Source of the DNA: Balamuthia mandrillaris
Lineage: Eukaryota
Direction: 5' to 3'
NCBI GenBank assembly: GCA_031835245.2
Contig: JAVKOQ020000014.1
Span: 124,001-188,000, forward strand
Length of the DNA: 64,000 nt
The notes under the pieces are model-generated. The model had not been told where the DNA came from. It saw only the letters and a list, made by a program, of their open reading frames with translations, and did no database searches. Positions within the stretch are counted from its first letter, which is position 1, and the number at the start of each line of letters is the position of its first letter. This document shows positions 1-64,000 of the stretch, piece by piece. The translations under genes were made by a program, and so were the position numbers.

Positions 1-1849
1 TCTCTCTGCTTTTCTTACTCTTTCTTTTAAAAAAAATCTCTCTTTTCTAACCTCTCGCTTCTCATTTCTCATTCCATAAATATATCCAAGACTTAGACAA
101 CGTTTACGTTTGGGGCAGCGGACTTAGAGCCAGAGACACGGCATCACGCCACAAATCCTCTTCCAACAATAACAAAGCGATTTCCTTTCACCAACCCCAA
201 ATCGTGCGACCACTTATGGGGAAAAGTGTGAAAGATGTGGCTTGCGGCTATGGCCACACCATAGCTCTCACCGCAGACAACCATGTGTACGCTTGGGAGT
301 CTTTGTCGATCTCTCCAAATGCCACTTCTTTGTCAGCTTCACCCTCGAGAGCTCGTTCGACTTCTCTGTACCTCATGCCCTCTTTTTCTGGAGTGGTAGT
401 GATGAGCGTTGGAGGAGGAGATGGTTTTTCTGTCGTAGTGTCAGGTTCTCTCTCTCTCTCTCTCTCTCTCCTTTTCTCGTTGATATTGTATTTAACATTG
501 CCTGCTTGAACCAACCAGATAAAGGGGAACTGTTCAGCTGGGGCAAAGTGCCTCACCACAATTTCGGTCCAATTCAACATGAACCTTCTTTGGTTTCCTT
601 TCCTCATCCCTCCTCTGTGAGCTCGCCACGCAGATTATTAGCAGGTACGTTTGACATATTCCTTTTAACTCTGCAAAGCAAAACTAACAACTTTGCGCAC
701 AGACAAACTTGAAATGGATGATGCTACTATACAACGGTATGACCAACATGCGTTGGAAGTCGCTCTTCGACGATTATTCAAAACCTATCGTCCCACTTTG
801 ATGCTTCAACGTTGTATACAATGGTCTAACTGGAGTGCTGCTGCTATTGTACGACTCCTCTTTCTTCGTTGCTCGTATCCTTCCTTTTCTTTTTCTCCTT
901 TTCTTGCCTAACCTTATATCTTCTACAAAAACACAGTTGCACACTCTACTCGGCAACGACAGGGAGGCTCTTTTGTGCAGGTTGAACGATATAACTATGG
1001 CAAACAAAGGAGAGACGCAAGAAATAACCTCAGTCCTTCGGCTGTTTTCCACCCTCCAGGAACAGAAGGATTGTGACGAAAAGAAGGCCTCCTTGATCGA
1101 CCTGGTTTGCTTTCTCTTATTTTTTTTCTCCTTGCTTTCTTTGCTCATAAATGATTGTTCTGAAACACAACTTATATAATCAGATATTACGTTTTTGGCA
1201 AGAGAGAAAATTGCCAGTTGAACCACTGGAAGACTTTTTGCAAAAAAACCTGTCCCACTTGGGACAGGTGTTAGGCATAGTGTTACAGCACTATGACCAA
1301 CCAGATTCCCCCTTCAGAGGATTAGCCTTCTCCAACGAGCTCTTCAAGAACATTGCCCACATTTGCATGAGCCGTTTGACATCTCACCTCCATAGCAGCA
1401 ATTCTTCCTCCGCCTCTTCCTCCGCCTCTTCCTCCTCCTCTTCCTCCTCTTCTTCTTTAACCCCAACTGGGCAACTCTCAGAAGAAGCTCTTTGGAAGGA
1501 GATCTCCGCCACCTTGTTCCACTCCCAATGGAACAAACGAGCGTTCATCGATCTGCCTTCCTCTCAATTAAGCAACAGCACCGCATCAGCTGAAGAGGAC
1601 GGAGAAGTGGTGGCTTTCACCTGCGATAAGGCTCACAGCTTCCCGAGAAAGACTTTCTTTGAGAGGGTGTTGCCCAACTTCAAGTCCTTGCTCGCCGCCT
1701 TTCCCAAGGAGGCCGCTCTGCCGCTGACGAGCGAAGCCTTGCAGGCGGAGTACCAACAACGGATCATCCGCTTGGCCTGCCCCATTTGTCTCTACAACAC
1801 TCTCCACTTTGAGCTCAGCCAACGATACCCCTCTTTGAGTGCTTCATGA
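1..1849 (+). CDS. 3' part of a multi-exon RCC1-repeat protein with a C-terminal Cys/His motif region (possibly claret-like)
   Basis: RCC1-type motifs (VKDVACGYGHTIALT..VYAW, VGGGDGFSVVV..GELFSWG) lie in exons separated by GT-AG introns. The last exon has FTCDKAH...ACPIC and stops at 1849. The 5' end is outside the window. The claret resemblance is from memory only. Confidence 0.65.
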
Positions 1850-2515
1850 GCAAAGCATCAGATCATGATGGTTTAATACTTTTATTTTTGACAGTTTAAC
1901 CAACGACTCTCCGTGCTGCGCATTCATTTGTGGAAAGGTTCGGTTGGTTGGTTGGTTGCTTTACTGGCGCAGCACAACCTCCTCTCCCTTTCGGTCTAGT
2001 TCACGTCGCTTTCGTTTGCTTACAGAGAGAGCGAGCGGGGCTGCTGTAGTACTTCTCTTCACTTCGGTGTGTCAAATTATTATTGATCGAATTATGTGTC
2101 GACGGCCCGTAAGGCAACGAGAACGTTGAAAATCTGTCCAAACTTCCCAGCCATTTGCCAAAGGAGCAGGCCGATGTCATGTGATGCATCCAAAGAACGT
2201 CGCCCAGCAATAAACCCAACAAAAACCACGAAAGGGTTCGACATAATCGGACGGAAGCAAACCAACAGAGCAGAAAGAAGCAAAAACCAAAAAAAAAAAA
2301 ACAGCATCGTTCTCATCCCATCGACAAAGATTTGGAAAGCAGAGAGAACTAGGTTGCTTTTTCTACTCTCTTGTTCTCACGTTGCTTTTTTTGTTTCCAT
2401 TTCAAATAGTAAAGTTTACTCATCGATTGTTTTGAAGAAAAAAGCAAGATTGTGGGCTCGGACTTTTTTATTAGCCTGTTTTTTGCACAACAATAACCTT
2501 ATTGTATGATTCAAG

Positions 2516-5500
2516 ATGAAGACCTACAAGTTTAGGGTACCTCGCTCCTCTCCACCCTAGTTTTTCTTCTTTGTGTTATGCTCCATGAGAGCGAAGACAA
2601 CTTTGGCAGGCTCGACCTCGCTCTAATAAAACAACCGAAACCGCGACCCATCACCACCACCACCACTAGGGGGAGTGGAGGGGCAAGAGCGCCGGTGGCT
2701 GTTTGAACCACTCCACGTGGCGCTACAACCCGCAGCTGTTTTTGAGCGTGAAGCAAACCACGCAGCTTGCCTTGAAGCTCATGCAGGAAGGAGAGGAGTT
2801 GTTTCATATTGGGTTTTATGTGGCCAAGAGCGATGGTTGCTTTTTTTTGTTCCTGTTCTCTTTTCTCTTCATCTTTGTCTCGTTTTTATCTTCTATCCTC
2901 TTGCTCTTATTTTCCTCTCTTCTCTCTTCTCTCTTCTCTCTTCTCTCTTCTCTCTTCTCTCTTCTCTCTTCTCTCTTCTCTCTTCTCTCTTCTCTCTTCT
3001 CTCTTCTCTTTCTCTCTTCTCTCTTCTCTCTTCTCTCTTCTCTTCCTCTCTTCTCTCTTCTCTCTTCTCTCTTCTCTCTTCTCTCTTCTCTCTTCTCTCT
3101 TCTCTCTTCTCTCTCTTTCCTCTATTCTGGTCTCTTTTCGATTCTCTCACTTCTCCTGTTGCTAACTCATTGCTTGTCTCGTTTACTATGTTTCTTGTTT
3201 GACCTTTATAGGAAGTGGCCGGCGGCAACTTTCTCTTTCGCGAGACCAGCTTGTAGCTAAGGCTGCATTTGAGGATAGCAAAACAGGTTTCTTTTTCCTC
3301 AATGCTAACACAAAAAACAACAGAGTTATTTTTTAAGCTCACTCATGTTTTTCTTTGAATGCGTTTCAGTTTCGTTGGACCTAACATTGGAGGGGTCAGA
3401 GGTGCCGTATATAGTAATCCCAAGCACTTTCAATCCAGAGAGTGAGTGCAAGTTCACCATGACGTTCACCTCAGAAGGCGTCATTGGACTCGAGCCTCTC
3501 TCTCCGAGTAAAGAATGGAAGCATGTCAGTGTGGAGGTACATACCGTTGTGTTGTTGTTTCATGCCATCTCATAAGCTTTTTGTTGTATTCTAACTTGAT
3601 GCATTTCCTAAATACTAAAAGGGCGAGTGGGCAGGCAAAAGCGCTGGTGGTTGCAAAAACAATCCCACATGTCCCAACAATCCACAATACCTGCTGCAAG
3701 TCACGGAGCCAACCGTGGCACACATGTTGCTTGTACAAAACGATAAAACAGAGTTTGACCACATTGGCTTCTATGTTGCTAAGACCGGTTAATCCCATCT
3801 TCTTTTTGTCCTCTTTAGTGTTGTTATTCTTATTCTCCTTTTCATTCTCTCGTTATCTTTCTTTGCTTCTCTTTCTTTATCATGATTATAGGTAGTCCAA
3901 CCGTAAAGCTGGTGAAAATCAGCACCAGCGACATACTTGGTAAAGCTGAGTTTGCTAGTTGCCGAGAGGGTACACTCATACTCCGCCTTCTCCTTTGCTC
4001 TACTCCTTATGTTCTTGTCATGGCTGACAAAAAAACCTCAATAGCGTACTGGAAGTGCTCACTGACACCAGATAAATTTTACGTGATAGTGCCTTGCACT
4101 TTCGACCCCGGCTACGAAAGTAAGTTTAGGCTGACTGTCTTAAGCGACAATGCCGTTAAGATCAAAAAGTTGCAAGACGCCCAAGGCCTCTCCAAATACG
4201 GAGAATGGACAGCGGGAACAGCGGGAGGCTGCATCAATCATTCCAGTTGGAGGGACAATCCTCAATTCTTCTTGACAGTCAAGAAAGAACTGAGCGCCAC
4301 TATTACCTTGAAGCAACTGGAAGAAAACAAAATGGCATCCATTGGATTCTATATCGCCAAGAGCAACGGTGTGTTTTTGCGTTTTCTATTCCCTTCTTTC
4401 AACAAAACATACCATTTGCTTACTCTCACCTTTTTTCTTCCGGTTTTATTGAAGGGCGGAGGCAATTGGTTCTAACTCCAAGCGACTTGGTGGAAAAAGG
4501 AGCTTTTGAGAAACGCAAGTCCATCTCAGTAGAGGTTTCTCTACAACCGGCCGAGTTTCCCTACGTAATCATTCCTTGCACGTTTTATCCTAACCACGTG
4601 GGCCGCTTTTCTCTCTCAGTGTCTGCCCACACCAACATCGGCCCAACCGATCTCATTTTGAAGGAATGCAAAGACTCTTGGAAGAAAATCAAGGCAGTGG
4701 TACGTTTATTGTGTATTTCGTCCTGCTGTTAACGCTTTGCATTGACTTCTGCTCTTCTTGTTCTTCTTTTTCTTTTCTTCTTCTCCCTCTTCCTCCTCTC
4801 TTTCCCATTTTAAAGGGCAAATGGGAAGGTGATACTGCTGGTGGTTGCAGAAACCATCGAAGTTGGCTCAAGAATCCTCAGTTTGGAGTTCATCTCAAAA
4901 CAACCTGCGAACTGGTGACGATACTATCCCAACCAAACTCTCAAAACAGCATTGGCTTCTATGTCATCCGTAACAAAGGTTAGCAGCGATTCTGCGCAAA
5001 GGGCGATTCATCTTTTTTCTTTGGTTATTCCAATTGTTATGTATGTCTTTTTGTGTTCAATGTCTCATTTTTTTTAAAACAAAATGAACAGAAATGCGCT
5101 CTATGGGTGCCGTCAAGAAAGAAGATATTATCCAGAAGTCAATCTTTCGGAAAGATGAAGAAGGTCTGTTCCTTTTCCCGCCCATTTCAATATAACCACA
5201 AGAGATGCTCTCTCTTTCTGCATCTCTTGAGTCTCTCTCGCTTACCTCATTTCATTCTTATTATTATTATTGGTATCTTTGTATATAACAGTAAACACGG
5301 AAGCATTAATGGACGCAGGCTACTACAACATCATTCCGTGCTTGTTCGAAGCAGGCATGGAGGGCAACTTCGAGTTGATTCTCTATTGCCAAGAGGAGAT
5401 CGAGTTTGAGGCCTTTGACGAGACCTGTAGCATCATTGCTCACAACGACTCTCCTGCTGGCAGCAGTAATCACAGTGGCAAACTCTTCGACTCAAGTTTG

Positions 5501-7162
5501 GTCTCTGGCGGTGGCACGGAGATCGTTCACATGGCCAAAATGCAACTTGCGAAGGAGGTGGAACGGCCGCAGGCCTCCACGGAAGAACCGCCACAATTAA
5601 GTCCCAGAAACACGGTGATAGAGGTAACGGTCGAAGTGAACCACAACAGCAACAGCAACAGCAACAATGCAACTACAAGCCCAAATGGGAGCGACTCCGG
5701 ATCCTCGCTCCACAAAAAAGAGAAAAATGGAAGCGTGGGCAGCGGCTCCGCTCTCACTCTCAAAGTGGAGCCCAAAGAAGAAAAGGAGACGACGACCGGA
5801 AAGAAGAAAAAGAAAAAACAGAAGGAGACGCTCAAACAAAACAAAAAAGAAAAGAAAGCCACGCCCCGAGCGGAGAAGAAGGAAAAGGAGGAGGGAGTTG
5901 GCAAAAAGAAAAAGAAAAAGAAGAAGCAGAAAGAGGAAGGAGCCACCGCCGCCAAAGGCAAAGAAAAGACCAAGAAGAAGATCAAGCGAAAGGCCAGCGG
6001 CGGCAAGACCAGCCCAAAGTCTTCTTCCGCCTCCCAAGACGCTAACAACAGCGGCAGTGTTAGAGCCATTGCTTCCGGAGAGGCCCATCCATGGGCCATC
6101 GACTTTGAGGAACTGGTGTTCCAAGAGAAGATAGGGCAGGGCGGCTTCGGCGTGGTGTACAAAGGAACTTGGAGGGGCACGACCGTCGCCATCAAAAAGC
6201 TGTTGTCGGAGGACATGGATGACCCAAGCGACTACCAAGAGTTTATCAAAGAGATTGAAATTATGAGGTTGGTTCTTTTTTTCTTTTTATAAGTTGTTAT
6301 ATATTATTCTTATTCTTTTTTCTTTTTTCTTATTCTTTTTCTCCAAAACCAAAAACAAAAGCAAACTTCGGCATCCGAATGTGGTACAATTTCTGGGAGC
6401 ATGCTTGCAACCGCCAAACATCTGTATCGTGACGGAGTTTTTGGAGAAGGGGAACCTCGCGGAGGTGCTGAAGCGTGACAAGGACGGCAGCGAGCCGCTT
6501 TCCTGGCATAAAAAGATAAAGATGGCGAGGCAGGCCGCCCAAGGCATGAACTACCTCCATCAATCCAAGCCTAAGATCGTCCATAGGGACCTCAAATCCT
6601 TGAACCTTCTTGTACTTACCTCCTGTTCTTCTTTCTTTCATCTTTCTGTTCTTCATTTTTTATTCTTTTCTTCTCTTTGCTGTTTCTTTGTTCTTTTCTT
6701 TTCCTCCTTTCATTTTCGTTTTGTTCTTCTTTGCTTATTTTTCGTTTTGCTTATTCGTTTCTTTAAACAACAAAGGTGGATGAGAACTTGACAGTAAAAG
6801 TGGCCGACTTTGGACTGTCTAAGCTGACAGTAACAGGCAACACCCTCAACAGCAAAGTAGGCTCGTTGAACTGGTGTGCTCCCGAGATCCTCCTACAGAA
6901 CATGCCCTACACCGACAAGGCGGACATCTACAGCTTCGGCATGGTGCTGTGGGAGCTACTAACGCATGAGGCCCCATTCTACGGGCTTCATCCGCTGCAG
7001 ATAGTGAGGGCCATCGACCAGGGCAAGCTGCCGGACATCCCCAAGACCTGTCCGCCAGACTATGCCAAGCTCATCAGCGATTGTTGGGAGAAGGATCCCA
7101 ACAAGAGGCCTTCCTTCGATGAGATACTCGTTCGTTTGCAAAAGTTGGAAGGCAGTGGATAA
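2516..7162 (+). CDS. Multi-exon protein with four calpain domain-III (C2-like) repeats, a Lys-rich linker and a C-terminal TKL-group protein kinase
   Basis: ATG 2516 (MKTYKFR), intron 2537-2669. Four G(E/K)WxGxxAGGCxN..NPQ motifs occur at ~2670, 3620, 4200 and 4815, each followed by IGFY and YxIIP. Kinase motifs: IGQGGFGVVY, VAIK, HRDLKSLNLL, DFG, APE, DIYSFG, RPSF. Stop at 7162. Confidence 0.85.
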
Positions 7163-7333
7163 ACAGTGCTTGTGGTTTTTCCTCTCTTTCTTTCCTTAGG
7201 TTGTTTTTTATCCTTCTTTTGCTTTTTGCCTCCTCTCTTTCTTTCTTGTCTCGTGGCTGGATAGAGAAGAGGGTTGAATAAATAAATAAGCTGTTGTTTC
7301 TTAATTTTCGTTTCTTTCTTTCATGTTCTTTGT

Positions 7334-8041
7334 TCAGTCGTCGTGGTTGGAGTGTTGTTGTTGTTGTTGTTGTTCGAAGAAGAAGAAGAAGCAGCAGAGG
7401 AGGAAGGCAGTGGCGGCAGCTGGTCGCCTCGTCCTAACAGCGCCCGTAGGTTTGTGCTCCTCACTCTGGTTGTTGATGTCAATCTTCAGCTTTGAAAGTG
7501 TGAACCGCGAACACCAATGAAGACAAACAAAAACAGAAAGGTACGTACACTTCTCTTTCTCCCTGGCCAAGAGGTGATTCCAGCTGACTCAGATCTCTGA
7601 TGAGAAAGGTAAGACCGGGCAGCACCCCTAACAGCATCCCCGCAAGGAAGCCAGTCACTCCTGCGCCAACCCTTTGAGGAACAGGAGCCCTTTCCAAGCC
7701 CCGCGCTCTTCGAGACAAATCTGTGGTAAAGCAAAAGAGTTGGCCACAATGAAGCCAAACAAACAATAGGCAGAAGAAGAAGAAAGACCGTAAAGGCTTC
7801 TGCCAACAAAGGTGAAGCACAAGGCACCAACGGCAGCGCCACCTAACATTAGTTCTTGTGCTCGTCGGATGAGATCCTTCTCCATCTGGTTGAACTCATA
7901 CTCCAAAGCAACTCTCTTCGTGGTGGCACCAGCCGCTGCTGCGCTTTTGCTGTGTGTTGCTGCGTCATCCCCCGGCACTATGATTGTGATTTCCTCCTCC
8001 CCTTCCTCCCCCCGCTGCGCCGCCAACGTCTTTCCCGCCAT
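7334..8041 (-). CDS. Small spliced hypothetical membrane protein (about 2 TM segments)
   Basis: ATG 8041 (MAGKTLAAQ). The hydrophobic segments LMLGGAAVGALCFTFVG and GVTGFLAGMLLGVLPGLTFLI can be joined via GT-AG introns. The last exon ends HSNHDD* at 7334. Confidence 0.5.
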
Positions 8042-8279
8042 CTCCTCCTTCTTCTTCCTCTTCTTCCTCTGCTTCTTCTTTGCCGATGATTTGTCTAATA
8101 TTTCCTAACATAATAGCTCCAAAGTTTATTGGTTGTCTAATGGGTTGGTTCGCTCAACCTCTTATGTTTTAAAACTACAGTGCAGCATATGTCTGGCAAG
8201 AAACAACCCTTTCTGGTGACGCTCCACTTCTTCCTTCTCCTCTTCCTCTTCCTCCTCCTCCAACACCTTTTCTCCGTTT

Positions 8280-9370
8280 TCACCGCCTGAACCACGGGCA
8301 AAGGTTTCTTCCAGGGACAAGGCTTCCGGGCGTATCAAGCTTCTCCCGATTTCGCTGGAAAACTGGTTCCGAAAGGGCTGGGTTTCGTTTCCGCCATGGC
8401 GTTTTGTTTGAAGTGCATGGCATGAGTGCTCTCGGGATTTCTAGAAAGGTTTTTTTGGTGGACCTCAGAAGGGGAGAAGGCAATCGGGCTGTCTTGTACA
8501 GTTTAGTTGAGGCCGGTAATCTGTTTCTCACTCTTTGCACGCTTGTAAGGGATCCTAGGAACTGGGGGAGGACGTCGGAGTGATGGACTATACTTTCTTT
8601 GGGCGCGAGGTCTATCCTCGATCGGCTGAATCTACCTTTCTTTTCATTCATGCTCGCCCAGGTCATGGCGTGGAGGGTGGTGTAGGCGTCCACTAGTTTG
8701 AGTTCTTTTAGCATTGCCGTAAGGCCTTTAGAGACTTTAGCGCTTAGGTTGGCCTTGTCTTCTATTCGTAAATATTTGCTTTGAGGTCTCCTGCGATTCG
8801 CCCTTTGCAGCTGAGCTTTTCTAGATGAGGGGTGAGGACAGGCCAGAAGTTTTCATTGTCTTTGGTGTGCCGCGGGAGCATATGGCGCTACGAAGTAGTG
8901 ATACCTAGCCCTCTCTGCACTACTCAAACCTATCCTACATCACAACAAAGTGGATGCCACCGTTGTGGAAAGCCTTGAAAATTTGTTTTTGGGTAAGGAA
9001 GGACAAGCGCAAGGAGGGCCAAAGCTATGGATAGGCAATATAAAGAAACGCCCTGTTCGCTTTGAACCTCCTTGCGCTTGTCCTTCCCATAGACTGTATC
9101 GAGCACTTCCAACTTGAAGGTACCACTGCCAGTATTTCAATCTGAGCGTTCTCAAACAGCATCCATGCTGAAGTGGTAACAAACATCCTTCCACAACTTT
9201 CTACCTGCACCATCTTCGCCGCCCAGTGCCTTAGGGCACAGTGCCTCTCGGGCTGCTTCTACGATCTCTGCTGCCGTGTGCTTGGGTTCTCTGAGGTAGA
9301 GGACGTGTTGGGGTCCTTGAACCACACTCTCGTTAAACACTATTAGGTTGAATATAGAACCTATGGCAAT
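8280..9370 (-). pseudogene. Degenerate APE-endonuclease fragment of a non-LTR retrotransposon
   Basis: APE-like motifs appear in order across frames: LIVFNES, NGGIHF, PYAP, IAGDLKA, LVDAY..TW..SRID. Stops and frameshifts are present; no RT was seen. Confidence 0.6.
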
Positions 9371-9542
9371 CCTGTTAATGCTAATTATATAATTAATAGA
9401 TAGGACAAATTAATGATGAGCACATGATTATATAATAAATATAAGGATAAATTAATGGTGATTTTATGATCAACGGGGTGCGACAACCGAGACAAACCGG
9501 CAGGAGAAAAAAACCCCAAAAAAAAAAGAACTAGCAGTGGCG

Positions 9543-10694
9543 ATGAGGTACCTGTGGAGGTACGTGGCGGTGGCCTCCCTGCTGGTGGCCCTTGGTTGGT
9601 TCACCTTCAGCAACATTCTCTCCGCGCAGCAGGCAAATCGCGATCGTCAGATCATGGTGAGGGAGGCCTCTTTGCAGAGCGGAATGCCTCTCTTCAAAGA
9701 AGAAGAGCAAGAGGAAGCAGCTGAAGATTTCAGGGTGTGGTTGTTCGTGATGGTGCCTGTCAACCGGACGTTGGTCCTTCCCTACTTTCTCCATCACTAC
9801 CTCTCCTTAGGCATAAAACCAGAGCTATGTCACGTCATACTGCACGTCCAGGATGAGGTGAAGCAAGCGGAAGATCTGCGCACCATGAAACACATCTTGC
9901 AAACCTTCAGCGTGCCGTTTGTGGTCTACGTAGGAGAGTACACCAACCACAACAAGGCGCGCCTCATGAAGCAGTACCAAAAGAAAAGGGGCGTTCGCCC
10001 CTCCGACTGGATGCTTCCCACTGACTCTGACGAGCTTCAACAATGGCTTCCCTTCATCAACAAACATCTCTCTTCTTCTGCTCTTTCTTCTCCTTCATCC
10101 AACGGCACTGACAACGCCGACGAGAACGAACAGGAGGCATTTACTTCGGTGCCAAAGTTTTTAAAGATGATAGCGCAACAGAACTATACTCACGTCAAAG
10201 GCGTCCTCGTGGACCGTCTCTCTTACGACGGTTCTCTCAAAGACCCGTTGCCCTTTCCTCTTCCTTCCTCTTCTTCTTCTGCCAAACAACAAACCACCGC
10301 AACCACTTTGGAAGAGCAATACCCACTGTGCTGCAACGTATCCAGAAAGGTATCAAGAGGCATCACCAGCAAGATTGCTGCCCACCGGTTCCAGTATCCG
10401 ATAGCGCCGACAGGGGCACACCGCATGCTCGACCATCCTCACTTGAAGCAATGGCCTTCTTCTGTAGCTAATGAGGGCATGAGAAGTAAAGGGGAGGGAG
10501 GCGGCATTATGCCCATCCATCACTTCAAGTTTGTGCCGGAGATGAAGTCCATGCTGGAAGACAGGGTGGCCGCCTACAAGTCACGGGGCATGAACTTATG
10601 GAAAATATCACAGCGGTTCTTGGATCACATGAACAGTCATGGCGGAAGGCTTTGTGTTACGTGTGCGGAGTTGCAATGCACTTCCGATTGTTAA
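9543..10694 (+). CDS. Intronless type II membrane glycosyltransferase-like protein (GT-A fold, Glyco_tranf_2_4-like)
   Basis: N-terminal signal anchor, LPYFLHHYLSLGI, WMLPTDSDE (DxD motif), GVLVDRLSYDG and IHHFKF. Confidence 0.6.
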   Translation: MRYLWRYVAVASLLVALGWFTFSNILSAQQANRDRQIMVREASLQSGMPLFKEEEQEEAAEDFRVWLFVMVPVNRTLVLPYFLHHYLSLGIKPELCHVILHVQDEVKQAEDLRTMKHILQTFSVPFVVYVGEYTNHNKARLMKQYQKKRGVRPSDWMLPTDSDELQQWLPFINKHLSSSALSSPSSNGTDNADENEQEAFTSVPKFLKMIAQQNYTHVKGVLVDRLSYDGSLKDPLPFPLPSSSSSAKQQTTATTLEEQYPLCCNVSRKVSRGITSKIAAHRFQYPIAPTGAHRMLDHPHLKQWPSSVANEGMRSKGEGGGIMPIHHFKFVPEMKSMLEDRVAAYKSRGMNLWKISQRFLDHMNSHGGRLCVTCAELQCTSDC

Positions 10695-10747
10695 AAACAT
10701 AACAGAAACGGAGAAAAGTGGAATAGAGCAAAAAAAAAAAAAAAGAT

Positions 10748-11808
10748 TTAATGGATGGTCTCCCAAACACGGATGTTGTTGTCGGTGTAACCGGCAAAGA
10801 GGGTGCTGCCATCAGCGGACCAGGCGAGGGACAGACAAGAGGGGTCCTTGATCTTGATGCTCTCGGCGGACTCCTCACCAAAGAAGGAGGAGGAGGCGGT
10901 GTACTTGTTAAGGTCAGCAACGGGGGCCTTGCTCTCCAAGTCCCAGATCTTAATGCCAGAGGTGGTAGCGGCGCACAACCAGTAGCGGTTGGGGCTGAAG
11001 ACCAGGGAGTTGATGTTGTCACCAGCGTCCAAGGAGTAAAGGTGCTTGCCCTCGTTCAAGTCCCACAACATGGCGGTACCGTCCTTGCCTCCAGAGGCAC
11101 AGAGAGAGCCGTCGGGAGAAACGGTCACGGTGTTGATGTAACCAGTGTGACCGACGAGGTTGGTCCTCAACCTGCAGTTGTTGAGGTTCCACACCTTTAC
11201 GACCTTGTCCCAACCACCGGAAACGATCAAGGGGTTGTGAGTGTTGGGGGAGAAACGCACACAACTAGCCCATTCAGTGTGAGAGCCCTCTCCGTCGATG
11301 GTGTACTTGCACTCACCGAGGGTGTTCCACCTATTTTACGGTATGCAAACGTTGAAGTTAAAACGAGAACGAGGCCAGAGCTCATGAAAACAGTGGGGGG
11401 GGGGAGCGAGGCGTACAGCTTGATGGACTTGTCCCTGGAACCAGACACGATTTGTCTGTTGTCAGCAGAGAAAGCGACGGACAAAACGTCCTTGCTGTGG
11501 CCAACGAAGCGGCGGGTGGTGGTACCATAGTTCAAGTCCCACAGACGGAGGGTGTTATCCCAGGAACCAGACAAAGCGAACTGACCGTCAGAGGAGATCA
11601 CCACGTCCTGTACGTAGTGAGAGTGACCGCGCAGGGCACGCTTGGGGGAACCGTACTCGGTGGGGTCGTCACGGTGGAGGTTCCACACGATGACGGACTT
11701 GTCACGAGAGGCGGAGAGGATCATGTTGGTGCTCTCGGGGGTGGTGGCGATGGAGTTAACCCATCCACCATGACCCCTAAGGATACCACGGAGAGAAAGT
11801 TCGGCCAT
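10748..11808 (-). CDS. RACK1: RACK1 (WD40 G-beta-like ribosomal scaffold), intron 11331-11416
   Basis: [56 protein letters not shown] and [11 protein letters not shown]. Confidence 0.97.
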
Positions 11809-12024
11809 TTGTCTGTTTGGGAGTGTCTCTAAGAGCTGCTACTAACCTGTGTTTTGGTGAAGAAACAAAAAGAAAAAAGAGGAAGGACGGGAGGGTTTGG
11901 CCTTTCTTCTCCCCTCGTTTCGGGGGTTGTGCGAGGGTTGGGAAGAAAAAACTCCGAATCTGGAGCTCCATTTGTGCATGTTTGGTGGACATGTGCTGCA
12001 CGGTCCATGCGCCAAAACAAATAA

Positions 12025-13010
12025 ATGGAGCAAGAAGAAGAGGTGGACGCCTTCGATCTCGCCGCACAGGAGAAGGGAAGCCTCTTGGAGGCTCTACCCA
12101 GCAGCCGCGCCGACCGGCACGTTGGGGAGATGGGCGTAGAGGTTCCTCCTCCGCATAGCTGCTGTAGTTGCAAATGGGGAACCATCCTGCGGATCTCGTT
12201 GCTATTATTTGGGCTGGGCGTTTGCGTGGCGGGCTTCATTACATGTACAGTTACAGGCTACACCGGGGTGCTTCTAAGGCATGGTTGAGTTCTCCCTCCT
12301 CTTCTCTTCTCCTCTTGCTCTTCTTTTGCATTTTTTCTGCTGTTTTCAAAACCACCACCATTTGAGTCTGCCTGCAGCTGAGCACCACCCTAAAATTTTG
12401 TTTCCACGCCACGAAAACGCTATAGTGGCTAAGTTGGGGATTTGGGGGAGGGTTATCTTCGTGGTGGCCTTCGTGGTGGTGGCCTTCCCATTCGTGACAG
12501 GCTACGTGGTATTGGCGTTGGGCTCGGGCTTCCTCTACGGTATATGGCAGGCCACCCTCATCATGGTGGTGGGGGCCAATATAGGAGCATGCCTTGCGTT
12601 TTTCGCCTGCAGGAAGCTGCTGCGCGGGTGGACTTTGCGGCAGGTCAGAAAGAGCGCTAAGCTGAGCGCTATCTTTGATGCTTTGGGAGAGAATGGTCTC
12701 AAGATCGCTTTCCTCATTCGCTTTGTACGACCAACCCCCATTCCTTCTTTCCTCTTTTTTTTTTCCTACATATCATATAACACACCGTTCCGTTATATAA
12801 CCCGTGTTTAGGTGCCTGTTCCTTTTGGTCTTCAAAGTGAGTATATATGGTTGTCGTTCTTGTTATCGTTTAATGTTTGGCTTGCTGTTGTTGGTTCGAT
12901 GGTTAGAACATTCTGCGTTAACACTTTTGTTTAATAGACATGGTACTGGCTAGCAGTGCTGCCATTCCCTTTTGGAGGTTCATGCTGGGCACTGCCTTAG
13001 GCTTGGTATG

Positions 13011-13054
<44 letters not shown>

Positions 13055-13613
13055 CCTTCCTCCCTCCCTCTCCCTCTCCTTTCTCTCTTCTCTCTTCTCT
13101 CTTGTTCCTTGTGGATAATGAAGCATTGATTGACGGCGATGAACTGGTGGGTCTGTTATAAAGCTTCCAGAACAAGTGGCAGGAGCATATTTTGGAAAAA
13201 CGGCACGTAAACTTAGTGATATCATAGACGGGAAGATGGAGTTGGGCACCACGCAAAAGGTGCTTTTGGGGGTGGATGCCGCCATGGTAGTGCTGCTCAT
13301 AGTGGTCATAGTATATGTGGGACGAAGGGCGCTAAAGACGCTCAGCACGCGGCAGCAAAATAATGGAAGTCGAGCACCTACCCTCAATTCTGGAGACGAA
13401 GAGCTGGAGGGCTTGCTCTCTTCGGCAAAGAGCGAGGAAGACGAGCTTCTGCTAGGCCTATCCTCTTCTTCGGATACAGAAGCAGAGGAGGCGGCGAGCC
13501 AAGATTCCGCTGTGATAGGGGGAGGAGATCCCTTTTCTTTCGATAGGTTCGGGAATGCTCCGCTCGTACCCGAGCTAGCCAGCGGCGATGGCAACATCCC
13601 AGACATCCTCTGA
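12025..13613 (+). CDS. VTT/SNARE-associated (TVP38/TMEM64-like) membrane protein, multi-exon
   Basis: GFLYGIWQAT..GANIGACLAFFACR, NGLKIAFLIRF-VPVPFG, IPFWRFMLGTALG, PEQVAGAYFG. Confidence 0.8.
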
Positions 13614-13837
13614 GGCGGTCTCCCCGTCGACAAAATATTACTTCCAGACGACGTGATGATAAACTGCAGAGGTGGAGCCCAAGTTGTTCACTGCCCAAAA
13701 AAGAGAGAAAGAAGTGGAGAGAAGCAAGCCAAGCAAGCAAGCAAGAACTAATAAAAGCAACTTGTATACAGCGGCAAACGTTCAAAAAAAAAAATCCCCA
13801 ACAAACAACGAAAAAGCGGGGGTAAGCCCCACCAACA

Positions 13838-15130
13838 ATGGCTCTTTGCAACCATTCGTTCTTCCTCTCGCCAAAGATTCCACAAGCAGACCTGCACAAG
13901 CTCGTCAAGATCGTGCGAAAGCATGGCGGCCGCCTCTGCTCTTTGAGCGCCGGGGGCAACGGCACCGATGATGACGACCACAACAGCAACAAAAACAACG
14001 GGACAAAACTTCCTCTGCAACAAGAGCAGCATGCCTGCTTCCACAAGGAATGCTACCACGTCCTCCCCTCCTTCGAGGACCAGGACTTTAGGGAGCTCTA
14101 TCGCAAAGGACTGAAGCTGCTGGGTCCCCCTTGCCTCTTCTCCCTCTCCGAAGAGGAGGGGATCTCGCCTGCTGCTTCGTTCACTCCCTCCCCTCCCTTC
14201 TTCCTCCACGACTCCCACAGCAACAACACCAACCAACAACAGCCCTGCCCGCGCTTCGGCACATGGATGAGAGGGGTGGTGCTGTGCTGCACCGGCCTGG
14301 AGCAAGCCCTTCAGGACCGTTTGCACCAGATGGTGAGCTTTGCGGGGGGCTCCTTCCACAGGGACCTCACCAACACCGTCACCCACCTGGTGGCCCTCCG
14401 CGTGGTCGAATCCCAAAAGTACAAGATGGCGGCTCGCCTGGGCACTCCCCTCATCACCACCCCTCGATGGTTGATGCGGTGTTGGAGTGAGCGACGCCTC
14501 CTCCCGGCAGAGGACTTTGCCCTGTCCTGCTTCGCGGGGTGCGTCATCGCGGTGACGGGCCTTCGCACCGCCTTGAGGGAGCGGGTGGAGAGGCTTTGTT
14601 GGACCCATGGTGCTGTCTATTGTAGGGACCTTACCCAGACCTGCACTCACCTTCTTGCTGAGGTACCTCTATATTTTCACCATTGTTCTTCTTGCTGTCC
14701 ATCCTCCCCTACTCGCCATTCTGTTCTCTCTCCTTCACTTCATATTTTGTTCTATTTCTTTGTTCTTCCTTTTTCTTTTCTCTCTTTGTTCTTCTTCCGT
14801 TCTTCTTCGTTCTTTCTTCATTCTTCTTGTTCTTGTGCTTTGTTGTGTTAGGTTTACTTTTGGAGAACCGTTTAAAACTAAAAGATGATTGTGTGGTGTA
14901 TTATCAGAAACCAGAAGGTAAAAAGTACTATTTTGCACGGCAATGGGGAGTGAAAGTGGTGTATCCAGCATGGTTCGAGGAATGTTTGAGCAGAAAAGGT
15001 TTGTCTAGTTATCTGTAGTTCCCTTCCTATTCTGGCTAAACTGACAAATGATAAGCAGTGTGCGTAGACGAGGAACCCTACGAATTGCCTCAAACTGAAC
15101 CGGAAACCGAAGTACCCGCTCCCAGGTCCG

Positions 15131-15161
<31 letters not shown>

Positions 15162-15965
15162 TCCTATCTCTCTTCTCTCTCTGTCTTCGTTACTAAAGCA
15201 CTCTTATGTACTGTGACACTGAAGCCAACCAGAACATGGCAAACATGTTGCAACATCTGACTTCAATACCCCTCTCTTTGGTACGCTGCCCACGGAGGCG
15301 TCATCCGCTATACCCTCCAAAAGAAAAGTAGGAACAGTAGGAAGAAAACTTAACGCTGACGATGATAGCAAGCGAGATGGTGCTAAGGAAGACGAGGAAG
15401 AAGGGGAGGAAAACTCGGTGGCATCTTCTCAACCTCCTTCCAAAAGACCGAGAAGGAGTAGTCTTGCTTCCTCCACGGCCTCTGTTCCAACTTCCAACAA
15501 AAGCAACGGCAACGATGGGGAAGCAACAAAGGGCTCTGCACGTAGACACAGAGGACCGACCCCTGGCATCGGGCTTTCTGCAAGTTCTCCACAGTCATTG
15601 TCTGCCGCCTCACAGTCTTCAACAGGGACAACCGTGTTGGCTTCCAACGAAGTCGCCTTCATGAGCAGCTGCTATCCCATATTTTCGAACAAGGAGACCA
15701 ACAGTGATGGTTGTCACTCGTTGGATTCTTCCAGCGAGCCACAGCAACACCAAGCCACCATGAACATGACCATGACCTACTCAAATGATAGTTATCGAAG
15801 CCCTTCGGTTGCTTCCGCTGTGGGTGGTGACGGTATAACATACAGTGGAGAGTCTCCTTCGATAGAAGATTCAATGTCCTACTTTCCTTACGAACTCAGT
15901 TCTCTCTTTCAGGGCATTGCCTTTCTCGTCCCCTTTGCTGCTTATTCCTGTCTTCAACAAGAGGT

Positions 15966-16006
<41 letters not shown>

Positions 16007-19000
16007 GCCCCCAATTTTTCTCAGTTGTCTTGCCAACCGAAAAGAGATTATACCGTAAATGTGTGGACTGCATAGAAAAGTACGGAGGACTAGTTCTACA
16101 AGATGGAGGCCAAACACCACCTGTATCCTACATATCTTCCATAGTAGTAACATACATGCTGTGTCCGCATGGATACGTTCCTCCCAACACCGATAGCTCT
16201 TCCATTACAGCACCTACCCCTATAGTCACGCCTGAGTGGCTATTTCGTTGCGTCGAGGAAGAAAAAAGGCTTGAGCCAGGCGAGTTCTCCTTTCTGTTCA
16301 CGCCACAGGCCTTTCCCTTGTCCCTCAAAGCAGCACGTGCAGAACAAGAAGCAAAAGATGGAAAGCAATGTTTGCTTTGCATTTCCGGTTTTGTGGGAGA
16401 GGAACGAACTAACGTCATAGCTCTCATTCACGCGGCGGAAATGCCTTACGCTGAACGACTGAGCCGACGACAGACCACTCACCTCATCTGCAAAGAAACC
16501 AGTTCCTCTTCTAAGAAATATGTCAAGGCACTCCGGTGGAAGACCTCTGCGGTTGTCTCGCTTGATTGGCTTTTGGAGTCTATTCGCCAAAACGCTATTT
16601 TGCCCACTGATTCGTTCAAACTGCCCTCCCTGCAGGATGATTCCAAACTTCTATCTTCATCTCAGCAACAAAAAACAGAACGAAAATCTTCGTTAGCAAC
16701 TTCTCACAACGTACGTCGGCGGGTTCCGTCCGTCGCGCAAGAACCCACCATCGCACCTCTTGTTGATAAAAAGATGGTGGGACCCATTCTTCCTGAAGTC
16801 ACCATCTATGTTAGTAATCGCCTTACAAAGGTAATGAATTTCCCTCTTCTTTGACTTTATGGTATGTGGACCTCTAAGCCAAATCGCTGCATAATGTAAC
16901 AGGAACGGCAAGAGCTTCACGACATGGTAGCAGCATTAGGAGGCTTTCAAGCTTTTGGCTTTGACGACTCCGTTACTCACTTTATCTGTGAGGGCAAGCC
17001 TGACAATACTAGAGAGTTTCGTCTAGCTCGCAACAAGAAAGACGTTTACATTGTTTCTCCCATTTGGCTTAGAGAGGTTTGCTCTTTCCTTCTCGAAGAT
17101 GTTCTATACTGTTACTGACCGAAGATCTGTCATACAGTGTTACCGGCAAAACACACATCTACCAGAATGTGATTATCCCTTCACCCTAAATCCACGCATG
17201 AACCTTGGCGTTGGAGTGGTCTCGGTTAGCACAGGAATCGGCAATCCTCTCATCTATCCCTCTGTAAGCGTTACATCCTGTTCGACTAGTACAGACGAAA
17301 AGGAGAAAAAGCACCGGAAGAAGAAGCGCGAATTCTCAGCGCAACTCCCCAATGGAAGCAAGTCTGCCAACGTGCAATATGTCGACGATGCAACAAATAG
17401 GATGAAACAATCAGATGGCAATAAGGTTGGTCCTCCATACAAAGAAACGTTTGTGTTTAATCCACCGCCAGCTATCATAGCAGACACGAGAGCAATACAC
17501 GAAGACGAAGAAGCAGACAAAGAAAAAGACAAAGAAAAGGAAAAAGAAAAAGAAAAAGAAAAAGAAAAAGAAAAAGAAAAAGAAAAAGAAAAAGAAAAAG
17601 AAAATGAAAATGAAAATGAAAAGGAAAAAGAAACAGGACAACTCAGGACCGAAGCAAAACAAGCAAACGAAAAAGATATCAGAGAACACGAAGAAGATAA
17701 GGAAAATGACGAACTTATACCCATGGAAGAAGAAGAGGAAGAACGGAAGAGTGAGAACAACGACGAGGAGGAGGTGGCGGAGGCTCGGAAAATAGCGAAG
17801 AGCGAGGAAGATGAGAAACACGAGGTAACAGTATCCAGCCTATTACTACAGCAATGTCAAATGTTGCTGAAGAAAACAACATCACGGGTTTGTTTCACCT
17901 ATTCTCACCTTTCTTTCGTCACTCTTTCTCTTCTGGCTAATGCTGATATTACTTCAGTGGAAGATAACACGGTTGAACTCAACGAAACGCATCAATTCTC
18001 GAGGAGGCGGAGCATTGGCAGCTCCTTCAAACAGGACCACGGAGTGGATCAGTCGTCACGAAATGCAACAAGCAGCTACTCAACTATCACCAAAAAGCAA
18101 GTCTGGCAGCCTAAACGGCGCCAACCACAACGACATGAACAGAACTGTACATAACAACAACCGCCAGCCAAGCTATGTATCAGAACAGGAACCTCCTGAC
18201 TCACAGGTGGTAACCTATGACAATTTTGTTGAACGAAGAGCCACCGAACAACTATTAATGAACTTGCCCAACACGATTACGCACCGTACAAGTACCGCCA
18301 CTGTATTGGATATAACGGAGGATGGAGATGATGATGATGAAGGAGCAAATGATGAAGAAGAACGTGATGATGGCGGTGACGATGACCACGATGACGATGA
18401 GAACGAGAACAAAGTAACAGAAGTGCGCTCCGCAACAACGAGTGCACAGGAGAACAGCGCTGGTAGCATTCTACATTCCAGCAAGAAAGGAGGAACCAAC
18501 GAGAGCGGATCCTCCAGAAAAACTGGAAGTGGACGACGACCAACTCCTACCGCCACTACCAATGCAGCTGTGGAGCTTGCTCTGGGAGACGACAAGAATG
18601 CAAATGATCCTTCACAGGCTACTCTGAGGGCGAAGCATCCTGCTAGCTATAAATTTATGCTCACATCTTTTGCTGTAGCAGAAAAAACCGCCCTCATGCA
18701 ACGTGCGTTCCTTCTCATATTACCTCTATCGTTCTCTCTCGCCTTTCCTCTCTTTGCAATGCTTACCACACTTGCAGAGATACAAGAGTTGGGTGGTCTT
18801 GTGCTTAACAAAGAAGTTTTTGACAAAAACTGTACACATGTCTTAATGGGGGCTCCTGCTCGCACTGAAAAGTCTTTAGCTGCTTGTGCTGCTGGTGTTT
18901 GGTATTTTTTACCTTTAATTACGATGTTTTTGACTACCGGTCGTCTAACATATCATTACCAGGCTCCTGAAAGAGACTTACATCCATGCAAGCATAGAGG

Positions 19001-19066
19001 CTGGCCATTTTGTGGACGAGAGAGCTTTCATCTGGACTGAAGAAAAGTCGCCTCACTCACGTTTGT

Positions 19067-19112
<46 letters not shown>

Positions 19113-19635
19113 TGCAAAGACTCACTGATAACGCCAAAAAGCAGAGAGAGAATTGATGCGATCATACACATACTGGCAAGACAGGCTTCGCCGAGAGCGA
19201 GAGAACTTCAACCCCTCCAATCCGCCTCCTCCAGCAGCACCTCTACCTCCATTATCTGCTCCACTTCACACTGGCAGCGATGGTAGAGGCAACTTTGGAG
19301 CGTTTGCGGGATGGGCAGTGGTCCTCCTCCATCATGTTCCCAAGCGAAGGGACAGCCTGAAGCGGCTGATTGAGGCAGGGGGTGGTCAGGTGCTCGCCAC
19401 GAAACTAAGTTCGAATTATGTGGAGCCTTTGCTTCAGCGGTATCACAACAACAACAACAATAACGACCATCAACAACGGCAGCTGCTGGTCTTTGTGAGC
19501 AGAGGGCATGTGGACAGCCATCGTGCCCTGTTGCAGCAGCTGCAGCAGGCCAAAGTCTTGTGTATCAGCACCGACTACATCGGTTACCACCTATTGCCCA
19601 GCCCTCCGCCTGTTCAGGATTATCTTATCAAATAG
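13838..19635 (+). CDS. TOPBP1: TopBP1/Dpb11-like multi-BRCT protein, multi-exon
   Basis: Successive BRCT repeats: MRGVVLCCTG..GGSFHRDLTNTVTHLV, FAGCVIAVTG..CTHLLA, VTPEWL, CISGF..TTHLIC, FDDSVTHFI..VSPIWL and CTHVLMGAPARTEKSLAACAAG, ending with FAGW..LKRLIEAGGG. Confidence 0.85.
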
Positions 19636-19944
19636 GGAAGTATAAATATTAAATATACCAAAACAGTATAATGCACAAGACTACATCGGCTACCACCTAT
19701 TGCCCAGTTACTCTTTGCTGTGTTTTGGTTGGCTGGGTGTGTGTTCTTCACGTGAGCAGCAACGAAAAAAAAGGAGAAGCGAGATAAATGAAGGGGAGCC
19801 GCCAGCAGCAAGCAGTGCTTACAAGTAAGAGGGCTATTGTTCGTTCGTTTTAGATGATAAAACCCACGGCAGTTGGCCTTGTGCAAGACTTGGGGGCGGG
19901 AGGGGGCGGGACCTGTCGCAGGCTAGTGGTAATCCATCATCATG

Positions 19945-20643
19945 CTAGTAAAAGGAACCCAGGAAGAGAAACCTCTTTCCAGCGGATATAGGAAGGCCCA
20001 TGTGCTCATGGGAGACACCGCCAGGATAGACTATGGCAGTGCCAGGGCGGGGCTTGCCGGTGGAGTAGTCCCACTTGGGGAAGTAGGTGCCGCCGCCTTG
20101 GTAGTCGTCCGGCTGGCTGAGGGTGACGACCATGGCCACCGTCTCCATGTCGTGGTGCAGCCCCATCTCCTTGATGACCTCCGGCTCGTACTTGAGGACG
20201 TAGGGGCGGTCCATCTTTTGAATGGTGAAGGTCTTCCAGAGGCTTTGCACGAGAGGGCGGATGTGCTTCTCCACGACCTCGTAGTAGACGGCCTCCAGCT
20301 TGGGGTCGATCTGGTGGAGGTGTTGGGTGGTCTCAGGGTCGTCCACCTCCACGAGGCCCTGCGTGTTGACCTGTTCGAAGGTCTCCTCCTCGGTGACCCA
20401 CTTGCCGCAGTGCTCAGCCTCCTCGATGAGCAGCCGGCAGAACTCCTCGGTGAAGAGCTGGAAGTGGTAGATCTGTTCGACGGGCTCGCGGGTCACTTTG
20501 GTGGGGTCCAGCTTTTGTCCTTCCTTGAGGCTGGCCGTGGCCTCCACCAGCGTTGGGTCTATGAACTTGGGGTCGTACTGGAATAGTTCAGGGTGGAGGG
20601 GCTTGTACCCCCCGCTCTCTTCATTTGTGGTGGAAGAAGACAT
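19945..20643 (-). CDS. Stand-alone 2OG-Fe(II) dioxygenase resembling the PLOD lysyl-hydroxylase catalytic domain (copy A)
   Basis: FQLFTEEFC..LIEEAEHCGKW, YVLKY, HHD, DYQGGGTYF, HEHMGLPISAGKR..SF (HxD...H...R..S). Intronless. Confidence 0.85.
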   Translation of the reverse strand: MSSSTTNEESGGYKPLHPELFQYDPKFIDPTLVEATASLKEGQKLDPTKVTREPVEQIYHFQLFTEEFCRLLIEEAEHCGKWVTEEETFEQVNTQGLVEVDDPETTQHLHQIDPKLEAVYYEVVEKHIRPLVQSLWKTFTIQKMDRPYVLKYEPEVIKEMGLHHDMETVAMVVTLSQPDDYQGGGTYFPKWDYSTGKPRPGTAIVYPGGVSHEHMGLPISAGKRFLFLGSFY

Positions 20644-20851
20644 GTCTTTTGTTGTATGTTGTTGTTGTTGTTGAAGGCTGCTGAACGTCCCTCCTCCTCC
20701 TCCTCCTCCCAGTTTTGTTTTACAATGTTTATTTTTCTATAACGACAACAAACCACAACACCCCAAATTATTATTAATTGGCACACAGCACAGCACAGCA
20801 CCGCACAGCAAGAATACCCACCCACCCACACCCATTCATCATCCTGCTGAG

Positions 20852-21626
20852 ATGGGGGACCACCACTATAAGCCATTGCACGCAGAGCTATTCAGCTACG
20901 ACGACGCGTTTGTGGAGCGCTTCATAGGGGAGGGCGTTCGCCGCGTGCACCAGCTCACGCCCGAGCAGATCAACGAGCTGCCGTGCATCAAGGAGGTGGC
21001 CGAGCAGATCTACTTCTTCCAGCTGTTCACCGAGGAGTTCTGTCGGCTGCTCGTCGAGGAGGCAGAGCACTGCGGCAAGTGGGTCACCAACAAAGAAAAG
21101 ACCAACGAACCACACCCCTTTGTGGAGGGACTCATCGACGTCTGCGAACCGGACACCGTTATTGAGTTTGATGAACTTCCCGGTTCGTCCCCTTTTCTTC
21201 TTCCTTTCCTCCTCCGTCTCTCCCTTTGACTGAAGGTGAGAAAAAACCAAAACAAACCAACAAAAGGTTTGGAAGAAGTGTATGGCTCCGTGATAAAGAA
21301 CCACGTGCAGCCCATAATGGAGGCCAAGTGGGTGACCTTCAAGCTGCAAAAGTGGGACATGCCGGCGGTTCGCAAGTACGAGCCGGACGTTGTCAACTCC
21401 ATGGACCTGCACTACGACCTGGAGACGCTCTCCATGGTGGGCTACCTCAGCAAGGACTTTGTGGGCGGTGGCACCTACTTTCCTCGGTGGAAGCTGTTGG
21501 TGGGCGGACATGAGGACGTGGTGCCCGGCAGTGTGGTGCTCTACCCTGGTGGCATCAGCCATGAGCACAAAGCGCTCCCCATCACCGCTGGCAAACGCTA
21601 CATGCTCTCTAATTCATTCTTACTGA
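20852..21626 (+). CDS. PLOD-like 2OG-Fe(II) dioxygenase (copy B), one intron at ~21183-21266; 3' end ambiguous (21626 with a 1-nt slip, or 21844)
   Basis: Same motifs as copy A: FQLFTEEFC, HYD, GGGTYF, HEHKALPITAGKR. Confidence 0.8.
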
Positions 21627-22045
21627 AGTTCAACAGCTTCTTCCTGCTAAACCTCTATAAGATGTTATGTTTGTCCAGAGGTGCTCATCGAATTAGAGAG
21701 AGACCTCCATGCGGCCAGGAACATGATCCTTCGTCGCATCCGAGCGGCCGCTCTTTTCATGCGGTAGCGCCGTCTGGCCTTGACCTCGGTCTGGTTCCAC
21801 CGGCCGGCCCTGGAGCTCGTCCAGATGGTAGGCATAGACAATAAAAACGGCCTATGTCGTAGCGACCCCAAACCACCGACCTAGGTAGGCGTTGTTGTTG
21901 TTCGAATGCCTGTCTCATGTCTGCAAATATATAAGTGCTACTTCAATAAGCTGCTGCTGCTGCTGCACCTTCACGTTCAGCAGCAGAAAATGAGGGGGCA
22001 AGCCCCACGCCCACTCAATCCTATTTTCAGAAGATCTTTACTCTC

Positions 22046-23012
22046 TTGCCCGCCTTTTTGGAGGAGGCCATCCAGCCAGAACAACTTCCCTTACACCTTC
22101 CGTTCCTCACTTCCTTCACCCTTAGCGGCACTTCGAGAGCCCAACACAAATGGGGGGAAAGATCGTTCCACCCAACAACAAGCCTCAGTGCTTCGACTTG
22201 TAAGGCCTTTCCTCTATTCTCGGGAGATGAGGTGCAGCAATGGTTGAAATCCGGCCAGTTCGCTTCACTTGCTCCCACATTTGTCAGCTTTACTGGGGAA
22301 ATGATGCTCCAGCTTACAAAGGAGGAGTGTCAACAATTGGTTGGAGGTGTTGGTATTCCCCTTCACAAGGCCATACAGAGTCAAGGTTTGCATTTTTGTC
22401 TTCCTGACCGTTGCCTTCGTTTGGGAGTGAACCTATTAAACCCAATTATCACACGCTGGTCGGTATTTTCCTGGTGGTTGGTGAGTGTTGGGACAAAGGT
22501 AGAGTATGACGAATTGCTTCACAACTACAGTGAAAACTCCAGGATTGGTCACTTCCTACGTCTCAGCACAGGTATTGATGAGCTTTTTGCATATTTATAG
22601 CATGCCATTAACATAACTTTTGGCAACTGTAGCCTCAAAAGATCGAATTTTTTATCTTACCAATGGCCACGCTGGCTTGGTATGAGAGACTCTTTTGGCC
22701 CTTGAGAGGAAATTCGTGCCAAACGCAAAAGGAGACCCTGCCCCAACAGACTCAGATGTTATGAGCTTCTTGTTAAGTAGCAAGTACATTATCCAAATCC
22801 ATTTCACTCATGCAGTGCCAACCATTCAAGTGGGAGAAAAGGTTTGTCTTTTGTTACCATTGCTACTTTTGGCTTTACAAAATAATAATACTTCTTGTCA
22901 TTACAAACAGGAAGTGAAGGTATTGAAACAGGTTCTCATTGGGGATTCGTTTCCACTCCCTCTTCCTCTTCCAGAAAACCGCCTTTACTCAGCATACATG
23001 AATTTAGTGTGA
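22046..23012 (+). pseudogene. Decayed gene with a SAM-like segment followed by a TNGHAGLV-containing region (possibly a Crinkler/CR-type remnant)
   Basis: FSGDEVQQWL..FTGEMMLQLTKEEC..GIPLHKAI resembles a SAM domain. An in-frame TGA follows GHAGLV. Confidence 0.35.
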
Positions 23013-23427
23013 ACTTCAGTTCTTGCTGAATGTGCTAGTCATCTGCACCTGTTGTTCGTTCTGTCTTCCTTCACCTTCTCCACCACTCGCCATTGTGCTG
23101 AACGCTATAAGTTGCTTAAACCCCCATGTTCTCAAAAAATACACTCAGCTGTGCACATGATGGTTTACCTGTGGAGCGCCAATGGCAAGTGGAATACTAT
23201 AGAGCAGCTACTACAGCTCTTCCTGATAATTGGATGTCTCCTGATATGGGGCCATACTTAAGTACACCAGGAAAAAAAAGCTAAAAAAAAGCTTTCATTA
23301 TTGCCATACATGTTAAGAGCTCCAAGGAAAAGACCAATCAAATACATAACTCTTTCTCTTTTTTCCTTGTTCCTTTTCTTTCTTCCTTTATAAAAGCATA
23401 AGGTGCACAAAGAGCAATGTTGTACAT

Positions 23428-23588
23428 TGTTGTAAAATAAGAACGGGAATGATAGCGAAGACAGGGCAGAGAGAAAGAAACAACAAAAAAGGAGAAAGTG
23501 GACACGGAGAGGTTTCCTCAGGTCGACAGGCAGAAAGGAGAGGTCTACACAAAGAGAAGAAGAGCTATTATGTTGGAGTTTTCCAACA
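23428..23588 (-). mobile_element. Solo LTR (family C, 161 bp) with perfect 4-bp TSD ACAT
   Basis: TG...CA termini, ACAT on both sides, and a terminal hairpin TGTTGGA-aaac-TCCAACA like the other LTRs here. Confidence 0.7.
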
Positions 23589-23973
23589 ACATAAGGACAA
23601 CCAGTTTTTATATTATAGGTCAATAGTTCAAAAGTGAAAAGTGTTGAATGAGCTTTCAGACTAACTTTGTATTATCTAGCTATCCTTTTCTTTTCCCTTT
23701 CCTCTTTTATCTTTTCCTGTGAGAGAAAGTACATTTGCCTTAGAGCCTTGGTTTCCTCATAAGAACTTTGCTAACACACTCAAATAGCAGTGCTATTTGC
23801 CTGTTGGTTTGCTGCTTAAAGTCATTCACATTGATGGAGTCCTTTTTAATCCTTTCTCAGTGTTCAAGTGCTCAAACTTTTCCACTGCCAACCAGCTCAA
23901 GCAATGTTTTAGGTGATGAAAAAAGAGAAAGTATTGAAGAAAGAAATAAAGAAAGAGTCAGTTAAGTTGGCAC

Positions 23974-24915
23974 TTGCCAACACACTACATTATGAAAACT
24001 TTTCTATTACCACTTTTAAACATAACAAAGCCAAAAGTAAGGCCAATGTTTTGCATCCATGATACATTGAACAACTCTGTCCAGGCTGAGGACTATGAAG
24101 TTACTTGTAATTTCCCTAAAAAAATGTGGAAAAATAGGGCACTGACATGCAAAAGCACTGAATTGATTGACAGTCAAGAGAGGAAACAGGTCTTATGTTG
24201 ATGGATGAATCCAGTCATGAAGGAACGTTTGAGACTGGTATTTTAAACAATAATGAGCCCTGGGTCCAAATTTCGCCTGCAAAATTTATGTGATTGGGAC
24301 CATGATGCAGCACCTCAAAGAAGTCAGAGCTTTGGTCCTTCAAGGAGAATCGCCCAGGAACCCGTTATATGGTCATTTTTGACCTTAAAAACAGGGTTCA
24401 TGGGTTTTGGGGACCCTACTCTCCCAAGACTTATGATGCTCATTGGGTTTTGGACCACCAAGACACCTTGGATACGAAATGGAAAGGAGCTTATATTATT
24501 GGAGATTGCCACTTCTCGGTGCCCAAAGACACATTGGAAAATGTGAAAATAATCACCCCAGTACCTGAGCCTGGCAAGAAACAGCCAAAACTCTATAAAG
24601 CAACCAAAAATGCAATGCTCTGTGATAAGGCTGGTAGGGGAACAACCTAACGGACACCAACTTGATGAGCGTAGGGAAAAAGACCTTTAATAAAATGAAA
24701 GAAAGAGATATATATACAAGGAGAGATAGGGATAGGTATTATGGGAGAGTGGTATAACAGCTTAGATCTATCAAAATCTGTGCTAATGTGGAATCTCCAT
24801 TTGGCCTATGGAAAGGCAAGTGGAAGGCTCTATTTCAGCCATGGAGAGAAACTCCAAAGCAGCAAGGCTATGTGTTGAAGCTTGCTGCTGGTGTACACAA
24901 CTTTGAGATGAAATA
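23974..24915 (+). pseudogene. Degenerate PIF/Harbinger-IS5-like DDE transposase interrupted by a solo LTR
   Basis: WSFKENRPGTRYMVIFD..GPYSPKTYD..IIGDCHF lies before the LTR, and ANVESPFGLWKGKWKAL..HNF resumes after it. Confidence 0.6.
24621..24759 (-). mobile_element. Solo LTR (family A, same family as the 30562-36152 element)
   Basis: Near-identical to 30562-30699, with TG...CA ends and flanks GCTC/GCTT (4-bp TSD with one transition). Confidence 0.9.
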
Positions 24916-25601
24916 GTTACTTTCTAGCTTTTTTTGAATAAAGTTGTTCTTATTTTATTCTTCTTTGTATTGAACATTTCCCATATCCCAACTCCCTCAT
25001 TTTCAGTATGGTTGGGACCATGGTCCCAGTCACATAAATTTTGCAGGCGATATTTGGTCCTAGTTCTCAATAGTTTGGAAGCTTGCTTTGCAAGCTATGC
25101 AAAAAGAGGCAAAGATCCCTGAGAAGGGACAAGTTAAATCAGTTTTTGGAGGAAGCATTCAAGTTAGTAGTGGAAAAGTATAAGCACCTGAATACTACCA
25201 CAGTCAAGTTTCCTCCTCCCAACCAAAAGGCGGAAGATGACAAAGGTGCATAGGATTAACTCAGTAGAGGATATGCCTTGCCAAATGGAAGAGTCCAGTG
25301 TTGCACCTGAGAGGCAGATTGATGCAAACTCAGTCAGTCTGGAAGATGTTAAGGAGCAAATCAACAGTCATGTGACAATGCTGTTCAGTTATATTGGCAG
25401 TGTTTCCCCCTTGCCATTCCCATCACTATTGCTATCACCATCAACATCACCATTGTGTTGATGAGAATGGTATCACTGATTGTAATAATGTTTAACTCAT
25501 TACCTCAGACATTGCTAGATCTAGTTTGAATTGATATGGTCCATATCATTCATTGGGGAAGAAAGCTGCACATAGCCCAACATCTATGCACTAAAGCTGC
25601 T

Positions 25602-25869
25602 TGTTGAGAATTACTCTCAACATATTAGTTCCATTGCCCCTTTCCTTTCCTTTTCTTCCTGTTGACATTCTTGACCTGGACCAATCGCCTACTGCCACAT
25701 CACTAGGCTTCTTCCTTTTATTCTGTTGCTTCCTTTTCTCTTTCTTTTAGTTAGTTAGTTTTGTTTCGTTCACACCACACTTTCCCTCTTGACACCCTTT
25801 GTTCCCTTGTTCTCTCTTTGGATAATACGTTTTGGCCCTGTCCATTTATGTTATTTGCCCTTTCTAACA
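25602..25869 (+). mobile_element. Solo LTR (family B, 268 bp)
   Basis: Inverted copy of 32782-33049, with TG...CA ends and flanks TGCT/TGTT. Confidence 0.85.
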
Positions 25870-26439
25870 TGTTCAACACCTATGCATCAACCAGTGATCA
25901 CCATAGTAGGCCTGTTGAACTGTGTGCTAGTTCCTTGAAGGAGGTTATAAATGATCAAAAGGGAGTGTATTCCAGAAGAAAGAAAGAAAGAACGACAATA
26001 GAATAGGGATTTCCATTGTTGCTTTAGAGTACACTGAGAGAAAGGGGAAAGAAAGAAGGAGAAAGGAAGGATGAGGAGATACAAAAAAAAGGAGAGCTGA
26101 GGGTCCAGGACGGAGCCAACATGAGGAGTCTAGAGATAAGTGTTGGTGATTTACCATTGCTTATTTATTGACTTAGAGATTGCTAAGAAATTCCACATTC
26201 AATTTTATCCATTGAAATCTTCCCTGAACATGGTGTTAACAACTCAGTAGCAGAAGTTCACAGAGTAGCCCTCTCTGTTCCAGTTGCATGTGGAAAGCTT
26301 TGTTTTCATCATCACTTCTGCATCCTTTTGCTCTCTCAAAGTAAGACAGTTACTCATTTTCAGCCATGACATGCTGAAGAAATTGAGCCTTGAAATTAAT
26401 GGTATTTCCATCAATTTCTTGCCACTGCTCAAGTTCTAT

Positions 26440-26838
26440 CTGCAATTTTGGTTTTCCCAAGATCATTCAATCTGATAATGGTACAGAGTTTGCCAATGCT
26501 GTATTGATCACTTTCAAGAACCTAGCTGGATTTGACCATCATTTCATCATATCATCCCCAAGCTAACAGTGCTGCTGAGAGTCACATTAAACTGGCCAAA
26601 TTTCTTCTCTTCAAACTTCTCAACAGTAACTGGTCCTCCTGGTCTACCTTTCTTCCCACTGTACAGAAAGGTATTAATGATTGCTACACCTCTCAGCGTC
26701 ATTTTTCTCTCTTTGAGCTCTTCTTTGGTTGTCCTTCAAAACCTGACAGACAACTTTTCTTCTTCTACTTCTTCATCACTCTCTCCTGAAGAACATCAAA
26801 AGCAGATTCTTGACCTTTGCTCTCTTGTTTGGCCTTAG
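26440..26838 (+). pseudogene. Gypsy integrase core fragment
   Basis: SDNGTEFAN..SSYHPQANSAAE..W..FLPTVQKGIND..FSLFELFFG with frameshifts. Confidence 0.8.
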
Positions 26839-26964
26839 AGTTGCCGTTATTGTTGATGGCATGAGTAACGATTCTCTCCTCCTCCTCTCTCCTTTAGTCA
26901 TTTTTACCCTCTCTATTTCCAAAAACCAAAACACAAAATAAAATAAATAGATAAAACACAACAA

Positions 26965-27120
26965 GGAATTGAGTTGACCAAACGGCCACACGTGGTGATA
27001 GCAACCAGGAAGCTCATGGACCACCTTCAGAGTCATCAAGACAATCAGGCTTGCTTCAAAAAGTTATGGTTCTTGCTTCTTGATGAGGCTGATTATCTGA
27101 CTGAAAAAAAATGGTTGGGG
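26965..27120 (+). pseudogene. DEAD-box helicase fragment (DDX49/DBP8-like motifs Ib-II)
   Basis: KRPHVVIAT.KLMDHL..FKKLWFLLLDEAD; the other helicase motifs are absent. Confidence 0.6.
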
Positions 27121-27529
27121 AACGAGCCACTTCAATTTGGTCCTATCATGTCGACATGAGGCACGCCAAAGTTCTCATGTCGACAAACCAAAAGAAGGAA
27201 ACTTTAAAAAAAAGATTCGTTCAACTTTACCCAAGATTAAAGACCGGTCCCCACAAACCAAAAAAAAAAATACAAACAAAAAATACACACATAATGGGCA
27301 AGCTTGTTACGCAACAGGGGATCACCACCAGCAAAGAACGCTTTTTGTTACTATGAAACCAAGCTTTTGGAAAACAAAAGGAAGGCCAACGTAAACGGAC
27401 CGTGGCACAGAGCAAGCGTTTGCTTGAGGAACTTAGTGGAGGTTTGTTCTACCTGCAATGCTGACGCCCTGTTGGTTCATGGTGCAGCTGTTCACCACTT
27501 TGTGTTAACCAAATCCATTCACACAACTG

Positions 27530-27961
27530 GATGAAGGTGAGGTTGGAAAACTGCTGAGCGAGCTTCTTCAAAGCAACTGGGGCCGCCCAATCTTGCAGGA
27601 GATTGAAGAAAACGCCCTCCGTCCCATTGCCCAAGCCGTTCAACTCGGTTACAAGGCTTCTAAAAGGCAGCAACGGTCCCAGTGGTTGTCTGTCCTGCGC
27701 AGTGCTGCTACCTTTGTCTCTGCCAAGGAATGGCGAAGCCTTGGGGCTGACTTTACAAGCAAGGCATGGTACGTTCTCTTTTGTTACTATGGAGTACTTG
27801 TTCCTTACACCATTTATTGCTCACTACACATTGCTGTTGTCATCGCCATCACCATCGCCATCGTCATCGCCATCGCCATCACCATCGCCATCACCATCGC
27901 CATCGCCATTGCCATTGCCATCGCCATCGCCATTGCCATTGCCATCGCCATCGCCCACTTG

Positions 27962-27995
<34 letters not shown>

Positions 27996-29344
27996 TTCAT
28001 CATTTCTGTTTCTTTCGTTATTAACATATTTATTTCTCACTGTTTCTCTTTCTCTTTTTTCCTTCCTTTCTCCCTTTCTTTCTCTTTTTACTCTACAGGA
28101 CTCAAGCTGGTCATCATTTGAGAAAATATGGAGGAGGGTCTCCTGTGCCAAAGCCAGTGCCGCGTATGTTCCTGCACAAAGTATCTGATGACGTTATTGC
28201 AACTGTTCAGGACTACTGCATGAAGAACTCCCGCCCAGCCGACAACAAAACAGTAACGCTCAAAAGAAAACAAAAAGCACAGCCCGCTGAAGTTATTCCC
28301 CTCCGTTATTGGAATAAGAGCATCACCGCTGTCTGGCAGTCCTTCCAAAAGGTCTTTCCTGAGACGGACATTAGCCTAAAAACCTTTCAAAAGTATGCTC
28401 CTCCACAAATCAAATGCTGCAAAAGACGAACAGCTGTCTGCAGCAAATGCCTCAATGGAGCAAAGTGTGAACAACAGCTGAAACAGCTTCTACAAAAGAT
28501 GGAGGCTTCCATGGAAGAAGGAAGACAGCTTCAAGCCTTGCGAAAGGAAGAAGAGGAGGTCACAAGCCTTCCACGTTCCTGTCTCCTTGGGTTGTGTGCT
28601 CATGACCTGCACCAAAACCCATCCACAACTGCTTCTGTCTCTTCCTCTTCCATCTCTTCCTCCCTCATTGCTCCAATCCCTTTCGTTGGAACAACTTCCA
28701 CTCTCACAACTGCACCTGCTGACCTTCTTCTTGAAGCTGAAACTTGGCCAAAACACATTACTTGCTTACGAAGAGAAGTGGAACACTATTACCACCACCA
28801 AGAACACGTAGAACAGCAAAAACAAAGCTATCGTCAACAAAAAGAGCAACTCAAAGCTCAAACAGAAGGCATTCTTGTGTTGGACTACAAAGAAACTCTT
28901 CGCCTAGGACAGAGTCTGGATGAAGAAACACGAACCTTCTATAAACAGCCACAACGAGCAGTGTTTGGTGCTGTTCTCTTGTACCGGGAGGCAGAGGGAC
29001 AACCTTTGCATGTGCACTACTTTGATGTGGTGTCTGCTGTGCTGATGAATAACTCTTGGATCACGGTGCGATGGCTAAGGGAGATCTTCACATGTCCTGA
29101 ATGGAAGCAGTTCAACTTCAAAACGATACATGTGTGGATGGACAATGGACCGAGCCACTTTCGTACAGGAGAGACCTTCTTTTATTTTCTTTCAATGATG
29201 TGTAAAGACGCTGGCATTGTTGATAAGCTCTCTATCAACTTTTATGCAGATAACCACGGCAAGAGTATCTGTGACTGTCACTTCTCCATGGTATCGAAGG
29301 CTGTTTCTGAGTGGACTAAACAACAAAACAAAGAGGTCTATTAA
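27530..29344 (+). mobile_element. Spliced DDD-type DNA transposase, Sola-like; intron ~27769-28098; C-terminus apparently truncated
   Basis: 408-aa open exon with CSKC, LVLDYKE, VWMDNGPSHFR and NHGKSICDCHF. The upstream exon joins at KAW|TQAGHH across a (GCCATC)n/CT-rich intron. Confidence 0.7.
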
Positions 29345-29445
29345 CCAAGACTTTCTGTTTCTCTCTTTTTCTCTTTTTCTTTTTTATCTTTCTCTTTTTG
29401 TTTTTTTTTTTTGTTTGTCTTTTAGTATGAACCCAAGCAAATAAG

Positions 29446-29471
29446 GGTGTGTTTCAAATTTGAAACACACC
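29446..29471. repeat. Perfect 26-bp palindrome GGTGTGTTTCAAATTTGAAACACACC
   Basis: Read directly from the sequence. Confidence 0.95.
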
Positions 29472-29999
29472 ATCAGTGTAAGTAAAACCACAGGTTGATA
29501 TTGTTCTTTTATAAAACATTACAGCTTGTAGGACAGAAGATTTCAGAGCTCAAGCTGTTCAATTGGAAGAAAGCCTTCACTTAACTTCAAGGTAGGTTAC
29601 CATGAGTTTTTTTACAAGGTCTGTTTGCTGAACTTAAGCTGACAACAACAGCTTAGGCAGAATCTATTTGAAGTGTGAAGAGCTATTGCATAGCAGAGGA
29701 GCTTTGCTCAACAGCGAAAAAGACTGCTTAGTGCTACCCTGAGCGAGAAGTGAGAAAGCAAAAACGAATAAGCACCCAAAAGAATGAAGGGACAAAACTG
29801 GGAAAGGAAAAAAAGGACAGAGCAAAAAAGGGAAAAATGGACAGGAATAAGGTCATGTCGTCCTGTAAAACACATTTAGGGGGATTCAATTTATTGGAGG
29901 GGTCATGCTGCATTTTTGATTGAAGGGACGAATTTTTCCCAATATCATTGCTTTTCAGTCATCTTTTGAAAAAAAGTTTTGCTGAGAGCATGGGGTGTC

Positions 30000-30420
30000 T
30001 TTTATCTATCATGCCCAGGAAACGGTCCTCTTTCCTTCCTTTTGCTGCCTCCACCACCAAAGAATATAATGACAAGATTGCTGACTCACACAATAAAAAG
30101 CTCCTTTTGTCTCCTTTGCTTCTGGTGACACTGTAATGCTTGTAAACTCTGGTGCAAATGCTAAAACTGATCCAAAGTACCTTGGTCCTTTCCAAGTTAT
30201 CAAATGTACCTGTCATGATGCTTACTGCCTAGAAGATCTCACTGGTCAACCTGTTCTAATGGTTCCACCTTCCCTCTGGAAGAAAGTTGATCCCCCTCTT
30301 CTTTGGACTCTGCTGACGTCATCCCACTTCAAAATGCTATGAGGTCCGCATTATCATTAATCATTGAATTCAATGCACCATGGTGAGTTGCATTTTGGAT
30401 AGCTGCTGGCAAGGTTTGTT
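30000..30420 (+). pseudogene. Gypsy integrase C-terminal (GPF) fragment and decayed chromodomain start
   Basis: KTDPKYLGPFQVIK..AYCLED, followed by YEV..IINH. Confidence 0.6.
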
Positions 30421-30561
30421 CACATCTGTGTTGTTATCCTTGATATCCTCCTCACCTCACTAACTATTTGATTGTTGTGGTCTCTTCGACTATTACCAAA
30501 GTAAACACAAATAAGTACACACATGTTTTTTTCGTTTTTTTTTAAACTTGTTGCATTGTTG

Positions 30562-33500
30562 TGTGATAAGGCCGGTAGGGGAACAACCTAACGGACACCA
30601 ACTTGATGGGCGTAGGGAAAAGACCTTTAATGAAATGAAAGAAAGAGATATATATACAAGGAGAGATAGGGATAGGTATTATGGGAGAGTGGTATAACAC
30701 TTCCCCCTCCCAGGCCAAAGTCATCTGTGATTGACTGTCAGGCCGATAATCATGATACCGCTCTCCAATATGCCTGGACCAGGTCTGGGGCGTTGATAAC
30801 ATTATGTTCAGGCTCCCAAGAGTTGTGGCGGTTGGAGAAACCTTTCCACTTCAACCTATATTCAAGTCCTCGACTGGTGTAGCGGTGATCTAAAACTTTC
30901 TCAACCTCATATTCGTCATCAGCGAGCTCTCTATCTTTGTCGTTACGCGGGATGAATCGTTTGATGCGGTTGAGGTTTACCACTTTATCCATTTCAGGAC
31001 CAGCAGTATTTCGCACCTTGATTGTCTGCGGAGAACAGATTTCAATAATCTTGTAAGGTCCTCCTTTCCAACTACATTGAAGTTTCCTTGACTCGCCTAC
31101 TGATGTGGCTTTGGAGTGAATGAGAACCAGGTTGCCAACCTTAAACTCATCCTCCGGCTTGCCATGCCGTTTCTCCGTCTTCTTCTTTTGAACATTGTCT
31201 ACTCCGTGGGCTTCTTCTGCAAGTTCATGCTGTGTCTCCTGCAGTTGCCTCACCCACGAATCATCGGACAGATGAGTAGTGTCCACCAAACCGGTACCAT
31301 TGGACTTCCTCCCAAACATCAGCTCGTAAGGGGTAAATCATCATCCTGGCAGCAGCGCATGGTGATAAGAATAAAGTAGCATTGGAAGGTACGCACTCCA
31401 GGCTTGTTGCCTGCCATCCACGAATTTGCGGAGCTGCTCCTTAAGGGTGCGGTTGTATTGTTCAACCATGCTGTTTCCTTGGGGATGCTCTGCCATGGCG
31501 TATTTACGCTTGATGCCCAGAAGAGTCGAAAGCTCATTGTTGAGTTTGTTAATGAACTCTCTTCCTTGATCAGACAGAAGCTCCTTCAGGAGGTCTGTGC
31601 TCACGAAGATCTCAAGTAAGGCCTTTGCCACTTCCTTTGCTTGTTTCGTCTTCAATGGACGAATGTCTGGCCAACACATGAAGGCGTCAATGGTGACCAA
31701 GGCGTATCAGTACCCTTCGGCCGTCAAGGGCAACTCACCGATCAGGTCCATGCAGACCAACTTGCTTGGCTCGTTTGCAATGATGTGACCCAATGGCCCA
31801 TCGGCTTTCTTCCATGGAGCCTTCGCCTCCTGGCATTCCACACAGCCCTTGACCCAATGTTCCACATCTTTGTGAATTCCAGGCCACCAGTACTGCATGA
31901 TGAGGCGGGAGTATATCTTTGTAAGGCCGAAATGCCCACACGTAGGAACATTGTGGAACTGACGAAGTATCTCGTTCCTAAGCTCCTTGGGCATGATTTG
32001 TTGGATGGTAGCTTGTTTGACCTTGGCTTTATCAGGCCAAATCGTGTGTAAAAGATGTCCGTCTTGGAGGAAGCACTGCTCCATGAGCCCAGGCTTTGGC
32101 AGAAGGGTTGACAATGCTCACGATAAGGGCTTTGTACCAACATTCCGGCGGCTGGTCGTCCTGCAAATGGAACTCGAGGGCACGGATAAAGGTCAACGGG
32201 TTGGAAATCTTCGGATCGTCCGGGTCAAACTTGGGAAGATCTCGGGGGAAAGATTGGTTCTTTGCAGAAGGGGCCGAAGAAGCAGATGAAGAAGCGGTGT
32301 TGCAAGGCAAAGGCAGAGGCCAACGCTAACGAGGAAGCCGAGAAAGAGGCGGACTTGGGCTTCATGGGTGTTGAAAAGATCAGGTCATCCTCCGCACAAT
32401 CTTTTTGGAATAGAGTCCGTCGCAACGGCGGATTAGATGTCACAGAGGGGGGAACAACAGAAGAAGTAGGGGCGGGAGGGCGGGAAAAAAGAGGGAACTT
32501 CCCGTTCTCCAGGTCATCAATAGCTTTCGAAAGCCAGTCGATCTTGTTACTGAAGAAGACTGCTTTCTTCTGGTGCTCTTCTTCTTCTTCCAGGGTCGAT
32601 GCCATGGCGGCTTTTTCAAGCTCCTCCGCAGCGCAAACATGGGCGTTCTCAAGGGCGGCTCGAAGGCGTTCCAAACGCTCCTCGAAGGCGGTCGGGGAAA
32701 TCGTCTCGGATTTCTTGTTCTTGGCGTCCATCACGTCTGAGGGGAAATCGCACGAATAATGGTTCCGGCCGTCAAAAAAAATGTTAGAAAGGGCGAATAA
32801 CACGAACGGACGGGGCCAAAACGTATTATTCAAGAGGGAACAAAGGAACAAAGAGTGTCAGGAGAGAAAGGTGTGGTGTGAACTAAACAAAACTAACTAA
32901 CTAAAAGAAAGAGAGAAGGAAGCAACGGAATAAAAGGAAGAAGCCTAGCGATGTGGCAACAGGCGATTGGTCCACGTCAAGGATGTCGACAGGAAGAAAA
33001 GGAAAGGAAAGGGGCAACAGAACTAATATGTTGAGAGTAATTCTCAACATCACTCCCTCTTCCGTTAAAGTGAAGCATAGGGGTCATGGTCCAGCGAGTC
33101 TTCTACCAGTTCATTGATAGCACGGCAGTACTCGTAATAGCTGTCAACGTCATCACACTGCAAATAAGAAAGAGTAGCAGAGGGACCAGGAGGGGGGCCA
33201 GATCGGATAGCAGTGGCAGGAGGGCAATCTTGCATCACCTTGACCTTGTTCTGCATGGGACTAATTCCGTCGCTAGACACCATGTGTCCAAGGTACTCCA
33301 TCATCTCCTTTACAAAGGCGCATTTGTTGACCTTCACGTAGAGTCGATACTCACAGAGACGCTCAAAGACCTTGTGTAAGTGAACGAGGTGGTCCTCAAA
33401 TGTCTTGGAAAAAACGATGAGGTCGTTGATGTGACACCAAGAAAACTTCTACTTGAATTCACCAAAGATCTCATCCATTCCTTGTTGGAACATAGCTGGA

Positions 33501-36152
33501 GCATTGGTAGGTCCGAAGGGCATAACCATAGGCTCAAACTGGCCGGATTTTGTAATGAAGGCACACATATTTGCAGTACACTCCTCCATTAGGAAGTGCC
33601 AATAACCACACGCTAGGTCAAACTTGGACCGGAACTTGGAGCCGTGGAGGCAATTCAGTCCGTCCTCAACATTTGGCATAGGATAGAAGTCCTTCACTGT
33701 CATTTGTTTAGCTCTCTGTAATCGATACAGAAACGTGGTTTTCCGTCCTTCTTGATGACAATGATTACTGGGTGTGCCCATTCGCTGACAGATTTGCGAA
33801 TGACGCCCATGAGTAGCATGTCATTCGTGGCAGCGTTGATGGTCTCCTGAACCTTGGCGCTGACCTTGTGAGGCTTCACACGGATGGGGGTATAATCCGT
33901 TAGGACTATCTTGTGGGGAGGAAGTTTAACACTTCCCAGCTCAGGAAGCTTGTAGCAGAAGACGTCCTTGAATTCAAGGGCCAGCTCTAGAAGCCATGCT
34001 TTCTGCCCAATATCCAGGTCCGTGTCGTTCATAAGCTCTCTCAGGCTCGTCATTACCTCTTCCTCGGTGGGAAGCTCCACTGGGTAGATAACGTCCACAA
34101 TGTCTTGGGTCTCCTTTGTGACTGAGGTGCACACTCAGTTGTCATCAGAGTCGCAAGACGAACCTTCCACAGGTTTGCTCTCAGCGAGAAGCAACCAGTG
34201 TCATCGTGCTTCCAAAATGTCCCAGCTGATGAGAAAATCATGAGGCATCGGATCATCCTCTGCCAAGACTGCAACAGTTGCCTTGACGTTCTCATGAGTA
34301 GGCGGAAACAAAGAGTGACGTAACCCTTCGGCTTCACTTCATGGCCAGTGGCACTTCTCCACATATCTCTGTTATGTAGGCTACTCATTCTTACTTCTTC
34401 AGGCAGAAGTGTTTCTCGAACAAAGCTATTGGTGGCACAGGAGTCCAGTGCGGCCTCAATTGTCCTTCCTCCGGAGATCTTCAATGTCATCCTCAGCAGA
34501 CAACGCGTGTTCTTGATGACAATATTCATCGATCCTGTCCTTCCACCAGCACTGTCCTTCTGGGCCAGCGCCTGGCTTTGGCTTCCAGACTTGCCCTTTG
34601 TGTCCCGCAAAGCACCGCCAACAGTGTCCTTCTTCTTGCTTTGGTTGACACGTTTCTTTTCTGAGCACTCTCTTGTCCAGTGCTCTCTCGACTTGCAGTT
34701 GTAGCAAAAGGGTCGCTTTTTCCTCCCGTCATTGCCTGAACTGCTGTCGTTATTGTTCTTCTCCCGCCTTGAGCTCTTTGACTGATGGTCTAAGCTCCTT
34801 TTTGCATGTTTGCGTCCTTCCCAGTCTCTAGCAAGGTTCAGGGCATCAGCCATATTAGCAATGTCTTCCCACTGAAGGAATTTCTCCTTCAGGTCCGGAA
34901 CAGCACCTGTGATGAACTTCTCCAAGACCTGAGTCTTGCTGAAATCCGTGAGAAAAGCCTCTCGCAGCGCTGTACGCACTTGCAAGTTCCAGGCGTCTAC
35001 AGACTCATCAATGTTCATCTGGAGGTTACCAAGCTTCATGATCTTAGCAGTCGCTTGGTCACGATGCTGGAAGCAGTTGAGGAGCTGTGTTTTCACCTCC
35101 ATGGGGGTTAGTAGGACTCCACCTTTTGTTTGTTCTTGCTTGAGGAAGCAGCAAATGACGTCAGCGTTGTCACAAAGTTGTCCTTCAAAGTGAAGGATAT
35201 AGTCCTGATGACTCCAGCCAGCAGCAGTCGCATAGTGGTTGAATGAGGTCAAAAAGATGTTTGGGTCCTTGTTTGGCTTGCCATGGAAAGTTGGCAGCGT
35301 TTCTGTGGTAAGCAGACTCTGCATTGGCTGAATATCACCCAAGCTGTCACCAGTGTTGTGTTTGGTGGTACATCGTCATAAATCTTGACGGCGTGCCGTA
35401 AGGTTGAGTGCAGGTTTTCTCTTCTCCTTCTCCTTTTCTTCCTCCTCTTCGCTTGATGATGAAGAACTGGACCCAGAGCCAAGACCATCATCTTTATCCG
35501 CAAGTTTGGCCTTAAGAAGGTTTTGCAGTTGAGAGATTGCATCATTAAGAGCTGCTAAAGCTACATCATGACTATCATTCACTCGTTTGATGTCGTTCAA
35601 GAGCTCATCTGCAAAGGTTTCCAATTTTGCATCGATATGGTGGATATGGTCAGACAAAGAAGAAGCATCGCTAGTCTGCTTGACCAAGAGCCTGTCGTGG
35701 TCCGCTTGGCTTGCGCGAAGCTCAGAGAGAGCCTGGTCAATGGCATCTAGTCTGTCCGTGGGAAGGGTTGTAGAAGTAGTAGTAGGGGAAGGAGTGCCAG
35801 AAGCTGGAGGGATAGCACCACTGGAAGGTGGACCGCTCTGCGCACCAGAAGAAGGAGTTGTACCAGACTGCGGGGAAGTTCCTGACATTTTACATCACCG
35901 AACACTGCTACGGAAGCGCTCCAAGTTTCCTCCAGAAAACCCTGAGTATCCAAAAATAGGTTAAACACCTGAAAACCGAACTTACCAAGAAAAAAGTAAG
36001 CTGATGTCGCCAAGTGTGATAAGGCCGGTAGGGAAACAACCTAATGGACACCAACTCAATGGGCATAGGGAAAAGACTTTTAATGAAATAAAAGAAAGAG
36101 ATATATATACAAGGAGAGATAGGGATAGGTATTATAGGAGAGTGGTATAACA
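30562..36152 (-). mobile_element. Decayed chromodomain-bearing Ty3/Gypsy LTR retrotransposon (family A)
   Basis: 138-bp LTRs at 36015-36152 and 30562-30699 (8 differences by my count, all transitions). PBS-like TGGCGACATC lies 2 nt inside the 5' LTR and PPT GGAGGGGGAAG precedes the 3' LTR. Gag CYNCKSREHWTREC, protease LDSCA, RT RFCIDYRELN and MPFGPTNAP, integrase HHCC plus SDQGREF..HPQGN, chromodomain YEVEKVLDHR..KWKG..NSWEP. Many stops; RNase H is missing. Confidence 0.95.
32090..33210 (-). mobile_element. Nested family-B fragment: ORF tail + PPT + single LTR (32782-33049) + gag 5' part
   Basis: The LTR matches 25602-25869. It is preceded by GGAAAGAGGGAGTGA and followed by T8 and a gag-like ORF (..DLPKFDPDD..LTFIRALEFHL). 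Confidence 0.8.
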
Positions 36153-37089
36153 CTTGTCCAATGCTTTATCCTTGCTGACTTAGTTATCGTCATCATCATC
36201 ATCTACTCCTTCATTGCCTCGTCCCTTTTCATCTCCTGCTTCGTCATTGGCGTCACAAACACAACAAGTAAGCAAAAAAAAAGAGTAAAGTTTTCAACAA
36301 AAAAAAATGGTGGTACCTTGAAGAGGAAACTGAAAAGGTATAGAATCCAACGAAATGACAAAGTTAATGCCCTGCTGGATGCTATGCGCAAGACACTGGG
36401 GACCTTGGCACTGAAAACAAGTCTCCACAAACTCATGGGAGAGCTCTGCCAAGAGGCCATGATTGACAAACTGCATGGCGTGTTGGATTTCGCTCTTGCT
36501 CCTCTGCAAAGCCCAACTCTTTCTCCACCTCCACTTTTGCGGTACCATCAAGGGTTTTCGCTCAAACAATCGCTCTTCTCTTCTTGTTGTTCGTATCCTT
36601 CATACATTCCACCTCATCTTTCTCAAATCTTCTCGTTTTGATTTGTGATTGTAAAATCATTTAAGTAGGCCTCTATAGTAGACACTTGTCCCTTGAGAAG
36701 AAGTCCATCTTCATAAGACAGCATGAGAGAAGGTATGAATGTCATCTTCAGAGTTGGTAAGATGTGGAATGGCTTTGCCACCTGACTTGGTGAACAGCAG
36801 TTAATCTTCCATGTGGTTGACGATGACTGCAGCCTTTGCACCTAAGCTCTCCAACGTTTTTAACTTTTCTAGAAAAGTGCAGTGGTGTTGCTCTTAGAGC
36901 AAATAAACTTCTTATTACTATTAGAAACATGCAGTTACCTCTCCATATCAATACAAACTTGCCTGTCAGCTCTTCTTTCAACGCATGCCACTGTTCCTGA
37001 AGAGGTTCAGCTGAATATTGGTATGAGATAATTTTGTGAGAGGAGAGAGAGAGACAGAGAGAGAGAAAGAGAGAAAGAGAGCAAGCGAG

Positions 37090-37627
37090 CATATCTAGTC
37101 TGCTGGAAAGGCTATGGCCCTGGAGGTGACTCCTGGGAACCCCAAGTCACTTCAACAATCCCTGCACTATTGACAATTATTGGAAACATATGCATAAGAA
37201 AGGTAAAATCGTCACTTCACAAAGGAGGAAGTGAGGTTGGCAACTGCCAACATAATCAGCTCTTTCTTTGTTTTGTTCTTCTTTCCTTTCTCCTTTTCTG
37301 TTGACAATCTTATGTCAGCTGTCATTGATCTATGTCAATGCCAAGCCATTCTGAAGATCTTTCTCCTGCCTTCCCTAGAACTTTCCCAAGCCTAGAACTT
37401 AAGAACAGAGAAACCAAGAAGTCAGTTCCCAACCCTGAGCCTCTTTCCTTCCTTAACTATAAATACTTTTCCTACAATCAAGAACAGATGAATAAATGAA
37501 GCAATAACAACACACTAATCAACACATTTGTTCCCTTCTTCTCATTAAATACATTTGGCTTCCATCTTTCTCTTTGTTCCTGTCTTGATTCTGTGCTCAG
37601 GCTCCTCCACTTTTCCTTACTTTTACA
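37090..37627 (+). mobile_element. 3' end of another chromovirus: chromodomain tail, PPT and LTR from ~37235 (right end uncertain)
   Basis: YLVCWKGYGPGGDSWEP..IDNYW, then AAAGGAGGAAGTGA, then the hairpin GTTGGCA-ac-TGCCAAC. A related motif occurs on the minus strand at ~23966-23982. Confidence 0.65.
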
Positions 37628-37799
37628 TTACTATACACCAAAGCTCCTGTCAAGTAGAAGGAAATGCAACAGAGCTCAAGAGATGAAACAATGCAAGCAA
37701 AGTTGCAAATGAGTCTGGAGATTTGGGACAGCAAGAACAAGTTGGAAGCATAAAAAGTTCTTCACATTTTATCAATTAAGAATTACATCAGTCTTAGCA

Positions 37800-38560
37800 T
37801 TTTGTAGCTTTGGGAACACTGTTTCATTAAATGGTTTAAAGTTGAGCTGTCCATCACTTCCAAGGTGAATTAACCAGTAATTTGCATTTTTTCTGCTTGT
37901 AACCTTCTTAGTTGGTAATGTATTTGATGTTATGCACCAAGTCACTCACTACCATACGAATTTTAGTAGTTGTGGGAATGAGTAAATGGGCCATCATAGA
38001 AGGACCCTTGTCAGTCCTTTTGCTCAGCTGTCATCACTGGTTTATCTTTTTGCTCAACCCATACAACACAGTTATGCTGCTTTTGATTAGGTAGCTGTTC
38101 TAAATGCCCCAAGGAACCTTCAAAGAGTTTAGCAGCCTTCTGCAGTGCTGGTGGCCAGAGTTGTTCAGGAGGAGCACAGAAAGGAATCAATTCCTTGCAG
38201 ACTTCTTTGGAGAGGTAGCGTTGTGGAGTCAGCACTCCATTTCAGTGGTATCCATCCCTTTTTATTCAACTCCCCACAAAACTCCAGCAAGAATTGGTCC
38301 AAAGGCACATCACCAAGGCCATTGCAATGGGAAGCCAGGATCACTGCTGCACAAATTAAATCTTCCAAGGCCTTGCCTATGTTGACTAGTGTTTGCTTTC
38401 CTTTAACACTTTGCATTGATGGGTAGCATTGTGTGATTTTCCACACTTCAGTCCATCGTTCTGCCAGGGATTGATTGTAGGTGCCAATTGCTTGTCCAAA
38501 AGGCAGGCAGCCAACGTTGTCCCATTAAGCAAATGCACTGTGTAGTGTCCACATACATAC
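37800..38560 (-). pseudogene. Frameshifted gene remnant (possibly Crinkler/CR-type C-terminal region)
   Basis: GKALEDLICAAVILASH..FLLEFCGEL..LIPFCAPPEQLWP read across frames. The family assignment is from memory only. Confidence 0.3.
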
Positions 38561-38613
38561 GTAATATCTATCACCACAAGAGCAATTGCCATTTATAATA
38601 TCTTGTTGCAACC

Positions 38614-41367
38614 TCACCAATAATCACCACAAGAGCAATTGCCATCAGGGGAAAACTGATGGAAACGATTGGCATCTCTCACTAAAATCTCTCGCCGTGT
38701 CACCTTGGCAATGAACTTGGTGGCTGTGTGACAGTCCCCACAGACTCTCAAGTTCTTAATAATGCACAATGGCTCGCCTGGTGGAGTAGAAAGCAGTCCA
38801 AATGCAATGGCCAGCTTCTCACTATGAGCGCACAGCTCCACTTCCTTTTGCTCATCAGGCACGTCATGCAGCACCCAGTCTGTGTCTGGTTTATAACCCG
38901 CAGCCTTCATTTGCTGGCTCAGCCTATCCAGCTCCTGATAAATCTCTACGCTGCGTGGGTGGCTGCAGTCCTTCACCACAAAGCTGTGCACTTGCCCATC
39001 CACTGTTATCCAGCTTTTTCCAGGCTCTTTCTTCACCTTGCGTTCCTTCATCTCGTTTCGCACCTTTTCCACATCTGCCCATTGTCCTGCAGCAGCAAAG
39101 ATATTGGACAGCACCACAAAGGGTGCTGCACCTTGTTGCCCCAATTTGATGGCCTGCTCTGCTGCTCGTTCTGCTCGCTTCACGTCTTTTGCTCCTCTGC
39201 ATGCCCCCAGCAACGTCATCCAGGTCACCGAATTAGGTGGCACATCCATGCTATTAATTAGTGCCTCCGCCTCGTCCAACCTTCTTGCCCTTCCCAGTAA
39301 GTCAACTACACATGTGTAATGATCCACCGTTGGCTGGATCCCATGCTTCTCTTTCATGTCAGCAAAGCAAGCCATGCCCTCTTCAATGAGCCCTGCATGG
39401 CTGCATGCATTGAGTACGTTGGTGAAGGTGATCACATCTGGTGCTACACCTTGTTGTCTCATAGCATGAAATGTGGCAAGTGCCTCCTTGCCTTGTCCTG
39501 ACAGGCCATAAGCAGCAATCATTGCATTCCAAGAGATTATATTACGTTCGTTCATCTCCTGGAACACAATGTATGCATCATCCACCTTCCCGCACTTGCC
39601 ATACATGTTGATTAAGGCATTTGACAGAAGAACATCAGGGAGGAAACCACCGCAGAGGAGCTGAGAGTGCACAAACTTGCCCATCTTCCAGTCCGCCGTG
39701 CTAGCACATGCTTTGAGTATACTTCCATAAGTGAAGGAGTCTGGTGGCACACCAGCCTGCTGCATTTGTTGGAACAGCTCAAGAGCTTCCTTCCCATTAC
39801 CATTCTGGACTTCTTCTGTGATCATTGAGTTCCATGCCACCGTATTGTATTCGTTCATCCCTTGGAAGACAGCACGTGCCTCCTCTATCTTCCCACACTT
39901 GCCATACATTCCTATGAGAGAGGATGACAAAAGGGGGTCGGGTAGAAAGTGGTGAGAGAGAAGTTGTGTATGGATGCGCTTGCCCGTCTCCAAATCCTCT
40001 CCAATTGCACATGCTTTGAGAACAGAGGCGTAGGTAAATGAGTTTGGTAGCACGCCTGCCTGTTGCATCTGTTGGTAGAGTTCGAGGGCTTCCCACCAGC
40101 ATCCACACTGTACTTCCTCTGCAATCATTGAGTTCCACATCGCTACATCACGTTTCTTCATCCCCTGGAAAACTGCACGTGCCTCCTCCATCTTCCCACA
40201 CCTGGCATACATGCTTATGAGGGAGGTTGATAGAACAACATCAGGAAAGAAGCCACCATGAAGAAGCTGGGTATGAATACGCTTGCCCGCCTCCAAGTCC
40301 TCTGCAATTGTGCATGCTTTAAGGACAATAGCATAGGTGAAGGAGTCCGGTGGCACGCCAGCCTGTTGCATCCTTTGAAATAGCTCAAGGGCCTCTTTCC
40401 CATGTTCGTGCTGGGTTTCCTCCCCAATCATTGCATTCCACGTCACTACATTGCGTTCCTTCATCCCTTGGAACACTGCACGTGCATCATTCATCTTTCC
40501 ACACTTTCCATACAGGCTTATGAGGGCAGTTGATAGGACAACGTCTGGTAGGAAGCCGTGATCGAGGAGCTGAGCATGGACGCGCTTGCCCATCTCCAAG
40601 TCCTCTACATTTGCGCATGCTTTGAGGGCAATAGCATAGGTGAAGGCGTCTGGTGGCACACCTGCTTGTGGCATCCGTTGAAACAGCTCAAGGACCTCCT
40701 TGTGGTGTCCGCACTGTGAGTAGGCTTGCATCAAGGCGTTCCATGTCCACACATTGCGCTCCTCAGTTTGCTCAAACACTGCAAGGGCCAAGTCTATCCT
40801 ACCGCACAGGCCATAGGTGCTGATGAGAGAAGTGGAGAGGTGGGGAGAAAGCGGGCGAGAAGAGAGGGAGAGGAGGTGGGAATGCACACGCTGACTCTCC
40901 TTCAACGTTCTTTCCCTCTTGCACCGCTTCAACAGCTCCATGTAGACTCTCTCTTTTGCTCTCACTCCAACCTTTTCCATCTCCCCCAACGTGGCGGCCA
41001 GTGCCCGTCCCTGAAGTCGGCCCTCTCCTCGTGCCAGGGCTTGCAGCTGCCGGGTGTAGTCTCTCTTCGTCTTGCTTCCCCCCGTGTTCATGCCAGCTGC
41101 TCTGCCCTGTCTGTGCGGCTCGTCCGCCCTCTTCCAGTTGCTCACTGTACGCTCCCCTGTGACGATGATGAACGAAAACGGTTGAAGAAAACGTCCCAAA
41201 AAAAAAACAACCGTGAAAGAGAGCGCACCGCTACAGGAGAAAGAGGAGGAGGGGTGGTAGGTGCACGTGGAGGGAAGGCAAAAGGAAGTGCACAACGGCG
41301 AGTGCAACCCACGCGGCAGCTGCAAAACCTTCTCCATTGCTCCGGGCACACTTCTGCGGGGCCACAT
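38614..41367 (-). CDS. PLS-class PPR protein with E1, E2 and complete DYW cytidine-deaminase domain (C-to-U RNA editing factor type); probable in-frame intron 41157-41228
   Basis: 17 L/S/P motifs ending P2-L2-S2, E motifs, PG box (PGKSWI), HSEKLAIAFG, KNLRVCGDCH and C-terminal CSCGDYW. The N-terminus is Ser/Arg-rich and presequence-like. Confidence 0.95.
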   Translation of the reverse strand: MWPRRSVPGAMEKVLQLPRGLHSPLCTSFCLPSTCTYHPSSSFSCSGALSFTVVFFLGRFLQPFSFIIVTGERTVSNWKRADEPHRQGRAAGMNTGGSKTKRDYTRQLQALARGEGRLQGRALAATLGEMEKVGVRAKERVYMELLKRCKRERTLKESQRVHSHLLSLSSRPLSPHLSTSLISTYGLCGRIDLALAVFEQTEERNVWTWNALMQAYSQCGHHKEVLELFQRMPQAGVPPDAFTYAIALKACANVEDLEMGKRVHAQLLDHGFLPDVVLSTALISLYGKCGKMNDARAVFQGMKERNVVTWNAMIGEETQHEHGKEALELFQRMQQAGVPPDSFTYAIVLKACTIAEDLEAGKRIHTQLLHGGFFPDVVLSTSLISMYARCGKMEEARAVFQGMKKRDVAMWNSMIAEEVQCGCWWEALELYQQMQQAGVLPNSFTYASVLKACAIGEDLETGKRIHTQLLSHHFLPDPLLSSSLIGMYGKCGKIEEARAVFQGMNEYNTVAWNSMITEEVQNGNGKEALELFQQMQQAGVPPDSFTYGSILKACASTADWKMGKFVHSQLLCGGFLPDVLLSNALINMYGKCGKVDDAYIVFQEMNERNIISWNAMIAAYGLSGQGKEALATFHAMRQQGVAPDVITFTNVLNACSHAGLIEEGMACFADMKEKHGIQPTVDHYTCVVDLLGRARRLDEAEALINSMDVPPNSVTWMTLLGACRGAKDVKRAERAAEQAIKLGQQGAAPFVVLSNIFAAAGQWADVEKVRNEMKERKVKKEPGKSWITVDGQVHSFVVKDCSHPRSVEIYQELDRLSQQMKAAGYKPDTDWVLHDVPDEQKEVELCAHSEKLAIAFGLLSTPPGEPLCIIKNLRVCGDCHTATKFIAKVTRREILVRDANRFHQFSPDGNCSCGDYW

Positions 41368-41695
41368 TTGCGTTCCTTCTCCTTCTCTCTTTTTACGTCG
41401 ACCACAGAAAATAAATTAAAATAAATAAATGGCCACCAAAAAAAATAAAATAAAATTTAATGGGATGGAGGACGGATGGATGGGGATGGATGGAGGGATG
41501 GGGGGATGGAGGGATGGAGGGATGGAGGGATGGAGGGATGGAGGGATGGAGGGATGGAGGGATGGAGGGATGCCGTGCTGCTTGCTATGCCTGACTTTCT
41601 TTATTATTGTTTTTTCTATTCTAAACATTGGTATAAACAACGCATAAACAAAAAGGAAACCCAACCATTCTTTCTTTTTGTACAGTTTTAAGAAC

Positions 41696-42514
41696 TTAGA
41701 ACTTGGGGGCTGTGGTAGCCCAAGTATCAGCGTCATGAAAAAAGTTCCATTCTCCATCATAAGAACCAATTACTGCAGGAACAGGTTGTTGGATGGCCTC
41801 TAAACGCCAGAAGGAAGACTTGTACCAAGCCGCAGTTGGTTTGAGGCCTAGATTGGCCCAAAAAGGGAGCCGGTCCTCCCAGCCTGGGTCCTCATACTCG
41901 GTGAAATTACGCACTATATCGGTCATGCTGAAGCCCATCCCTGACACAAGCTTCTGCACTCCAAACCACTTTTGTTTATTGCATTCCAATGTTGTCAATC
42001 CAAAGTAGATTACACTTCCTGCAATTGGTTGACGCCAAAACAAACGAAGCGAGTCAGTTAGCGCGACAATAAAAATAACTGCACAAAAAAATAAGAAAGG
42101 AAAGTAAATACCGGGTCCTTTCAAAGAGGCCACACCGCGAGAAAGAAAGACTTTACAGCCTTCCACAGTTTCAACAGGATCGCTGGCAAACACATCGAAA
42201 CTCCTCTGGAATGACTGAGGAAGGGCAAATCTAGCATCATAGAGATGAGCCTCCAACCGAAGATTGTAACGCTTTGCTGCAGCGTTGAGGAAATCAATGA
42301 GACGTTGGTCAGCTTCCACGCATACTACCCTCTCGGGCAGTCCTGTAAGAGCACATGCCAAGGACAGAAGGTCATCGTCCCCTAATATAAATATTCTTTT
42401 GCCAAGCAGGTCGCCCCGTGCATGCATAAAACCTACTCTGTGTAATGCGTGTTGTGGGCTCATATACCACTATATCATGGTTGTTAGACCCTTTCGCTCT
42501 TATGGCCAGACTTT

Positions 42515-42556
<42 letters not shown>

Positions 42557-42565
42557 GGAGGGAGG

Positions 42566-42607
<42 letters not shown>

Positions 42608-43340
42608 ACCTGGTCAAACTCTTCTTTCGCACTCGGGCGAGTAGCAGCAATTTCATTGAATAGGTGAAGTAAATTGAAGTTGGAGGGACAGTGGTAACCC
42701 CTGGTTTCGCACTGGCAACAGGGTTGCGTCGATGACATTCCCACTATATCGTTTGTTGCCGCTGTATCAGTGTTAAAGTAACGTTGCAGCGCCTTATCCG
42801 CCTTCTCTGTAAGTTTTAGCTGTTGTTGTCACAAAACATGAGAACCACGTCTTCTTCACAAAAAATAAGAGAGAGCAGAGAGCAGAGAGCAGAGAGCAGA
42901 GAGCAGAGAGCAGAGAGCAGAGAGGGAGAACGCACTACGCCTTCTTCAAGGACAGCCCAGCCCTCCTGTTGCAGGCGTTGAAGCTGATCATAAAAGTCAC
43001 GCAAGGAAGCGTCCTGCAAGTTAAGCAAGGCGCAAGGGTCCATTTTCCCTTCCTTAGCCTTTGTTTTCAGTGTATATAGCAGCCTCAGCAAGTCTGCCGC
43101 TGGCACAGTTGCTCCCTCCTCTTGCCTCGGTGGGTGGAAGTCACTTGGTGGTTCTTGCTCTGCTGCTTCCTTCATTTTTTGAGGGAGTGCCTCAAATGAA
43201 CACCCACCAGCAGCAGCAGTCATTTGCTGGTGGCCAGCAGCTGACAACCGGCAGCAGGAGGGCTCTCCTCTAGGCGCTACCAAAGCTGTGGCCGGGCTAG
43301 TATCCGTTCTCGTCGCAGTGCAACTATCAGCCAGCAACAT
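41696..43340 (-). CDS. bpsA: BpsA-like branched-chain polyamine synthase (N4-bis(aminopropyl)spermidine synthase, DUF43), paralogue 1; exons 43340-42936, 42819-42610, 42469-42112, 42018-41696 (431 aa)
   Basis: CCQCETRG, RPSAKEEFDQ, MHARGDLLGKRIFILGDDDLLS, LTGLPERV, FDVFASDPVET, FLSRGVASLKGPG, YFGLT, KW..VQK, TDIVRNFTEY and WYKS are collinear with archaeal BpsA. The spliced frame is open. Confidence 0.9.
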
Positions 43341-43796
43341 TTTTTCGCTTGTGTCTTTCTTCGTCTTCTTCTTCTTCTTCTTCGGGCAGTGAAGAAAAAG
43401 GGTTTAGCAGGCAAACAACAATCAGAAAACCAGAAAATAAAATTGGGAGTTGTGGTGGGTGGGCCGCCTTCAGGAAAGAAGAAGGGGGAGCGGAACGTAC
43501 GCTCTCCTTTTTTTGACCGGATATCCTTTTAAAGTATATATCTTAGATTATGATCGATCTATATTACATTAGCATACCTAATATACGCATGGCAGATGAA
43601 TTGCGGGCAGCTCATTGGTTGCCATGATGCCGCAAGTTACACTTGTCCGCAAAAAATCGCAAATGAGGGGGAAAGGAAGAAGGGCGTTGGCAAGCGGTGG
43701 TGCTCTTCCCTAACAACAAAGCTTCTTCTGTTTCTTCTTCTTCTCCTTCTTCTTCGATTGTTGTTCAAAAGCGAACACGAACAGCAGCAACAAGGA

Positions 43797-45060
43797 ATGA
43801 AAAGCCTGGATTGGAAGACAAGCTTGTCAGAGGAGGTACGCTCCCGCCATATGAGGCTAGTGGCTGAGGCGGCCTCCCGCAGAGGGCTGAAGGAAGAGCA
43901 GTTTCATGTGGCACCCATTGTCAGCTGGGACAACACCATCTACGTGGTGCGGACGGAAAAGCACAAGGGAGGGGTCATGGTCGCGCGGTTCCCCACGCGG
44001 CCTCCTTCCGCTCGTCCTCCGCAACATAGCCCTGCAACGCAAGCCGCCATTGCACGGGTCTTACAACGACATGGTACCCCTCCTTCCCCTCGTATTTTTG
44101 TTTCTTTGCTGATCAACGGTGGATGCAACAGGAGTGGTAGGGCCAACTCCTCTTGAGGTAAACCTGGAAGAAGACTTTTTATTGGAGACTTATGTTGAAG
44201 GGAGCAACTTTGGTGATGTATTCGAGGAGCTGGCAGCTACAACAACGAACGGCTCAGAGAGCAAAGAAGAGCGGGAAGCGTACCAAAAAGAGCAACGAGA
44301 AGCGGTGTTTGTGCAGCTAGGAGGAGTGCTACGGCGGTTACACAGCATAAAGACGGAGGGCTATGGGCTGGTGAGCTACGACGAGTCCGCCTACAACCAG
44401 CTGAGGGGAATCTCTTCCTGTTGGCTCGACTTTTGCGAGCAGCACTTCATGGGAGGGTTGAGGGCACTGGAGGAGGCCGCCGCTCTTCCCCCCGACCTTC
44501 TGAAAGAGCTCTCTCGGCTCTACCACCGCTATCAGCCCTATCTGGCCGCCTTTGACAAGCCTTGCCTTGTTCATGCCGATCTCAATGATGACAACATTCG
44601 GGTGATTCTACAACCGTCATCACAACAGCAGCCACAACTACCACAACAACTGCCAGCAGAAGCAAAAGCACCCCAACAACAACAACAACAACAACAACGG
44701 AACAAACAGGAAATTCCCAAGAATGGAGGAGGAACAGAGCTAAAGATAAGCGGTCTCTTGGACTTTTGCGATTCCCTCTCGGGAGACCCTCTCTACGACT
44801 TTGGGTCTTTGCTGGAGGATGAAGGTCCCTCCGTGATGGGCTGGGTGGAGCAAGGCTACGGCGAATGGAGCCAGCAACAAAAGGAACTAATCTTCTTCTA
44901 CGCTATCTTCATAACAGTCTACTACATGACGGAGGGAGGCGTTCGTTACAAACGCCTGCCCAAGTACACCCAAAAGTTGCGCCTCTTTTTGTCGCGTTTG
45001 CTGCGCAACGACGTGGACCTCTGCTCTGCTTCTGGTGTTGACCACCTGTCTGCTTCGTGA
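43797..45060 (+). CDS. APH/choline-kinase-fold phosphotransferase; intron 44074-44131 (401 aa)
   Basis: VARFP, LLETYVEG, LGGVLRRLHSI..GYG, LVHADLNDDNI (Brenner motif) and GLLDFCDSLSGDPLYDF. Confidence 0.88.
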
Positions 45061-45253
45061 CCTTATGATTATTGATAAAGCCTTTTATTTATTTTTTATT
45101 GTCTTCTTCTTTCACGTAATATAAATGTGTGTTTTCTTCTTCAGGAGAGCAAGTATACCCACTCGTGTGGTATATTGAAAGAAAACAGAAGAAGCTGCTG
45201 CACCAAAAGAAAAGGGGAGAAGTAGTGAGTGAGGGAGGCGAGGGCGAAAGAAA

Positions 45254-46649
45254 ATGGAAAATACCAAACAAGTCACTGAGACTGGAGGAGAGGCACTGGC
45301 GCTGCACCTCCTGACCAAGTTGCGAGAAAAGGGAGAGCTCTCGCCGTGGAAGCTGCTCTGCCTCCAGGACAAGACCCTTCAAGAGTTTTACGAAGCCGTG
45401 GAAAGCCTTAAACAGCGAGGTCTTATCGAGCTCACTCCCGAAGCCAAAGTACGTCAACCTTTTTTGAGGGTTTTATGCCATTTTGTGGTGTGTGGTGTGT
45501 TGAGGAGGGAGGCATGGGTGTGTGGTGTTGCGTGTCTTTTCGTTATGCGCCGAGAAGCGAGGTTGCCGCTCACCACAAAGCTGCAACCCACCTACCTCCG
45601 CCGCCACTCCCACAAAAAAAAAAATAATAATATTCTGCACAGCGGCTGAGGTTGACCAAGGAAGGAAAGGACCATTTGGCGCAAGTGGCGGGAGAGAACC
45701 CATCGCTCTTTGACTTCAAGTGCGGCAAGTGTGAGGGCAAAGGCTACACTGTGGCCTCCGATGAAGCCTTCCTTGCCAGGTACAAGAAGCTGTTGGAGAC
45801 ACGCCCTCTCCCTACCGAGCAGTATGACCAGGTTGGTAGAACTTAAGGACCACGCGAACACAAGAAAAACCCTGGCTTTTCATATTGGTGTCCTACAAAA
45901 GACTGACCAACCAACCAAACAAACGACCAAACCAACAGACGTCGATAACAGCAGAGGACGCGGTGATAAGGGTAGGCTTTTTCCATGAACGAGGAGACCT
46001 GCTGAACAAGGACTTGTTGATGATAGGCGACTTTGACTGCCTGTCGATAGTGGCGGCATTGACAGGACTGCCAAGGAGGGTGTTGGTGTTGGATGTGGAC
46101 GACCGACTCATCGCCTACATTAACCAAGTGGCGGAGGAGACGGGCACCTCCCACATCTTAAAGGCTGAAAAGTTCGATGTAAGGCAGCCATTGCCGGAGA
46201 GCTACAGAGGCTCTTTTGACGTGTTCTCTAGTGACCCGGTGGAGACTCTGGAAGGAATCAAGCTCTACCTGTCTCGTGGAGTGAGCGGGCTGCGTAACTC
46301 CCTCAGCAGCTGTGCCTACATTGGGCTGACCACACTGGAAGCCTCTCGCAAGAAGTGGTATGACATCCAGAAGCTGCTCTTTGACATGAACCTGGTGGTT
46401 ACCGACATTCGCCGCAACTTCAACGAGTATCCTGATACCGGCCTGGAGGAGATGCACATCATATACGAGAAGTTGGGCTGTGTGCCCGATTGCGTGTGGT
46501 ACTGGGCTGCCCTTTTGAGGGTGGAGTGCGTTGGCGTGCCTTCTCCTCTCATCACTGGCGCCTACGACGATCAGCAAGGACCTGACATCTACCTTGATGA
46601 CGAAGCCTGGGCCACCCCTATCCTTCCTTCCTCCTCCTCTTCTTCCTAA
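45254..46649 (+). CDS. bpsA: BpsA-like paralogue 2 with GDFD in place of GDDD; exons 45254-45448, 45643-45831, 45939-46649 (364 aa)
   Basis: CGKCEGKG, RPLPTEQYDQ, HERGDLLNKDLLMIGDFD, LTGLPRRVLVLDVDDRL, FDVRQPLP, FDVFSSDPVET, YIGLTTLEASRKKWYDIQK and VVTDIRRNFNEY. Confidence 0.9.
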
Positions 46650-46672
46650 TAGGTTTCGCGGTGAGGCACTAA

Positions 46673-50032
<3,360 letters not shown>

Positions 50033-50259
50033 GTTCCCCCAACCGCCTTGTTGTTGTTGTTGTTGGCCTGCACTGCGCTTCCTCCTTGCTTCTCCCCTTC
50101 AGCCCGCCCCTACCCCCTGCTGCTTTGCTTTTGCAGTTTTGGCGGGAAACGCAGGGTTGGCCCCTCAGCAAAGCTGGCCGATTTCCATCGCGCTGGCAAC
50201 GGATGGATTTCCGCCAGAATCCCGCAAACTGTTTTTTCACACGCACACAAACCGAAAGG

Positions 50260-50570
50260 ATGAGGAGGAGGGGGACTGCCGCAACCTTGGCTCGTTGCTC
50301 TCCCGCTCTGTCTTGTGGCAGGTGGTGGCGCCACCCTCCCTATATGGTGTCGCTGCGACCCAGCGCCAGGGTCATCGCTTCTACGGTTGAGATTGGTGGT
50401 AACATCCGCGCTGCGCCGTTGCTGTGCCGGAGCGCTACCTCCTGTCGTTCATTCAACAGTGCAACGTACTCTCTTCTCTTCTCTTCTCTTCATCTTCTCT
50501 TCTCTTCTCTTCTCTTCTCTTCTCTTCTCTTCCCTTCTTTCCTTCCTTCTTCTTCCCTTCCTTCCTTCTT

Positions 50571-50610
<40 letters not shown>

Positions 50611-51340
50611 TACACTTACGCTTCCCACTCGGCAGTGACCACACCTCGTCAACAGAGACCAATCAAAACAACGTCGATCTCAACACCTTCAACGAGGTGG
50701 CAGAGGAGGTGCTTCTTGGCATACAGGAGAGGCTTGAGGTGCTGGAGGAGCATGACCTACCCGAGTTTGACATGGAATACGCGGTATCGGGTGGCTTCTC
50801 TTTTTCAAGCACTACCCTCCCAAAAGATAACCTTTATGGTGTTTTGAAAAAAAAAACCACAATGCATGCAGGACGGCGTGTTGACCATTCGATTGGGGGA
50901 CAAAGGAACCTACGTGCTCAACAAGCAAACGCCCAACCGCCAGATATGGTTTTCTTCGCCACTAAGGTACACAGTCTAAGAGAGAAAGAGAGAGAGAGAT
51001 AGAGAGAGAGAGAGAATAAAAGAGAAGAGAGAGAACTAAAAGGAAGGGAGAGGAAAGAGGAAGAATAGCACAAGAAGAAGAAGAAGAAGAAGAAGAAGAA
51101 GAAGAAGAAGAACAAGCAGAAGAGCGAAGAAGAACAAGATGAAGGTGAGGATGAAGAAAAGTCAAGAAGAAGAAGGCTTCTAAGCTGTTTTCAGCAACTA
51201 ACGACAACACTTTCAGTGGGCCAAAGCGGTTCGACTTTATGCCGAGCACACAACAGTGGTTGGATGCCCGAGACAAGAAGACAAACCTACAGGAGCGTCT
51301 CTACGAGGAAATAAGTACATTGTGTGGCGTTAAAGTTTGA
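50260..51340 (+). CDS. FXN: Mitochondrial frataxin, multi-exon
   Basis: Arg-rich presequence, then [52 protein letters not shown]. Confidence 0.92.
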
Positions 51341-51457
51341 CAAGCAGAGAGCACTGTTACGCCCTCTGTCACCTTCCAAGCCGTTGTTTAGATGCAGGAG
51401 AGGAACAATTGTGATCTATTTATTCTATTTCAAAGTTGGCAGATGAAGAGAAACCTA

Positions 51458-54400
51458 CTAAAGAGGAGTGGCATAGGCAAGACAGTAGGCCAAGGAGTCG
51501 GGTGGAGAATTATAGTAGTCTCTGAGGTAGATGAAAGTGCCAGGAGGGGCCGCGCTATGAATATCTCTTGAATCGACGGTCCAAACGCTGCAGCGTCCAT
51601 AGGAGCCACCGCTGTTCTTGTCACACCAGAGCCAGCCGATGTCACTTTGCTTTTTGAATGTACCGCGCTGTAAAAGCCCAAGATGCACACAGCGATAGTA
51701 GTGCAGATAGGGAGGAGGCATCTCGAGAGCTTGGCCGGGGGTCACTACATCGCCCAACGCCACGTAGCCCTCTGGTGGTATTGGTCTCCACACCGTCATA
51801 CCGGTACGTCCTCCATAGGTCGTACCGGTATCCCTCGTATCCCATAGCCGCTCGTAAGTTACTGGCTTTGCCAGCAGCGGGACCTTCTTGTGCGGTTCTC
51901 CTTCATTTTCCTCATCGTCGCCACTGTCATTCAAGTTCTGCTCCCGCACGACGAGGGTGCACGCTCGTTTGGGCAAGTTCAAATGGGTGCGCTCAGCGTA
52001 GTCTCCTAGGAAGTAATAGCCTTCCGGTGGAATGGGTCGAAAGAACGCAACGTCCCGTATGGACCCTGTGTTGCCATCGTCCCAAAGCTTCTCGAAAGTT
52101 GAGCAGCAAACCACATCTAAACCATGTCGCACGCATTTGTACACCTGACTTTTGCTGTATTTTGTGCTACTGGGGGGTGCTTCCGCTTCCGCTTCCTCTT
52201 TTTCCTCTTTCGCTTCCTCTAAGCCTTCGTCTTCATTGTCATCGTAGGAAAGTGCCCACACTTCACCGTTGGAACTAACGCTGATCCAACCAAACTCCTC
52301 TCCCAACTCTTCAAAGCGGTATCCATTCCACCGAACGGCTGACCGGTTTGTCTCAGAGCTGTATCTGAGGCCATAAATATTGGCCTGGTCGCCAACCGAA
52401 ATCATGGCCAAGCGAGCGGGCACTGATGTCCGCTTCTTATCATTGCTTTCCTCCTGTTCCTCCTCGCCTTCGTTTCCATCATCAACACCGGATGAAAACA
52501 CAGATCCTTTGGGTTCATTCCCCTCGATTCTCTCCCATAACTTGGATGAGGAGCGGCCATGCTGCACCCAAACACAGCCAGACAGGTCCAAAGCCCACAG
52601 AGTTTCTCCAGCACCTGCCGCAAGTGAGGAGAAAAGAATGTTCCACTTTTCCTCATGCTCCTCCACTAGTGGATTCTTTTTCTCCAGCCAATCGAGTGGC
52701 CTGCATATCAAGCGCTCCCAGCTGCCAGCCTGCAACGATGAAGAGCCAATATCTTGTTGTTCCACATCATCCTTCCATTGCCATACTTTGCCATCGGTGT
52801 CAAGCACGAACACAAAATGGCGGGCACCAACGGCTACCTGCTTCGGTTGGAAAAGTCTTGTCCTTACCTCCACCCAAGTGCTCTCCTCTGATTTGGATGT
52901 CTTTCTAGTGCTTCTCTTTAAAAGTGTTCCATTAAAAACACCCCACACGGTCCCATCGCATCCTGCTGAAATTGTAGAAAGAAGACAATCCTGCTCTTGT
53001 TCCCACAGTTTTCCGTTCCAATACCAAACCTTGTTTGCAAAATCCACTGCCCAAACGTCATTATATGCTACCACCGACAGCTCCTTCAGGTTCATCGAAG
53101 CGTTTTGTTGTACAGTTTGCCAGTGATCACCGCTATGAAAGTTGTGAAGAACTTAAGGAAAAAATGTGAGAGGAGGCGCCATTGCAAAGAAAATATAGCA
53201 AACCGCACCTGAATTAAGTCTAACTTGTCGGATGGCCTCTGAATCAAGCCCACAATTGCTGTGATCTAAACAGCTATTCAGTCGTGATGAAAAGATTGTT
53301 TTAGAGGGTGGTCTTACCGTTGTTGTGGTCTGAGGGTATTGTGTTGCTTTTGGTGAGGGGTTCATCTCTCTGGGTATAACAAAACTGCAAGGTAGGGCCA
53401 CGACACGCTTTCATATCAGCAGATAGAGCCAGAGATTTATCAGAAAACTTGCTCCAGCCGCCACTGAACCGCAGCCACGCAAGCTCCCCAGAGGCATCCT
53501 TCGCAAGACTAGGCAGTCGCACCACCTTTTTCCACGTTTGCCAATGCGTTCCCTCATCGCTGACATCTTCATCCTTTGCAGAGGATAGTCCAAAAAAGCC
53601 TTTTGAAGTGTTTTCCATGGTGCTGTAGACACATTTCAGCATGGTAGCAGTGAAACAAAAATAGCAAATACAATGATAAACATTAGACAAGAAAGAGAGA
53701 AAGTGGGTACGGTTTCAGAGCATGGTGGTGCTTGCCGCAATATATGATGGGATGGCCATCAGCAGTAACGGAGAAACCAGGAATTTTGTTTGTTGGCTCC
53801 GCAAAGTAAATGTACCACTTGCCTTCCTCCCATCGACCGCTGGTGTAGATGGCAATAATGGTGGCTGTGTTGGCACAAACACGAACCGTCACGTGTTCCC
53901 AATGCCCTTGGCTCTTTCCTGCTTTTTTTAGCACGGAGCCAGAGGTCGTCTGCTTGTGCGGAAAGAAGATGAAGTACTGGAGGTCGATCTGGAGTGCAAT
54001 ACGCACCATCACAAGCGAATGGTCAGTAAGCAGCTCACCAACCAGAAACGGTCAGGAAGGAACAACCTCTCTCTCTCTCTCTCTCTCTCTCTGGTTGTGT
54101 TTACCTCGTCATTATGCTTGAGGACGTGGACGTAAATAGGGACTTCTCCCGTGTTGAGTGCACTCGCCTGGCCAGCAGCAGCGTCTGGGTACTGTTTGTC
54201 CTCTCTGAGAAGGTAGAAGGGGGAGCCCCTCCAGAACAGCTGCTTTCCAGAGGCCACTTCTACATTGGCGTGCTTGCCCGCACTGTAAAGGATGCCTCCT
54301 TGCGTATCCCTCTGCGCTATCAACCTTAGCGCAGTGGTGAGTGCAGTTCTAATCAACACCAATCACCAGAATTTGTGGCAGCAGCGTACTTTTCCATTTC

Positions 54401-54794
54401 TTCGGAGGAGCAACCAACCTTGGGCAGCAGCATGTTGTCACCCTCCGTCGGCCTGCTCACCCACTTTCGTTACGATACCGTTAGTTTGAGGCATGAGAAG
54501 CATAACACCCATCATACATCAAGCAGGAAACGTGTGTTGTGGGGAAAAAAAAATACTACGTACCAGGGAGCAGCGTTGAAGGTACCATTCTGTGGAGCAT
54601 GGGAAGGAGCTCTCCTGTGGATGAAACCTTAGCTCTGGAGCGAACCTGTAAATCAGCTGCGTGATGAACCCTTCGGGCGTGGTCCTGATGGCGCTCGCTC
54701 TCTTTGCTCTGTTGTTGGAAGCCTGTTGGTCCTCCAGCTCTGCGCTGCCGTGGGGCTGACGCCCCTCCATTGTGTCACTGCTGGCTCTCCTCAT
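51458..54794 (-). CDS. Vps62/DUF946-like protein with internal tectonin-type beta-propeller repeats, multi-exon
   Basis: FAPELRFHPQE..FP, QYFIFFP..HWEHV; ISAGCDGTVWGV and ISVSSNGEVWAL repeats; C-terminal FRPIPPEGYYFLGD and WRPIPPEGYVALGDV. Confidence 0.7.
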
Positions 54795-54898
54795 TCCTCC
54801 CCCTTGGGCTTCTTCTTCTCTGTGTGCCTTCTTCTTTCTTTTTCGTTTGTTGTGGCTTTCTTCTCTTTTGCAACAACAAAGGGGGAAAGCTAATTATT

Positions 54899-54949
<51 letters not shown>

Positions 54950-55037
54950 CAGAGAAGAAGAAGAACAAGAAGAACAAGAAGGGATTAGGCGTGGATTCCA
55001 AAGGACCGCTATTTTATTCAGAGTTTTTTTTTCTTCT

Positions 55038-57771
55038 TTACTTCATGATGGGCATGGTGGCACCGAATTGGCCGAGGTCCTCCTCCTTCCAGAGGGAGGT
55101 GATGGTCTTGGTCTGGGTGTAAAAGTGCACGCCGGCCTTGCCGTAGAAGTGGGAGGCGCCCACAAAAGAGCCGCGGGATCCCGTGAAGCTGAAGAAGGGC
55201 AGGGGGACAGGGATGGGAATGTTGACACCAACCTGACCGACGTCGATCTCGTGCTGGTACTTGCGGGCAGCAGCTCCGTTGCGCGTGAAGATGGCAGTGC
55301 CGTTGCCGTAGGGGTTGGAGTTGATCATCTGGATGGCGTCGTCGAGGGTATCGGCCTCCTGGCACAGCAACACTGGGCCAAAGATCTCTTCCTTGTAGCA
55401 CTCCATGTCAGGAGTGACGCCGGTGAGGATGGTTGGTCCCACAAAGTTGCCCTTGGGGTAGCCGGGCACGCGGATTCCTCTTCCGTCGAGAACCAACTTG
55501 GCGCCTTGCTTGACACCGCTTTCAATGAGCTTTTCCACTCTCTCCTTGGCCTATGGTAGTGTATTAGCAAAGTTGAAAGAAGAACAAGAAGAAGAACAAG
55601 AACAAGAACAAGAAGAAGAAGAAGAAGAAGAACAAGAAGAACAAGAAGAACAAGAAGAACAAGAAGAACAAGAACAAGAAGAAGAACAAGAACAAGAACA
55701 AGAACAGAAGAAGAACAAGAACAAGAACAAGAAAAGAACAAGAACAAGAACAAGAACAAGAACAAGAAAGAACAAGAACAAGAACAAGAACAAGAACAAG
55801 AACAAGAACAAGAAGAACAAGAACAAGAACAAGAACAAGAAGAACAAGAAGAAGAAGAAGAAGAAGAAGAAGATAATTTTGAGTATACCTGAGGAGAAAT
55901 GAGAGGACCCACATCCACACCAGGCTCGAATCCGCAACCAACTCTCAGCTTCTTGGCTCTTTCTACAAGCTCAGGAATCCTAGTAGTTAAAGGAGGTAAG
56001 ATCAACAAATCAACAGCAGGAGAGAAAAAAAAGCTGGGAAAAGCGGGTAAATTGTACATACCAGTCCTTGCTCTCACCAACGAAGACGGCGGTGGAGAGA
56101 GCCATGCAGCGCTGGCCAGCAGCACCAAAAGCAGCACCGGCAAGAGCAGTAAGGGTTGAATCCTTGTTAGCATCAGGCATGATTGTGGCGTGGTTCTTAG
56201 CGGCCATGTTGGACTGGAAAGTATTGAAAAGAGAGAAGGGGATAAGCTTCCTTCAAAGTGTAACCGTTAAGCAGGTGTGTATACAAACCTGCACGCGTTT
56301 GCCGTTCTTTGTGCCTCGGTCGTGAATGTAGCGACCAGCTTGATCTGAGCCTACGAATGAAATGGCTTTAACAGCAGGATCATCGCAAATAAAGTTGACA
56401 GCATCCTTATTATTGCAATCGTAATAAATTAGAAGAAGCAGATCTATAACAAAATAGGAGAAAGACAAAACATACTCTTGTGCCGTGAATGACATTAAGA
56501 ACACCAGGAGGAAGGCCGGCTTCTCTGGCCAACCTCGCAAGAATCATGGAAGCTCCTGGATCTCTCTCAGAAGGCTTCAAGAGGAAGGTGTTACCGGTGG
56601 TGATAGCAATAGGGAACATCCACAAGGGAATCATAGCTGTAAAACAAAGGTATAAGAAAAAGTAATTCGGATGTTTGAGGAATGGTAGGTACCTGGGAAG
56701 TTGAATGGGGTGATACCAGCGCACACACCCAAGGGCTGGCGGTAACTGTAGGTGTCAATGTTCTTTCCAACGTTTTCCACAGTCTCTCCCATTTGAATGC
56801 TAGGAATACTGCAAGAATGTTCCACCACCTCTGATATTTTAATAAGACAATAGAAGAAAAGGGGAAGAATCGTTAGGCATTCCGCATTTTTTTTTAAAGA
56901 TAAAGCAAGGGCTTGTACCAAGACCACGGAAGACGTCTCCCCTGGCATCAACCAGAGTCTTGCCTTGCTCTTTGGTAATGGACTTGGCCAACTCCTCCTG
57001 TTTAAAGAAGCGATTGCAGTGAGTACATTAAGGCTTTAACCCCAAAGCACTAAATTGAAGAACAAAAACACAAACAAACAAACAAACAAACAAACAAAAA
57101 CGTTACCATGTGTTCGTTGATCAAAGCCTGCAACTTAAACATAACTCTGACACGAGAGCTCAGGGAGGACTCTTTCCAGGACTTGAAGGCCTTGGCGGCA
57201 GAGTCGGAGGCCCTCTGCATCTCTTCCTTTGTGGCCAAGGGCACGCGAGTAACTACCTCTTGTGTGGCCTTAAAAGGGAAGGGAGCAGTTACAGTTAGCA
57301 ACGGACAACGCCCCATTTTTTTTTGTAACAAATGCAAACGGGCCGTACCGGGTCATGCACATCAAAGTATTCCTTTGTTTTGGATTCCACAAACTCGTTG
57401 TCGATGAACAATTTGGTAGTCTAGTCGGACTATTTGTTAGGCTACTCGGGGCCACACGAAGAGAGCATATGGATATGGGAGAACGAGAAGACAAGCATAA
57501 CGTACCTCTGTGGAATAGGCGCGCAGAGAAGAGGCGCCCCACAAGTTCCTGCCGCCAGCTGGCAAGCCCGTCCTCTGCGCACGGAATCAAGGTCAGCGTC
57601 GGGTAATTGATTTATTATTATTATTTATTTTTTTTTTTGAAACAAAGAGACAAACGCATAAAGAAGAGAGAAGGGGAGGGCCAGCTGGCTAGGGAAAAGA
57701 CGTACCGCCAAGGAGGCCAAAGGAGAAGAACGAGCAGCAAAGCCTGTAGCAGAGAACACTCCCTTTTTCAT
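55038..57771 (-). CDS. ALDH6A1: Methylmalonate-semialdehyde dehydrogenase (ALDH6), multi-exon
   Basis: [56 protein letters not shown] and [12 protein letters not shown]. Confidence 0.95.
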
Positions 57772-58020
57772 GTTTGTGGTTTTTTTGTTTTTCGTTTCAA
57801 CAACAAAAAAAAAATGGAAAGAAAAATGGAAAACGGAATAAGGAGGATGGCTAACCCTAGTACCCTCCTTAAAATTCAAGGGTTAACCCTAACCCTCATT
57901 TTTTCCTTTATGCAATTTTTTTTTAAAAAAAAAGGGGAAGTAATACAGTTTTTGCCACCATCCAATGCAGCTCGTTGTTGTTGTTGTTGTTGGCGGAGGA
58001 GGAGGAGGAGGATGCATTTT

Positions 58021-60640
58021 TTAGTTGGATGAAGAGAGCGAGGTGTAGCACTTATCACAGACGCGAACGGTCCCGGTGAAGCCCGCCTTCAACAACGCGT
58101 ACTTCTTGTTAGAACAGCTGCCACAAAAGATACCTCCACAATTCCTGTTTTTTTTAAAAAAAAAAATAAATAAAAGATAGCAAGTGAGCGCCTGTTTAGC
58201 GAAGGACAGCAACAAGAAGCAGAAAGGAGGGACCAACCTGCAGTGATGACGTCGTCTTATTACCGTGAAGGCAGTTTTGCAGGCCATGCATTGCTCGGAC
58301 TCCTCATCAGGCACCCACCCGTGCAAAATCATGGCGGTGCAGTGAGAGCCCCCGCATGCGATTTCTCTAACTTTCTTCCTGCTCATGGCCTCCACCACGG
58401 TTGGCACATAGATGTCGCTCTCATGCCCATGCCCCAAACGGCCGTTCGCCCCATGACCCCAAGAAAAGAGCAGACCATCCTTGGTTAGTGCAACGCTGCT
58501 TGCTGCACCAGCAGCTATTTGGATCACCTCATCGCCGGCCAGGTCTTGGAAAGGAGCGTCCACAAGCAAAGGCGCACTCGACTGCTGCACACTCTTTCCT
58601 TTGCCCAACTGGCCACGAGAGCCCTCTCCCCATGTGTAGATTTTTCCTCCAGTCCCCAAAGCAATCATATGGCTTCCCCCTGTTGCTATCCGCACGATAG
58701 TTACGCCCTCTAGGGCTCTCACTTTCGTTGGCTTCAACACATCTGATTCGTCACCATGCCCTAGGACTCCATTTGTACCGTCTCCCCAGGTATAAACCTG
58801 CCCTCGCTCTAGAATCGATCGTCAATAAGTGTCCACAGGCAAACAACGGCACATAATAGAAAAAATTGGCCATACCTGTAATGGCTGCAGTGTAGGTGGC
58901 CGCACACTGCACTCTGGATACCTTTTGCCCATCGACATCTATCCTAACAGGGGTAAGCTGGACGGCAGTATCCTCTATACCAAGCGCTCCATTCTCATTT
59001 CTTCCCCACATATAAAGATGGCCCTCACCTGTAGTTAAAAATAAGTAAAGAGCGTCATGTGAAAAAAGAAAAAGAAAAAGAAAAAGAAAAAGAAAAAGAA
59101 GGGCAATTACTGGTTACAGCTGCAGTGGTTGCACGGCCACAAGCTACATAGACTACTTGCAATCCTTCCAACGCGTTTACTTCGAAAGGAGTAAGGACGG
59201 TTTCCTCGTCTCCAAAACCAAGCCGTCCGTCTGCTCCCATTCCCCAGGCATACACTTGTCCACTCGCTACAACCAAAAATATGAGCATCTCAAAGGAGAT
59301 AACAGGGTTGGTACAACTATTTGGAGGGAAGCAAAGAACCTGTGAGGGCAACGGAGTGGTTTTCTCCACAAGCCACTTGGATGACATGCCTTCCACTAAG
59401 ACCTTCTATAAACAAAGGAGTAAAGCGATCTCTTTCGTGGCCATGCCCAAGCCTGCCATTGCTGCCAGCTCCCCAAGAAAACGCCTCACCTTCGGCTTCA
59501 AGGTGGAAGCGTGAATGTGTATGTGAGAGACGCGTTTGTTTCTTTAAAAAGGAGTAATATAGATACCATTCCACGCAACGGTGTGGGCTTGACCACATGA
59601 TACGCCTCGTATGTCTCTTCCCAATAGTGTTTCTATCACTTTCGGCAGAGATTGGTCATACTCGTCACCGTGACCCAAGCGACCATTGACTCCTTGTCCA
59701 AAGCTGTAGACATCGTTGCTGTCCTCTCTTCTCTTTACAATGGTTTTCTTTCCTTTGAAAACCACTGTGACGGTTTCTTCGACTTGAGCAGAGCCCTCGT
59801 GAACAGGTGTTGCCTTCGCCTCTCTCAGATCGATGGGCTGAACAGTGTCAGGCTTCGTCAGTACAAACTTACATTATGCAACCATATGGAAAATGAGCAA
59901 CCTACCTCTACGGTCAAGGATTTAAGACCCATTACCCACACTTCAAACTCAGTTTTGTTCTTGCACACCTGTAGCAGATGCACACAGAATAAGAGAAGAG
60001 CTGAGAAGAAAAAGGAGGAGAGAGGAAGTAGAGGAGAAGGAGAAGAGAAGAAGAGCTGAGAGGAGAAGAGGACGAGGGAAGTACATACAATATCGAGGGT
60101 TTTGCCGCCACCGTAAACCAACGAGAAGGCGAGCCGCTCATACTCGGGCCGATAATTGCTTTTGAAGATCTGTTGAAAATGAGTGCTAGGCAAGTAGAAA
60201 ACAAAGAGGTTGTTGCAATAGAGGGCCAACCTACCTTGGTTTTCTGTCCTAACTTCAGTTCGGTGACATCGGCGAGGCTCACTGATGAGACCACCGACGA
60301 TCAGTAAAATAAAGAGCGACGACCCCAACAACAACGAAACAAAAAGGTGGAACAACCTGTTGACTTGGCAGAGGGTTTCTTAGGGCTGGTCCAACTCAAC
60401 GTCTTCATATCCTCGCTCAAAACAAACGTTCTGTTTTATTTGTGGTTTGATGTTGGTAAATGCGTAAGCCCAATATTTTGGTTTTTTTAAAAAAAAAACA
60501 AGCTGTTTCAAAGGTCACCTGAAGTGCGGGTTGCCTCTGTGTCCGCATTTCAAGAGGGTGGCCCCCTTTTGCATTTGCACAACCGCAGAAGCGGCAGTCA
60601 CCGTGCTGTGAGGGGGTTTGAGCTCGGTGGGTTCCTGCAT
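58021..60640 (-). CDS. PH - RCC1 repeats - FYVE domain protein, multi-exon
   Basis: [34 protein letters not shown] (PH), multiple SWG.G.NGRLGHG repeats, and WVPDEE..C..C..F..RRRHHCRNCG (FYVE). Confidence 0.88.
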
Positions 60641-60720
60641 GCTTCTCCTTCTTTTTTGCGCTGCTACTCTTTTTTTTGACCGATTGGACTTTCTTTTTAT
60701 TTCCCTTATTAATTACTCTA

Positions 60721-60848
60721 TCGTGACGACATGTATTAATCGGGAAAACACACGTCACTTAGATTGATCGATCAGGACGTGAAGTGGCATACCTGGGTCG
60801 TGACGACATGCAAAAATCAGATTAACACACGTCATTCAGATCGATCAG
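60721..60848. promoter_or_regulatory. Duplicated ~52-bp module in a bidirectional promoter
   Basis: TCGTGACGACATG..AACACACGTCA..GATCGATCAG at 60721-60775 and 60798-60848. Confidence 0.55.
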
Positions 60849-60944
60849 TTGGTGAGTTACGTGGCGCCTCCCCACAAAGAAAAGAGTAGCGGCACAGAAG
60901 AGAGCGACCACCCACCCAACCAACCACCCAACAAACAAGCCAAG

Positions 60945-61817
60945 ATGAACGGGGACGGTTATCGCTCACCCCCTGGAAGCACTGGCGTTGCCTATGGAGG
61001 ACCACAGCAACCCATGTTTGCCAGGCAGCAGCAACAGCAACCCATGTTCACCTACCAGCCAGAGCAGGAGCAGCCATGGAGGCCCTCCGCTGGGGGCTTT
61101 GCTTCCCCTCCCTCCACCATGGCGCCAACGATGGCCCCCTCCTCCTCCAACAACAACCTCAACGCCTCCGTTCCTCAGAGAGACGGTGCTGCAGGTGGCA
61201 CTCGCCTCTTTGAAGACCTCAGCTCCAACGAGTTCTTCAGCAGCGTAGCGGACAGCCACATGACCAGGATTGGCATCGACGTTGGGCGCAGGTGGATGGG
61301 CACCGCCAAGGATGAGTTCGAAGGCACTGTACGTCATTTTCCCTCCCTCCCTTCAGCGCTGCCTCCCCTCTTCTTACCTTCTCTAAAATCTCGTTCCCTC
61401 GCCCTGCTTCAGTTGAGCCGCTGGCTGTCCTCCACCAACCTCAAGTACTACTTCAACGTCAACAACTCTTACGTCCTCAACAAAATCAGGCTGCTTCTAT
61501 GCCCTGTCTTGCACAAGGTTTGTGCTTTTTCCTTGCTTGTGGTTCTTCTCGCTCACATTCTGTTTTTCTTTTTGTTTCTGGCCTTGGGTTCCTTCTTCTT
61601 CATCATAGTCATGGAAGCGACGAGTGGTGCGAACACAAGAAGGACAGGAAGTCTACCCGCCCCCCAAAGATGACCTCAACGCCCCTGACCTTTATCTCCC
61701 ACTTATGGCCTTTGTCACCTACATCCTCATTGCTGGCTTTATTCTTGGTACTCGAGGCTCGTGCGTATCTCCTCTTATTCTTCTTCTTCTTCCTCTTCTT
61801 CTTCTTCTTCTCCCTTC

Positions 61818-61879
<62 letters not shown>

Positions 61880-62647
61880 ACCATAATTCAACATTTTGAC
61901 CTGGTCCAAAACAAGATTTACACCAGAGGTACTGGGCATGGCATTCAGCAAAGGCTTCATTTCTCTTTGCATCGAGGTGGTGCTGCTTAAGTTTGGCTTC
62001 TATCTGCTCAACTCCATTGATGCCTCTGTCTTTGACTTTTTCAGTTTTGGTGGTTACATTTTTGTTGGGTAAATCCCCCTGCTGCTTTCTCCCTCCCGCA
62101 CTAGCCCAACTTAATGACCTAAACGCTTTATTACAAAAAAGTCTCTGTGTGAATCACTTGGCAGGTCTACTTGGTGGCCCCTATGTTTACTATGCCACGA
62201 TGTTACTCACCGGCTTTTTCATGGCCACCTTCATGGTACTCCTCAGGCTCTTTTCGTCGTTTCTCTTTCTCTTTCTCTTTCTCTTTCTCTTTCTCTTTCT
62301 CTTTCTCTTTCTCTTTCTCTTTCTCTTTCTCCTTCTCCTTCTCCTTCTCCTTCTCCTTCTCCTTCTCCTTCTCCTTCTTCTTCTCCTTCTCCTTCTCTTT
62401 CCCTTTCCCTTTCCTTTCTCTTCCTGCTTCTCTCTATCTTTCTCTCTCTGTGTTGTTGGTGCAGCGACAAGAGTGTATTGACCACCATTTGCATCAACAG
62501 GTAAAGACTCTGCGATTGCTAGTGCTGCCCGATCAGCCGGCCGATATGGACGGAGGTGTGGGGCTGCCCTCCAACCGCCGCAACTACTTCCTGCTAAGCA
62601 TAGCCCTCCTCCAAATCATATTCTCCTACTTTCTGGGTGTCTATTGA
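60945..62647 (+). CDS. YIF1: YIF1 ER-Golgi membrane protein, multi-exon
   Basis: [50 protein letters not shown]. Confidence 0.92.
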
Positions 62648-62773
62648 TATCAGCCCTCCTCTCTCTGCTTCTTTGCTTCCCTTCCTTCCAACACAAAATA
62701 AACGGCAGACTTCTTTCTTATCTCTTTTTTTCTCCTCGCAACGCAAAAGAAAAGCCATAAGAGAAAAACAGCG

Positions 62774-64000
62774 ATGAGAAGGTGTTATGGTGCAGGGGGT
62801 GGGCTGCTCGCCGCCAACAGCGGCGTCTCCTTGTGGAGCCGCTCTTCGGGCAATGCCGTTGGAAAGGCTGCTGCTCGCCGGCTCCTTGGAACGAGCGCAG
62901 GGCGGGGTTCCCAGGTAATGGTGTATGCCGCACAAACAAACGATCCTCTGTTCAACCTGGCCACAGAAGGTTCTGCTCCTTGCTCTTCTTCTGTTAGCCG
63001 GTGGGTTTGCTTCTAACGTATGCAACCTTTTGTTTGGTTTAAAAGAGTGGATATTCAGGGAGGGTGACCTCTCCAAACAAACGCTGTACCTTTGGCGCAA
63101 CTCTCCCACCGTGGTGATCGGCAAACACCAGAACCCCTTCAAGGAATGCCACCTCCAAAACATGGAGAAAGGTCAGTTCTCTCTCTGCTTCTCTAGTTCT
63201 CTTCTTTCATGGCTAACACGTTTGCTGCTTCTTCGCCAACGGCCAAAAGAGGGAGTGGTGTTGGCTCGACGGCACTCTGGCGGAGGAGCGGTTTATCAGG
63301 ACCTTGGCAACTCCTGCTTCACGTTCCTTTCTCCTCGTGCTCACTTTGACAAAGCCAGGAATACCAACATCATCATCAACGCCCTTGCTGAGAGTTTTGG
63401 CATTAAGGCCACAGCCTCCGGCCGCAACGATATCCTTGTGGAAGGCCAAAAGGTTTCAGCCATTGATCGTCGAGAGAGAGGAGAGAGAGAGAAGAAGAAG
63501 AAGAAGAAGAAGAAGAAGAAGAAGAAGAAGAAGAAGAAGAAGAAGAACAAGAAGAACAAGAAGAACAAGAAGAAGAAGAACAAGAAGAAGAAGAAGAACA
63601 AGAAGAAGAAGAAGAACAAGAAGAAGAAGAAACAAAAGGGAGAGCAAATATAGAGAGAAGCGAGAAGCGACAAGAGAATAGGAATAGATGACTGAACACG
63701 TTCTTTTTGTCTGTTGTTGTTATCAGATCTCAGGGTCAGCATACAAGGTCAGTGGAGAGAGAGCATTACATCATGGCACACTGTTACTGAACGTGGATTT
63801 AGAAGCTTTGGCACAGTACTTAAATCCAGATAAAGCTAAGCTGATGGTAGTAGCCTTCCAATGCCTTCTTCTGAAACTCAACATTCTCACCAAACCCTTC
63901 TCCCCTTTTGCAGAGCAAAGGAGTGAGCAGCGTCAAAGCAAGAGTTAGAAACTTAAGCACGCTCAACCCAAACATTTCTCACGAGACTATCTCCCAAGCA
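62774..64000 (+). CDS. lplA: Lipoate-protein ligase A-like protein, multi-exon, 3'-truncated by the window
   Basis: [58 protein letters not shown] and [11 protein letters not shown]. Confidence 0.93.

Follow-up and report, generated by a model that had tools for sequence, protein, structure and literature searches.

The locus described here raises the question of what two BpsA-type genes, with a kinase gene between them, do in Balamuthia mandrillaris, an amoeba that we take not to be a thermophile. A 2026 review restricts bpsA orthologs to thermophiles and describes the branched-polyamine pathway as not known in higher organisms (PMC12979288). A search of mainly open-access main texts found neither a eukaryotic BpsA nor this operon, in agreement with the initial remark that no characterised eukaryotic member was known. 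The window, i.e. the whole 64-kb stretch of DNA that was analysed, had been interpreted from its letters alone, and this sequence-only reading proposed a candidate branched-polyamine cluster; the relevant features are collected in Table 1. Judging from these genes and their linkage, the amoeba likely makes an unusual modified polyamine, one that would be new to eukaryotes.

Table 1. Features at and around the bpsA locus (positions within the window)
Feature	Position	Strand	Remarks
LH1, lysyl-hydroxylase-like 2OG-Fe(II) dioxygenase	19945..20643	-	intronless, 232 aa, HxD...H triad intact
LH2, second lysyl-hydroxylase-like 2OG-Fe(II) dioxygenase	20852..21844	+	one intron, 21183-21266
Decayed chromodomain LTR retrotransposon	30753..35894	-	RT, integrase, chromo, zinc knuckle; between LH and bpsA pairs, outside pathway
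PPR-E-E+-DYW open frame	38614..41415	-	between LH pair and copy A, outside pathway
bpsA copy A, GDDD type	41696..43340	-	431 aa, 4 exons: 43340-42936, 42819-42610, 42469-42112, 42018-41696
APH-fold small-molecule kinase K	43797..45060	+	401 aa, exons 43797-44073, 44132-45060
bpsA copy B, GDFD type	45254..46649	+	364 aa, 3 exons: 45254-45448, 45643-45831, 45939-46649

The bpsA gene pair and its active-site residues

Both copies are open when spliced, with GT..AG splice sites and no internal stop; copy A carries an N-terminal extension of ~80 aa, and the protein of copy B is identical to P0209. Transcription of A, B and K and splicing are visible in public RNA runs, the raw reads placed being sparse (35, 37 and 6) and the support for copy A referring to intron 1, the joint of which is present in a transcript-like contig. 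The initial description of two intact spliced genes is thereby confirmed. The gap lengths of 456 and 193 bp around the APH-fold kinase bracketed by A and B were reproduced, and the argument that spliceosomal introns speak against contamination is borne out by the introns seen in reads.

Both proteins belong to the BpsA/DUF43 family, as proposed. They exceed the PF01861 (BpsA_C) cut-off (27 bits, as given for copy A) with E 9e-60 and 202 bits for A and E 2e-63 and 214 bits for B, and match BpsA of T. kodakarensis (Tk; 5XNC) with E 2e-55 and 8e-55, respectively. For copy A, 5XNC ranks first by sequence and likewise by Foldseek with a weak model (pLDDT 58), while the predicted structure of copy B superposes on 5XNC with a TM of 0.79. 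All eight motifs listed in the sequence-only reading occur in order in A and B. Still, its GDxD pattern, albeit present in both copies, masks a difference between GDDD in A and GDFD in B.

This difference is systematic. Copy A has GDDD at 235-238 (Tk 157-160), as have all nine A-type sequences, whereas copy B has Phe at the position of the dcSAM-binding Asp159, as in 15/15 B-type sequences; the position is Asp in each of 39 prokaryotic reference sequences. Tk numbering was mapped by counting on alignments with a 20-residue offset, and residue roles follow the review (PMC12979288), which describes Tk-BpsA as unable to do without Asp159; this speaks against copy B as an aminopropyltransferase. 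The aromatic residue at position 129 is also lost in copy B, positions 129-130 being Thr/Ser in amoebal B proteins and Gly/Ala in bacterial GDFD proteins. Conversely, the equivalents of the acceptor-site residues D225, E259, Y290 and Y316 are invariant (9/9 A-type, 15/15 B-type), and the acidic C-terminal carriers are kept in both copies. As Phe replaces Asp159 throughout the B clade, A and B are not equivalent. Thus, family membership holds for both genes, but B is no plain second BpsA.

Distribution and conserved partners

Orthologs were found across Discosea and Tubulinea, and both types occur in other Amoebozoa; Luapelamoeba has A and B, and Amoeba proteus yielded the B type only. On a metagenome contig from another eukaryote (L020), LH1, B, A and LH2 lie within 5.5 kb, with the LH orthologs directly flanking the B-A pair. 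As L020 and L022-L024 are 85-99% alike, eukaryotic synteny, and with it the linkage of the B-A pair outside Balamuthia, rests on one outside lineage. Viral contigs contained no relative of B or LH1, and annotated phages gave only weak LH matches (<32% identity).

The cluster was originally drawn as A, kinase and B. Its A-B linkage is conserved, but the genes kept along with it are two 2OG dioxygenases from beyond the span considered at first. In Balamuthia, this LH pair is separated from the bpsA pair by 20 kb, a transposon and a PPR gene, an arrangement that counts against the pathway proposed below. LH1 and LH2 retain the HxD...H triad, the Arg for 2OG and homology to the PLOD LH domain; the LH2 frame in this assembly extends ~70 codons beyond the ends of its homologs. 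The best solved relatives of LH1 are peptidyl-lysine hydroxylases (6FXK, 6AX6; E 9e-22). Both LHs are 42-59% identical to dioxygenases of bacterial polyamine operons, and each clusters with a different bacterial operon LH (support 99/99).

Three bacterial genomes carry LH genes beside a GDFD-type bpsA together with spermidine-synthase-like genes, and all five LH matches in these genomes lie at most about 2 kb from bpsA. Among 401 Myxococcota genomes, LH occurs in the GDFD genome only and some BpsA_C in 25. AdoMetDC is fused to LH in two of the three GDFD operons and directly to GDFD BpsA in P0417; further operon neighbours are spermidine-synthase-like proteins, an amine oxidase, GNAT and an MFS-like transporter. 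GDFD is the sole BpsA in each of the three genomes, and so works there without a GDDD partner.

These data bear on three alternatives. A thermophile-type pathway, in which A and B both make N4-aminopropylspermidine and N4-bis(aminopropyl)spermidine and the dioxygenases and kinase are bystanders, agrees with the presence in A of every defining residue checked, with the NCBI naming of both proteins and with the P0417 fusion. It is nevertheless unlikely given the invariant Phe159 of the B clade (15/15) and an LH that travels with bacterial GDFD bpsA and flanks the pair in L020.

Catalytically dead activating partners are known from the trypanosomatid prozyme, and B may by analogy activate or scaffold A as a heteromer. 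The loss of the essential Asp and the side-by-side position of A and B in two lineages, with both in Luapelamoeba, fit such a role, but B has lost neither the acidic tail nor any of the four acceptor-site residues, shows higher conservation than A (70% vs 57% to the L020 counterparts), is the only type recovered for Amoeba proteus, and has bacterial GDFD relatives that lack a GDDD partner in the genome. We therefore regard a dead partner as improbable.

Equally improbable is a macromolecular acceptor, be it the lysines of a protein or a glycan or lipid of the surface, onto which aminopropyl or methyl groups would be placed along with hydroxyls and phosphates; diatom silaffins carry such lysine modifications. 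The peptidyl-lysine hydroxylases among the LH relatives would suit this chemistry, as would the hydroxylysine and choline kinases that belong to the APH-fold kinases. Against it stand the small-polyamine enzymes and transporter of the bacterial neighbourhoods and the retained spermidine pocket residues of BpsA.

Origin of the cluster and the kinase

Three intron sites common to A- and B-type genes point to a duplication inside eukaryotes. The tree did not fix the branching among A, B, the bacterial GDFD clade and two further clades of eukaryote type, and AU tests rejected neither B with bacterial GDFD (p 0.32) nor a single eukaryotic clade (p 0.49). Of the suggested horizontal acquisition, a prokaryotic origin is supported, albeit from a tree that names no donor or direction. 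The genes are best read as a polyamine-tailoring operon that was acquired horizontally and has stayed together as a cluster. Operon-like clusters retained in protists are rare.

Kinase K exceeds the Pfam cut-off for PF01636, has HxDxxxxN and D-F motifs and is transcribed, in line with the proposed APH-fold kinase between two bpsA genes. APH kinases are also fused to or adjoin bacterial bpsA. Still, the only match of K outside Balamuthia is a dictyostelid protein (E 2e-4), with which it groups outside a clade of four bpsA-linked bacterial kinases, and on a profile of the latter K scores 31 bits compared to 44-63 for three unrelated APH proteins; a joint clade was not rejected (p-AU 0.18). No credible K match was found in the three GDFD genomes and no kinase in the L020 cluster, including between its B and A. 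By these comparisons the amoebal kinase appears to be a different lineage from the bacterial ones, and its place in the cluster holds for Balamuthia but not for the second eukaryote.

The adjoining MCM gene was confirmed at family level by Pfam. A nearby aldehyde dehydrogenase was rejected as a pathway member, being methylmalonate-semialdehyde dehydrogenase-like and no aminoaldehyde enzyme. Within the 64-kb window, the analysis turned up neither an AdoMetDC nor a spermidine synthase gene, which weighs against the pathway proposed below.

Contamination, a relic or chance neighbours without a shared pathway would accommodate the distance of the LH pair and the kinase, which taken alone fits random placement. 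Introns confirmed in reads, orthologs across two amoebozoan groups and linkage of B, A, LH1 and LH2 in another eukaryote make this very improbable, and for the bpsA pair it is already largely refuted.

Proposed chemistry and known systems

On balance, a bacterial polyamine-tailoring operon is the probable ancestor of A, B, LH1 and LH2, and their joint product is probably a hydroxylated polyamine that is branched or extended. Copy A would transfer aminopropyl groups from dcSAM onto spermidine or thermospermine via its acidic C-terminal relay; a validated thermospermine synthase of Balamuthia, described in PMC12803844, is counted in favour. Copy B, with Phe for Asp159 and no aromatic at 129, would catalyse a second, different alkyl transfer. 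This may well be aminopropyl transfer to another acceptor, although we would not call it probable, and could possibly be SAM-dependent N-methylation; an inactive B is unlikely and aminocarboxypropyl transfer more so. By analogy to collagen lysyl hydroxylase acting on lysine, LH1 and LH2 would hydroxylate carbons near amines, and the new hydroxyl may be phosphorylated by K.

More speculative, and to be doubted, is a first eukaryotic branched-polyamine pathway of bacterial operon origin in which A branches, B methylates or alkylates further, the LHs hydroxylate and an independently recruited K phosphorylates, giving a new natural class of polycation or zwitterion that would also occur in scattered non-thermophilic bacteria. 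GDFD-type BpsA and the dioxygenases that accompany it constitute a putative, so far uncharacterised pathway, and expressed, duplicated and diversified homologs in two amoebozoan phyla contradict a thermophile-restricted range of the BpsA family. The family is not known from humans, which makes it a possible drug target in a hard-to-treat amoeba.

Compared to thermophile BpsA, A and B share sequence, fold, the CxxC N-terminal domain, the acceptor-site D/E/Y/Y and the acidic C-terminal tail. Copy A also shares GDDD, whereas B differs by GDFD and the missing aromatic. The Balamuthia genes are moreover eukaryotic, intron-bearing and duplicated, and have dioxygenase genes and a kinase gene as linked neighbours, partners that do not feature in the excerpted account of PMC12979288. 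K has the motifs of the APH/choline-kinase-like family (PF01636) and exceeds its Pfam cut-off, but differs in its sole non-Balamuthia match, the dictyostelid protein, and in apparently falling outside the bpsA-linked bacterial clade. The LHs share HxD...H and, for LH1, the 2OG-binding Arg with the LH domain of PLOD3/LH3 and the mimivirus-type enzyme (6FXK, 6AX6), but are stand-alone single domains close to polyamine-operon dioxygenases. For copy B, the closest parallel lies in a different enzyme family: in putrescine N-methyltransferase, derived from spermidine synthase, the Asp holding the aminopropyl amine of dcSAM has become hydrophobic as well, and D103I alone abolished aminopropyl transfer and gave weak methyl transfer (PMC3725402). 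Conversely, bacterial GDFD proteins, one of which is fused to AdoMetDC, show no clear counterparts of the hydroxyl residues that serve the SAM carboxylate.

Gene structure, family membership and transcription

The arrangement claimed in the sequence-only reading, two BpsA-family genes (A and B) around an APH-fold kinase (K), was reproduced with gaps of 456 and 193 bp, and all eight proposed BpsA motifs were found in order in the copies. In the window, every intron of A, K and B is GT..AG and the frames contain zero internal stops. Both A and B score above the PF01861 (BpsA_C) cut-off, and BpsA structures are the best solved relatives of both. The predicted model of B (pLDDT 78) reaches a TM of 0.79 to 5XNC, the T. 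kodakarensis (Tk) BpsA structure, and nine of nine BpsA-family chains outrank every other methyltransferase as matches to it. An NCBI protein of Balamuthia mandrillaris has exactly the sequence of B, and A is close to the species' other models; the accessions of A, K and B are serial on further contigs, which suggests the same order there.

Coordinates of genes A, K and B and of the neighbouring PPR gene
Feature	Position	Strand	Description
Gene A	43340-41696	-	4 exons, 431 aa
Kinase K	43797-45060	+	2 exons, 401 aa
Gene B	45254-46649	+	3 exons, 364 aa
PPR-E-E+-DYW long open frame with DYW deaminase domain	38614-41415	-	directly beside copy A

PPR proteins of the DYW deaminase type are known from organellar C-to-U editing in plants and a few protists. 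A carries an N-terminal extension of ~80 residues (43340-43100, minus strand), which the model shows as disordered; extensions also occur in several A-type orthologs. B and the MCM gene converge, with just 23 bp between their stop codons (46649-46673), so that their 3' ends must overlap.

Read evidence covers positions 42930-47200. Run X1, a set of contigs assumed to represent RNA, provided three separate spliced contigs, one each for A, K and B, with exons 1 and 2 of A joined. Among the three raw RNA runs (35, 37 and 6 aligned reads in this interval), intron 2 of B is spliced out in all three and the K intron in one. These spliced transcripts exclude bacterial contamination, as had been argued from the spliceosomal introns.

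Active-site divergence and phylogeny

The two copies share 39% identity. The GDxD motif ascribed to both is indeed present, but the sites differ, with GDDD in A and GDFD in B. The review PMC12979288 describes GDDD as indispensable in BpsA, with Asp159 and Asp160 (Tk numbering) gripping the aminopropyl group of dcSAM. In sets chosen for comparison, GDFD occurs in 15/15 B-type sequences and Asp at 159 in 39/39 prokaryotic ones. Both copies retain the acidic tail and all four residues of the acceptor site. Phe or Tyr at 159 coincides with a non-aromatic residue at 129 in 38/38 rows and Asp at 159 with an aromatic one in 237/286, a pattern rather than a statistic as the rows (329 after 90% dereplication; 394 with both columns, out of 428 proteins) come from few clades. 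This joint change suggests a pocket that was remodelled, not decayed.

A-type proteins also occur in Luapelamoeba and Dracoamoeba, B-type proteins in Luapelamoeba and Amoeba proteus, another GDDD type in Stenamoeba and a GDAD type in EukProt entries; the named carriers thus spread BpsA over Discosea and Tubulinea. Many more matches lie on intronless, transcript-like contigs of ~1.1 kb. Two further eukaryote-type groups were seen (P0028, P0047, P0257, P0275; and P0258, P0262, P0263, P0270, P0282); since one is GDAD, position 159 was altered at least twice. A further protein, of 1081 aa, combines two BpsA domains with a hydrophobic segment at its N-terminus, and a related form has a single domain (P0266, P0396). 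Three introns of A-type genes recur at the same site and in the same phase in B-type genes, which dates the duplication to a time within eukaryotes when these introns were already present. The trees give strong support to each of four groups, A, B, a third eukaryote-type one and a bacterial GDFD one, and place all of them within prokaryotic BpsA, with no order among the four settled.

Gene neighbourhoods, dioxygenases and kinase

The species-genome scan matched 80 stretches, ten of them relatives, including three GDFD genomes (Holophagales, Myxococcales and Rhodanobacteraceae bins). Spermidine-synthase-like genes and one or two OGFOD2-like dioxygenases lie nearby in all of them (3/3 each), an AdoMetDC-dioxygenase fusion in 2/3 and an APH kinase in 2/3; some also have an MFS-like, GNAT or amine oxidase gene. 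Fusions of AdoMetDC-BpsA(GDFD), BpsA(GDFD)-APH and BpsA(GDDG)-APH appeared in the representative search. As a control, 5/5 dioxygenase matches in the three GDFD genomes adjoin bpsA; across 401 Myxococcota genomes, the dioxygenase (E 1e-10) occurs in just one, the GDFD one, and BpsA_C in 25. Shorter, more distant GDDD-type PF01861 proteins were noted in 24 further Myxococcota genomes (L026-L050), an occurrence in non-thermophiles.

In Balamuthia, two lysyl-hydroxylase-like dioxygenase genes (LH1, LH2) stand head to head at 19.9-21.8 kb, 20 kb from A across an interval including a decayed retrotransposon and the PPR-DYW gene. Both resemble the PLOD3 lysyl hydroxylase domain (E 9e-22 for LH1) with metal ligands intact, and in a 9-row tree the two amoebal dioxygenases cluster with separate bacterial copies, one each (99/99). 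LH2 runs ~70 codons beyond the end of all homologs (21600-21844, plus strand), which may reflect an allele or an assembly error.

The metagenome scan gave 14 loci out of 52 stretches. L020 and L022-L024 were taken as one lineage, and L023 runs on into a eukaryotic mRNA cap methyltransferase. On L020, intron-bearing B and A follow in tandem with a dioxygenase on each flank, and a kinase match was found neither between nor beside these genes. The A/B linkage of the proposed cluster is kept in this other eukaryote; the kinase of its centre was not found there. On L020, copy A is separated from LH2 by ~1.2 kb (3600-4800) with fragmentary frames, possibly a gene, that gave zero Pfam matches.

Four bpsA-linked bacterial kinases form one clade (96/94). 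K lies elsewhere, grouping with a dictyostelid protein, and the profile of the four gives it no higher a score than unrelated APH proteins receive; a clade uniting K with the four is not rejected (p-AU 0.18). K is either a replacement kinase recruited into the cluster, to which we give slightly less than an even chance, or a chance insert between A and B.

Proposed origin and candidate pathway

Family membership, splicing, the divergence at 159 and the linkage are shown directly; beyond these, we consider it somewhat probable that A, B, LH1, LH2 and perhaps K constitute an amoebal, operon-derived polyamine-tailoring pathway. An operon carrying bpsA together with the two dioxygenases would have passed into Amoebozoa, with bpsA duplicated after entry. 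A would likely aminopropylate spermidine or thermospermine; a validated thermospermine synthase of Balamuthia is reported in PMC12803844. LH1 and LH2 would likely hydroxylate the polyamine chain, which K may phosphorylate.

B likely carries out a different alkyl transfer. In plants, the matching Asp-to-Ile change makes spermidine synthase a methyltransferase (PMC3725402), and by analogy this PMT precedent would favour a methyltransferase. Conversely, an active aminopropyltransferase of changed specificity is favoured by the fusion to AdoMetDC and by the absence of any GDDD partner for bacterial bpsA in the three GDFD genomes. The fusion argument is somewhat weakened by AdoMetDC homologs that decarboxylate ornithine or arginine instead, as described in passages of PMC10407285, where bpsA is unmentioned.

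NCBI automatic naming already labels the A and B proteins N(4)-bis(aminopropyl)spermidine synthase. Searches of mainly open-access literature found no eukaryotic BpsA member, GDFD subfamily or dioxygenase-linked operon, and the review PMC12979288 states that bpsA orthologs are confined to thermophiles. The amoebal genes are a real, new variant of an established family, in a pathway context not described in that literature.

Follow-up and report, generated by a model that had tools for sequence, protein, structure and literature searches.

A conserved GDFD subfamily of BpsA-like proteins in Balamuthia mandrillaris, other amoebae and bacteria, with probably changed polyamine chemistry

We analysed a window of 64,000 nucleotides from the amoeba Balamuthia mandrillaris (the whole stretch of DNA considered here) that contains two genes of the BpsA family, one of which (paralogue 2) encodes Phe at the position of Asp159 of the Thermococcus enzyme. 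The resulting GDFD motif is beyond chance or local accident, and the Phe marks a conserved subfamily. Judged from its sequence and relatives, paralogue 2 probably works as an enzyme on its own, with changed chemistry; that it is a SAM-dependent polyamine N-methyltransferase, with aminopropyl transfer lost, is a plausible identification that we hold at slightly below even confidence. BpsA is N4-bis(aminopropyl)spermidine synthase (EC 2.5.1.128) of T. kodakarensis (TK1691, PDB 5xnc; hereafter Tk-BpsA) and T. thermophilus (PDB 6j27), and the bpsA gene is confined to thermophilic prokaryotes according to PMC12175538 and part of PMC12979288.

The two paralogues and their active sites

The spliced product of paralogue 2 is letter-for-letter identical to the B. 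mandrillaris protein KAL6076605.1 (P0197), which NCBI names N(4)-bis(aminopropyl)spermidine synthase; the frame is intact and the introns are GT–AG (Table 1). It matches PF01861 (BpsA_C) with 218 bits against a Pfam cut-off of 27, and no other Pfam family. Reading the sequence confirmed the motif codons that an earlier note on this DNA had given for both paralogues, with GGC GAC TTT GAC (G-D-F-D) in paralogue 2. That note had also reasoned that at least two base changes separate an Asp codon (GAT or GAC) from TTT, making a miscall unlikely; this was right, and a miscall is discounted because a second NCBI sequence (P0001), one residue different from paralogue 2, likewise has GDFD. Transcription of paralogue 2 is probable, given transcript-derived orthologues in EukProt. 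An HMMER alignment to 5xnc placed the Phe on Asp159 and bore out the proposed register (5xnc chain numbers minus 20 correspond to G157–D160, D225, E259, Y290 and Y316 of PMC12979288, in part). Paralogue 2 shares with BpsA the PF01861 domain, the whole fold, the DQ and DP-x-E motifs, E259, Y290, Y316 and probably the C-terminal acids, yet lacks the defining GDDD motif with Asp159; it further differs in its Ser at Tyr129, in being an intron-bearing gene of an amoeba and not of a thermophilic prokaryote, and in its gene context of lysyl-hydroxylase-like oxygenases and a kinase.

Paralogue 1, whose model is 96–97% identical to the NCBI proteins P0121 and P0222, has the GDDD motif with the Asp159 equivalent, as expected of the BpsA enzyme. 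Both BpsA genes contain spliceosomal introns, and the acceptor-side residues D225, E259, Y290 and Y316 are found in both products. The C-terminal stretch reads D-I-Y-L-D-D-E in paralogue 2 and N-F-F-H-D-A-D in paralogue 1, in a register against E339, D342, D343, E344 and E345 of Tk-BpsA drawn through 2qm3, the Tk tail lying outside the alignment. Luapelamoeba hula also has both subfamilies, and its identity to Balamuthia is 70.3% for the GDFD copy as against 53.2% for the GDDD copy; by protein identity in this single species pair, GDFD is thus the better conserved of the two paralogues. The earlier statement that the protein is well conserved outside the motif holds for the active-site set, but the paralogues are only 41% identical overall. 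Paralogue 1 and the APH kinase gene diverge from an interval of approximately 450–570 bases (43340–43797), a possible shared promoter.

In a residue survey of 21 eukaryotic and 12 bacterial GDFD proteins, D126, Q127, G157, D158, D160, D206, D225, E228, E259, Y290, Y316 and the final C-terminal D and E were invariant (33/33), and D181 was present in 32 of the 33; D181 and D206 are numbered here, like D179 and R183, by the 5xnc alignment, which places these four residues one higher than the survey output (D178, D180, R182 and D205). A pseudoenzyme would be expected to have a relaxed or degenerate active site relative to paralogue 1, whereas here the catalytic residues besides Asp159 are invariant. 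Position 129 (Ser in paralogue 2, Tyr in Tk-BpsA) co-varies with the Phe at 159: an aromatic residue occupies it in 0 of 32 Phe proteins (3 gaps) versus 223 of 287 Asp proteins, counts that depend on kinship. The predicted structure of paralogue 2 (pLDDT 88.6) matched 5xnc with a Z score of 36.8 (VIA) and an rmsd of 2.6 over 339 residues (Foldseek E 2e-29, TM about 0.8). The closest folds outside BpsA were METTL5 (Z 20.8, rmsd 2.4, 193 aligned) and PH1948 (Z 19.9), a predicted likeness to methyltransferases that applies to any BpsA.

In BpsA, Asp159 and Asp160 hold the amine of the aminopropyl arm of dcSAM and position the aminopropyl group; both are essential and the GDDD motif is indispensable, while activation of the acceptor amine is the task of D225, E259, Y290 and Y316 (PMC12979288, in part). 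The aminopropyl group itself is carried by the C-terminal acids and not by Asp159 (same source, in part). The earlier note, which gave the central Asp as the proposed catalytic residue, was right about its importance, but the role now assigned to it is to orient the aminopropyl group, with the C-terminal acids as carriers.

Table 1. Features in the window and, where a locus is named, in bacterial GDFD loci.
Feature	Positions	Strand	Details
PLOD/lysyl-hydroxylase-like 2-oxoglutarate oxygenase B	19945..20643	-	single exon; PF25238; HxD...H triad
PLOD-like oxygenase A	20852..21844	+	exons 20852-21182, 21267-21844; spliced model = P0412
Broken LTR retroelement	30545-35900	-	zinc knuckle, reverse transcriptase, integrase and chromodomain pieces
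Intron-less 917-aa protein	38614-41367	-	101-residue repeats, DYW end
Paralogue 1, BpsA-family GDDD subfamily (DQW[YF]M type)	41696..43340	-	PF01861, 201 bits
Paralogue 1 exons	42936-43340, 42610-42819, 42112-42469, 41696-42018	-	alternative start 43223
GDDD motif of paralogue 1	42371..42382	-	GGG GAC GAT GAC
APH/choline-kinase-family phosphotransferase	43797..45060	+	inferred exons 43797-44073, 44132-45060; between the BpsA genes
Paralogue 2, BpsA-family GDFD subfamily	45254..46649	+	364 aa, 3 exons
Paralogue 2 exons	45254-45448, 45643-45831, 45939-46649	+	spliced model = NCBI protein P0197
Thr-Ser after invariant DQ, paralogue 2	45939..45944	+	Ser at Tyr129 of Tk-BpsA
GDFD motif of paralogue 2	46026..46037	+	Phe160 = Asp159 of T. 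kodakarensis BpsA
Degenerate SpeE, locus L001	5160-5948		candidate pseudoenzyme partner
Degenerate SpeE, locus L003	281-1207		candidate pseudoenzyme partner
Degenerate SpeE, locus L004	3-638		candidate pseudoenzyme partner

Spread and phylogeny of the GDFD subfamily

Conservation of the Phe in orthologues, which the earlier note had marked for checking, was clear: among the best 27 matches of paralogue 2 (59–100% identity), all 24 that cover the motif have GDFD, and the other three are fragments without it. Besides Balamuthia, the named eukaryotic members are L. hula and Amoeba proteus, so that the named members span Discosea (Balamuthia) and Tubulinea (A. proteus); most of the others among these best matches come from contigs of about 1 kb and are probably eukaryotic transcripts, given their positions in the tree. 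The one variant at the Phe site among the listed cluster members is Tyr (P0209 and P0218), and an aromatic residue is thus retained. The best ten matches of paralogue 1, with L. hula and Dracoamoeba jomungandri as the named ones, all combine GDDD with the DQW[YF]M signature.

GDFD is likewise the motif of a bacterial clade. The 196 cluster representatives from the searches with the two paralogues comprise 156 with GDDD, 34 with GDFD, 2 with GDAD and 4 without the region. At 50% clustering, 132 of the 150 best family representatives retain Asp159, although the profile was biased towards GDFD. The earlier note had named a common occurrence of GDFD in active prokaryotic BpsA as evidence against its reading; this is partly seen, in that GDFD occurs in a distinct bacterial clade of putatively active proteins.

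In a tree of 50 selected rows, from which the two motif columns had been taken out, the sampled GDFD proteins formed two clades, one bacterial (support 100/100) and one eukaryotic (99/98), beside a eukaryotic GDDD clade (100/99) and a third, apparently eukaryotic BpsA group with GDDD or GDAD (Stenamoeba stenopodia and relatives; 100/100). Bacterial GDFD proteins together with all eukaryotic rows split from the other prokaryotic GDDD proteins at 94/90. A single origin of the Phe was neither rejected nor established (AU p 0.133). Common to both GDFD clades are F159, a small residue at 129, Y238, G291 and A351 (the last three in P0001 numbering), and the alignment contains no compensating acid common to them. 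In the third group (P0028, P0047, P0256, P0220 and P0250), GDAD represents a second kind of Asp159 loss. One further protein, P0251 (1081 aa), has an N-terminal hydrophobic stretch and two tandem BpsA domains, both with GDDD.

Gene context in bacteria and in the window

In locus L001, from a Holophagales MAG, the gene order is SpeE, flavin amine oxidase, degenerate SpeE, SpeE, a fusion of SpeD (SAM decarboxylase) with a 2-oxoglutarate oxygenase, BpsA(GDFD), a second oxygenase, DUF5916 and an APH kinase. All four bacterial GDFD loci examined (L001, L003, L004 and L005) contain a lysyl-hydroxylase-like oxygenase, an APH kinase and at least two SpeE genes, and SpeD is present in three of the four; oxygenase and kinase queries had no matches in the other BpsA-like loci (L006–L019, L021 and L030–L035), many of which are short. 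Some of these components are also fused, GDFD to APH in P0252 and SpeD to GDFD in P0169, whose SpeD part has an intact ESH self-cleavage motif. In P0416, a SpeD part without the ESH motif is fused to an oxygenase, and in L005 a hydrophobic, membrane-protein-like frame (4752–5990, +) lies between the GDFD-BpsA gene and the oxygenase.

No GDDD gene or second BpsA gene was found in any of the four loci, three of which (those besides L001) are contigs of 3.9–7.3 kb. The Holophagales genome G001, in which six of six tested marker genes were found (ArgRS as a partial match), has a single BpsA both by the family HMM and by the paralogue-1 query. A second GDFD gene was absent among 301 genomes of its class and 401 of its phylum, the seven other matches examined from these genomes (L021 and L030–L035) having GDDD, and no locus was found on viral contigs. 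In the L001, L003 and L004 clusters, a degenerate SpeE directly precedes an intact one: in each pair, one copy has no D-x-x-D following strand 4, which we take to be an acidic functional motif, and the degenerate copy of L003 also lacks the Asp of GGGD. Given this loss, a degenerate partner in these clusters is more likely to be that SpeE than BpsA.

The window contains both oxygenase paralogues and an APH kinase, which are gene kinds of the bacterial GDFD clusters, and a bacterial origin by transfer is the simplest reading of the shared genes. Oxygenases A and B, whose nearest solved relatives are lysyl hydroxylase domains (for B, E 9e-22 to the LH3 hydroxylase domain), stand head-to-head 208 bases apart with a possible common promoter, and such a pair also occurs in EukProt records. 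Oxygenase A is 53–57% identical to the SpeD-fused oxygenase of L001, L003 and L004, and B is 51% identical to the stand-alone oxygenase of L001; the best-scoring partners were the SpeD-fused copies for A (3/3) and the stand-alone copies for B (2/2, one narrowly). The kinase matches PF01636 (E 1.8e-13), has the HxDxxxxN and DF motifs and has Atlas features at 0.97 to bacterial APH clusters; its likeness to the kinases of the bacterial GDFD clusters is weak (hhalign probability 58%), short of orthology. Identification of the kinase as MtnK was set aside on the grounds of its motif and of the lack of an NCBIfam match. Neither SpeE nor SpeD was found in the window by tblastn with bacterial queries. 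Approximately 20 kb, holding the LTR retroelement and the repeat-containing DYW protein (by visual inspection, a putative PPR-DYW RNA-editing factor), separate the oxygenase pair from the BpsA genes. The oxygenase A model extends approximately 70 codons (21600–21844, +) beyond the end of eight homologues (seven ending in NSFY and one in NALY), and at that end point there is a stop codon in a frame shifted by one base; the extension may stem from an assembly error of a single base, which P0412 would share.

Predicted chemistry and its meaning

A working enzyme is favoured over a dead partner because the GDFD subfamily is conserved and its bacterial genes are accompanied by those for a hydroxylase and a kinase. 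The strict constraint on the nucleoside-binding and amine-activating residues, together with bacterial use apparently without a GDDD partner, argues for changed chemistry. Taking Tk-BpsA as the model, an enzyme that has lost Asp159 would be expected to transfer no aminopropyl group. The Phe would remove the anchor of the dcSAM aminopropyl amine, such that the arm could no longer be presented; the coupled change of Tyr129 to Ser or Ala may repack the pocket for intact SAM, and Asp225 of the DP motif, Glu259, Tyr290 and Tyr316 would still position and activate the acceptor amine (predicted to be N4 of spermidine, of thermospermine or of the branched product of paralogue 1). Paralogue 2 would thus add a methyl group to a polyamine nitrogen, within a predicted tailoring pathway of hydroxylation and phosphorylation.

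There is precedent for such a switch in spermidine synthase, in which D103 is an acid that would repel the carboxylate of SAM; D103I alone inactivates the enzyme and yields low methyltransferase activity, which Q79T and V106T on top of it raised (PMC3725402, in part). EcSMT of coca, a spermidine-synthase homologue, methylates N4 of spermidine (PMC9894180, in part), the same atom that BpsA alkylates. Like Solanaceae PMT and Erythroxylum coca EcSMT/EcSPMT, paralogue 2 would be an aminopropyltransferase turned methyltransferase and, as in PMT, the Asp that binds the dcSAM amine has given way to a hydrophobic residue (Asp159 to Phe, the structural equivalence to D103 being assumed). Unlike these enzymes, which are built on the spermidine-synthase PF01564 scaffold, it belongs to PF01861 and would be at most a functional analogue. 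N-methylation is suggested by this precedent together with the co-variation of Phe and position 129, the METTL5 and PH1948 folds and the oxygenase–kinase–SpeE context. Against it stand the origin of the precedent in another enzyme family with D103 only assumed to equal Asp159, the retention of Asp160, Gln127 and, probably, the C-terminal acidic carriers (all aminopropyl-transfer residues of Tk-BpsA), and the SpeD genes and SpeD–GDFD fusion, which fit use of dcSAM, although the SpeE genes also need dcSAM and SpeD is elsewhere fused to an oxygenase. The distance of approximately 20 kb between the oxygenase pair and the BpsA genes and the weak likeness of the amoebal kinase to the bacterial ones likewise count against this reading.

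Read the other way, these features point to a dcSAM aminopropyltransferase with a changed acceptor or product (for example, a single transfer, or a hydroxylated or phosphorylated acceptor), in which Asp160 and the C-terminal acids would suffice and the Phe would reshape the pocket. This explanation, which we regard as possible but doubtful, is consistent with SpeD in three of four bacterial loci, with the intact ESH motif of the P0169 fusion, with the retained Q127, D158 and D160 and probably retained C-terminal acids, and with the assignment of the carrier role to those acids and not to Asp159 (PMC12979288, in part). It conflicts with the indispensability of GDDD and the essential role of Asp159 given in the same source (in part), with the prevalence of Asp among the best 150 family representatives (132) and with the lack of a compensating acid common to the GDFD clades.

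Catalysis might instead be lost altogether, with paralogue 2 activating or steering paralogue 1 in a heteromer or serving as a non-catalytic polyamine-binding scaffold. The trypanosomatid AdoMetDC prozyme and deoxyhypusine synthase heteromers are such polyamine-enzyme paralogue pairs, in which one member lacks a catalytic residue. The Balamuthia pair resembles them in that paralogue 2 has lost an essential Asp, its gene neighbours that of paralogue 1 in the window and Balamuthia and L. hula each have both subfamilies; the degenerate SpeE beside an intact one in bacterial clusters also indicates that dead-partner pairs may exist in the pathway. Unlike prozymes, however, paralogue 2 keeps its other catalytic residues, all of them invariant in the subfamily; it is the copy that diverges more slowly, only Phe or Tyr occurs at the site within the clade, and in bacteria it is partnerless in the four loci seen and in G001 with its single BpsA. 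We therefore consider an inactive partner unlikely: of the two possibilities that the earlier note had inferred, the evidence agrees with a second step of different specificity and disfavours the active/inactive heteromer.

It is very unlikely that paralogue 2 is a SAM-dependent aminocarboxypropyl transferase resembling nicotianamine synthase, in which loss of the Asp would admit the SAM carboxylate and the whole arm would be transferred. Removal of an acid that repels this carboxylate, the role of D103 in spermidine synthase (PMC3725402, in part), and the probably retained ping-pong carriers would fit, but a bulky Phe at the site of the arm's amine would probably hinder a larger arm; no nicotianamine-synthase-like chain was among the best 50 fold matches of the paralogue 2 model. 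A decaying duplicate or a sequence error can be dismissed: GDFD recurs in two NCBI entries for B. mandrillaris and is shared with other amoebae and bacteria, the frame is intact with GT–AG introns, and the strong conservation already refutes this reading.

Our literature search, which covered largely open-access papers, found no paper on a eukaryotic BpsA, the GDFD form or the GDFD cluster. According to part of a 2026 review (PMC12979288), higher organisms have no known pathway to branched polyamines. Balamuthia has a validated thermospermine synthase (PMC12803844, a source that names the amoeba and, in the part available, does not mention BpsA), and this enzyme could supply substrate. We tentatively propose, as one possibility, that Amoebozoa acquired a bacterial polyamine-tailoring pathway, the product of which would be an undescribed branched polyamine bearing N-methyl, hydroxyl and phosphate groups. 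The branching would be the work of GDDD-BpsA, as the first eukaryotic branched-polyamine synthase. GDFD-BpsA would be the first methyltransferase known in its family and might convert N4 to a capping quaternary ammonium. Hydroxylation of the chain would fall to the two lysyl-hydroxylase-like oxygenases and phosphorylation of the hydroxyl to the APH kinase. The same four chemistries (aminopropylation, N-methylation, delta-hydroxylation and O-phosphorylation) modify an amine-bearing chain in the silaffin lysines of diatoms (PMC4557024, in part). This likeness to the predicted pathway is an analogy alone: silaffins are modified proteins, whereas no protein substrate or link to silica was found here.

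An amoeba with two BpsA subfamilies, one of them catalytically swapped, near tailoring genes common to bacterial operons points to an undescribed polyamine-derived metabolite in amoebae and some bacteria. If N-methylation by the GDFD subfamily is true, it may represent an independent switch from aminopropyl to methyl transfer, outside the spermidine synthase family.
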